DNA of 63,565 bases, filler included, from Porpidia crustulata (Eukaryota): the NCBI GenBank assembly GCA_964255105.1. It is 6 parts of 6 records of this genome, joined end to end, with 100 filler letters (N's around TTAATTAATTAA, not from the genome) between each part and the next. Parts side by side here need not be neighbours in the genome. Positions count along the whole stretch, not along the records: positions 21,256 to 31,769 come from CAXUWE010000763.1; 5 more parts are not named here. One strand, given 5' to 3'. Positions 1-63,565 of this stretch are shown piece after piece. Every line of letters begins with the position of its first letter. Positions within the stretch are counted from its first letter, which is position 1. The notes under the pieces were generated by a model, which was given only the letters and a program-made list of their open reading frames with translations, was not told where the DNA came from and ran no database searches. The position numbers were made by a program, and so were the translations under genes.

Positions 1-113
1 GTCGATTACGGTATTTATAATCACACCCACATGGTACGAAATCTGAAACCCTACTAATCCATATCCTATCCAAAGCCCGCGATTCCATCCCATCTATACA
101 CCTACCCCCGCCA

Positions 114-2138
114 TCAACAAGCCCCCGAAATCGCACACGCCTGTTTCTCCGCAAGCGCATCTACACCAAAAACCTCAACAATAGAAAGATCCCAAAAAAA
201 CCACCAATCTCCCGAGTCCCAGAAGAAAGGAAAAAAAAAACGGGGGGGAAGGGGTAATAAATACTGACAAACAACCGACTGCGGATGCCCCGGCGTCAAA
301 AATGGAAACGTCGACGCATCCACCACCCGCAACCGCTTCACCCCAAAGACCCTCGACTGCGAATCCACCACCGCTATCCCATCCTCCGCCCGCCCCATCG
401 CGCACGTGCACGCCGCGTGCCACACCGTCTCGAACGTCTTCTTCAGCACATCTTCAATCTCGGCGTCCGTCTGGACCTGCAATCCGGGGTAGGCCTCCTC
501 GCCGACGAGCAGGGGGGCCATGGCCTCGGACTGCCAGAATTCGCGCAGGCGTCTGAAGCCGGCGATGGCGACTTCGATGTCGGCGCGGTCGGTGAGGAAG
601 TTGGGGTTGATGATGGGGTGGATGGCGGAGTCGGCGGAGGCGAGGGTGACGTTGCCGCGCGAACGCGGGGTGATTAGTCCTGCGGCTAGGGACGCGTATT
701 GTGAACCGTTGTCCGGGTCGGCCTTGACTAGGTTCTCCTGTAGCCCTAGGTAGCCGGCGATGGACAGGAACTCGAGTTCCGGCCAGTCGGCGGGGTAGGT
801 GGCCAGCGCGGCGAGGGTGGCGTTGGACATACCCGCGCGTAACCGCGCGGGGACTTTCTCCCACCCAATCACGTCCGTGGTCGGGTCGGTGTACATACCG
901 CGTTGCTCCTCGTTGAACTGCCGCGCGGCTTCGGCCGCGAAGGCAACGTTGTTCAGCGATGAGTAGGTCGGCGCGTTGATGGGGTATGAAGCGCCGAAGA
1001 AGATGTGGTCCTCCATGTTGCGGCCCACGCCGGGTCGGTCGGCGATGACGGGGATGTTGAGTTCTTGGAGAGCAGCGGCGGGACCAATGCCAGACACCAT
1101 CAACAGCTGCGGTGACCCGAAGGTGCCGCCACTCAGGATGACCTCTCGGTTTGCGGAGAGCGTGAATGGTGTGCCCAGAGTGTCTACTTCAACTCCTATG
1201 GCATTTTTGTCAGAATCAAAGATAATTCTTTTAGCCATCGCGGAAGTGTACACCATGTAATTCGGGTGCGCCAGCCCTCTCTGGAGAAAAGATGTTTCGG
1301 AGGATTCTCTCGTCATCGTTGTGGCGTTAAGTGTGAACATGGTGTAGGATTGACCCAGCAAACTCCCACTTTGAAAGCCTGGTATTACTGGGACACCAAT
1401 CGCCTCGAGACCCTTGACGACCCAAGTGGCGAATGCTTGGACATAGTTGGGATATGTCACTGAGAGAGGTCCGTCGCCAGATCCCATGACAGAAACATCA
1501 TATTCGGGTGTACTGTTTGCGGATCGCTTGTCCATTTGTGGAGGTGAGAAAGCCATACTCTTTTCAAAATAAGGAAGGAATCGATCGAAACAGTAGCTCT
1601 GGTCTCCGACTTGATCTGCCCACTTCTGAAGAGAGGCTTTGGTGGGCCGATGGTAAACCAGAAAATGTCTTGCTGAGCTTCCACCCAAACACTTTCCACG
1701 GGGATAGTGCATCTCGGTGTCGTATGCGCCCTGGGAGATAATAGATCAGTACTGTTCGGCCTCAACCCAAGTAGCCTCGTCTGAACTCACAGCCTGAGGA
1801 GCCGTGATGTAGCCCCAGTCTATCATGGGTTGCCAATCGTTCTTCGCCTTCCCAGCATAGTAGTTATCGGTGGCCGGAACCTGACTAAGGTTTCCATTGC
1901 CGATTTCGTAGAAGCCGCCTGCCTCAATAACGGCCACGCTACCTGTCTGCTGCTCTGCAAGTCTGGTCGCCAGCGTCAGTCCAGCGGTGCCGCCACCTAT
2001 GATCACATAATCATAGGTTGCATTTTTCCCTGGTATTCCAAAGGAGGAGCCCAGGAGCTTTCGTACGTGCAGATGCTGGAGCTTTGGAGCTGCAAAGACG
2101 TACGTGGCGAGGGACGCGATCAAAATTGCCGTCTTCAT
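114..2138 (-). CDS. Secreted GMC (glucose-methanol-choline) oxidoreductase; 3 exons, introns 1731-1790 and 161-268
   Basis: Signal peptide MKTAILIASLATYVFA; FAD-binding YDYVIIGGGTAG; RGKCLGGSS; GTFGSPQLLMVSGIGP; C-terminal WHAACTCAMG and LRVVDAS..P..GHPQ. GT-AG introns restore YALAEKQA. Confidence 0.95.
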
Positions 2139-2809
2139 GGCTTGAAATTGAGAGTCGTTGCTGAGGTACGGGATAAGGCAAGTAAGTTCGGTACGAGGAC
2201 TCGCAGGGAGAGCTCAATATAATATAGAAGAGGCTTTGAGGACTTGCAGCTTCTGCTCTTAAATTGAAGGTACGGTTTGCTTGATTCGGGCTATCGATGA
2301 GCTTCATGGGCCTTGCCGCCATGTTGTAAATCCTCTTGAGATTTACGACGACCTTGCTCATCCCGTCTTCACCACTTGCCGTCATCCTTGCCGACAGCGA
2401 TCATATCATTACGTAGTTTCGAATGAGCGAAGAAGGCAGTCCGAGTTGGGGGCCCAATTTTGAAATTCAATAATGGTCCAGGCTCGTGTATATTGAGTCG
2501 GAGTCAGCTTCTGGAGTTCCGGAGAGAAGATTTTGCTTGGTTGAAGAACTTAATTGATCCTGCCGAACGCCAAGCCACGTGCAGTCTAGCTTCTGATAAA
2601 CACCTTATCTAGGGTACCATCCGCTCCATCTTACCTTATCTATCGAATGTGACTAAGCGAGCCACACAAATGTCTTATCCACGTCATCCCACGTTCCATC
2701 CCGTCGTTTATTGCCCGAGCCTCCCCAAGTTTCATTAGTGCGCGGTATGTGTGCCACATCACTATGTTCGTCACAATTGAGGTTCAAGCGAGTCTTACTG
2801 GGAAAAATG

Positions 2810-5229
2810 CTATGGTTCCTGCACAAGACCCCACATGTCCAGCATACTGTCACCAGTGTCCCAAACCGGTTTGAGCCCGCTGAAAGAGTCTGGTATGGGC
2901 GATAGAGCTGCACCGTCGTACCCCGGCTCAGTCTGCAACCCCATCATCATCATCATTGTTGTGGACTCATTCCCACCACCACTGCTGCCACTGTCCTCGA
3001 ATTGAGCGAAGGCGCTCGGCGCACCCTCCAACTGCCACCCGCTCTGCAGGTCCGGCGAAGTAACGAATGACTGTATCGAATCGCACGGGTTCTTCACCGG
3101 CGACTCGGGCGAAGACTTAGTCAGCGGCAGCTGTGCGTCCTCGCCGGCGGCGCCCGTGCTGAAGCGACTGACGAGCACATCAGCCTTGGCCGCGACAGCC
3201 CTAACAATAGCGGCGGCGCTAACGGCGACGGCAAAATTGTCACTAAAGACGTCAAAGACGGCAATGGCGACGGTGATGGCCCTGCGAGCTGCAGGCGTGC
3301 ATGGGTGCACGGGGCACGCGAGCACGAAGCCGAGGATCGAGAGTGCGGCGTTCCACTGCCAGCGGAAGGCCTCGTGCCAGCCACCGAGAACGTCGGTCTC
3401 GGCGAGCACCTGACGCGTTATATGCGTGAGCGCCATGGCGTGGTTGAGGCAGGAGACGGAGTTGGCTTCCGCTAGCGGTCGTGATTGTGAGCTGAAGGGC
3501 CGCGAGTAGCTGATAAATGGCTGGTAGAGACTCATCGCGAACGTATGGTAGCGAAGCTCAAGCAGGAGGCGTTGACGCTGGAGCCACAGAGGCGTGAAGG
3601 GCTCTAGGTCAAGTGCTGATCTATCCGTGCTCAGTGGCGTCCCGTTGCCCTTTCGTGGCATTTTGAGCGCGTGGGGTAGCTCGTCCAGCCAGCTCTGCAG
3701 GGAGCTCATACTCGATTGGAGGAACCCGGCACAAGTTTCTAAAGAATCAGGATTATGGTAGAGACTTTTCCCGCCATTCGTTTCGAGCACTTCAGCACAC
3801 TTCGCGTAGAACGCGGAATAGATAGCACGGGTGGTGAGTATGAGCTTGATACTCTGCAGAATACAAGTTAGACACGTAGCACTGCCGCCCGCACCCGTGG
3901 ACACAGAATGAGCACCTGAGCGCATTGACAGCTCTTGATCATCTGCTGGGAGTGTATGTGTCACGCGAGGTATCTGAATAATCGATGGCCTTCCGAGCTC
4001 CATACCCTCCTGGCTTTCCAGGGAATACAATGTCCACCAAAGCCGTTTTCGCAACTCCCGTTGGACTCTCGGCATATCTTCCGGGGGCTCCAGATGTAGA
4101 CCTAGTGTTTGAGCGGTGCGTATTGCCAGAGCCAAGATACTGTGTGCCGTGTTCTGGAACGATGCGTTGCAGAGGTAGATGACAGAGAATATATAACATT
4201 GTAGGGTTGTTATCGAAGGACTTTCCAACTCTTCCGCCAGTAGGGATTGGCATCTCTGGTAGTACCAGCGGCCCGCAATCGTTGCATCATTTCCGTTTAT
4301 GTCTGCTTTTGGGTCTGTAGTCACGTTGAGGCGCGGCAAAAAGGTAACTCCGTACTGCATGCACATGGCAAGGACAATGTCTACAAGGGCTGAAGCACTG
4401 CGAGGAGCGCCAGGCGTTGTCCACAAAGACTTGTAGTGCTCCCTGAACTCGGCCTCATCGATAATGTGATATATGCAGTGGTAAGACTGCCAGAACAGAC
4501 CTAAGAAATAGTCCTCCTGAATCTCAGTCAGATGTTCGCCGCCCATAGGCGTTGCAACTCGTGGCACAAGGTTGTCTTGGGAATTGATTCTTCTGGGCGA
4601 TGCCGGACTAGAATATGATTTGCGTGCCGAGTTGAGCTGCATTTGATGTTCGTGATGCGGTTCTTGGAGCGCCATGGCTAGGTACGAAGTCATCCGACTA
4701 ATGAAATAGAGCAAAGATGACGGGCCATAGAATTGGTCCTGGCCTGACTGGGTAACTCTCGTGTGGATTCCTTCCCAATTCATCTTGTGGACCCCAAGCT
4801 CTCCCAGTGGATCGAGATGTGTGGTCGGGCGGGCCGCAGCAGCAGACAATTCCAGAGAATCTGGGAGTGAAGATACTCCTCCACTCTGGATCAAACGATT
4901 TTGGTCGCTTAGCTGTTCCTTTAGACCTCGGACTTTGAACCTGAGGCTCTCGATCTCTCTGAAGGTAGAGCAAATGTTGATCAGTCCCAGTCCCCGTACG
5001 ACGACAGCGGCGATATTGTTAAGAAGAGATCATGTACAAACCTGATGGCGTGGGGCAAAGTCCGTACTTCGCTCCTGCTGCTGTTATCCTTGTTGCTACA
5101 AAGTCCACCTCTGATCTTGCAATTGTCGCATGGATGGTTACTGTCACACTTGATGCGATGGGCTCGGCACCAATCGCAGGCTTTGGCCACTTGATTGCGC
5201 TTCGGTCGCGACAGGATAGCTGACGTCAT
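2810..5229 (-). CDS. Zn(II)2Cys6 transcription factor with fungal-specific middle homology region; intron 4959-5041
   Basis: ACDWCRAHRIKCDSNHPCDNCKIRGGLC binuclear cluster; AIRTAQTLGLH..RELRKRLWWTLY Fungal_trans motif. Confidence 0.95.
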
Positions 5230-8200
5230 CGTCGTTGTTACTATTGATGTGGTTTAGGGAGCGGCGTAAGTAGGGTGGATTGGAGTTTCGCGCCGGCGCG
5301 TTTCTCGCCTTCACTAGCAGCAGCGCTCTAATTGCCTTAGCAGGTTCAGACTCGGACTGAGGATAGACATGAACATTCGAAGATTGCTAGCGCCAGAAGC
5401 GCGAGTTTTAGCATGAAATTGTGTATAAAGTGGGTTCGAGGCCGCTATAGACAAATGATGGTCAAGGCTCGAGAGTCTTGATTCTTTCTCCGGCGATCCT
5501 ATTGTGTATGCAATTTTGAGCACATTAGGGTTATCGACTTGAGCTGCATGACTTCAGCATGGGCTCGTATATAAGTGCTGTAGATGGCTTTCATTTTCGT
5601 GATCGGGCAGACCTGTATGTGGTATGTGTACCCGCTAAGGCACCGCTCATACGTTCGACCAACTGGCGGCTTCGCCCGCATCACCCGCATGGAGGAAATC
5701 CATCATCACGGATCAGAGACAAAGCTGAAGATTCCATCAACAACAGGATAACAAAAGTCATTGCCTCGGATAGGGAAGTCTCGCTTGTTTGGGGCCGCTC
5801 GTAGTGATCTACGCATGCCAAAGTTAGCGGCGGGTGTGAGTCCAGCGAACGATTGGCGAAGAAACAATGCTTACCTGACTCTTCGGAATTGATCGCAATA
5901 GTAAGACATTTGAACAAGCGTTTGAGTAGCTGTCAACCCGCTTTCCAGTGTGCAAAGATCTAGAACAATGGACACAGCAAAGGCGGTCGCAAGGGCTGTG
6001 TGTAAGCGCTAGGTTACCCCGTATTTGGCGAATGGTACTAGCATTACCCTTTCGTCTCCCTATGAGAGCGTCATTAGGATTGTCGAATGTTACCCCAAGC
6101 TTAAGTTGCTTGGTATCTACTCGGATAAGATCATGTTGCAAGGGTCGACGATCTGAGCATCGGGCTACCTGTACAAGTATAGTGCCCAAACATCCGGAAG
6201 GTCCTCCGATAGCCAGACAGAGGGACAGCCATCGTGTACCGTCAGATGGCGAATATAGGAGCTAGCTAGGTAGCTAATCTGCTAATTAGTCTCTATGCCA
6301 TCAGCTACCAATAGCTGCCTTACAGTGTGCGCACATGGAATCCAGCAACTGTTTGACTGTCACTAATCCCTTGGCTTTTCAGCCTGAAAAATATCCTTTT
6401 CGAGTGATTTGTAATTGATCAGGTCCTTGGTGATATTTTCTGTATCTGATTGTCTACTCTGAGGCATACTCTGGTGCAGTGATGACAAGAATGTTGAGCT
6501 TGGAGCTAGCTTACTTGACGATGGGACAGCAAGGAGGTTGAAAGAGGAGAGTGCTCTGCCCTACACAGCTAAAACTCGGATAAAGCATAAGCGGAATGAT
6601 ACTAAAAGCGTTTCCGTCTCCATGCTGGTGGCGCGTTCTGGTGTACATGGTTCCATACCTACCCGTATCAGCTACCGCAGCTTAAAAGTCATCTAGTGCA
6701 CGTCATACCGTCGTACGCCATCTTAAGTGCTTTAGAGATTGAAAGGCATCAAATATTCATAGTGGCTCACATCAGCGGCATAATTGAAGCTACTGATCGT
6801 GTATGTTGCGATGCTCTGATGTAGACATCAGCTTGTCAGAGCTCAAAGAGAGTGGGAGCTCAGGCCATGCTTGATCATCGTAGAGGCCCCTCGCACGGTC
6901 GGTTAACGGCATCTTTCCGCGCTGTTGCACTAAGGCTGCAGTCAGATTGCGCACGTTACCCCGGACCGAGTGCAAGTCTTCTTTTTCTTCTTTTTCTTCT
7001 TTTTCTTTTTGTTGAAAAGATCTGGGCTCTACCCGATAGCTAATCAATTTACCCCGTGCGTTGCACACGGTTCGTGAGTTAATAGTCATCCCTGGCATGC
7101 ATGACTTCGACATACTCCTGCTTCATCAATTGGGTAAATTCTGCCCCCTGATGCAGGTCCCCTCTGCAAACACAGACAGGGCGCAAAGCACTTCCAAATC
7201 CAGATTCCCGAGACATCACTTACGGGTCCGAAAAACGTGATTCGAAACAGTCCGATCTGCTGTTAAGATCACGGCCGCTGCGTCGGTAGTGGCGACCAAA
7301 GTAATCTTATTTTCTTCGATGCTTGTATCCATGACGGATTGCAATGCATCGATGACTTCCTGGCCGGCGAAGAGTCCTCCCACGATTGAATATTGGGCTT
7401 TACTTAGGTGCCGGAAACTTCCGCCAAAGATATTTCGTGGCTTTGACGGAGACGGCGGTGATCATAGTAGTCACCACTTCTCGGAAGAAATCGAGTGTGG
7501 GATTCGGTGGTATGACTACTCCTGCGTGCTTATAGCTGGCCGTCTGTTTGTAGTATATCCAAGACTCTAGACAGTAACATGCTACATGACAAGGGCTTAG
7601 GAGAGACCCTTTTGCGACCTGGAGTGCTTGCAGCACCGTTTTTGAGGTCACAAAGTAGATAGTGATCCTGAGAGACCCCCGTAACGCATGGGCAGGAAGA
7701 CGGCTAACGGGTTCTGTCTCCACTTAGTGATGCGGACACTATCCTTCCGTCCATGCCTGTAGTAAATGCTTACTTGTGATCGCCTATCTATATGATATTG
7801 TCAACGAGAAGAAGTCTAAGTTTACAACCAAGAAGAATTACTTAACCGAATGTACCATAACCGTCAAATACCCTAGTCATGGATATTCACAATATGCAGA
7901 GAAATTAATAGACATGCACCTCGATTTTCCTTAAACCCTCGTCAAAATTAGATCAACAAAAACTATCTTCGCCATGTCCCGCGGTATGCATCTTCATGTG
8001 GAGCTCTGCAGAGCGTTCACTGCCATGAGTAAGATCTGCTGTCCACCGGAGAGACGCTCCGGGAGCTGATGGAGGGCTCGTCAGGAGTTGCCAATTAGAC
8101 TGAGATTAGAAAGAGGTTCGTATCATATTTTACATGTGTCAAGAAGCCAGTACCTTAGCCAAGTACTCGCGCATTAGGTCAGTCACTGTACATGATGCTA

Positions 8201-8306
8201 ACCTAAAAAAAGTTTATTTGATCAGTGGCATGTCCCGTCGACCTACTCGTCCACCACCCCTTGGACAACGATCAATTCATCTACCGATAGCAGGATCTAA
8301 AGCACA

Positions 8307-9571
8307 CTATTTCTTGAGTGGCGGCGTCTCCACCACCATGTCCCCCATCAACGCCTCCGGCATCCTCGTCCCGTGCATCTCGGCGCCTTCAATCGCCTTC
8401 CTGATCTCTTGATCCTCCGCCTCTGACAATACCACTTTCAGCGCCCCCATATTTTCTTCCAGATATTTGATCTTCTTCGTGCCCGGTATCGCGAAAATAT
8501 CCTCACCCTGGTTGATCAGCCACGCGAGGGTCAGTTGGCCGGATGTGCAGCCCTTCCTCTCGCCAATTTCCTTCAACTTTTCCACCAGCTGTAAGTTCTT
8601 GGGAAAGTTTTCGTCCGAGAAGCGGGGGGCCAAGAGCCGGAAGTCTCCCTCGGGGAAGTCCGCTCGGGACTTGTACTGGCCCGTCAGCATGCCCCGACCG
8701 AGCGGCGAGTAGGCCACGGTAGCAATACCGAGCTCGCGGCACGTTTTCAGGAGCCCTGGCTCAGCCTTCTCGATGTCCATCGAAAAAGGGCTGAACTCGA
8801 TCTGGTAGGCGGCTATGGGGTGGATGGCAGCCGCGCGGCGAAGGGTGTCAGGGCCGCATTCGCTGAGCCCGATATGCTTGACTATGCCAGCGCTGTAGAA
8901 GGAGAGCGAGCAGGTCAGGAAAGAGTGCTCAAGGCGTGCGAGGCATGTAGGGCTTACTCGACGAATTCTTTCATGGTGGAGACGATGTTTTCGACTGGGA
9001 CCTTGCCATTGAAGCGGTGGCTAGAAGGCTCGATGTCAGCATCATAGTGATCCCTCGAGTCGCTGCGTGGACGACGAACCAGTACAGAAGATCAATGTAG
9101 TCGGTCTTAAGTTTCTTTAAGCTTTCTGCAACCGCACCACGGATGTAGTCTGAGTCGTTATTAATCTCGCGACCGCCGTCGGGCCTGATCTTATTGCCAA
9201 ATTTCGTGGCCAGAAAGATCTATGCTCCTATCAATAAACGTCGCAAATTCCGCAGTGGGCTGTCATTCAGTACATCTTTCCGCTTGCCTGTGCGCTCAAA
9301 CCACTTTCCCAGTAGTTCCTCACTATCTCCGTAAAGCTGCGCCGAGTCCCAGTATGTACAACCGAGCTGGTGAACGCGATCAAGCACTTCGAACCGCTCC
9401 TCGTCGGATGTTTTCACGCCATAGTATGCTTGGTAAGGACGTGAGCCCAGTATTCGGCTATCGTTCAGGTTCAAGACTCGTCTTACTGCTAAGGCCCATC
9501 GTGCCAAATCCAAGGGCTGGTATTTGTGGCCCGTCCTTGCCCAAAGCTCGAGTAGGTAATTTGGTATCCAT
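8307..9571 (-). CDS. Aldo-keto reductase, YakC/AKR13-like, multi-exon
   Basis: MDTKLPTRALGKDGPQIPALGFGTMGLS, YWDSAQLYGDSEELLGKW, IFLATKFG, HIGLSE, VAYSPLGRG, IPGTKKIKYLEEN spread over spliced exons. Confidence 0.93.
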
Positions 9572-10530
9572 TTCGGACAATTTTCCAGTGTTGACGGCTT
9601 GTGATCTCTATGTGAGATAGGGTGACTTGTGACACTAGTTGTCCAAAATTTGTAGGTAAACAAAGTAGCAGGAAGAGATTAGAGATTACTCTAAGAGTTC
9701 ATGATAAACATGTGGGAGAAATGCACAGTTTATATGGGCAACGACCAATGTTACACCAACATGAACGGTCCCTTACAATTGGCCCTCGTGCATCAAGTTC
9801 GGATTCAACACAAAGAATGATGTCAGTTTGACTGCAAGACATGGCTGATTGCAAGTTGCATAGTGTTCACGTCGTACCCACTTGAATTGATTGCAGAGAG
9901 TTGTTCGGAGTTTGTTCGCCTCATGCGCAATTTATCCGATTTATGCCAAGATCGTCATGTCTGACGAGCTTTACTCTCCCCAATACTGATTCGCCACACC
10001 GAAGGTCTCCACCGTCACGTCAAAGTGAACTGAATCTATGTGAGCGAGTCTTGCAGAAAATATGTATGGTCGATTCGTGTCCAAAGGTTGGGGAGCAGCG
10101 ACGGAGAAAAAGGAGGTCTATACGGAGTTCAGGAGAAGGCTGACTCTCCCTCTACCTCCGCTCCCCACGCAGACTCCGAGGTGGTACTACCTAGTATAGG
10201 CCATCCATTTGTTGAGCCGCTGATCATCCCTCTCAAGCGTTGTTCGTGAGCTTGCGCGCTAGGTCGGAGTGAGTACGACCTAACTCCTACTCATGACTCG
10301 CTACTATTATGATGATTGCCATTAATATGAACCACCTCTTCGATCACCATCGCCCGGAACAGCCTTAGTCTTATCCTCATCAGGGGTGATCTTGGTGGCG
10401 GGCTCTGACTGATAAGAGTCGTTAAGTCTTCATTATAAGGCCGATTATATCTGATCGATATCTTGAGGTACAAGCATACACACGTGGAGTTTCCCATCTG
10501 TACATTATCCTTTTCAGAACGGTGGAATCA

Positions 10531-10630
10531 NNNNNNNNNNNNNNNNNNNNNNNNNNNNNNNNNNNNNNNNNNNNTTAATTAATTAANNNNNNNNNNNNNN
10601 NNNNNNNNNNNNNNNNNNNNNNNNNNNNNN
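10531..10630. other. Artificial contig linker (N44-TTAATTAATTAA-N44)
   Basis: 100-nt N block with a six-frame-stop core, identical at five positions. Confidence 0.99.
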
Positions 10631-11264
10631 GGGATGGGATGGGCGAGAGGGATGGGAATGGGGGCTTTGCACCGGACTTTCGAGAAAAAGGCAGCAAACT
10701 GCTACCACCTGACCTAACCCCCCCCAACCCATCGTTCATTTCCCTCCTCCATCATATTATTTTAGACTTTGGTAAGCCGGGATTGCTGCGAGCCGTTTCT
10801 TGGTGATGTGGTTAGTTGTGGAATGGACATTGATCTCAAAATGTGACGGTGACTGGGTAGGTTGAAATGAGTTAATGGGGCTTTTGTCTTAGCTTCTACC
10901 TTCTTTTCTACGTTTATATTTCACTTGCTGTCGTTGAGGCATTAGGTGTTTAAAAAGAAAATTTTGGGACGAGGTAGTTGTTCTTTGGTTGATGTAGATA
11001 CGTGCGTGAATAGATTTGTAATTGACTAGGTTCAAGAATCCAGCTCCAAGCTAGCCCGCCAAGTTTTCGTTCCCTGGAATCACTCTATATTAGATAGTGC
11101 GAATGTCGAACGACCCAGAGGAATAAGCATCAGTCCTGGGGTACGGTAACCTTCAATATCTGGAATTGGTCCACCTATATATCAAGCCTGCTTGCTCCTT
11201 GTCTACAACTTATCCCAAGCATTAATATTGAAACTGGATCGTTGATGGTCGTGGGATTGAATAG

Positions 11265-11285
11265 ATATATATATATATATATATT
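11265..11285. repeat. (AT)n microsatellite
   Basis: About 10 AT units read directly. Confidence 0.9.
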
Positions 11286-12721
11286 TATAGTGTATCTATC
11301 TTAGAGACTCCAGCATTGCCGTCTTGGAAAATAGAGGTCCAGCCATCGCGGCGCTCGAAAGAGCCAGCGCACCGTTGTACCCAGTAGACAATTGATCGTT
11401 CATAGAAGTAGCCGTTTTCTAAAAGGAAAACTCCCTCTTGGGATAAAGAGGAAATGAGCGTGAACAGCAACTGCAGTGAGGAAACCGCCTTTCTGCTTGT
11501 TGGCTGAATTGGGTTCTGAAACAGCAATTCGATGTTGGAAAAACCAAATTTGGACATGACTCCAAGAGTCCCAGAAATTCTTGCACGGGAGGTGCGGTCG
11601 ACTTCCATTGCATGTAGTTTGTGAAAAAGCGCGAAGATCGACGCGAATAGCTCACTGGGCTGTACATAAGACAGAAGCTGAATGACCGTACTTCAGCGTG
11701 CGCAATCAACTCCGTAACCATATCCCAAACGAATCCAGTCAGATAGCCTAGGAACATCGATCATACTATTAAACACATACGGCCTCCCACCCTCCTTGAG
11801 GCCGTACTTGAAGCCTCGAAGTAACCTCAGCATCCTTCGTGGGTCGCCTGCCTAAGAAACAGTCCTATTGCTGAAATGTCATCACTTAGTCAATCGTCCT
11901 TACATACTGCCCAAAATAGTTTCATCTTAGCCCTGAGAGCCAAGTGACAATCGAGATTGCAGTATCCTTGAGAATTTTGCCATTCGAGGAAGGCCTCTTG
12001 GCTCGCGTTGAGATTCTAGACTTTAGCGCAACCTATTCGTCCCATCTCCCTGACAACTTCGGCCGCGCGGTGCCATTCACTACACCATGTGTTTCTAGCA
12101 TTCACTCATCTCGCTCTTTATCCACCCTTGCTAGACTCTACACTCGAGATATTCGGGATTCGGCGTTGCTGGAAGTGATGATAAGGGATCGAAGGAAAGG
12201 GTTTGACGATGATGAAACTCGCCGCAGAAAAGCCCATCCGTGCGGCTTCTTATTTCTAAAGATGTATGGGTCGACGGCTGGTCTATGAAGATCCATTGCA
12301 AGATTTCCCAAAGGCTACTTCTCTCGTCCCAGTGCCTTTTGTGCTTGATGCTTGGGCTTGATGACAGGATATCAATTTGTCGGTGACTAAATAAAGACCA
12401 TGTGGGGAAAATATCATGTCAACAACGAGTATAGGTGAACAAATAAGACCGCAAGGCAGAGGCAAGCAAAGACCGAACTGCATGCGGTGAGAGGAAACAT
12501 TGTTAGCCTGTAACAAACGAGTGGAAGAGCTGGAGGCTGGACGCACGGAACTCATGCTTATGTGACCACGGCGGTATGACTTTGATAGAGATGTAGAGTG
12601 AAATATGTATGGTCGCTGGATTGAGTAGAGGTGAGGAGGTGTTTATACTTCGTTGGCAATTAATTATCCTATCATTCCCATATCTTGACCTGAAGCTTCT
12701 TTTTCACCACTCACGCCTCAA

Positions 12722-14512
12722 TCAGTCCTGCTGTTGCTCCATATGACTCGGTATATTCCATCCTGCATAATCTAAATGCACAAATGCACGGTCAACGTTC
12801 GGCACACTCTCCAGCACATATTGTAGACTCTCGCCTAAATCGTGACTATCCCTTAAGCTCGTGTTCTCATCCAGTACAATGTCTACCTCAACATTGATCT
12901 TATCGCCCGCGTGATAAGCCTGAAGTCCTTGAATCTTCTGGATGGGTTCTGCAAAGCGCATAGTGAGGTAGAGCAGAATATTCCGGTCTGTAGCCGAGGC
13001 GGCCGCGCCAGTCAAATGACGGATATGGGTTGTAGTGGTTCGAGACCAATTAAAGATGACGAAGAGCGACAAAAGAAGGCCACCCAAGGCGTCAAGGAAC
13101 CAGATCTGGGCATAGTAGCCAACGAGTGGAAATATGATGCTAAAAGTGTTAAAGATGACATCCGTCATCGCGTCCTGTGCGAGAGCCTGCACACTTGAAT
13201 TCTTGATCAGGCGGCACCAGAACCAGCATGCTAGTTTGATGATGACTGTGCTGGCCATGATGATTATAGCAGGAGGACTAAGATGCACAATGGTGTGGTC
13301 CTCGCCAGTAAGGCGATTGAAGCACTCCAGAAATACTTGGAAGAACGAGGTTATCATGATCACGGAAAACACGAGGACACCGATTGGCTCCAAGCGTCGG
13401 CGACCAACGGGATAGGCGTATTGGTCTTGGTGGGCGATGAGCTTTGTGGTGGTCCACACGATCGCGGTGCTGAGAAAATCGAGGGCAGCATCCACCAGAG
13501 AGGCAAGGACGGATAGGGAGCTAGTGAGAACAATAACTGCGATTTTTCCCGCAAGGAGGACAGCGTTTGCAACAAGGTTGATATACACGGCAATTATCAC
13601 TACTCGGCTGCCACTCTCAGCCCCGTCGTCTTCAGGGGTATCTACCCTAGTAGCCTTCGATCCATCCTTTCCACCATTTCCCTCCAAAAGTGGTGTATCC
13701 TCGTCGGGTAGCTTGTACAATGCTTTCGGTGTTCTCTTGACTTTGCCCACTGTGCTATGGCCATTTCCTTGTTGCTTATCAGTACTTCCGCCTGAAGTGT
13801 CTGCGTCATCCGAGCGTGGACTTGAAGGTTCCTCCGATATTGTTTGTGGTATGGCTGGTTGATCTGGCTGGTTGTACTCCTGGATCAGACTATGGGGAAG
13901 TGATGAGTCAAGAAGCCGATCGATGTAAGAGTAAGAAGCGACTAGAGCATTGTTGTTTTCATAGTATTGCCGTCTATGAATGGTTTAATTAGTACTTGAT
14001 ATGTATGGACCTAGCTTAAACATACAAAGGCTTTTTCATCTTTTTTAGCTCGTCCTCGTCCTTGTAGTACTGATCCCTAGCCCGCCACATAAGAGTAAGT
14101 TCACTATATCCTCCTATTTTACGATATCCCGGCATAAGACCTACCATTGGTATCTCGGGTTAGAATTGCCAATCAATCTCATGCTCCTCATCTGTGGCGT
14201 GTTCAAAGCCTGCGATCCATTGCTCATCCTCCTATTTCCAAGTCGACTTTCCCGTATGCTAGCGTCTACGTCTCTTTCGAGATCCATTTCCTCCTCGCTC
14301 TCATAGCTGTAGTTACCATGTTTCCTACTAGGTCCGAAGGATCCTGATGCTCGAACATCTTTGAGACTCGCAGAGGACCTGTTTTGGATCAAAGACGGCA
14401 ACACTTGACCGCGCGTAGATACAAGTTCGTCGGAGAGAGGGAGGAATCCTCGAAGGGTACCGATGCGAACAGGTGGGGGACGTCCTGTACCGGAGTCTGC
14501 CATTTTTTGCAA
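12722..14512 (-). CDS. Cation diffusion facilitator (Mn-CDF / metal tolerance protein-like); two 5' introns
   Basis: ASLVDAALDFLS, YPVGRRRLEPIG, ALAQDAMTDV, HDLGESLQYVLESVPNVDRAFVHLDY; N-terminal RSMRLIGNSNPRYQW typical of fungal MTPs. Confidence 0.95.
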
Positions 14513-14871
14513 GATCTTCTATATGAATATCTTGGAGCGAATGATGAACAGAAATTTCCAAGGGGTTCCGTTGCAGTTTGCGATTTCGTATCTTGCGCAC
14601 AAAGGGAGGTACTGCGGGTGTGCGGCTAGTCTCAATGTGACCTAGGTTCTGCATGATCTTTCCAATGCTACGTCATGGGTTATTGAGCTGCATACCGGTG
14701 TTACGAGGTACAACTAGGTAGGCATGGAAATAGAGTATGAGCTGAATTATAATATCACATGATCTGGATGACATATCTAAAATAGCTATTGCAGCATTTC
14801 ACTGCTCTATTTGGCTAAACTTGAGTAGGAGCATGTGATCAAAAGAGCCTTGAGATGGGAAGTTAAGGGCT

Positions 14872-16638
14872 CTATTCTTCAATAAATTCGACGTTGATTG
14901 TGCCATTTTTCAGGCCTGCTTGTTCAATACTTTCGTCGAGGGAGTCTCTTAGATTCTTGCCCATGAATATCAACTCGAATTCGACCCCTTCCTTGCCCTC
15001 TAAGGGACTGGCTTTTAGCCATTCATACATCCTGATAAGCTGATCCGAGACGGCGAACCGTCTGATTACCCGACCGTTCGGATGTCTGAATTGTATCCTC
15101 GTGCTAGCTGTATCAGCCGGAGGTTCTGCGTGCGGCTTCAATGACGAAATCAGGTTGAACCAAGAAGGCGATGTCGAAGATCCATTGACGTGTGGGGCGT
15201 CAACGTCTTCAACCATATCTGCATCGTCCCCAGCGGCTCTTCCCTTTCCCTTTCCTCGATGCATGCCACTTCGAGTCAGATCATCAGGATCATCTTCTCG
15301 CGTTGTGCCGTTACCGGCAAGGCTGTTTTGTAATGCCATTTCAAGCATTTGCTCTTCCGTCATCTTCTCAACCTGGGTCTCTTTCTTAGTCTCGGGTTTC
15401 CGCCTCGCTACTGGATTCTTCGCAGTAGCTTTCAAACTATATCTATCCAGAAATTCGTGTAATTGCATGAGGAAGTCCATAGCCTTTGGCACAGGCGCGC
15501 CTGACCAAACCTTGACTTGTTCGCCAGTCCTTGGGTCCACAATAGCGATGCGAGGATAGGCGTCTTGACTATCATGAGCCTGAAAGTAATACTGGACGTA
15601 TTGGCTACCGCGCGGATCGTCCTTGGTATATTGCATGAAAATAAAGTTCTCTTTAATAGTATCCATAATGCTAGAATTCTTCCAAATATCTCGGTTCAGG
15701 ATTTGACAGTCAAATATTGCCGGATCTTGTATATTGACGAGAATCCATTTTTCGTTATCTTTGCCTTCCTGTCTGGCTTGGTCCCATGGGAGCCGTGACA
15801 TTATCTCAAATGGAGGTCGATACATTTCGGCAAGTAGGTTTTGTTTCGATGATGCTTCTGATGCTCCTGCTGTAGCTCGAGCAAGGCGGTCACGGTGGGT
15901 AATATCATTTCCATCTACACTGTTCCAGATCGAGCCTGCAATACCCTGGTTGAAAATCCCCGGTCTTTCTAACCCAGGCAGTAGTTCAGCAAAAAAGAAG
16001 TCAATCACAGGAGTTCAGTACTTGCCTCGAGGTCTAGGGCGTTGTCTGGCACGCAGCTGATCCATGACTGCTGCATGCATGTCGCCTGGATTGTCCGGAT
16101 CAAATGAGTCTGGGCCAACGAGTGTTTCTGTCGTCCGACCCATAGGTGCTCTTATGCCATCTCCGCCAGGGCCCGCACCTGTCCCGGTAGCGCCGTAAAA
16201 TTCTTCTTGTAATCTCCTAGCTAATGCAGCATCTGCATCAACCTCTGTGCTGCTCTGGTAGGTTGGTGGCGTTGAAGGTGATGGTATTTGCGCGTTTGAA
16301 GCCGACCTTATTGTTGCCTCAATTTGCCTCGAACTTTGACCACTTGGCTCAGCTTCTACATCAGAATCCAGGTCTGAGTCTATATGCACAACGCCTTCCT
16401 CATCTTCGTAAGGTCCTCCATGACCCGGTAGTCGGGTCCGTGATGCTGATGTGTGTGGAGCTTGCGGTGTTGGACCTGATATCGATGGGTTTGGTGCTTC
16501 AAGTTCCGCGCCGTCGTTGGTGTAAAAGAACTCGATGGCTTGTTGGACGTCGCCCTCAGTAAGGCCAAGGTACTGAGTAGCTTTCTCGGGCGTAGTCCCC
16601 GTTATTGAAGTGAAAGTAGCTACTGCCGTATCGTCCAT
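14872..16638 (-). CDS. UBX5: UBA-like/UAS/UBX domain Cdc48 cofactor; one intron near 15969-16021
   Basis: N-terminal UBA-like FTSITGTTPEKATQYL; LAEMYRPPFEIM; KWILVNIQDPAIFDCQILNRDIW (UAS); TRIQFRHPNGRVIRRF..LKNGTINVEF (UBX). Confidence 0.92.
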
Positions 16639-17355
16639 GGCTAAAAAGGATTGTTGAATTCGTAGGTAAGACGGGGCGTGAACGTCGAACAGATAATGAT
16701 AAGAAATGTGAGGTTGTTTGGTTCCTAGTTGGTGGGGTTTGGGTCAGTTTGACAGATGAGAATGTATTATAGTCTTCTAGATTCAGAGCTCGTGGATCTT
16801 GCTTTAAATTTGCAGGCTTCGAAGATGGAGTGAACAGGCCGAGTAAAAGCCCGTACGAATGCCTCGAGCCTAGGATGTAATGTGCGAAGCAGAACCTTGC
16901 AATCAGGATCTATCTGACTATGGTGTTTTATGGAACTGCAATATTCTTGATGGTAAGAATAGGTTTAATCGGTGCTTAGCTGCTCCGAGATAATGATATC
17001 TTCTTCACTCTGTAAGTCATTATGAATGTTTTTCCCACGGTGACCCTAGAAGCTCAGACGTCCAAGTTGGAGATATTTTGTATGCTAATGTTCCTTACTA
17101 CAAGCCAACATTGAAGGGGGGATTATAACATAGCAAAGTATCTAGGTGATAGGTGCTATGTGTCGGTGATGTGAAGTGTTCAACTCCGAATAGCTGCGCA
17201 TGTATTTTGGAAGAGGCCTGCGTCATCGGGTTTGCCTAGCGTGGTATTAGATACGTTGTAACATTTCAAGGGCATGAAGCTCACTTGCGCCTTACTTACC
17301 CCATGTCGATAGCTATGTTGGACTTTGTGTTCCTATCTGGCTGATGAAACTCGTC

Positions 17356-20300
17356 ATGGATAGGTGAGTCGTTCAATAGCTTCGAATCACTGTACTGACC
17401 CTACTAGGCCTTCCCCTAATCTACGGCAGCATGCATTACAGAAGATTGCTGCACTATCAGCAACTTCTTCCCCACGCGTGCCTGGCAAGAAGTCTGACTT
17501 CATGAGAGTTTGCCAATGCTATCCATCCCTCACGAAAAAGACCAACGGCAAAAGCAATGGATTTGTTAGTGGATCTCCAGCCCTATCGAGAACGTCTATG
17601 GTAAGTGGAAGGTAAGGTGACTCCCGCGCCATCAAAGTGCTAATATTCTCTTAGAGTCTTTCTGAGTTGGATGTACTACTTGCGCTTTGTAAAGCGGGAC
17701 CTTTACTCGAAGATCGTGAGACTGCTGAGAGATTACTATCTCAAATATCTCCATATCTCCAGGAGGCGCATGCTCAAGAAATTTCTCCTTCGCCTTCCCT
17801 TCGCTCCATCGATCCATCGCCATGGGAGGGGCTCAGTTACCATCTGACAAGTGCTGTTCTTTTGATAGGCATAAAGTTTCCTCCGCTGCGTGAGTCTGCG
17901 CTGCGCTGTATGACTCAGTACCTTCAGAATTGTTTGCATGCTGTAGATACTCTCTGTGCCAAAAATGGTGGCTCTGATGAGATTCCGAGCGAGATGGATG
18001 TCGAAGAAACTTCTCAAATCGCCATTTTAGCCGTCTCTCTTCTGGGGTTTCTGGAGGCTACATCTCACCATGCCAATTTCTACCACGTTTCTGAGCGGCT
18101 TGACTTGATGATTAAATTACGCCAGATCTTTGTGGAAGAGTTCATGGTCTCTGTCGAAGGCGCTTTCTCTTCGATTCGAACTTCGGAATCAAATTCTAAG
18201 GACCTACTAACCTGGAAATCATACGCTAGACGCTATGCCGCCTCCGGACGACCGATTGGGGCAATGTTGTTACAGCGCGGCTTAACAAGGCTCCTTGTAT
18301 CATGCAGCTCACTACATATCGCTACGCACGAGCAGCTTCAAAGAATGGATATTTTTGATATACTGATGACGCAAAAGCAGCCTGTCCGCTATGAACACCA
18401 CGATAGCCATGCTGAACTACTTGAGGCGCTCTCCGATGCTGCAGCCGAGGAAATGCGCCTTCTTGAAGATGGGTCAGACTATCTCCGGCTTGGCTCAGCT
18501 TGGCAGCAACGGCTAGCTTTTGCTGTCAAAGCGAATACGTTGAATACATTCTTGAACTGCATGGTTGCTGATGAAGAGATTGCTGATGCTGATACTCTTA
18601 AGTCATGGCTTGAAGATACTATAGCCGATCCTGTTCAGATGGCTGACGACACCCTGGCTTGTGCTGTACTCAAGGCCATGGCTGTTGTGGCAAGGTTCTC
18701 ACCAGATATTGCTCCTACACTCAGCCGATCCTTACCTAGATTTATTGTCCAAGGTGGTGTCAAAGGAGAAACGGTCTCGATAGCTGCACGCAGCCTGGCT
18801 AGCGTACTCCAGTTGATGTCACAAGACGCTATAATAACCGGTCTGTATTCGCTTGGAAACGTGCTGAGTGCTGGATCCAGCGCTGATGGATCGATTGGAG
18901 CTGCGGCTCTACCAAATGGCGCTACAAGCAGTCAAAAGAATACGAGTCGTTATAGTCAACATTCCAGCGGTAGCACCATTACATTGGATCTAACAAGTGA
19001 GGAAGAAACTGCAACAGTCTATGGTAACGTAGTACTTGCGATTGTGAGCATCGCGAATAGCTGTAGTGATGAGAAAATCACGGCATTAGCCCTGTCAATG
19101 CTGCTACAGAAATTAGGAAAGGTAAATCTAGCTGTAGATGGACATATTATAACTGAAGCAGCTAAGCTGGCTAAGAGCGGGGGCCCGCTTGAATTCAAGT
19201 CTTTGCTTAAGTTGTACTCCAAGGTTGGCCATGAGGGGATCGTTCATAACAATAATACACTTCTTGAGATGGTAAGCACCTTGAAACAAAGCAGGTGCTT
19301 GAATATCTGACCAATTAAAACAGGTAAGGAAGGCTAGGATCTATTTATCTCAATCGCTGCAACGAGATTCTCCGCTTTTTCAAGTCTATCTTGTCAATTT
19401 GCTAGAATCCATCATCAGCAAAGGGGACGTTCACGAAAGTGATAATACACACCGAGCTGATGTTGAGCTTGCTGCCCGAGAGATTGTCGAGTTACTAGAG
19501 CCTTTGGCTTACCTTGTTTCAAGACCAAGGCATACAAATGACCTTCCTCAAGACGACAGTATTGCTCGTCTACACCGGGAGGCTTGGTTCAATATTGTAG
19601 CGCATGGAATCATCCCAAAATCAAGCATGGGCCAGCAAAACTCCAAGGAATTGCAAAGCATTGCATTGCAGTCGAGGTCACTGGTAGCTGAAGATCATGC
19701 AGATCAACTTGAAAGCGAGATCGAATTGAACACGGTGCTGAGACGAAGCATGAATGGACCTCATACTGCAGAACAGAAAAGAAGTCTAATTTCTTTGCTT
19801 CCGGGATGCGAGTCCAATATTAGATCTTTAAGCTATTCCAAGGTAATTTTTCTTAGTGCCGTGTACTTGGTGGAGACGCATCGTGCAGCTGGAGGTGATT
19901 GTACGCATATTCTTACATACTTTCTTGATCCGAATTTGAACGGCAGTGCAATGGAAAATTGTATGATTAAAATCTTGGACGACGTCATGGGAATATATAT
20001 CAGGAGAACACTGAATGACCGACACCAAGAAAATTCAGCCTCTCTGGTGGCCAAGCAGCTTGCTTCAATGCTGACTGGCTGCTGCCACCGAGTTCCCCGA
20101 GTGCAGCAAATCGCTGCCTCGTCTGCAGATAAAATCATCAGACAGCTGCCATCATCGCTCTGCCAGAAATCGTCCTTGTTTGCGCTTTTGGAACTGCTTA
20201 CAATTTTGTGGATGAGCTGTCTGGAAGCAGAGCTCGACGAGTATGAGTTGAAGTCCAAGTATATCTCTGTTCGTGGTGAGGTCGAAGTGGAGCTCTCCGA

Positions 20301-21155
20301 CAACTATGATTTCAGGCGAAGCACACTGAATGCCTTCTATGCACGGGCCAGGGTTTGGGTAATAGCTGTCGTGGACGTTGCTCCGTTGGATGTCAAAGGT
20401 CTATTACAGGTAAGCCATTGCCGCTGTAGAAGGATACATGAGGCTTACCGCATTATAGACCTACTTATCAGAATACGACGACGATGGCGCTTATGGTCAT
20501 GTTTCCCTTGGCAGAAGCTTTGCGGTGGAGATGGGTTCCGTGATTCCTTCGACGGATCAGAGACTAGGTACGTTGAACTCTACCGAGTATTCAAGCTAGC
20601 ATACTAAGCATGTATAGGGGCGATCGATCAACATAGTGAATGTAGTATCAATACGGCTTCGGACTTCGTTGCCCAATACACTACCCGCCAGGAATATAGA
20701 TATGCCGATGCACTCCCTGATCATGACCAGGAATGGGCAAAGTTCTTGCATATCAGTATGTCACGATTTATCCCACCTACAACTCAGACTGATAGATCCA
20801 GCCGGGAGCGGTATACCAGCCGTGGAGGGCTTCCAAGGGAAGATTGAAGATGAGAAGGCCGTCCTTGCTCATCTACAACGACGAACATTAGACAAAAGGT
20901 ATGTATCAATCGGAGAATTGCGCGATATCTTACGACGGGCAGCTGCTTTACTATGCAGAACGAAGCGGGATCAGTGTGCTATTACACATCATCTGGTGGG
21001 AATCCCTTTCGCAATGTTTACCAAACAGTCTATAAAGCTCGGCGTCTCACTATGGCTGGGGGTCATAAATGAAAATCCACTCATGGAACCGAGGATACTG
21101 TCGGAAATAGCCGAGAGTTGGGAAAAGACAGTCCGTAAGCGCGTGGGTGTTTTTG
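17356..21155 (+). CDS. STT4: Phosphatidylinositol 4-kinase alpha, N-terminal part; truncated by contig end
   Basis: Long helical multi-exon protein with motifs recognised from fungal Stt4: LEDGSDYLRLGSAWQQRLA, LESEIELNTVLRR, APLDVKGLLQTYLSEY, VGIPFAMFTKQSIKLGVSLWLGVINENP. The kinase domain lies beyond the contig. Confidence 0.88.
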
Positions 21156-21255
21156 NNNNNNNNNNNNNNNNNNNNNNNNNNNNNNNNNNNNNNNNNNNNT
21201 TAATTAATTAANNNNNNNNNNNNNNNNNNNNNNNNNNNNNNNNNNNNNNNNNNNN
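21156..21255. other. Artificial contig linker
   Basis: N block with TTAATTAATTAA core. Confidence 0.99.
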
Positions 21256-21533
21256 TTTGAATATACTCAAGCAAGACTGATTCTTCAGCGTTGGTGAGTA
21301 GTTTGTGGCTCCTAGATCGAGCTTCGGTGTAGGAGAGAGCTTCGTCTTTGAAGCGACGTGTAAGAGTTGTACGATGAACATTATACTTTTCAAAAGCAGC
21401 AGTGAAATCAGGAAGTTCCTGTGATCTTAAATCATTAATTGCTTGCTCTATAGCTTCTTCGTTGACCATTTTGGAGCGATTTGAACATAATGGTTGGATT
21501 TTGGTGGGGTGTGCGTTTAGTGTCGGATTACGT
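21256..21533 (-). mobile_element. 5' end of a pogo/Fot1-like (Tc1-mariner superfamily) DNA transposon: TIR plus start of the transposase (ATG at 21469)
   Basis: MVNEEAIEQAINDLRSQE..AAFEKYNVHRTTLTRRF..KLLTNAEESVLLEYI is a psq/CENP-B HTH start. The minus-strand terminus ACGTAATCCGACACTAAACGCACACCCC is flanked by TA (21534-21535). Confidence 0.88.
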
Positions 21534-21542
21534 TATAATTAG

Positions 21543-21567
21543 ATTAGGTTCGATTCCTAATGGCGCT
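21543..21567 (+). other. tRNA T-arm / Pol III B-box relic (possible tRNA-derived SINE head)
   Basis: ATTAGG-TTCGATT-CCTAAT hairpin containing GGTTCGATTCC; the upstream part is cut off by the pogo insertion. Confidence 0.45.
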
Positions 21568-21706
21568 GGTACAATGGTGGAGTGGTTTGCTTTTCTACAC
21601 ACTCCTGAATAATACCCACCGAGCTAGAGGGTCCTAGCCCTAAGGTACCTAAGGTAGGTAAGGTAGCCGATGCATAGGGTAAATCTACGCTAGCTAATTC
21701 AAGTTT

Positions 21707-21740
21707 GGGGGGTCTTGGGGGCTGTGGGGGGTGTGGGGGG
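21707..21740 (+). other. G-quadruplex-forming motif G6-N4-G5-N4-G6-N3-G6
   Basis: GGGGGGtcttGGGGGctgtGGGGGGtgtGGGGGG read directly. Confidence 0.7.
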
Positions 21741-21759
21741 AGTTGATGAGGTAGTGTGG

Positions 21760-22022
21760 CACGCGCCAGGCAAAAAAAGCCGCGCACCCAAAATTTCCCC
21801 ACCAAATTTACTACTGAATTTCAGGAGAACCTAAGAACAAAAGATCATTATCAACATCATAAAACCTCTACATAGGCCAAAACTCAGAGGGCTTTGAGAA
21901 TGAGGGCTGTCATTGACGACGAGGAAAAAATGAAGAGTTGTTAAAACAATAAATCTCCTGAAATTCAGTAGTAAATTTGGTGGGGAAAATTCCGGTGCGC
22001 GGCTTTTTTTGCCTGGCGCGTG
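21760..22022. mobile_element. 263-bp MITE with 69-bp TIRs (CACGCGCCAGGC...) and 5-bp TSD TGTGG
   Basis: TIRs at 21760-21828 and 21954-22022 match at 66/69; TGTGG at 21755-21759 and 22023-22027. Confidence 0.93.
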
Positions 22023-22845
22023 TGTGGTAGAGCATCCGTAGCCTGGAGTGCCTGGCACGACACCACTATTTAACGATACACCACCCTACATTAATCGTAC
22101 ACCCCTCCCTCCCAGCACTTGACCTGTCTTTACGCGTACAACCCCTTATGCTCGGAGAAGATGGAGAACGAAAGCGCGCGGCATGCATAAATTCGAGGCT
22201 TGAGATTATCGAATTTCAGCAGAATCTTCAGATCATCTCGAAGCAGCAAGATTCTATTCAGAAGCAAAGATTGAAGCATGACAGCACTGCTTCATTGAAA
22301 GTGTCGTTCATAGATCTTGATTGTAATAACTCCTTGCAGTGTTCTGCCTTTCCACAGAGTATTATTATTAAATTCAACCCTTCTAGATTCACTCTCTTGT
22401 TGTTCTCGATGATCTCGTTTCTACTTCGCTTATTTTGCTCGCTGTTTGAATCGCTTCGCCTGCCCGAATTCTACGTCTCCTCCATTCCCAGCATTAATAC
22501 GAGTCAAATCCAGGCCCAACGAAGACACTTTGCAAGGCAGTGTGCTATGATGTTGCAACGTTAGATTCCGCTGTGCCAATGAAATGATGATAATGCAGCG
22601 GCGCAGCGCGGAGGCCAATGCTGCCAATCCCGAATTGGACTAATCAGAAAGACGCATCCAAAATTGCCCGAGCGAAGGATCAAATTGGACAGCTATCTAT
22701 AAGGCTGTAGAATGGAAACCCTCCGCCAGTGCTCTCGTGCTACTTTCATGAACCGTCCAGCTGGCGCTTTTTGGTTGCTTTACCACCTCTTAAGGCATCG
22801 TCGGAAGGGTTCTACACTTGACTCCCTTGGCATTGCTTGAACAAG

Positions 22846-24802
22846 ATGTCCTGGTTCTCGCTGGCTTTGATAGCACTGCATCTACAATTTGTTGTTTCAA
22901 TCAATCCGTAATAGATAAAAACCTTACCTCCTGACTCACAATTCTGGCGGAGAGCCTACCATGCCTGTGCGTCTCACAGGAGCAAGAACCTGCCGTGAAA
23001 CAACTGAATAACTCTCTCGAACTGTAGCTGTACTTCTCGGGAATTATATTATCATTCAAGGAGGCGAACAAGACTTAAATCCCTACGACAATGGGACGAT
23101 TTTGTCAGGCCTACGTAAGTGATATACCATACGACACCGACGCTATTATCATTTAGCGCGAAGCGCCCGACATTCAGCTGACACGAGTGGACAATTTAAA
23201 GTGGAAACCACGATCCTAATTGATATGAGCAAATCGTGGACGAACGCGAGCGTACCATATTCCGCTATCGAGTCACACGGGGCGATGCTCAACAACATGC
23301 GACTGTGGCCTGCGAACGACAATCAGACATGTTACTCATTCGGAGGCGCTACGAATTACATCTTTAGCACTTGGTTATCGCCACCGACTGTGATGTATCA
23401 ATTCGTGCTGAACGGCCTGGGAAACGGTTCATGGAGCGACTTTAACTCAGCAAGTTCGGTCTGGAGCAGCCTTACGCGACCTAATATGGCAGCCGGCGCC
23501 ACGTTAGATAATACAGGATATATTATGGGAGGAGTGGAGAGCTCTCATAGCTCGCAAGGCACCATGAATCTCGGAGATGCTTTTGTACTAGTCCCCGGCA
23601 TTGCATCCTATAATATGACCTCGGGGCAATGGTCTAACGATACAGCTCCAGTGAATGTCTCGAACATTTTTCTCGAACCTGTGACAAACTTTGGCGCGGC
23701 GGGATTGCTCATCGGCGCGGGCCACGCCGACTACTCAATCACGGCACCTACCACCATCTCCAACCTAGCAATCTTCGAGCCGATGGGTAAAACTTGGCAC
23801 AACCAACCCACCACCGGCAATGCCCCAAAGATAAGGGATTGGGCCTGTACGATAGGCCTTCCGGGAGAAAATGGCACCTACGAGATGTAAGTATGGACGT
23901 TGAACGTTTTAGCCAGTCCACAAGTATTAACGTAGGCATGTAGATTCCTGTATGCAGGCAGAAGTGCGTTCTTAGGTTCAGGAAACCTAACCAAAGCGCA
24001 AGTTACGGATAACGTCAATCTCGACGAGCTTTGGGTACTCTCATTACCCGCGTTCGTATGGTTTAAGGCAGATTACCCTCCTCAGCAGACGCGGTCAAAT
24101 TATACTTGTAACCTTGTCGGCAACCGACAGATGCTTAGTATTGGAGGAATAGATCCCAATGACGCCAACCTTGGCGTCATCTCTAAAGATCCGATTGCCC
24201 AAGGTCTCCAGGTTTTCGACCTTACCGATATGAAATGGACTTCGACGTACAACGCTGGTGCTGCGCCTTATCAAAGCCCCAAAGTTGTCAAGGACTGGTA
24301 TGATGCAAAGTAAGTTAGATGCAACATTTAGATGGTCTTGTATACGAAGACTTTGGGGGGAAATACTGATGGTCTATAAAGTAGCAGTAGCACTAAATTC
24401 GACGATCCAGCAGTCCAAGGGTTCTTCAAAGCGGCAAAAGCATCCAATGCTTCAACCACATCTTCAACTTCCAACTCCTCCGGATCAAGCTCCGCCGGGT
24501 CGAACTCTTCATCCTCATCTGTGAACAAAGGCGCAGTCGCAGGTGGCGCCATGGGCGGTATCGCGGCGCTCGGCATCATAGTGTCACTCGCTTGGTTTCT
24601 ACTGCGCCGAAAGCACCAAAAATATGAGCAAGCTCAACATCCTCAATCGCCGTGGGGCGATGGCAGCGGCTCCATGCTAGAGGAGCTGGAGGACAAGCAG
24701 AAACGCCTTGAATTGCATGGTCATGAAGCGCCTGAGATGGACGCAAGACCGGTGCACATTGGGCCTGTTGAGTTGGCGAGCGAGAGGAGAAGACCGGCGT
24801 AA
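22846..24802 (+). pseudogene. Kelch/galactose-oxidase-like beta-propeller type I membrane protein; two in-frame stops in exon 1 (22909-22914)
   Basis: Signal peptide MSWFSLALIALHLQFVVS, then FWRRAYHA|SVLLGNYIIIQGGE, IDMSKSWTN, LWVLSLPAFVWFK, TCNLVGNRQMLSIGG, an S/T linker, TM GAVAGGAMGGIAALGIIVSLAWFLLRRK and ELxG/ELAS tail motifs. TAA TAG interrupts exon 1. Confidence 0.72.
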
Positions 24803-25991
24803 ATCACCGGTAATTTCGCCGAAAAAAGGGAGGATGAAGGGTCGGAAGGTGTCTTAGTCATAGCTCATTATAACATTTGAATAATGAGAAATGGTCATCA
24901 TTGTTACTCGACATAATCATGTTGCAACCCTCTATTTTTAATGAACAATACAGAGCGCACTAGCCTCGGTAATCCAATCTTAGCTGAGCATGCCGTTTAT
25001 TTCAACACCATCTCAATAATGCAGGAGAAGGGGCCAGAAAAGTCACACCACAAACCCTGGGCAATTCCAAATCAAAGGAACCCCCAACGGCGTCCTTCCA
25101 GCTGCGGCTCTCACCTTGGCCTCACCCGAATTTATCAAGCAAAAAGAACACACTCCAACAAGATTCTTACGATACGTAGATTACAGCATTCGGGCGAGTC
25201 GGAGAACGGATACCAAAGCAAACGAAGCTATGACAGCCTTGTTCTGAGACAACGTTAGATACCTTGACTGAGTAGATAGATGAATAGGCGCCCGGGATCA
25301 AAAGGCTAATCGAAATTGAGAGAGATATAAGTTGTGCAGAAGGTTAGAATCGAATAGGGCCGGATTATAAATTGTATATTCTTTATTTCTGAGGTATGAG
25401 GATGCCTCTCTGGTGATTGAGTCGGTCGGGAAATGGATGTGATAGCAATGCCAGCAACGGGTAGGATATAATAATTGAAGTCTGACTCTCGAAAGCAGAT
25501 AATTGAGTAACCCTTCCTGCCTTCCCAGCCACAAAGGCGATCACGCGCGCTTAAATGTGGCGCCGCCCTATGAGAACGGAGCGGGCCGAGCCGCTGCTCT
25601 ACAGCATCATTCCTTTCGACTGAAATGTCAACAATAACCCACTTGACCTTTGTGGATCTTAAGCAAAGCGCGTATATTATTGTTCAAGTGCTCATCAGAA
25701 ATCACTATCAACCCATTGTTGATACTAAGACACGTACAGTGGCAAGAAGAACGACCAAATTGTTGCTACTGGATAGATGCTTCGTCTTGGGTATAAACGG
25801 TAGATTCTAGCGATGACTATTACGAAGCTTCTAAATGTCATATCTAGTCATCTCAAAAGGTTCAAGAAAAGTAACGAGTTGCTTTCCTGATTAGACAAGT
25901 AATGTCTGTTTTCTAGCGTCCTTGTCCTTCCTGAAGTTTTCTGGCTTCCCTATGTCCTTTCCCAACTTGCTCCACATTCTCGAGAGTATCA

Positions 25992-27228
25992 TTAGACCAT
26001 CTCCTTAACTTTTCCTCGCTTATCAAGTTCAATTCCCAATCCTTGGTTGTCATGCTTGCTCAAGGATTCCTTATTGATGGCATTTGTAGAGTCGTCTCTT
26101 CGATTCAAGTAGTTGGAAGGTGCAGACCTTCCACCGTGGCTCGGATATGATGGTCCAGGGAGTGACGACTTGCGACGCACATTGAAAAATATCCGAAATG
26201 AGAGTAAGCATGATACAATTACCGCTATACGGGAGATGACATGTCAGCAATTTCAACTCGTGCCACTTAATAGAGTTCCGCGGTGACTCACCAACGCTTG
26301 CTTCAATCATCGACCAGAGGCCAAGCCAGACTACGTCGACATGATGAACAGAAGCACTTGTTTCGATGACACGAACAATTGCAAAGATGATGTCAACAAA
26401 GCCTAAGAGGAAAATCACTGCCAGGCCAGTTTTGCGCTTTCGATCGATCCTCAGATCCCATACGAGACGGATTGGAAGTGCCATGACTGCATTGACTAAT
26501 TAGATGCTTATCTTGGAAGACTGCTTTCATTGTAGACACTTACTGAGTAGGTCGCACAGTATGTCGGCCACTGTGGCATAGTAAAGACTAGCGTTCGATA
26601 CCCTTATGTCTCTTCGGGTTTCACAAGCGCCTGTCACTTCAATGTTGGTATATATCTTTCTGAAAAGATTTCTCGATCTCACCTAGGGTAAAGTAGGTGG
26701 AGATTGGGTAGCAGGCTGCTAGCTGGATGGCCCAGCAACCAAGGTAAGCAAGCAGAGTAAAGACGGATGCCACTGTCCACCAGATCAGATGGCCCGGAAG
26801 ATTCTTAAATAGTGTCCGATAGTACATCAAGAACGACGTTTTGATAGCCCAGAGACAGGTCCAGAACAGCACAATAATCGCAAACTGAAGCTTGAGGAAG
26901 AAATGCGCTGGAGGCCCAATGTCTGGACTAAAGGGTTCTTCTCCCTGGGATATCCTTCGAATTTGAAATATCGGTGATGTAACGTAATGATACATGGTGG
27001 CCATTGAGATCAGGACCGCAAGAGCGAAGCAGACACAAGTATCATTTGCAGAGATTCGGCCCTGAACATAATGATTGATTAGCAGTCGACATGCGACGAA
27101 GACGATTGCAAGAGCAACAGCCGTCCATATTACCGCCTGTGACTCTATTGTCAGTGAATTAGAGAATGGGCAATGATAAGACTAACCTCGAAGACTACAG
27201 GACTAACTCCACCGATTTTGGTTACCAT
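25992..27228 (-). CDS. Pth11-like (rhodopsin-domain, no CFEM) 7-TM integral membrane protein, multi-exon
   Basis: VLFWTCLWAIKTSFLMYYRTLF, VADILCDLL|VMALPIRLVWDLRIDRKRKTGLAVIFLLG, WSMIEASV|AVIVSCL. Confidence 0.9.
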
Positions 27229-27372
27229 CTTGGTTTACAAGGCTTCCAGGTTTTTGACAGGGAAAGATTTACCCTAAGCAAAGACTGCGAGGGATGGTCA
27301 CCCGTTGGATCGCATCCCTTACATCTGGTATGTGAGAGCACAACAAAACTCGACTTTAAGAATAACTTTGCG

Positions 27373-29320
27373 ATGTTTGGAAGCATTAATACTCTTAGCA
27401 TGTTTTCTTTATCATTGTCATCTTTGGCTTCGGGGGTCCTCCTCCTTAGCTTTAGTGATTTCTGGATCACTGCTCAGGTAGGATTATGTACAAGACAAAA
27501 TGCCAGCCGGATTGATAATATAGACACTTCTCGGCGCACAAGCTTAGATTGCGTAAGTAATGGTCCATCCTCTTAGGTGGATATAGCTAAAATGTCAAAT
27601 CTACCAGTGTATTCAGCTAAGGGCCAGGTTTGGCCCACAGCTCTCATTTCCGAATTCGACTACCTACAGCGATCAGCAGAATGGCACCGACGGCTACTGG
27701 ACTCAACAAGAAGCATCAGTCATGCCGTCTTGCAGATTCGCGCCTCAGTCTACAGAAGACGTCTCTGATGCCGTTGCAATACTTTCACGCTCTTTGTGCA
27801 AGTTTGCCGTACGTGGAGGCGGTCACATGTCCTGGGCAGGAGCAGCAAACATCCAAGATGGTGTCACGATTGATCTGGCGTTACTAAAGGATATCACCGT
27901 CTCCGCTGACAGTCTCACTGCTTCGGTGGGTAGTGGTTCGCGGTGGCAGGACGTTTATTTGAAGCTTGATACCTTGAATTTTTCGGTTGTGGGTGGTCGC
28001 GTCTATGATGTTGGGGTTGGAGGGCTATTACTTGGTGGTGAGATTGTAAAGTATTTTCTCGTGTTTCCAGTGAGGGAGCTAAGGTCCATCAGGTGGTAAC
28101 TCCTTCTTTGCCTCACGATACGGATTTGCTTGTGACAATGTTGCGAACTTTGAGGTTAGTAGCTTCTCGGAGCACTTCTTGAACGTCTACTACCGGTGAT
28201 TTTAGGTTGTTCTGGGTGGTGGCCGGATCGTTAATGCCAATGATGTTGAGAACGTAGACCTCTTTCGAGCATTGAAGGGCTCCTCGAACAACCTAGGAAT
28301 AGTAACACGATTTGATCTGAAAACTTTTCGACAGGGGAAATTATGGGGAGGGTTCATCATCTACCCATTCACAACTGCGACAGCGCAATTACACCTTCTC
28401 GAGGAATTTACTACAGCTTCTGGTGCTGGAGTTGATCCATTTGCATCGGTCATAAACGCTTATATTTTTACCGCGGCGGGGCCCACCTTCATTGCAAATC
28501 AATATACAGACACCAAAGCCGAAGCATTCCCCAAGATATTGCAGAACTTTACGAACCTTCAGCCGCAACTACATAGTACTATGCGGACTACAAATCTGAC
28601 AGATCTTACGGTCGAACTCGGTGCTGGTGAGTTGGACCTCCTCGCACTGGTCTAAAGCTTTAGAGCATAGCTGAGAAATATACTACCAGGTACTCCAAAC
28701 GGATTCCGGTGAGCGTGTCCCCGACAGATATGTCACGCGCTCATATTATTGATTGAATTTAATAGTCAATTATTTGGAACAGCCACGTTCACGAATGACG
28801 CAACACTCTTCGCACACCTCCTCACACTCGCCGAAGCAGCCTTTTTGCCTATACAAGGAATCAAGAATTTTCAGGCTAGCTTTGTTCTCCAACCGATACC
28901 AAAGTCAATTACAAGCAAAGCAGCTCTGAATGGAGGCAATTCGCTCGGTTTAAGCCCTGACGACGGAGACCTAGTTTGTAAGTAATGACTCGTGCTTATA
29001 TCTCTAATTGGCAACTCAATCAACTGGCAGGGCTCGATCTTACTATACAATGGTCTGAAGCTGGCGATGACGCAGCTATCAATGCTGCAACCCAAACATT
29101 CGTACGTCAAGCTATTCAATATGCTAAATCCCAGGGTAAGTATAATCGCTACCTGTACCTGAACTACGCACTACAGCAACAAGATCCCATTGCCGGATAT
29201 GGCCCGGAAAACCAAGCCTTTTTACGGATGATGTCGAGGAAATATGATCCGCGTGGGGTCTTTCAGAAGCTGGTGCCTGGAGGCTTCAAGCTATATCGTA
29301 ATGATTCAGTATGCTGTTAA
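27373..29320 (+). CDS. Secreted FAD-linked oxidoreductase (berberine bridge enzyme-like, FAD_binding_4), multi-exon; start at 27373 or 27400
   Basis: Signal peptide; YWTQQEASVMPSCRFAP; FAVRGGGH (covalent-FAD His); VGVGGLLLGGG; DLFRALKGSSNNLGIVTRFDL; YLYLNYA..YG..KYDPRGVFQKLVPGGFKL. Confidence 0.94.
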
Positions 29321-30332
29321 GACTTGATTAGGGAATGTATGAATATTCAGTGGGTTCTATTTCTGATTGGAGGCGGTGCAATACCCTTTGCCATTTTTTA
29401 ATTCTTAGCTATTCGAGTCGTTTGCAGCTTATAGCAGACTACGTCATTCGAAGCATTTTTGGTACAGATGATTCAAATAGCAGTGAAATACCAAGTTTGG
29501 AGATCTGATATTTCGCAGCGCCAAGGAGTTCGATTGTGTGATTCAGCGGAAGCAGCGCATCCAAGAAATTCGTAGAGCCACCTTTGAGGCCGGATCTGAA
29601 GGGCGATCGACTGCACTACATCTCTAATATTCCCACTGAAGCCTTTTCAAGCAACTGGTCATAGGTATCCCAAGTGCGACTCTTATGGATCCTGCTCAGA
29701 ACAATTAATGTTTAATTTCCAATTCCCATAGCTCAGAGTCCTTAGTATTCAAACCCAGAATCAGAAGCGTCGTACTCCCACGCACAGGATTGGTGTTCCC
29801 CAAATATTGACCTTGTGCGCGAGTGCGTAATTGCCTGAAGTGATGTAGCTGAAACAATTCCGTCTGGTTCCTAGCGCCCCACTAACCCACTACTTCCCCA
29901 TGCGCACGGGCCAGCCTCCAGGATTGCGCGCATGATTCGGGTACACTAAGCTTCTTCGGGCCACAGCCTCGTTCATTGCCTGCGTTAGCTCCGATCTAAT
30001 ACCCGAGATTTCTTGGACTACAAAATCCCACCTTCTCACCTTCCATCTCTCATGTACTTCCTCTTCATCCACGTACAACATCTTCTCTCTCAACTTACAT
30101 TCCAATTAAGGATGACAGGCTGGTTATAAGGCAACAACATCCAACTTGCACCTTCTCAAACAACATGGATTTGCAACAGAATCAACTCTCCATGGGTTAT
30201 TCTTCAGGAAGATGTCGTTAGTATCTGTTTGAACCGTCCACGGAGGTTATCCTCCACTTAGCTGTACCCCCTCCCGAGACTCTTTCCACCAACCTCCTCC
30301 TCGCTGTTCTCCTCACTGCCATCTACGCCAAC

Positions 30333-31176
30333 ATGGATCCCGAACTTCAGCAGAAAATCATCAGTCGTCATGGTCACCTTGTCTCTCATTCCGATTCCCC
30401 ATCATATATCAGTTCACCAGGTACCCCAAGCTTAGAAACCAGTGGACCTCCCTCTCCTACTAGTGGGGAAGTGATCAACTTTGCGGTTGTCGTGCCTGGA
30501 ATATACCGGAGCAGCTTCCCCAGGAAGGGCAATTTCGAGCATTTGCATTCCCTAGGCTTGAAGACTATACTGTTCGGAGCCTCTCTACAATCGAATGAAC
30601 TCAAGCTGATTGAATACAGAACCCTGGTCGGAGGGGAATATCCCAGTGAGAATGTAGAGTTCATGGATGATCACGGCATCAAGCATCTTCAGATCCCTAT
30701 TCCGGCCCATAAGGAGCCGTCCGTTGTTATCCCTCTCGAAAGTATTGCCAACGCTCTTAAGGTCATGTTGGATCCTTCCAATCATCCTCTTCTATTGCAT
30801 TGCAATAAGGGAAAGGTATGCACGTCCAAGGCAGCCATTACATTACGGGTTACTAACTCGGTCTCCAGCACCGCACTGGATGTATCATGGCTTGTTACCG
30901 AAAGATTCATGATGGCTGGAATATCGATGCTATACTCACAGAGTATGTATACTCGATCGCGCCTCCGATTATCTCTCTGACTAAGAGTGCAGGTATCGCA
31001 ACTACGCTGGCAACAAATGGCGCGTCCTAGACGAGTACTTCATCACTCATTTCAACCCTCAGGACGTTATGACAATAATGAAAGCCTCGGATGCAGACGC
31101 TCCGGCTGAGAGAACAAACCGACCACCGCTCCCTACGCCGCCAGCCTCAGACGGGACTGACTGGGAAGAATACTAG
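30333..31176 (+). CDS. SIW14: Siw14/PFA-DSP family phosphatase (inositol pyrophosphatase-like); three introns
   Basis: NFAVVVPGIYRSSFP; P-loop HCNKGK|HRTGC joined across an intron; EYRNYAGNKWRVLDEYFI. Confidence 0.85.
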
Positions 31177-31769
31177 GTTGGCCCTCGATCCATTTGGTTT
31201 GAGTCGAAAAGAAAAATGGGCCGGAACTTTGTTGTTATACCTTTATGTTTGGTGTGGCAATAACTGGATACCCCAAATCCGCTGTTGGTTTAGTCTGATC
31301 CCGATGCCTGTGGTTTACTTTTTGGCAATCGAAAAGTTAGGATACGTAGGTTTAATTACATGATATGGGTTGGTTGGTGTATGTTTGTTGAAAAGGCTTG
31401 TGGTGAGTTGGGTATGCAGTTGACTGACTTTTTTGTTTCACTGGTCAACACCTCTGAATCTGTCTTTCTTACTCGACTTTTTCCACAAAGGTAAGTGCTC
31501 CAACGTACGATTTTCTTTATCAAATTTCTAATGTCTTTTTGCCCCAATACCCACACTCTACATTCTATCTTGAATATTTTTGATAGTCCAATGTTTTCTA
31601 TTCCAAAGCTCATTCCTTCCAAACTCATTTCCCAGACATTTTCAAGCAGCAAATATAGAAGAACAACACCGCATGTGAACTCCATAGTCAAAAGCTAAGT
31701 CCAACCCTTTATTATTCCAAATTACTGACTATTGTCTCTGCAAACAAATCTAATACAACACTCTCAAAC

Positions 31770-31869
31770 NNNNNNNNNNNNNNNNNNNNNNNNNNNNNNN
31801 NNNNNNNNNNNNNTTAATTAATTAANNNNNNNNNNNNNNNNNNNNNNNNNNNNNNNNNNNNNNNNNNNN
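31770..31869. other. Artificial contig linker
   Basis: N block with TTAATTAATTAA core. Confidence 0.99.
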
Positions 31870-32883
31870 GGATTGAACTTTAGAAAACACGGGTTGGCTG
31901 ATTCGGAATGTAGGTAGTAAGTAAAGCTTGGTATGAAAGAGGATGCGTTACGGTCTTACGGAAGGGAGTTGTGGAGGGGACGAGGGTCGGGGGAAAAGGT
32001 GTCGTAGAGCATTAAATCAAGCGATCTCATTAAATCTCTAATTAACATCAACCACATCGTCACGAAATATCCTCATACTCCTGATTTTGAAAGCCAACAG
32101 ATCGTCTCCATCTTTCAGAATGATCAGCGGTGACAGCCGATTGCTTTGCAGATCCAACGAGTGTATTTTGAGTAGTTATAAAGGCAAATCAGACGTCAGA
32201 GGAGTTCGAAAAACGAAAGATTAATGGACACGGTTCCATGAAACAGTGCTAGCAGTGAAATGAATACTCTACTAAACTTTAGAAGACCAAACGGTAGAAA
32301 ATTGATCGGTTTCCAAGAAATCTAGGATAATCGATCAATTTCGCGAATGAGACAGGGTCAAGTTTGGGATGCGGTGGAATGGATAAGATGTCGGTGGATG
32401 TTGATCTTAGAGTGGAGGAGCGGGAGGATGGTGGGATAGTAATTGACAAGACTGAATGAATAATTTCCGATTCTCTTCCCACAACGTCACCGAGTCCGAT
32501 GACATTGCAGCTTCCTGTTCTCAGGAGAACGTGACTGGCCACGGAGAACGCCTAGAGTTCCCGCAACACGACGAGTAAGCACTCTGACCCAGACTTCTCT
32601 TCTGCAAGGACTGTGGACCGTTGCAGAGGACAAGCTATGTTTCATCCTACCTGAACAGCTGTGTCGGTATAACCACGAAGGAATTCTTGTCGCTGGTAGA
32701 TGGGAATGTCGTAATTCACAGATCTGACGTAGTTGCGTTATGGGTGGTGGTACGATGATATTCGGATATCGTTGTGCGAGCCTATGAAGCGGCTGTTTTG
32801 CTGTTTCCATCATGGAGTAAACACCAAGCGCTTGCTGTCGTTGAATAATTGAATGATTGGATAATGGGATGACTGGACGATTA

Positions 32884-33205
32884 CAACCTATCCAGGGTAT
32901 CAGTTGTTAGTACGCTCGGCTAGCCTCTCTGCTAGCGTCTGATTCTCAATGTCAGAATATTCTGCCCCTAAGTCAGCAAATTTTGATCAATTACTCAACT
33001 ACATGCTCAAGCACCTGCTCAAGCATTTAATTAATTGCTTCAAATCGCCCATCTATCTATCTAACTTTCGGCTCATCTATTCAAGCCTTTATTGATTCAG
33101 AGAGAGAACATACAAGATTCTAAGGTAGATATACTGGCCATAAACGATATCGAATTGGGTATAGCCAAACGCCACGTACTAACAACTGATACCCTGGATA
33201 GGTTG
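32884..33205. mobile_element. Tc1/mariner-type MITE, copy 1 (322 bp)
   Basis: Perfect 31-bp TIR CAACCTATCCAGGGTATCAGTTGTTAGTACG (32884-32914 / 33175-33205), TA on both flanks. Confidence 0.93.
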
Positions 33206-33801
33206 TAGATCGGATACTCCGTCCGTAACGCGCCACTCACGCACTAGGAAAAGACGTTGCGCTAAGATTGAGAGGGTGTATAGAAGACCTCGACGATCGA
33301 CGATGGATGACACCCAAGCCACGTATGCTGCACAGCCACCGCAAGAATCTGGCTGGACGGGACGATGGATGATCTGCAAACGCAGAATGCGCCGTTGTGC
33401 TATTCGAAGCAGAGGCATAGACCTCTGTGATCGACGCGGTGCATATTTTGACCGTAAAGTGCGATGGAGATAGAATGCGAACGAACGTCTGATGATCACA
33501 ATCCAAATGCTTCTGCACTGCCTGTGTGACAGTGATGGTTTGTGCCGACTGTCGATTTGGATGGAATGGGTTAGTTCGGAGTACCAGGTATCAATGACGT
33601 CATCCGCAACCCTCCGCAAAACGACGGCTTGCCTATCGTAGCGGCAATAATCAACACTCCCGGTAATCCAACCGTCCGCACGCCATGGCGCTCTGGCTGC
33701 GAAAAACCCTCATTGCGATAAAAGTCCGACGATATTGTTCTCGAAGCTGTCTCAACTGTGGTTCAATCACATACAGAGCGGTGAGACTTCACGACAGTGT
33801 A

Positions 33802-34011
33802 CAACCTATCCAGGGTATCAGTTTTTAGTATGCTCGGCTAGTCCCCCTGCTAGCGTTTGATTTTCAATGTCAGAATCCTCGGCCCCTAAGTCAGCAAATT
33901 TTGCAGAGGAAGAACATACAAGATTTTAATGTAGATATACTGGTCGTAAACGATGTCAAATTGAGTATAGCCAAACGCCACGTACTAACAACTGATACCC
34001 TGGATAGGTTG
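33802..34011. mobile_element. Tc1/mariner-type MITE, copy 2 (210 bp, lacks a 112-bp internal segment)
   Basis: Same TIR (2 mismatches in the left copy), TA flanks, roughly 90% identical to copy 1 over shared parts by eye. Confidence 0.92.
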
Positions 34012-35279
34012 TAGGGTGATCAGAATTAGCGACTGTACCTCCGTGCCGACTATCACATCCAGACAGTTACGTCACCACCATGGTAAATTACCTCCCGGAC
34101 TCGAAATTGATGCAAATTTCCAGGAGGATCGCGAGGTAAATCTGGCTCGTTGTTACGTAACAACATGTGACGGACATAATAAGATTCGAACAGATAATTT
34201 GCTCTTATTGTCGGGCACTCCCAGGGAGAACACCTACCGGAGGATGCTCCATGTAGTCTGTAAAGGATCAGCGTATCAGCCACGATCCCCCGTGCCCCCC
34301 AGCAACCTTGCCAATCCATCGCACACCTGTCAGGGCCCGACTGTGGGCAAGGACGCGTTTACGCTCCGTGATTGGCGGGACTACTGCTGGGGAAGTTTGG
34401 CAAGAAATTGAAGAAGCGCGGAGGGTGTTGATGCCCCGTGCCGTCCTACCGCTAACGTAGCTGGAGCGAATTTGCCGTAGCGAGTGGAGTGCTGGAGTGC
34501 GTAATTTGCTGGTGGAAGTAGCGGATATTGTGGCTAACTCGAAGCAGACGTTGGAGAGGGTTTCACAGTTATCCTCGTGACCCTCGCGATCCCCGTAATG
34601 CAAAGTTTGTGTACTGAATTGTAGGGGATAGATAGTACAATGGGGGTAAACCACAGCATAATTGTTGAGTCATATTATTAAGACAACGATGCGCCGGTAC
34701 TGGCCAGGTATAGCCAAGTACTAGGCGACCTATCTAATGTGCGATAGGTACATGTGGTACATATTGAGCGAATAACATTGAAAGGTGCGGCGTTGCGTGC
34801 ACCGGTCATTAATGATGACGCTTGCTGGTTGCGTCATTTATCGACAGTCTACTTCGAACTAATAAGTCTATGGTGCCACGTTGAGCACAGAATACGGGCG
34901 CCCTGGGGTATCTCATGGATCGAAACGACTGGTTGCGAACAGGAAAGAAAGCACGTAGACACATGCTGCTGGTGAATTTATTAGGTTGCCGTGAAAGAGG
35001 CAGAGAGAGGTGGAGTTGAATGTTCATGCATATCGTATTCGTAAGAAATCGTTGCCCGTAGACACGTATATCGTCCCAGGTCAACGCCAAGCCCGAATGT
35101 CCAACTGAAAAAGCAAACGAATTCCATCAACCGATCCCTGGGTATATATCGCATTCTGAGCCAATCGAACCGGCCGTGAGCAGTTGTACGCCGTCGACGA
35201 CAGTGTTGACGTGAAAAACTCATCAAAATAAAACGGGGTATCATAGAACAAAGGAAATTCGCGCATGGGAGAAGTCGAT

Positions 35280-37931
35280 TTAGAATAGTAATCTCATCTC
35301 GAGGTTCGGGTTGGAAGGGTCGGTCGAGCCGCCCTGGTCCAGCTGTGACGTTGTTTCACCCTCGATTGTAGAAAATTCCACCGTCATGTCTTGACCCTCG
35401 GGTAGTTCGCGCACAACTTCATCATCAATCATGATCTTGAGGCCTTTGGGATTGACACGGAGTGTACGAGAAACCCGAGTGGCGTCGACCTGGCATTTGA
35501 TAGCGATATTGATGATGAGGTCCTTCAACGTACGTTCCATCAGGTAAACGGCCCGGTAATAATCGGTATCGGGAGAACTCCCGGACACCTTGACAAGCAC
35601 GTAAAAGCATGCAATAGGTTTGATGGACCTCTCCAGCGGGGCTTGGTATGATGGATCAACGCCGATCGCATCGATCCAGGCCGGTAAGGAAGCGTCATTC
35701 TGCCTCTGAACTTTGACGGCCGAGGTTGAGAAACCGGCCGTGAGGTTGTCCGTTTGCGTATTGAGAGGACCGGAGAAATTGGCAAAACTTTCCCACTCGC
35801 TGGGAACTGGCTGTGGGCGGTCGTATTGACCCGGATATTGAAAGCGAGGACGCTCATTGGACCGTGGCTGGGAGGGAATTGACTTCGAGCTGGGTGAAGG
35901 CGAGACAATGCAGGAATTTGTCGGAGTTGTTTCCGCGCTGACCTGTTGGTCGCAAGATGACTTGCGGCTGGCGGGCTCAATCTTGGTCAGATTGGAGGAT
36001 TGCCCGGGGAGTGTGACCGGATACAGGTCCGGATCATCTTGTTCGTAGCCTCGAAGGTACAATAAACTCACAGGTCTCGTCGAGGTGAACATGTCTTGCA
36101 TAGTTGCGAGCTTGTGGTGAAGATCTTCCTCAGCGGCAGGCCGGCCGGAAGAGCCTTGCGAAGAGATTGACCAAGTTCGTTTCTGCTTCTGCACCTTTCC
36201 GGGCCGGTGGCTACCGCTCTTGATGGCTATGGAGCCGCTCCTTTTCCGCTTGCCAAAGTCTTTCATACCGGATTCCACTTGAGAAATTTGCTGCTTGAGC
36301 TTGTCAATAGTCTTCTTGATATGAGCGACATCGTTGGAGAGTTTTCGTTCTGCCCCGTGATCACGGAATAATTTGACCTTGCAGAAGCACACCTCAGCTG
36401 TAGGTTCCAACAGCGACTCTGGGGTGCTAGAAGAGACGATCTCAGTCTTCGCGCACAGCCGGACAGGTATGCCTTTCACTCCTTTCGAATGACTGAAATC
36501 CGTGGAGAGGAAGTTGAATCGAACGGCAACCGAGCATTCTGCTATAGTGGACCCTTGGGCAGGACTCCACGTCACAGAAAAGCAGTCAAACGAGGCACGC
36601 TCAATTTCCACTCGCGGCCGTTTCGTTTCCTCGTCTCCGCCTTGATTGGGATCTACGTATTCGACGGCTTGAAGCTTTCCGGCTCTGTGGTGCGCTTCGG
36701 CTAGACCTCTGCCTTCCTTCCAAAGCTGCCAACATGCCGAAGGGCGTTGTCGCTGCTGCTCGTCTTCAAAGGAGATGCGAACCACGGTTCTGTACTTGGT
36801 GGGACCAACGGAAGGGCGCATTCCTGTGGTGTCGAGTATCGTCATTGAATAAGCCTGACCTTTGTTCAGATACGTCACCGGGATTTCGTCTGAATGGCGA
36901 ATCATTGCTGTTGGCGCATTAAGTGTAATCTGATAGCGAAATCTAAATCTTAACATTAGCATGCTGTAGATTTCAAATCGTGACATGTCATACTTTTCCA
37001 TGTAAGGTGCAGACGGAGCTGGCATGCTGGCGTCGAACATTTGGGTGGGGAACATCGGCAGCGCCCTGTGCGGCTCTACGTCCATATGAATCTCTTCTTT
37101 AGGCAAACCATCGTTGTCGGCGTCCACAGCCCCGAAACCAGAATCTTGATGGACGAATGAGCTGGGCGCGTAGGACTGCTGTGGGTTGAAAGTGGCAGTA
37201 GTCTGAAATGAATGTACGTCAAGCAAATGAGGGTGGAAGCCGTGCATTTCAATCGCTGAGTGGATATTGCCCTCGGAGGTTGGCATCGAAAGAGGAGTTC
37301 CGAGATGAAAGCCCATCCCCGGGGTATGCAAATCTCCCGCCTGGTTGTGGTAGGTGGTGCTTGTGCCTCCTGGGGTCGGTGTGTAATAACCTGAGGCTTG
37401 GTTCGCAAACGAGGTAAAGTTGAAAGAGTTCGAATCAAGCATAGAAGGCGTGAATCTCCACTGATCATTGGCTTCTCCATGATTCAGTATCCCGTCTTTG
37501 CTATCCTCATGTTCTCCAAGCCGTCTGTGAAGAGCATCTCGGTCAGTTGGACGTGTTCCCTATCTTACGAGGCGCATTGCACGTCTCCCCAGAAGAAGTG
37601 TGGTACGCGACTTGAAGAAAGATCTGAACAGGACTAGTGTTGATCAAGAAAGTACAAAAGAGATCATTTTGCCGCACCTGTGGTCCATGGTCGGATCCGA
37701 TAGAGCGCCGGTAGTAGTACTTTGTGTTGACGCTGCGGAGGACGTTGGTACTGTCCCGGGCCCTACGTCGGGAAAGTTCTGTTTGAAGGAAGCATAGAGT
37801 TCGTCACCCGGCTTCTGGGTACTTTTCCTATTTATCACGTATGTGATCAGTAAAGCGCGTAATAGAGAGCAAGATCTAGAAGATATGAGGTATTGGATTG
37901 GATATACGAAGACTTACCGGTTGCGAAACAT
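35280..37931 (-). CDS. Fungal Grainyhead-like / CP2 transcription factor, four exons
   Basis: First exon MFRNR; EIPVTYLNKGQAY; FNFLSTDFSHSKGVKGIPVRLCAKT; CKVKLFRDHGAERKLSND; C-terminal YYRAVYL..DDEVVRELPEGQDM. Confidence 0.95.
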
Positions 37932-40900
37932 TGGGTATATATTCGAACAATGTCCGAACAACCACGAGCTGAGTCAATCGGCATGTATGAGACTTTTTAA
38001 TAGAACTGGCGATGATCTATAACTCGAATGGCGATGAAGACTGCGTCCCAAAGATATAGAGAAATACGTAGGTACTTTCTGCAGCGACGGGGGTGCAAGT
38101 GCATTTAGGGACAGAACGGAGCCACAGGAACTAGATCAAAGTAAATAATAATAATTTACTGCCACTTGCGAGTCCAGTGCCATGTAGCGTCAATCTCTGA
38201 TGCGACAAGGGCAGTAGACTGTGAGGTAGTTGGTATGAGCAAGTAGGGCACAGGCATTCGTGGGATTGTGGGTTCAGTCATGGGTATGGTCATGCCCATG
38301 CCGATGCCCATGTTCCACCCACCTAAGGGACTCCAGAGAACACAGCAGTTTGATCGCGTATTGCTCCCGGGGGGGGGGTGTTCAAGGCCTGGATGTTGGC
38401 TTTAGGTCAAACAGCGAAGACAAGGGCGCCACAGTTCGCGACTGGCGGTGCAAGTCAAAGCAGGCTAACTGTGGCCTAGCAGGGATAGGATGCTCGTCGC
38501 TGTCTTTCGGGAATTGGCAAGCATCTTCCCAAAACCCAACCTAAAGGCATGTCCCGTGATAGATTGGCCCAATCAGTCTATCTGCTAAGAGTCCCTGCAG
38601 CTGTATAACGAGGCGCTCCAAGCGTACTACCCTCTGATCGAAGCCCAATCGAGTCTGAATTGCCGGTGGCCGAAGGAGCATACGTAAAGCCTTAAGCCTG
38701 CCTCTATCGATCCCGCAACTCTGAGAGGCTCGACCAGCCCGCTACCGACAGCTTCCTTAAATGATCAGCCACACCTCGAAGCATTCGAAAGGCACAACGC
38801 TGATCACCAATCCAAATAAAGCCTCAGGCCCCTCTCATCCGGGTGATTTGCACTTCCACCTCCCACTCCGTTGGAAGATCAACATGCGGTAAATATGTCA
38901 CGGTGCGCCCGCGGATTTCCCTTTTGATCGTTTGGATCGCAATGTTGTAATTATAGAATGTAGATGAAGCCTAAACAGTCGTGACAGTCCCCTGGGTCTG
39001 AGTACTCTAACCGCCCATGCAAATTCAGTATTTGCATTTGGGACGGGATTCGGTACGCATCCAAGGAGGAAAATTACGGTGGAGTGGATGAAGTCAAGCG
39101 AAATGAGATGGGTCGGGGTGGTGGGAAGCCGTTGCTAATGGTTTTGGCTCATGACCTCCAAATTTGACAGACGTTCCACGGTTCCCGTATGGGGAAGCTT
39201 CCACTCGATGAGCAGTAAAATTGGGCAACAGTAGCAGCGCATCGTGAAACTGCCAATGAAAACCCCAGAAATTGTAAGCATAAGCCGACGAAGCCAATAA
39301 GACATGACATCCAGGCTTGCCCCCGATCATCTGAGATTGCTATCAATTAATTGGTGACACACCATGCCCCATTCCCCCGCTCTCAATCTCGTACGTTGCT
39401 CGGAAACACTTGGCTGGAAGCTTTGATCGTCCAAGAGAAAGGGGGGTTACATATGAGCCACACTCGGTGTCGTCAGCCACCGCTAAATTAGCGGTGGCTT
39501 CACAGTGTAGCACAGCCACGTATAACTGTGGCGAGTGCATCGAAGTACGCGGCAATCGGGAGACTTCGCTGCGAGGCCTGAGCGGTGACAACCAGGGTTC
39601 CGTTTGGTGAAACGAAGATCCCACGGTCTTTGACAAAGGCTAGAAAGGATCGCCGTTGCGCTGGCAGCAATTGCGCGTTCTCGGTTATCATGACGGCGGA
39701 AGCACCAAATCCTTTTAGCATGCATGTGACTTCGATCGGACTTGACTATCCAAACTTTTACATCGTCCGCGAAGCTCGCAGATAGTCCGTGTATACTTGC
39801 TTGCAGAACGATAATCCTCGAACCCAAAGGGTCCAAAGAGAGAACTGAACAAGTGCTTTAACCGTCAACAATCGTGCTAGCTATGATAGTATCTGGAAGC
39901 TTATGAATCTACAGAGTTGAAACAATCGAGAGAAAGGAAAAGTACGCGACATAGATGGTTCAGTTTGTTCATCCATCTACATCGATGTTGATCGAACTAC
40001 TTCCGAGAGCCAAATATATCAAGTAGATTATAATCACAGAGCACAACGCAGAGGCTCAAAACAGGCAGTCCAATTAATAAGTGAAGAGAAAAACTGGTCT
40101 TCTGATCTGAATCTATTGTCATCGTAGGAGACGAACGAAAGTGCAGCGACGTTCCTCCAGAGTAAGCCACAGTCTCATCGCCTCGGAGACTTCCAGTGAG
40201 CTTACGGCGAAGTCTAAGAAGTATGTACACGAGATCATAGGTCGAATAAAAATTAGTGGTGTTCTGTCACTCGGCATCGCGATGTGCAAATGCTGGTGTT
40301 GCGGACAATCGTCTTGGTATCAGACATAAGGAACCCTAATGAGTGTGATATTGTTGTTGAAGCCTCACCATCCGCAGGTTTGCAGAATCTTTGTTAGTCC
40401 TCGAGATAACACAAGTATCTGCGCCGCATTCTGGGGGATAAAAGAGTTCATATTGTCTGGCATCTACTTGTAACGTCAAGTACGTTTGACTGTAGTCTGT
40501 ACCCTAATGTGATTGCCTATCTATATGTAGGGGCATTGATACTACAAATTCCCTGAAGAAGACTAGGTGAAAACGCACCAGAAGCTCCTTGTCGGAAGCA
40601 AGGACTCAGATATGACTGGTCTCGGACCTGGATCGTTCGGGGTTGACTTTGGAATCCAGAACTCACCTACTCCATGAGCCATCCAAAGACCATGGAATGT
40701 TTCATGAATACACGCGAGGGCCTCATAATCAATCTTACTATCAGTGGGCGTTGACAAGCCATGGGTTGTGAAGCACGTTGAGCAGTGGCTGGTAGGAGAA
40801 CCTTGGATTCCTCTCCGCTGTTATCTTATCTTCACGTGATAGTTATACTCTCCGAAACGTCACTTTCGATCAAAGACCCGCCTACGACATCTGCTATGAG

Positions 40901-40977
40901 TGTGTGCGTACTCTGTGTATCCTCAACTAGCATTGTGCCGTACTCTTAGACTTTGTTTATGGTATAGCCTACCTATT

Positions 40978-42372
40978 ATGAACGCATCTTCCGCAGAGTC
41001 CGTCGCCAACAAGCAGGGGGGGGAGCGAGCTTCGCCAGCTCCATCGACTGCAACATCCACTGGCACAACGTCGGCAGATATCCCAACAACCTCTTTACCG
41101 GATTCATATGTAAATGAGAAAGGCAATGATGATAGTTCGAAGTTGAAGACTTTACTCAGTATTCTGCGAAAGTAAGTGGATTCAGGCTGACAAGAATTGA
41201 GAGCAGTTTCACCGGCGGAAGGGCCCCTGTCACAAGCGCGCATGCTTGCAAAGCTCCAGCGCTGACCGTGTACCGGCATAGATTTATAGGTGTGACAGAC
41301 ATTGCCTCTGTCAGGTTCTCTCTGCCTGCCCAGCTCCTCGAACCAACGCCCAATCTTGGTACAATATGGACCTCCTGTCTCTCAAAATGGAGAGCTGTCG
41401 AGAATTTTGCGCTGATTCAATTGATCAGAGTACTGGAATTATTTAGATCGGCCAGAGACGTTCATAAGGTTGGCAAAAGTCTATAGCATGTTGATCACTT
41501 TACTGACTAGATCGTTGAGTGTTGGTGACTCGGACGATGAACTCGGACGCATGCTGGCCGTCCTTCGCTTCTGGTTTACAAAGGATCTAGTCAGTCACGC
41601 TCCAGAAGTGGGGATTAAGAGCCATATAGACTGACACTCGGTCAGAAATACGTCAAAGGCAAGCCTTGCAAGCCATACAATTCCACACTTGGTGAATTCT
41701 TCCGAGTACGCTAGCACTGCCATGATTTGGTGATCAATATATACTGATGGATTGCAGTGTAATTGGGAAGTGGAGGATACTGCACCGCCAATACTTGGCA
41801 ATGCGAAAAAGCAGTCTGCTACAAATGACACGGACACCTCGAACAAACCCGTCAGAGTCTCCTACATTACAGAGCAGACCTCGCATCATCCTCCTGTCTC
41901 AGCCTTTTACGTCGACTGTCCCGTCAAGGGCATCACGGCCCGAGGATTCGATCAATTGAGCGCCAAATTTACAGGCACAAGCATCCGTGTAACACCAGGC
42001 GCTCACAATCTGGGAATATTTATAAATCTCTCAAATCGAGACAATGAGGAATACCAGCTCACACACCCAGCAGCACACCTGGGTGGATTGATCCGGGGTT
42101 CGCTATCTGTCACCGTCGCAGACACTTGCTCCATCACATGCCCCAAGACGCGAATAAAGGCAATACTACACTACCTCGAGGAAGGCTGGCTAGGAAAGAC
42201 CCAAAACAGAGTCCTCGGCGTCATATACCGCTACGATCCCGACAGCGACAACCGAACCCGAATAAAAGACGTGCCTGAGAAAGATGTGCTCGCAAGACTG
42301 GACGGCGGCTGGCAAGACCAAGTCCAATACACCCTCACAACCTCAAAAGTAACGCTCCCGCCTCCCCTCCCC
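40978..42372 (+). CDS. Oxysterol-binding protein (short ORD-only Osh type), truncated by contig end
   Basis: FSLPAQLLEP, KPYNSTLGEFF, signature EQTSHHPPVSAFY, QLSAKFTG. Confidence 0.93.
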
Positions 42373-42472
42373 NNNNNNNNNNNNNNNNNNNNNNNNNNNN
42401 NNNNNNNNNNNNNNNNTTAATTAATTAANNNNNNNNNNNNNNNNNNNNNNNNNNNNNNNNNNNNNNNNNNNN
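42373..42472. other. Artificial contig linker
   Basis: N block with TTAATTAATTAA core. Confidence 0.99.
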
Positions 42473-42810
42473 GGGTTTTGACTGAGATCGGGTGAGGTCT
42501 TTAGGCAGGTTGGAGGGTTGTTGGGTTAATTATGCAAATAGGGGGGGTGATTAAGGTAGACGAATTAACATGGAAATTTAAATGCAGACGCTGAGGGTAG
42601 TACTGTTATTTTTGAATACATGGAATCTTGCCCTTTGAACTGCACCAAGTTGAAGAACCTGTCCGGGTCTGATAAATTTGCCGCTCTGATGGCGTGAGAT
42701 CTCGTTGATGTTTAGTAATGTCGATGCTGATCAATTTTGCACCCTGGTTCATGAGATCCCGATTTGTGCTGTTCTGATTCATACTCACAACATTCACGTT
42801 CGCTACTCCT

Positions 42811-43663
42811 TCACGATTTCTTTCTCGACATCGCGTCCATCTTCTCCTCCAGACTCGACACGTATGCGTGAATCTTCTGCACCGCCGCTTGTAGAGCCTG
42901 TCTCATTAGTGTCCATCAGCCTTTTGCTTTGTCAGGACGCGCTTGTGTAATATGCTGGGTGTATAGGAAATCTCTGGATTGCTCTATTGAATGAGAATGC
43001 TTTTTCGAAATCTTTGTTGACAGGCGCGTCCTCCACTGTTTTAAGAGTCTATGTGGGAAAATCTAATGCATCTATAATGCCGCTGATTATGCAATACAGA
43101 TAGATCCCTAGGGCAAAAAGAAACCATATGCACCGCAGAATCCGCCCGTGAAGCTTCGTGGCCTCATCAACCATTCGGGCATCTATATCGTCATCGATAA
43201 CCATGTGATATGCTGAACCTCCGCAGAAATGCATCCGATAATGCGCGCTCAAGCGACATGATATACACGGAACACTCTAGATGCAGACACGTTCGTAGAG
43301 ATCACGTACGTAAATGTCCTCCGTCAACAGCTCGTTGGACACTTTGTACTCCTCGAGAATGTAGTAGTAGGTACCGGCGCTGGCGAGAGTGGAGCCGAGG
43401 AGAAAGCCGAAGATTCTGTTCAAGGAGCACAATATGTCAGTCAGGATTCATTCGTGGCAAGAAAAGTATTGTAAGGTGATGAGGTGCTTGGCTTACCCTC
43501 CCCTGAATGCGCCAACGGGTTTCCGTAGTGGCATGGTGGCGGTCGATGTATCTTCCATTATTCTCGATGACTGGAAGTTTCGGGTGGCAGTAGTTCGGAG
43601 AGGAGATGCAATGGTGGGTTTGGAGAGGATGCGCAGCGAAGGGGCGAGTAATCTGGAGGCCAT
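42811..43663 (-). CDS. Small (119 aa) putative mitochondrial single-pass membrane protein; exons 43497-43663, 43310-43415, 42811-42897; absent from the ORF track
   Basis: Spliced translation: MASRLLAPSLRILSKPTIASPLRTTATRNFQSSR (presequence-like) ...RKPVGAFRGGIFGFLLGSTLASAGTYYYILEEYKVSNELLTEDIYALQAAVQKIHAYVSSLEEKMDAMSRKKS*. Canonical splice sites and branch points. Confidence 0.88.
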
Positions 43664-44143
43664 CGCGTTGAAATATCTTGGGTGGTAGTAGATTGCAGAG
43701 ATAATTTATGAAGTATGAAGGTGGAAAAGCCTTGTTCTAACTCTGGCGAAAAAAAGAGCGTTTTGGTGATAGGTGATGCACGAGGAACGGTGAAGTGGAA
43801 GTATTACGGTGGTGACAAACCTCGGATCTGGAGGAGTGAAAGCGAAAGGAGGCGCGGAGGCGTTCCTCGAGCTAAGCCTCATCGGGAAGTTGTACTACGG
43901 GGAAACACTAAGTCTTTTTGGGATATATAATAATGTACCGTCATCACGCAGAAACCAAGTGATTGGTTGCACCTTTCCAACCCATCAAAATATATTATTG
44001 CAGCATGCCAGGTCATAACAATACCATTCTACAAATATCTCCAGAACGTATCCTAGCATAAGCTGGGAATGCCCTTAAACCCTAATCCAACTCTAGGCCT
44101 CTAGTATTCTTAACCTGATTCCGGGTGGAACAGGGCAACTCTT

Positions 44144-44566
44144 TCACCATTGATCATGGTTCAACGGCCTCTGGGCAACCCATTCCCAAAGAGCGCCGAA
44201 ATGCCTCACATGCTCGCCTTGATAAGTCCTCCAATAACATTCGATTTCGCTCAGATAGTTTGGGCGGGTGGTCTCCCGGGGCATATCCTCGACAAATCTC
44301 CCGACTTTGCCAGAAGCAATGATGACCTCAACTCCATCGCCCTCATTTCCGCGTTTCCAGTTACCGGTCTCGAAATATTGCTTATGCCACATCTTGAACC
44401 ACTCTTGGTAGAGCTTTCGAAGGTTTCTCTTGTACTCGATAGCAGCTAATCGTCTGAAGTCGAGATTGTACGGCTCGTGTAAGGTGTTGTTGTGGACTTC
44501 AATGTTGGCCGTGTCTCTGTCATCGTGAACGGCAGGCAGGCTCCGACTGGTTGCGCCAGTAGACAT
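44144..44566 (-). CDS. Hypothetical 140-aa protein, single exon
   Basis: ATG-initiated ORF with protein-like, aromatic-rich composition and an AT-rich upstream region; no recognised motif. Confidence 0.45.
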   Translation of the reverse strand: MSTGATSRSLPAVHDDRDTANIEVHNNTLHEPYNLDFRRLAAIEYKRNLRKLYQEWFKMWHKQYFETGNWKRGNEGDGVEVIIASGKVGRFVEDMPRETTRPNYLSEIECYWRTYQGEHVRHFGALWEWVAQRPLNHDQW

Positions 44567-45147
44567 GTTTCGGTAGGTTGTACTGAGTTTGTTCCTTACG
44601 ATTTGTTCTATTAGAGCTTCCTCGAAGTAATCGAGGCTTAAGAGCTAGAAAGTAGCAGAATCATATAACGAAAATATTATAAACTACTGAAGATGTTCTA
44701 GATAAAGAGAAGGAAAAGTTGGAGGAATTGAAGGCTAATATACAGTCTGTAAAATTTCACGTGTTCTATTAGAACCAGAAAAAGCTCAAAATAGGAATAG
44801 TTCAGATCCGTATGCTCGAAAGCATATGACTGCGAGTCAGTACGGTCGGCATGAAAGAAGCACGAGTCGATGATTTGAAGCTGGGCCTATAGAGGGTCTT
44901 TGCCGGAAAATGGGTTTAGAAGCACTCCGTCAACCACCAGTATGAGAGGTTTGAGCAGACGAACGGAGTCGTTCAAAATCTTGATTATTGCTGATGGCCT
45001 TGCTGTTGAAACAAAGATTGCTCTTTATATATCTCTAAATGTATCTAGCTCAAGTCGCCACCGTATGTATATGTCGATCAAGTTCTTGACAATCAAGAAG
45101 TAAACAAGCATTCTAAGACAACATAAAGTTGTAGACACGAAACTTGA

Positions 45148-46257
45148 TCATGCGTCGGCAGCAGGTTTATACATTTCAACGAAAAGATTACTGTTCTCGC
45201 CTATTGAAGTATCGTGAGTCTCGGAATCTTTTGGCGGATTCGATGACTTACCCATGCGGCTTTGACTCCCACGACGTCCTGTGGTAACGCATAGCGCAGT
45301 AATATCTACAGCGGTGGCCCAAATCCTGTACCAGGCAGTGATGTCTGACCGACCAGTGGTCTCAACGTTGAGGACGCAATTCCCATCCGCTGAGAATTTA
45401 GCTGTCAGCACTTTGTATTGGAGGTTACTTCTATTATGGTCCTACCTGACTTCAATCTATAAGGCAACTTTACTTGGACACCCGGAATACGGGCGTCGCC
45501 GAATACTTGCTTGGTTTTTGTAGCAGGCATCGAATTCAAAAGTGTTTTACAAGAGTTCAGAAGTGGACCGTTCGGCCCATCGCATCTAGCCTTTGGGTCA
45601 TGAGCTACTACCACCATGGAGAGAATACTGTCTTGTCCTTCAAGATGTCAACGTTTTGTCAAAGTGCACCACTCTAACGATTTTCACTACAACTCACCTA
45701 CACCCCACACGATCCCACCAGTGGAAGGTTCCGTCTCGATGCATTTCTTGATTAATACGTCCGCTGCACGGCTGAGATCCGATGTTGTAGCATAAGCCCA
45801 ATTATACGGGTCCTTGATTATCATCTCGATGAAGCATAAACCGTCGGCTGCCACTTGAGTCAATCATACACCTTCGACGAAGGGGATTTCCGAACCTAGG
45901 AAGTTATAACTCACTACTCAAAACTCTGAAGGGCAGCGGCACATCAGGGTTTCTGATACCACGCTCCCCAAAAGCCAGCTGTCTCTCTGACTGAGGAATT
46001 TGATGGAAGGCGCTGAGACAGCTTTGAAGACGCATCGGGTGTCCAAGAGCTCTATTGCATGTGATTCTCATGTTATTACTCAGCGAATAACTAAATGCAG
46101 GGGATGACGAGTTGGACAATGTGAACGCGGCCATAGGGTTGGGAGATAGCATTGTGTCAACAAATTGATCATCCGTACTTTGAGGAAGTTGCAGCACCGA
46201 GGACACAGCAACAGACACTAAGATGAAAGATATAACTCTGGATGATATGGAAAACAT
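45148..46257 (-). CDS. Secreted Cys-rich protein with two tandem homologous domains, five exons
   Basis: Signal peptide MFSISSRVISFILVSVAVSS. Repeat 1: C..SC..LPFRVLS|TDGLC..KKC..GGIVWGVG. Repeat 2: C..SC..LPYRLKS|ADGNC..ALC..GSQSRMG. Confidence 0.82.
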
Positions 46258-47485
46258 GTTTGAGAACGCTAAGAAGAATAAATCAGTCCCATACCACGCA
46301 TTCCTGCTCAGAGAACCAAGCTCGACGATTTCAAATGCGGAAGCGTCTATTTATGATGCCCCATTCAAGGATTTTCGCACATTAGATAGGGATCATCAAT
46401 CTGAGAAAGTTGTCAAAGCATAAATGTTTGCTCTTAAGCGCTCTGACAGTATTGCTTCGGGTGTCGTACAAGAAATCTGTGGCTAGTACGCGAAACTGCC
46501 CGCGCATAACGTGACGCAAGATTTCCAATATAGATATCCGATCCGTCTCGTTTGAATCATCAAAAAATCTTGATCAAAGAGTGATCCTCTGCTCTGATAC
46601 TGGGTTCAAGAAAGCCTCGTGTTCGTTGACTAGAAAGAGCAGCTTATGGCATGCAATAACGATCTCCTACGGTCGCACTTGCAAACATCCTGTATTCCTG
46701 CGGCCCTAGGGGCTACTAATCAAACGTTCCAATCTATTACTGCAGGATGACAGCAAATTTTATGGTAGCTCTATTAGAGATGTCGCCAAATGGACCATAT
46801 TCTTGCTTGATACTCCACAGTTTGAGCGTCTTTATTTCACAATAGCATCTCTTACGAATAACATGTATTTTTCGAACGCTCATTCTGATGTCAGAACCCA
46901 TAAGAGAATTGCAAGTCTTAGCATTGAGTGCGAGGTTGCCAGCATGGTGGAACAGATTGAGAATGAGATTTTCGAAACTAGGACCAGGTGAGGTTTCGAG
47001 TATCTTCCGTTGAGATTAAGGGAGGGTCACTCCTGGCCCGAATCACAAATCAGGGTCCATATCTTGTCTGAGAAAGCCACATCCGCGCATATATCACAGT
47101 GCGCGCAGGTGGAGGACGGTTACCTATCTTCTTTGACCATGCCGTATATCAAAGCTATGCTCTGAGCCCACATAGGTAGCCCAAAGCGCAACATTGACGC
47201 GGATACAGTCCTATCGTACATACTTAGCTACATGGCGCGTGGCTACGTGGCTTACCTCTGCCCTCGGCGCGTCCCTCGTTCGGACCCTAGTCTCGCCAAC
47301 GATTAGCTGCCTCGGTTCGGCTAGACAACGCGTCGTCCGAGGATTCTTTAGATCTGGCATGCTGCGTGGGTGAATTAATTCCCCTACTCATACCCCTGAA
47401 ATGTAATAAACACTCATCTGTGCTATGAGCCATACAACTTGATATCGCCATCATCCAGCACCAAGCTGAACACATTTCCGACATC

Positions 47486-49030
47486 ATGGACGATTTGACC
47501 ATCACTCCGTCTTCAATGATGGACACCAATGCATCCACTTCCCCCTCGCTCACCCGGGAATCTTCGCCGTCGCCATCCGTATCACCGACTCCAGCATTAT
47601 CAGCATGTCCCCCTCTAGATCGATCGTTCTCTGCTGCTTCATCGACAGTGTCATCCTACTCGAAACAATCGGTAACGTCTCGCTCATCGTCGGCATCGAC
47701 TGCCTTACGGCAGCGTGGATACGTTCGCCCTCAAGGGGTTACCTTCGCACCATCGGCTGGTAATAGGGACAGTGTGCTAAGTCTGGGTAGTATCGCTCAC
47801 CTACAGTACTACTTTGCGCGTACGGGATTATTAGATGGTAAAGGGGGTCAGCTGGCGAAGGAACAAGACCAGAAAATCAAGCCACGGATCGTTGAAGAGC
47901 CTGGCAGCATTCCCCCAGAAGATTTTTCAAGCCCGAGTACCATCGATGGCAATGACGCCTCTGAGAGTTCCGTGGGTGAAGATGATACTGGCCATGAATG
48001 GGAGGATTCCATGATGCTACCGCCAACAGTGAGCACCTATAGCCACAGAAATCATTTCATACCGCCGCCACCAGACTCACAAATGCTAAGGCATGATCTA
48101 AAGCTAGCACTACTTGATGCAAAACAAGCCTTGCAAGAAGTGGAAGACCATGACACCGAAATACTCGACCGACAAAAGGACCTCGAAGGCCATCTAAATG
48201 CCAAGGATGAGCGGATGCAAATACTTCCTTCACCGTCTACTGAAACACAGGGTTGGTATGAGATTCAGGGTCTTCATGTCCTTGATGTTGTAACGTTGGC
48301 AATACGTGCTGCTAAAATTTACTACACCACACATGAGCATCCTCAACGGCTCTATGGTATCAAGTCAGAACGTCAAATTCGGGAAGAGCTTCTGGGGGTG
48401 ATGGATGTCCTGAAACGTATGGCCGGACGCAACTTTGCCGGTGGTGTCAAATCAGAAGAATTGAAGGTTATACAACACTGGGTTCAAAGTATAGAAAAGT
48501 TCATCGCAGATGAAAAGCTATCAGAGCGTCAGGAGGCCAAGAATCGCGAGCAGTGGAAGTGGCTTGAAGGCTCCTGGGATAATCGAGAACGTGAGCGAGA
48601 ATGGTTATTCATGTGCTCCTTTCTTCAGGAAGGCACTTTGCCGGAATGGACAGCTATCGACAGTGTGGAGCCATCCGTAACGCCTTTCCTCGACGTTTTG
48701 CGCAACGGTCTGTTTCTAGTGCACCTGCACAACGCTGTCCTGAAGAAGTCTAAGAGGCAGTTCGGCGAGATCAAATCCTTTCATAAAGACACAGCTAAGC
48801 CTTACCGTTGCGCCGAAAATCTTCGGTACTGGATTAAAGAATCAGAAATTAGATGGGAGGTTAAGCTCAAGGTCGATGTCACTGGAGTTGTTCACGGAAA
48901 GAATGAAGCTTGGCCTGCCTTTGATGCTGCTATCTTGCATTGGTGCCAGGCCGCAAGAGGAGAGCTGATGAAGGAATGGAATGAGGATTCAGTCCGTATG
49001 CCTCCGCAGAGCATATATCACGGCGATTAA
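47486..49030 (+). CDS. Conserved fungal protein with a C-terminal calponin-homology-like domain
   Basis: 514-aa single ORF; SVLSLGSIAHLQYYFARTGLLDGKG block; FLDVLRNGLFLVHLHNAVL..HKDTAKPYRCAENLRYWIK resembles a CH domain. Confidence 0.85.
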   Translation: MDDLTITPSSMMDTNASTSPSLTRESSPSPSVSPTPALSACPPLDRSFSAASSTVSSYSKQSVTSRSSSASTALRQRGYVRPQGVTFAPSAGNRDSVLSLGSIAHLQYYFARTGLLDGKGGQLAKEQDQKIKPRIVEEPGSIPPEDFSSPSTIDGNDASESSVGEDDTGHEWEDSMMLPPTVSTYSHRNHFIPPPPDSQMLRHDLKLALLDAKQALQEVEDHDTEILDRQKDLEGHLNAKDERMQILPSPSTETQGWYEIQGLHVLDVVTLAIRAAKIYYTTHEHPQRLYGIKSERQIREELLGVMDVLKRMAGRNFAGGVKSEELKVIQHWVQSIEKFIADEKLSERQEAKNREQWKWLEGSWDNREREREWLFMCSFLQEGTLPEWTAIDSVEPSVTPFLDVLRNGLFLVHLHNAVLKKSKRQFGEIKSFHKDTAKPYRCAENLRYWIKESEIRWEVKLKVDVTGVVHGKNEAWPAFDAAILHWCQAARGELMKEWNEDSVRMPPQSIYHGD

Positions 49031-49632
49031 TAATAGCCTGGTCGATCCAGTTGACTGGCTCGGACATTTACGAAGACTATGACAGTATCGGATTTGGAAG
49101 CGATGGAGTGATTTGTATCTTTCAGATTATACCCCTGGCCCGCGAGGCAGTTGTACTACTGGGATATGCTTTTGATGTTTCGGTTTTTGCCCGGCTAGAG
49201 AGCCAGACTACCCTGCCTGGAGTTTTAGCTATACCATGAATCGTTCAACCAAGTCCGACAGTGTGATGCACAGACTAGGTACCACACAAACTGAAATCGA
49301 TTTGACTCATCCAATGCTTTGAAATTCAATATCTCGACAAATGCCGTACTTGTCCATGAATGGTACTCTAAGCGAGATGACAACAACGGATAGTCCCTCC
49401 TGAAACAGCAATAAACCGACGCTACGCCCTACGCCCTATAGCTGTCAATACCTAACCTTTTATTATTGTGTTGTAGGGTAAGACAAAGCGCTTCGAAAGG
49501 ATTATTCCCCCGCGACTATACAGCAAGTACTGCAGCAGATGCAGTACTATTGTCACCTCCTACCTAGCCACAAACCCCTCCCTAGCTGCTAGTCCACTCC
49601 TCATAGAGCAAATGATGTAGTAATCGAGATCA

Positions 49633-49650
49633 ACGCGTGGAGTTTCGCGT
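49633..49650. promoter_or_regulatory. MCB (ACGCGT) and ACGCGAAA G1/S-type elements upstream of KAR9
   Basis: ACGCGT at 49633-49638 and TTTCGCGT at 49643-49650, about 310 bp before the ATG. Confidence 0.35.
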
Positions 49651-49955
49651 TTGTACGAAATTTCTAGGAGGTTCTTGAATGTAGACAACACCCTTGAGCC
49701 TGTTTAGCTACAAACTAACGCCAAAACAGAGGGATTGTCGAGCATACCAAGAAGCAGACTGTCAAAGCAATGGCTCGAGATTTGTGATTGAGGAGGACCA
49801 GCACCACGTCATTTTCACTCATCCTTCAGCAGCACAGAGTGATAGCGATTAAGTCCTGTGCAAGACCCATTCAAACACTCTTTCTCTACCCACATAGCAC
49901 CTCTGAAGACAACATCTAGCCCTCGAGCCTCTGGTAGGGAGAAAAGGCTTGGTTC

Positions 49956-52541
49956 ATGCAGATTATGACAGGATCTAAGATTACCACCTCTGCCATGGCG
50001 TACACCAACGGACGGTCCCTACCATCGAATCAAGGCACGGAAATTGAGGATGAATTTCCTATAAACAGTTCAGAAGATGATGAACCACCACCTCCTCCTC
50101 CTAAGGATCCCATAGAACGGACGGCATTTTCTCCTATCAACGCAGAATCTTACTTCAACTCTTTCAATTCCATGAAGCCATCTCGGACCAATTCGATGTA
50201 TTCGCTGACCCGGGTTTCGTTCACCAACCAACTTTCGCAATTGACTTCATTGCATTTACCCAATGCAGCGTCATTATCGACGAGCATCTCTGCTATACCT
50301 ACGGCTCCCATTGCTGCCAAAGCATTCAGTAGTGCCGCGGAGCAGATGCAGAAATGGCTGCAGAAAGCTTCTGAAGTTTTAAAGGGTCTGGATGTCGAGG
50401 ACGACGTTGAGTGGGCTGCTGCCGGAGGGCGTGAAGGTCTCGCGCAGGTCGATGTCGCGATTGAGAAGTTCGAAAGCTTAATCAAAGTATATGTCACCGC
50501 TATTGAAGAGTTACAGGAGAGACCAGATATCTTAGATGTACCACAAGTGGAGATGAGATCTGTGGTCGACCAGATGGAGATTGTCCTCCGAGAGTGGAAC
50601 AAAGTCCGAACATTCCTGAAAGGGTTAAAGAGCCAGGTCGAGCTAGCTATGGAATGGGAAGAATTATGGAATGGTGTGCTCGGAAACATCGGCCTCGAGA
50701 TCGAGAATTTGAGTCGGCTGGTGTATGATATGGAAGAGTCAAGGCACAAAACATTGACGGCAGATACAATGACAGCAGGTCTGGACATACAAGATTTGGA
50801 AACCATTGTCGAGGAGACACCAGGGAGCACGGACAGAACTCTGAACCATCGTTTCAGTCTACCGTCCACTTTCTCAACAAGCTCGCCTATCGGCTCTCCA
50901 TTGATCCCCAATCCCCAACACGATTCAAAGCTGCTCGCCCTTTTCGGGAGAATGCAGCCTCTTCGAGCTTCTTTGGACTTTCTCCCAATGACACTATCAA
51001 ATTACCAAGCGAGAGCAGAGCCCGTATTGCCCACCTCATGCCAAGAGCTTGAGACACGGAGAGAGAGTCTGGAAGAGACTTGGAAGAAACTCGAGAGTGA
51101 TGCTGAAACGCTGAGACGAGAGCTTGGCGAGGATCGCTGGGTGCTCATCTTTAGACAAGTAGGCAGACAAGCACAGAAGATCTGCGAGTCGGTCGAGCGT
51201 AGTATCAGTAAACTCCAAGAGTCAATTGACGTTGGAGCGCAGCATAACAACCGTCTTGCTCTTGCTACAAGGGTGGAGAATTACGAAGACAAAAAGACGC
51301 ACTATGGTCCTGCTATCGAGAGAGTACTTGCTATGATTGAAAAGGGTGCTAATGATCGTTTCACGGTCAATGGTGAAATACTTCGATTGCGTTCGGATAC
51401 ACAAGCCAGATGGATGAGCATACAAGCAGAGATCAAGAATATGGATCTTGCACTAGACGACTTGAATCTGAACAAAAACCAGCAGCTACGAGATTCAATT
51501 TCTACTATCGTTTCAATGGATCGATCGGTAGTTGGTAGTGCAAATGATACACCGGGAAGCTCTCCTACGTCCTCCGTAGTCAACGCGCCTTTGAATGGTC
51601 ACAAAAACGGCTCATCAACGCTCAACGGGGCAAGTCGCCGAAGCAGCACCGTGTCTAATACCACTTCCCGCCCATCTGCATCACGGAGATATTTCAGTGG
51701 TCCTCCCGGATCCGTTGGTTCGACCCAACTCCCACGGAAAACTTCGGCATCAAGATCCTCCAGCTTCAACACTGAGATTCCCGGTAGCGCTTCGCCGTCG
51801 CCATACTCCAACTACAATACATCCACCCCTACCTCCGCTCCAGGCAGTCGCGGTCAACGACCTACAATGTTCCACATAGACAACAAACCTCGTTGGAATT
51901 CAAGTCCAAAAGTCGAACACATTGACTTTAGCTCCAGACACAAAGCTCCTCCTCTACACAGCCCCTCTGCAGGCCGCAACAGCTCTCTTTCATTACGCTC
52001 ACCACCTAGCTCATCAAACCTACCTTTCTTGAGCCCATTGGGACGTTCTGGTACCTCATCCCCTGCTCCCACCACACCATCAACCGCTCAATCACGCCTA
52101 TCTACGATTTCCACGTACGACCCGCGCCGTATCTCCTCCTCTCCTGTACGCTCATCAACAGACCCACCTCGTCCGAGCCACAAGTCCCAAGCCAGCGCCA
52201 CAAACCTTCCATCCAATGTATCCGATTCCCGCCGTCAAAGCGTTGGTCCCGATAGCAACGAAGACTCACCTTCGGCTCGTCACAGACTGCAGAGACCCGC
52301 AACGGTCATGGCGACAAGTCGACGAATCAGCATGCTTCCAATACGCAAGACCACCATTGCCGCGGTAGATGAAGAGGAGTCCACCGGCACCCTTGCAGCC
52401 AAGAGCCCCGTGGCTGCGAGATCAAACGGGCGGGAAACGATTTTGGGAGCTAGAAATGACCGGGGCGGGAGGCAGAGTAGTCTGGAGGGAAGGAGAGGAA
52501 TGGAGGGTGCAACGGCTGGAAGGCTCGGGGGATGGAATTGA
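49956..52541 (+). CDS. KAR9: KAR9-family microtubule guidance protein (MigA-like)
   Basis: Helical domain WAAAGGREGL..QVELAMEWEELWN..RMQPLRASLDFLP..LRRELGEDRW, followed by a basic S/P-rich tail with KPRWNSS and an SMLP (SxIP-like) motif. Confidence 0.88.
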   Translation: MQIMTGSKITTSAMAYTNGRSLPSNQGTEIEDEFPINSSEDDEPPPPPPKDPIERTAFSPINAESYFNSFNSMKPSRTNSMYSLTRVSFTNQLSQLTSLHLPNAASLSTSISAIPTAPIAAKAFSSAAEQMQKWLQKASEVLKGLDVEDDVEWAAAGGREGLAQVDVAIEKFESLIKVYVTAIEELQERPDILDVPQVEMRSVVDQMEIVLREWNKVRTFLKGLKSQVELAMEWEELWNGVLGNIGLEIENLSRLVYDMEESRHKTLTADTMTAGLDIQDLETIVEETPGSTDRTLNHRFSLPSTFSTSSPIGSPLIPNPQHDSKLLALFGRMQPLRASLDFLPMTLSNYQARAEPVLPTSCQELETRRESLEETWKKLESDAETLRRELGEDRWVLIFRQVGRQAQKICESVERSISKLQESIDVGAQHNNRLALATRVENYEDKKTHYGPAIERVLAMIEKGANDRFTVNGEILRLRSDTQARWMSIQAEIKNMDLALDDLNLNKNQQLRDSISTIVSMDRSVVGSANDTPGSSPTSSVVNAPLNGHKNGSSTLNGASRRSSTVSNTTSRPSASRRYFSGPPGSVGSTQLPRKTSASRSSSFNTEIPGSASPSPYSNYNTSTPTSAPGSRGQRPTMFHIDNKPRWNSSPKVEHIDFSSRHKAPPLHSPSAGRNSSLSLRSPPSSSNLPFLSPLGRSGTSSPAPTTPSTAQSRLSTISTYDPRRISSSPVRSSTDPPRPSHKSQASATNLPSNVSDSRRQSVGPDSNEDSPSARHRLQRPATVMATSRRISMLPIRKTTIAAVDEEESTGTLAAKSPVAARSNGRETILGARNDRGGRQSSLEGRRGMEGATAGRLGGWN

Positions 52542-52974
52542 TTCGGAAAACGCTTCGGACACCATGTTTTGATGACCGAAGAACGAACATTGATTCCAAA
52601 TTCTTTATAGCAGCAAAGCGATTGGGTTCTTTCCAGCGGCTGGTTTTTTTTTTCTTTCTTCCGAGATACATATATCATGAAGGTGAACAACACCCATGTC
52701 GAAATTATCAGGTCGGATGGGCGGGGTGGGATACATAGTCACATGTATCTGATTGGTAAATTTATTCTAGGTAGATGAACGCTCTAGATTGGGTTTCGTG
52801 GAAATCTTGCTTGAAGAGTGGAGGTGTTGGGGGGGTGGAATAGGATGGTGGTTTTGTGTCGTGAATGAGGGATAGAGAAAGGTGAAAGCGTGGTATATTG
52901 AGACAACGATGAGATGATTTGATATACCATCCATCCATCCAATCCCCTTCAATCCCTTTATTCCCCTCCAACCC

Positions 52975-53074
52975 NNNNNNNNNNNNNNNNNNNNNNNNNN
53001 NNNNNNNNNNNNNNNNNNTTAATTAATTAANNNNNNNNNNNNNNNNNNNNNNNNNNNNNNNNNNNNNNNNNNNN
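52975..53074. other. Artificial contig linker
   Basis: N block with TTAATTAATTAA core. Confidence 0.99.
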
Positions 53075-53172
53075 CTAGATTAGATTAGATTAGATAGCAC
53101 CGTGCTTCATAGCCCTAGGCTGCATAAGCCCGTAAAAATGAAGTAATAAAAAATAAAAATAAAAATAAAAAT
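53075..53172 (+). mobile_element. Probable 3' end of a non-LTR retroelement (Tad1-like LINE or its SINE)
   Basis: (TAGAT)4, a stem-loop GCTTCAT..AGCC-cta-GGCT..ATGAAGT, then a (TAAAAA)n tail, at a contig edge where repeats break assemblies. Confidence 0.55.
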
Positions 53173-53607
53173 ATTGCGCTCAATTGATTGCGTACAATTA
53201 AACTGAGCGATGCTCAAGATAGCAATGTATCTATCCAGACACGTCAATATTTTGCACTATGCGAAGAGCGATATCTAAATTTTTCTAAAGGCCTTCCGTC
53301 AACCTCCCTGCCTGCCAAGGACAGCAGGGCATACGGTGATGGGTTTAGCAAGGTGTGTTGGTTTTTGGTGAAGCACCGAACACTGGTGCTCCAAAATCGC
53401 TCTGCTGCCATCTCGCATGTTGCATGGAATAAAACGTAATTGCGTCTGAGCGCTTTCTCTCCTCAGCAATAAATTACTCAAGCTATTGTTTTCACGGAGT
53501 ATGTCTGCAGAGAATATTGGAATCCACGATTCTTGGCGAATGAGCTTTCAAGGTAATGGTATTGCTAGATGTGTTTGGACAATCATATCATACTGGTGGC
53601 GTTTGCT

Positions 53608-54943
53608 TCAGTACTGCACTATTGCAGCTCCGTCTTTCTTGCATACTTCCCACAGGCCAGACAATTCTTCCGCGAGTCTTCCAGACAGTGGGCCTGCAGC
53701 ATACGTCTCATTCGTACTCTCGACATGCTGGATCTTACTTGCACCGACAATGATACCGTCTTCTTTCCCAAGAGCAGAATGAAAGCATAGCCAGCGCATC
53801 GCTGCGCCCTGCATGGATATGTTGTTCGCTGCAGCCAGGATGCGGAGCCTAGCGATCGCTTCGTGCATGCTCGGTTTCTCGTACCAATGGCGAAAGGCCT
53901 TTCCAAAGGGATTCTTGTCGGAGACCTCGAACCGGGTCCCCTTAAGCTCATCTGAATCGCTGTTGGGCGTAAGCTTACCTGTCAGGAAGCCGCCTGCCAG
54001 AGGGCTATTTATGAGCTACGGTGTTAACTTCACTTCTATGATTTTATCATAAAAACGCGTTCCTCATGTTGAAAAGGTTGACAATTGATTGAAAGTGGAA
54101 CCGACCTGTATGCTGTGAAATGAATTTTGTGTTTTTGGAGCATGGGAAAAAGACCATGCTCGTAGCTACGGCAGAGCAGATTATACTGGCCCTGGTAGAA
54201 ACTGGGTTTCACGTATCCCTCCGTCTCGCAGATTGCCAGCCATTCTTCGAGCATTGACAGTGAGAAATTCGAGACGCCGAGCTGATACGTCACGCTTCAG
54301 AAACCCAGTCTACAGTGTAGCAAAAGTGACCTAAGTGGAGACAAATCTTACATGAACGAATCTACCCTCTTTGAAGTATATGTCCATTGCCGCCGCCTGT
54401 TCCCTTATTGGAGTAACTTTGTCAGGCGCATGACAGTAGAGAACGTTGACCTGAGTAGAGCTCAGTATATCACTGTTCATCATTACCGTGCATGGGGTAG
54501 CATGGGGAGAAAATCAACAAATCTATCTGAGATGCAATGCCAGGAAAAAAACATTAAGCGACTCTCGTACGATCAACCATCAGAAGCCGCATCGATTGCC
54601 AGTGAAGAGAGATGTAGTTTACGAATCCAGGGCTACTGACTTTTGTGACCCCTAATGACTTGAGGCTATGATCGAGAGACTTGCCAATATTGGAAGCTGT
54701 CAGCGACCCACCTCCATCACCACTAACCATCACCTTGGTATCAATGATAAAATTTTCGCCGTACTTCGCTTTCCCAATCAACTTTTCAGAGGTACCTGGA
54801 GAAGTTGGGGGATATCTGGCAGCAGTATCAACCCGTGAGATATGCGCTCTCTGGAGAGCTTCGCCAAGCTTCTCAACTTCTTCCTTGGTAGTGAATGATT
54901 CGCCCAGCGAGGCGCAGCCAAAGATGAGCTGTGGGGAAGTCAT
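53608..54943 (-). CDS. Aldo-keto reductase, AKR7 / aflatoxin B1 aldehyde reductase-like, four exons
   Basis: VDTAARYPP..SEKLIG, IDTK, VNVLYCHAPD, LGVSNFS, YQGQYNLLCRSYE, SPLAGGFLTGK, MRWLCFHSAL..DGIIVGAS. Confidence 0.93.
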
Positions 54944-55452
54944 TGTGTATTTGGAAGGATCCGATCGAACTTAGGGCAGAAGGCGTTCCCTCATAAGGTA
55001 GGGCGGGGATGACTCCAGCTACCTATCAAATATATTCTGATACACAGGAGGTGCAAGAGGTCATTCAGAATTAAGTGCTTATGAATCTAATGACTCTGCA
55101 TGCAGCCAAACCCACGACATGATTTAGCCTTCCGTCCCAGCATCACCGAAATCCTGGCATATGAATAAGCATGACAGAAGCCCGGAAGGGGGCCAATAAT
55201 CAATATCGCATTGAAATGGGATGGGTACTATTAATGCTGCGCTCTAGATTGCTTGAGTGGTCCGGGTATAAGCCGGACTTAAGATGCTCGTCCAGCATCA
55301 TTTTACCACTCGATGACGGAACTTCTCCGCTTTAATCGATGATTAGACTACAGGGTTAGATTGATATACTATTCATGCCATTCTTTCACTATTCAGCGTT
55401 GCAGTAATCGTAAAGACACTTCATTATCTAGTCGTTATACTTCTCATAATAT

Positions 55453-57603
<2,151 letters not shown>

Positions 57604-59290
57604 GGGTGGTGGGCAGCGGATTTGCGTAGATTATGAGGTTTCAATGTGCGTATTGTGATGTCTAGAACTCAGTAGCATTGGGTTGTATTGGATTATTACA
57701 CTCATTTCCCGCCAAGCTAGATACGACATGAACACAAGTCCAAAATATACTGTAGGAGCATAGTGCACAGTCTACAAGAACCCTTTAGACTATGAGATAC
57801 CTGGTTCATCACAATAGTACAAAAGAAGTAATATTGCTAAGCGAGGGAACTACTAAAACTAGCCCCCCTACGAGCGAATTCAAAAGACCAAGGGAGACGA
57901 AAAGTTCGACAAGGTGACAAATGGGCCACGCATACACTTCGTCGCCAGCAGAACCAGAAAGATGCACAAGATGGAGCAGTATACGGAGAAAGAATCAATA
58001 TCGCCTTTGAGCAGATTTAGGACTCAAAAAGCCGGATTGAGGTCTTGGGCATTCTAGGATGGAGCATATCGTGTTTCTTTGGAAGTCAACAGAGTGGATA
58101 CTTCAGTCTCTAGATCACATAACCGGTCATGCTGTATGTGTCACTTGGGGTGATGGGCCATGACTCGTTTTCCTTTACCACTTCTTGATTCTTTCGTTCA
58201 CTCGTACTACTGTACTTTCAGGGGCGACTTTAAACTTTTTAGCTCGCTCGGTAAGTCGGATCCTCGGCTGAAACAGTTCGCGGTCGGCACTAAAGCGAAG
58301 AGAGTTAGGGTGTTTGTTTCACAGCATTATGATTGGTAGGGGTCAAATCATTAGGTAATTCATGTTTAAAATGGATTTTAATTCCTACGGATGCGACGTC
58401 TCCAGATCTGGCGCTATGAAGGCTTTCAAACATCGCCGTCCTCCTACTGCAAATGAGACATCTCCACACCAATCCCAACCGCCAAATACGATTCGACGAT
58501 GCACCGACGCTTGTGTGACCCTGGCCAACTGCGCGTCGTCTGCCTGGGCGAAACGGAAACATGATGTTGCGCCGGGGCAAGCCTATGGATCCAATCGCTC
58601 GAAGTAAACCAGTTGGATGCGTCGCTCCAGATCACACTTGATGAGCTAAGGCTAGGGTAACGAGCCCAATCCGTTCATCAAAACCTATAGAATTCTGAGT
58701 GCATCGTGAATTCGAATATTCACGCATGAAGTCGAGAATGTGGGGTGGCTGTAGCCCCGACCTCGAGCATTCCTGACGGGCAATGAAATAGGTGAACCAT
58801 CCACTTCCTTACAACGCCGCCATTGAAAGCTGACGAAGAATCGGATAAAATTGTTCTGATAGAAATTTCTTGCGGCTCCTTGTTGTTGATCGACTCTCCT
58901 GCAATTTTATTTGCTGGGCGGCGCCCCTGATCTTTACCTTAGCCTACCCGAGACCATCACCATCTTAATCACCCTTTGTCTCTTAACCTCTTTCTTCCTC
59001 AGTCTTTATCAAGTCTTTGCTTCAGTCGCTTTTCAAACACTCTTTTTTCGAGCTTTGCTTACACTTTCATTCTTTTAAGTGTACAAAGCCATTCATTCAT
59101 TTGTTCAGAGTTACGCCAGTCGAAACTGTCAATTTTCACCCTCAATTTCAAGATTTCTCCCGGTCTATTTACAAACAAGCAGCAAGTCGTCCTCCTGTAG
59201 AAACCTTACGCCTTTTGCTCGAACGCTTCGGAGATCTGCGATCCCGTCCCACATCACTGTCAAATTTTCAATAGCAGCACCGGAAAAGAC

Positions 59291-60368
59291 ATGCATTTCC
59301 TCGCTCTCATCATTGGTCTATGTGCGACCAGCGCCTTTGCTTCTCCAATCAATCGGCGAGATGATTTCGTGACAGACGTCGTGGTGGATGACGTTGTGGT
59401 TACCGATGTGGTCATGACCACAGTGTACGAGAGCGAAGCTGCTCCATCGCCTGCGGCTGAGCCTGTCGTCAATATAGTTACGACTACTACCAGCGTGCCA
59501 GCTGTCGTTCTACAACCTTCTCAAGAACAGACTCCGCAGGCCCCACCTTCCCCACCACCTGTTCCAGCCGCAGCTCCGACTCAAGCGCTGAACAAGGTGG
59601 CCGTAGCTCCCGAGCCAGCTGTGGTCCCGTCCTCAAGTCAAGCCTCATCTACGCCACCTGCGTCCACGCCTACGCCTGGTCCCAGCAGCAGTTCGCCCGC
59701 TGGTTACGTCGCCAACCTTGATGCCGGTGGCTCCCAATACCAGCAGCTAGCCCTGGAACATCACAATATCCACCGCGCCAACCACTCAGCTTCAGCCCTT
59801 ACTTGGAATTCGACTTTGGCTGACTACGCTAAGACCACGGCTGAGACCTGTTATTATGACCACAGTCTGTGAGTAGACTCCACCACTTTGACAAAACTTC
59901 TCCACTGGAAACCCGCTAATCTGTACTAGTGCCCCTGGCGGTGGAGGATATGGTCAAAATATCGCCAATGGTATTGCACCTGGCAACATCTCGAGCATCA
60001 TCACCAACGGCCTGTATAATGACGAATTCGACTGGTACGCCAATCAATGGGGCAATGACAATCCAAACATGAAGGATTTCGAGAAATGGGGTCACCTCAG
60101 TCAGATCATCTGGAAGGATACCACTTCCGTTGGATGTTATACTTCCTCATGCGCCCCTCCAGGTGCCAACCCTCAAGCTTGTAACCCAGCCGACGGGCAG
60201 CCATATCTCAAGAACACTCAGTGTGGCATGAACCCGGGGACCCCTGCATTCTTCACGGTCTGCAATTACTACCCTGCCGGTAACGTTCAAGGTGAATACA
60301 GCAGAGTCCAAGCTCCTAAGAGCGGCAAGTTCGTACAAGTGACCGAGAATGGTGTTACTGGCATGTGA
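59291..60368 (+). CDS. Secreted CAP/SCP (PR-1, Pry1-like) protein with S/T/P-rich N-terminus; one intron
   Basis: Signal peptide; HNIHRANHSASALTW; GYGQNIA; WGHLSQIIWKDTTSVGC; FTVCNYYPAGNVQG. Confidence 0.95.
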
Positions 60369-60951
60369 GCCACCGTCTCATCACAGGATCCCCGAGCTAT
60401 AGCTAGCTGGTCCATGCTCTGGAGTTTCTGAGACAGCTAGGCTAGCGGGCAGGCGGACCTGTTTCCCTGTAGAGCTTCTCCGATCGAGAATGTTCTACAT
60501 CTGACATCTTGTCTGATGCTATGGAAATCTTCATGCATTCTACTTTACCATTAGCAGCTGCTTGCATGCATGTCACGAGATGATAGTGTACAGGCGAGGT
60601 GTCATTCAATTCTTGTAGCTAAATTTAACGGATGGAATATCCAGCAAGTCACTGGCAATCTTTCCGAATGCGTAGATGTCACATTTTTTCATCGTACATC
60701 CTACTTGCCATGACAAAGTCGAAGCATCGGCCCCTCGAAAGGCTAAGTCGACGACACTGAGGTGCCCAAGTTGCCCTCACGTGCCTGTAGTCCCACATCT
60801 CGCTTATCTTATCAATCGTTATCGATAAGGCGAATGCCTCCAAGACCGATTCGCCGCAAAGCATTCGCACGCGCCTTGGAAAAACCATACTCCTAAAGCT
60901 TACCAAAGTCTTGCCCGTGTTGCAGACGAACCTGGGAAGAAAGGAGCTAGC

Positions 60952-63562
60952 ATGGCTGCAATGTATGCGAACGACGGCGAAAGCTCTAGGGAGCCATTAC
61001 ACCTAGTAAATCAGCTGCAAGAAAGCAGAAGTCCGTACGTGAGTTTTCATAAAGTGTGATTTCAAAAGGTTGGGGCACTTACTGAGCTGGAACACACCCT
61101 TCTCTAGGTTCGCGGACACATGAACAACCCAGTTGCATGGCAGATATGGGGACCAGAAGCTCTGGGGCTGGCGAAGAAGCATAACCGGATGCTCTTCTTA
61201 AGTATCGGATATGCGGCTTGTCATTGTATGTGCAGCACTTGCTACCTTTCGGTCTCTCCCATTGTTCACTTCGTCTTATCTTCGAAATGGGGCGTGAGAA
61301 GCTAGAATTATGCTAATAAGCTAATAGGGTGTCATGTAAGCATAGAATTGAGCCTAATAGCACTGTTGTAGATGTACGGAGGCGAATATTATATACATCC
61401 CAAAAAGCACACTTTGAGCAGACCCATTGTTCAGGTCGAAGATGATCCAAAAATGAAGGACTGACTCTGGGGGGTTCAAGGTCATGGAGCGCGAGTCTTT
61501 CTCCTCCCCTGAAATCTCGAAAATCCTCAACTCCTCCTTCATACCAATCAAGATCGATCGTGAGGAGCGTCCTGATATTGATGCCATCTACATGAACTAT
61601 GTGCAAGCTACGACCGGTTCCGGAGGCTGGCCGCTCAATGTCTTCGTTACGCCAGACCTCGAGCCAGTCTTCGGTGGTACCTATTGGCCTGGACCCGAGA
61701 ATGGCGTGGGGGCTGAGACTGTCGGTTTCGTGGATATACTGCAAAAAATGAGAGATGTATGGACAAAACAGGAAGGAAGATGCCGGGAGAGCGCCAAGGA
61801 AATTACAAGACAGTTGAGGGTATTTGCGGAAGAAGGGGTGCATAGCCATCAGCTTGGAGAAAAGAATGACGTGGATGGTCTGGACATTGAATTACTTGAG
61901 GAATCCTACCAAAGTTTTGAGAGGAGATATGACAAATTGAATGGCGGCTTCTCCCAAGCGCCGAAATTTCCAACGCCAGTCAATTTGAGCTTTCTGCTAC
62001 GGCTCGGGCAGTGGCCGCATACGGTTAAGGATGTCGTTGGCGAGGAGGAATCCGCCAATGCTACGAAAATGACTATCAATACACTACGGAGAATGGCAAG
62101 AGGAGGTATCAGAGATCAAATTGGCTACGGCTTCTCAAGGTACTCGGTGACCCCTGATTGGACTCTTCCACATTTTGAGAAGATGCTATACGATCAGGCG
62201 CAACTGTTAGATGTCTATCTCGATGCTTTTCTTATTATGCATGACCCGGAAATGCTCGGAGCGGTCTATGATATTTCCACTAATCTGACAAGCCCGCCTC
62301 TTGCTGCGGAGAACGGAGGATTCTACTGCGCTGAAGACGCCGACTCTTACCCTACAAATGCGGATACCGAGAAACGAGAAGGAGCTTTTTACGTCTGGTC
62401 TCTAAAGGAATTTCAACAGGTACTTGGCGACCGTAATGCCGACATCTGCGCTCGTTTCTATGGCGTTACGGCTGATGGTAACGTGGCAAGAGAGAATGAC
62501 CCACACGACGAATTCATTAGTCAAAATGTCCTGAGCATCAAGTCAACACCAAGCCATTTAGCGAAAGAGATGGGTATGGCCGAGGACGAGGTTGTCGCTA
62601 TCCTTCGCGACGGGCGAAAGAAACTTCGAGAACACCGTGATCGTGAGCGTCCGCCACCAACATTAGATGATAAGATTATTGTTTCGTGGAACGGGCTCGC
62701 AATAAGCGCCTTAGCAAGAACTAGCGCTGCCCTTGAAGACATCGACCCAGCGAAGGCAATGGAGTGTAGAACAGCCGCTCAAAACGCCGTTGCATTCATC
62801 AAGAAAGAATTGTATGACGATCAAACTCATACCGTGTGGCGAGTCTTCCGGCAAGGCCGAGGCGACGCTCCCGGGTTCTGTGACGACTACGCTTTCCTGA
62901 TCCAAGGGCTTGTTGATCTTTATGAAGCCACATTCGATGACAGCTACATCCAATTAGCAGACACACTTCAAAGTCAGTTCCTTGTCTTCCTGTATCATTC
63001 TAATGAGCCTACGTAACTAAATATTGCAGAAACCCAAATCCGCCTCTTCCTGTCCGCTGATTCCCCGGGCTTCTACACCACCCCCAGTCCGCACCCACCA
63101 GACCTCCTACTGCGCCTCAAATCAGGCATGGACGCTGCAGAACCGAGTTCGAATGGCATCAGCGCGTCGAACCTGTACAGACTAGCTAGCATGCTCGAAG
63201 ACGAGGATTACAGACGTCATGCCCGAGCAACGGTGCAGGCGTTTGAAGCGGAGGTCGAGCAGTTTCCCTGGTGCTTCGTAAGCATGCTAAGCAGCGTAGT
63301 CGTGGGCCGATTGGGGTGCAAGGGAGTCGTTGTCACAGGCCTACGCGGTGAAGCAAGCCCCAAGAAGGGCACAGAAGCGGTGGAAGTATTGAAAAAATTG
63401 AGACGGGAAGTTGGAGTCGGGAGGACGATCGTGGGGCTTGGGACGAGTACGGGGTCGTGGCTCAGGGATAGGAACCCACTGTTCAAGGATCTGGACGTGG
63501 CGAAGGATGGCGTGATGGTTTGTGAGAACGGGGTTTGTCGTGAAGGAAAGGAGTTTCTGTGA
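60952..63562 (+). CDS. SPATA20/YyaL-like protein (thioredoxin-like DUF255 plus six-hairpin glycosidase-like domain), five exons
   Basis: NQLQESRSPYV..NPVAWQ; SIGYAACHWCHVMERESF; KIDREERPDID; GGWPLNVF; APKFP; PHFEKMLYDQAQL; DDKIIVSWNGL; DAAEPSSN. Confidence 0.95.
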
Positions 63563-63565
63563 TGG

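Follow-up and report, generated by a model that had tools for sequence, protein, structure and literature searches.

A probable MITE with CAC...GTG ends and a 5-bp target-site duplication in a lichen-forming ascomycete

Fungal MITEs derived from Tc1/pogo elements (mimp-like) make TA duplications at their target sites. Mutator elements leave target-site duplications (TSDs) of about 9 bp and PIF/Harbinger elements TSDs of 3 bp, and solo-LTRs and integrase-type (Ginger) elements are bounded by TG...CA. According to a recent account of the EnSpm/Mirage/Chapaev/Transib (CMCT) clade, the members of this clade mostly possess CA..TG tips and make duplications of 2-5 bp; among fungal lineages, EnSpm combines CAC..GTG tips with 3-bp duplications, Plavaka duplicates 2-3 bp, and ESTA duplicates TA (PMC12730594, Kojima 2025). 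CMC-type transposases occur in Pezizomycotina, where Sly1-1 of Neurospora is an enzyme of this type and both Chaetomium and Coccidioides carry homologues (PMC4592977). The ends of Transib, the fourth member of the clade, consist of CACAATG, a 23-bp spacer and AAAAAAATC, and some families carry a 12-bp-spacer end. TIR positions 1-3 (CAC) and 34-35 (AA) are conserved across 21 Transib families, and the elements make distinctive 5-bp TSDs with a preference for GC-rich targets, as described by Kapitonov and Jurka 2005 (PMC1131882). We describe herein an element whose ends and footprint are best accommodated by the CMCT clade, and compare it with these and other systems.

The window, i.e. the whole stretch of 63,565 bases that was analyzed, is not a single locus. 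It is made up of six contigs arranged by decreasing length, from 10,530 down to 10,491 bp, and joined by N44-TTAATTAATTAA-N44 spacers at positions 10531-10630, 21156-21255, 31770-31869, 42373-42472 and 52975-53074. The KAR9 protein of the window is recorded on a contig of 10,502 bp, precisely as long as the fifth piece, which marks the pieces as distinct contigs of a single assembly. No DNA is common to any two of the six contigs, hence none of them provides a homologous or empty locus for another; because the contigs are separate and share no DNA, distances and neighbourhoods that span a spacer are meaningless. Fungus-specific Pfam domains are encoded in the window, including Fungal_trans, Fung_rhodopsin and KAR9. 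Among 120 listed relatives of the KAR9 protein, the closest is 71% identical, and all those named by organism belong to lichen-forming fungi (Lignoscripta, Hypocenomyce, Imshaugia, Psora, Puttea and Circinaria), which are presumably all Lecanoromycetes. These domains and the named relatives among the 120 therefore support the earlier designation of the host as an ascomycete. Muszewska et al. 2017 name the Lecanoromycetes among the fungal lineages that lost TE types (PMC5751038).

The element occupies positions 21760-22022 (263 bp), beginning with CAC and ending with GTG. An inverted-repeat search returned two arms of 69 nt each, the left TIR at 21760..21828 (+) and the right TIR at 21954..22022 (-), which match at 66 of 69 positions (96% complementary) and are separated by a core of 125 bp at 21829..21953. 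The outer 29 nt are the same in both arms and read CACGCGC, CAGGC, an A7 tract at arm positions 13-19, and then GCC...; in none of 100 shuffles was this 29-mer found twice. The arms differ at their positions 30, 31 and 34 and are otherwise identical, and such tight clustering (within 5 nt or less) is seen in 394 of 52,394 possible placements of three mismatches. The differences thus fit one event or a built-in asymmetry, not long decay. With an intact TSD and arms identical outside one 5-nt patch, a recent insertion is plausible, a single copy giving no age in itself.

The core is rich in A (55 of 125 bp, 44%) and non-coding, with stop codons in five of its six reading frames. No ORF overlapping the element matched a Pfam family. 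The sole open frame that runs through the element (P0125, 63 aa) has no relatives in either of two large protein collections: a word-based search returned nothing, and the lone HMMER match, P0126, is an unrelated translated tandem repeat. No tRNA was found in the element.

Directly outside the two tips, an exact TGTGG can be read on either side, at 21755..21759 on the left and at 22023..22027 on the right. When flanks of 1 to 12 bases are compared with the ends kept symmetric, they match at a length of five alone, and 5-mers at a 263-bp spacing match at 57 of 62,295 window positions (0.0009). The junctions themselves are GT-rich (...GTGTGG|CAC and GTG|TGTGG...), and other boundaries can be drawn: a 6-bp GTGTGG duplication appears if G22022 is taken as flank, which makes the tips asymmetric, and a 3-bp GTG duplication appears if each tip gains one unpaired base. 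The 5-bp reading was adopted because it is the sole one that leaves the inverted repeat perfect up to the tips. The initial annotation had described a 263-bp non-autonomous element with 69-bp TIRs, CAC ends, an A-rich core lacking coding signal and an exact 5-bp duplication, and each part of that description was reproduced by the inverted-repeat search, the composition and frame analyses, and direct reading of the junctions.

The element is probably a MITE, that is, a non-autonomous cut-and-paste DNA transposon that carries no gene and depends on a DDE-type transposase acting in trans. A transposase encoded elsewhere in the genome would bind the 69-bp inverted ends, cut exactly at the CAC...GTG tips, and link the 3' ends to target strands that had been cut five bases apart; repair of the resulting gaps would then produce the two copies of TGTGG. 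The domain scan of the window covered 100 of 129 ORFs of at least 95 aa, the other 29 all overlapping longer ORFs in another frame or on the other strand. Among the 100, no transposase domain was detected apart from a pogo/Fot1-type fragment described below, which agrees with the earlier proposal that the element's transposase is encoded away from it. Nor were further copies found in the window: a search with the 29-mer, allowing up to three mismatches, returned the two arms only, and when the element was compared with the window by word-7 BLASTN, it matched itself and, at chance level, stretches of at most 17 nt. The MITE assignment therefore refers to one copy in 63.1 kb of non-N sequence. 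Exact patterns of the element had no matches in a collection of prokaryotic genome contigs that holds no fungi. That the assembly runs straight through the element on a short contig hints weakly at a low copy number.

As to the enzyme, the combination of ends and footprint fits the CMCT clade best, a leaning that draws on three terminal bases and one duplication. The clade as a whole is tentatively favoured, at well below an even chance, and Transib proper would make up a small part of it. A hAT5-like origin is far less probable than the clade, and what remains falls to an undescribed or atypical family. The element shares with the clade its CAC..GTG tips and a duplication inside the 2-5-bp range, whereas none of the fungal lineages described there duplicates 5 bp, the footprint being 3 bp in EnSpm, 2-3 bp in Plavaka and TA in ESTA (PMC12730594). 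Within the clade, a 5-bp stagger is a Transib-like trait.

The alternative that survives best, possible although rather doubtful, is a MITE of the CMC (EnSpm/CACTA) type or of a related undescribed fungal lineage, with either a true 5-bp duplication or a 3-bp duplication masked by the GT-rich junction. The tips of the element are those of fungal EnSpm, and TSD length is known to vary inside superfamilies, e.g. among hAT5, hAT6 and hAT7 or within Plavaka (2-3 bp) (PMC12730594); the presence of CMC transposases in Pezizomycotina, noted above, points the same way, as does the 3-bp GTG duplication obtained by adding an unpaired base to each tip. Against this, the 3-bp flanks of the CAC..GTG tips read TGG and TGT and thus mismatch, and flanks of two and four bases also fail. 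Moreover, the 3-bp reading depends on a G...T mismatch just beyond the repeat and leaves the exact 5-bp match to a chance of 0.0009. The tips begin CACGC, unlike the CACTA of that group, and no partner transposase is present in the scanned window ORFs. A study of fungal transposases placed the expansion of CMC mainly in Agaricomycetes, Pucciniomycotina and Mucoromycotina (PMC5751038).

The initial annotation had preferred a non-autonomous Transib/RAG-like element, moved by a RAG1-like transposase encoded elsewhere in the ascomycete genome, a reading that we now regard as improbable. It was reached with a list of duplication lengths (TA, TTAA, 3 bp, 8 bp and about 9 bp) for common ascomycete elements that left out both hAT5, with its 5-bp TSD, and the CMCT clade, with its CA..TG ends and 2-5-bp TSDs, both given in PMC12730594. 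In its favour stand the exact 5-bp duplication together with CAC tips on both arms, and a mild GC enrichment of the target: the reconstructed 35-bp site is 51% GC and the 15-bp site 53%, compared with 46% for the contig. Transib transposases have also been reported in one fungus, soybean rust (PMC1131882). However, CAC is all that the element has of a Transib end. Its heptamer, CACGCGC, agrees with CACAATG at three of seven positions, and at none of the four beyond CAC; the conserved A-A at TIR positions 34-35 is replaced by AT in the left arm and TT in the right. With a 12-bp spacer, the nonamer (positions 20-28) would be GCCGCGCAC, and neither the 12-bp nor the 23-bp spacing is followed by an A-rich nonamer block. 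As had already been cautioned, the A7 tract is much nearer to the terminal heptamer than expected of an RSS nonamer, at a distance of only 5 bp. Both arms are 69 bp long, without an asymmetry of the 12/23 type, whereas the Transib consensus is 38 bp. The scan of 100 of the 129 window ORFs showed no RAG1-like domain, there is a single insertion to judge from, and Transib is given as 'Absent' in 1,730 fungal genomes scanned with a RAG1 profile (PMC5751038).

Still more unlikely is a hAT-derived MITE of the hAT5 type. Families with 5-bp TSDs do exist there (PMC12730594, citing Repbase Reports 2007), and hAT is one of the DNA transposon groups that form the core set in fungi (PMC5751038); the likeness to the element, however, is limited to the 5-bp duplication. 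Across 22 hAT families the ends have as their third base 'always G', as worded in a figure legend (PMC1131882, Fig. S7), and hAT is disfavoured here because that base is C in the element. Both hAT5 (5-bp) and hAT6 (6-bp) are placed in an animal hAT lineage (PMC12730594), and the canonical 8-bp flanks differ, TAGTGTGG on one side and TGTGGTAG on the other.

It is equally improbable that no transposon is involved, and that a local inverted duplication, a hairpin locus or an assembly artefact happens to be flanked by a coincidental 5-bp repeat. The structure is single-copy in the window, its GT-rich flanks make short matches likelier, and the surrounding DNA is repeat-rich and close to the end of a contig. 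There is also a sub-threshold Rfam match to the plant miRNA precursor family MIR8565 at 21777-22005 (-), whose 56.9 bits (E = 3.5e-09) fall short of the gathering score, 136. That score, however, reflects the long stem only. The inverted repeat stops precisely where the duplication starts, the empirical rate of 5-mer matches given above is low, and clean arms of 69 bp around a unique 125-bp loop have the layout of a MITE, unlike that of a fold-back assembly chimera. The MIR8565 match does not speak for a miRNA gene either, the long perfect stem being the best account of its score.

The remaining superfamilies can be dismissed on their footprints, Tc1/mariner/pogo having no TA at junctions that read GG|CAC and GTG|TG, and Mutator and PIF/Harbinger being ruled out by 9-bp and 3-bp flanks that differ. 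A solo-LTR or integrase-type (Ginger) footprint was rejected because the tips of the element are CA...TG instead of TG...CA. IS3EU was likewise set aside: it has 6-bp TSDs and TAYGG tips (PMC12730594), whereas the tips here are not TAYGG and a 6-bp match is obtained only with asymmetric ends. In size class, long inverted ends, lack of coding capacity and TE-rich surroundings the element resembles the fungal Tc1/pogo-derived MITEs, yet these make TA duplications and it has TA at neither junction.

Folded as single-stranded DNA, the probable MITE reaches -89.7 kcal/mol (z = -18.5), a value equalled by none of 200 shuffles. An arm by itself folds into three small sub-palindromes (z = -3.4; one of 200 shuffles equal), the first 31 nt of the arm give z = -1.5, and the core (z = -0.64) has a structure no better than chance. 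In the outermost palindrome of the arm, which adjoins the CAC tip, a GC stem of 7 bp encloses the A7 tract (within 21760-21828; mirrored within 21954-22022), and the arm differences at positions 30-34 fall between the first two palindromes. The palindromes could be protein-binding sites. A transcript across the element would form a 69-bp hairpin; that such a hairpin feeds RNA silencing is speculation.

Taken as a MITE, the element adds one more fungal MITE family, from the poorly studied lichen-forming Lecanoromycetes. Within the limited coverage of open-access text, no ascomycete TIR family that duplicates 5 bp was found to have been described. Beside the 2025 account of the CMCT clade, the only other fungal match to '5-bp TSD' came from a fission-yeast genome paper, which presumably concerns LTR elements. 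The combination of ends and footprint is accordingly one for which we found no described ascomycete counterpart, a gap that may reflect limited searching. Should the 5-bp duplication prove family-wide and be accompanied by a RAG1-like or a new 5-bp-stagger DDE enzyme in Ascomycota, the group ancestral to V(D)J recombination would have a wider range, and with a Transib-type enzyme in particular the published statement that fungi lack Transib would need revision. That a Transib-type (RAG1-like) or sister CMCT transposase with a 5-base stagger is active in this lichen-forming ascomycete is a slim prospect, and under that reading, with as little likelihood, CAC together with the GC hairpin around an A7 loop might be a diverged counterpart of the heptamer-spacer-nonamer. 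With a partner of an ordinary kind, be it CMC, hAT or another enzyme, the element would amount to routine annotation.

The element starts 505 bases into the third contig, at a repeat-rich contig edge. Outside it, at 21257..21469 (-), protein similarity identified the start of a pogo/Fot1-type (Tc5 HTH) transposase gene, namely its N-terminal 71 codons. Four proteins align with 100% of this query at 66-72% identity, and P0001, one of the four, carries PF03221, HTH_Tnp_Tc5; the 71-codon fragment itself has no Pfam match. Because the end of the contig cuts this gene, the break apparently falls within a repeat. The element is located 290 bp upstream of the gene's ATG. Kinship with the adjacent pogo-type element was rejected, the sole stretch common to the two being 10 nt, at chance level. 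Four runs of G5-6 spaced by 3-4 bases, potentially G-quadruplex-forming, lie at 21707-21740, 15-50 bp to the left of the insertion point, and this tract may be part of the end region of the pogo-type element. Directly to the right of the element is a 177-codon open frame, 22031-22561 (+), which belongs to no Pfam family and has its best match to DUF4957 at E = 0.025.

A second MITE family, sharing no sequence with the element, is present on the fourth contig in two copies with 33-bp inverted ends, at 32882-33207 (326 bp) and 33800-34013 (214 bp). The shorter copy is internally deleted, and the common parts are 90-92% alike. This family is of the Tc1/pogo type, because TA is found at all four junctions, and together with the pogo-type fragment it shows that cut-and-paste elements reside in this set of genome contigs.
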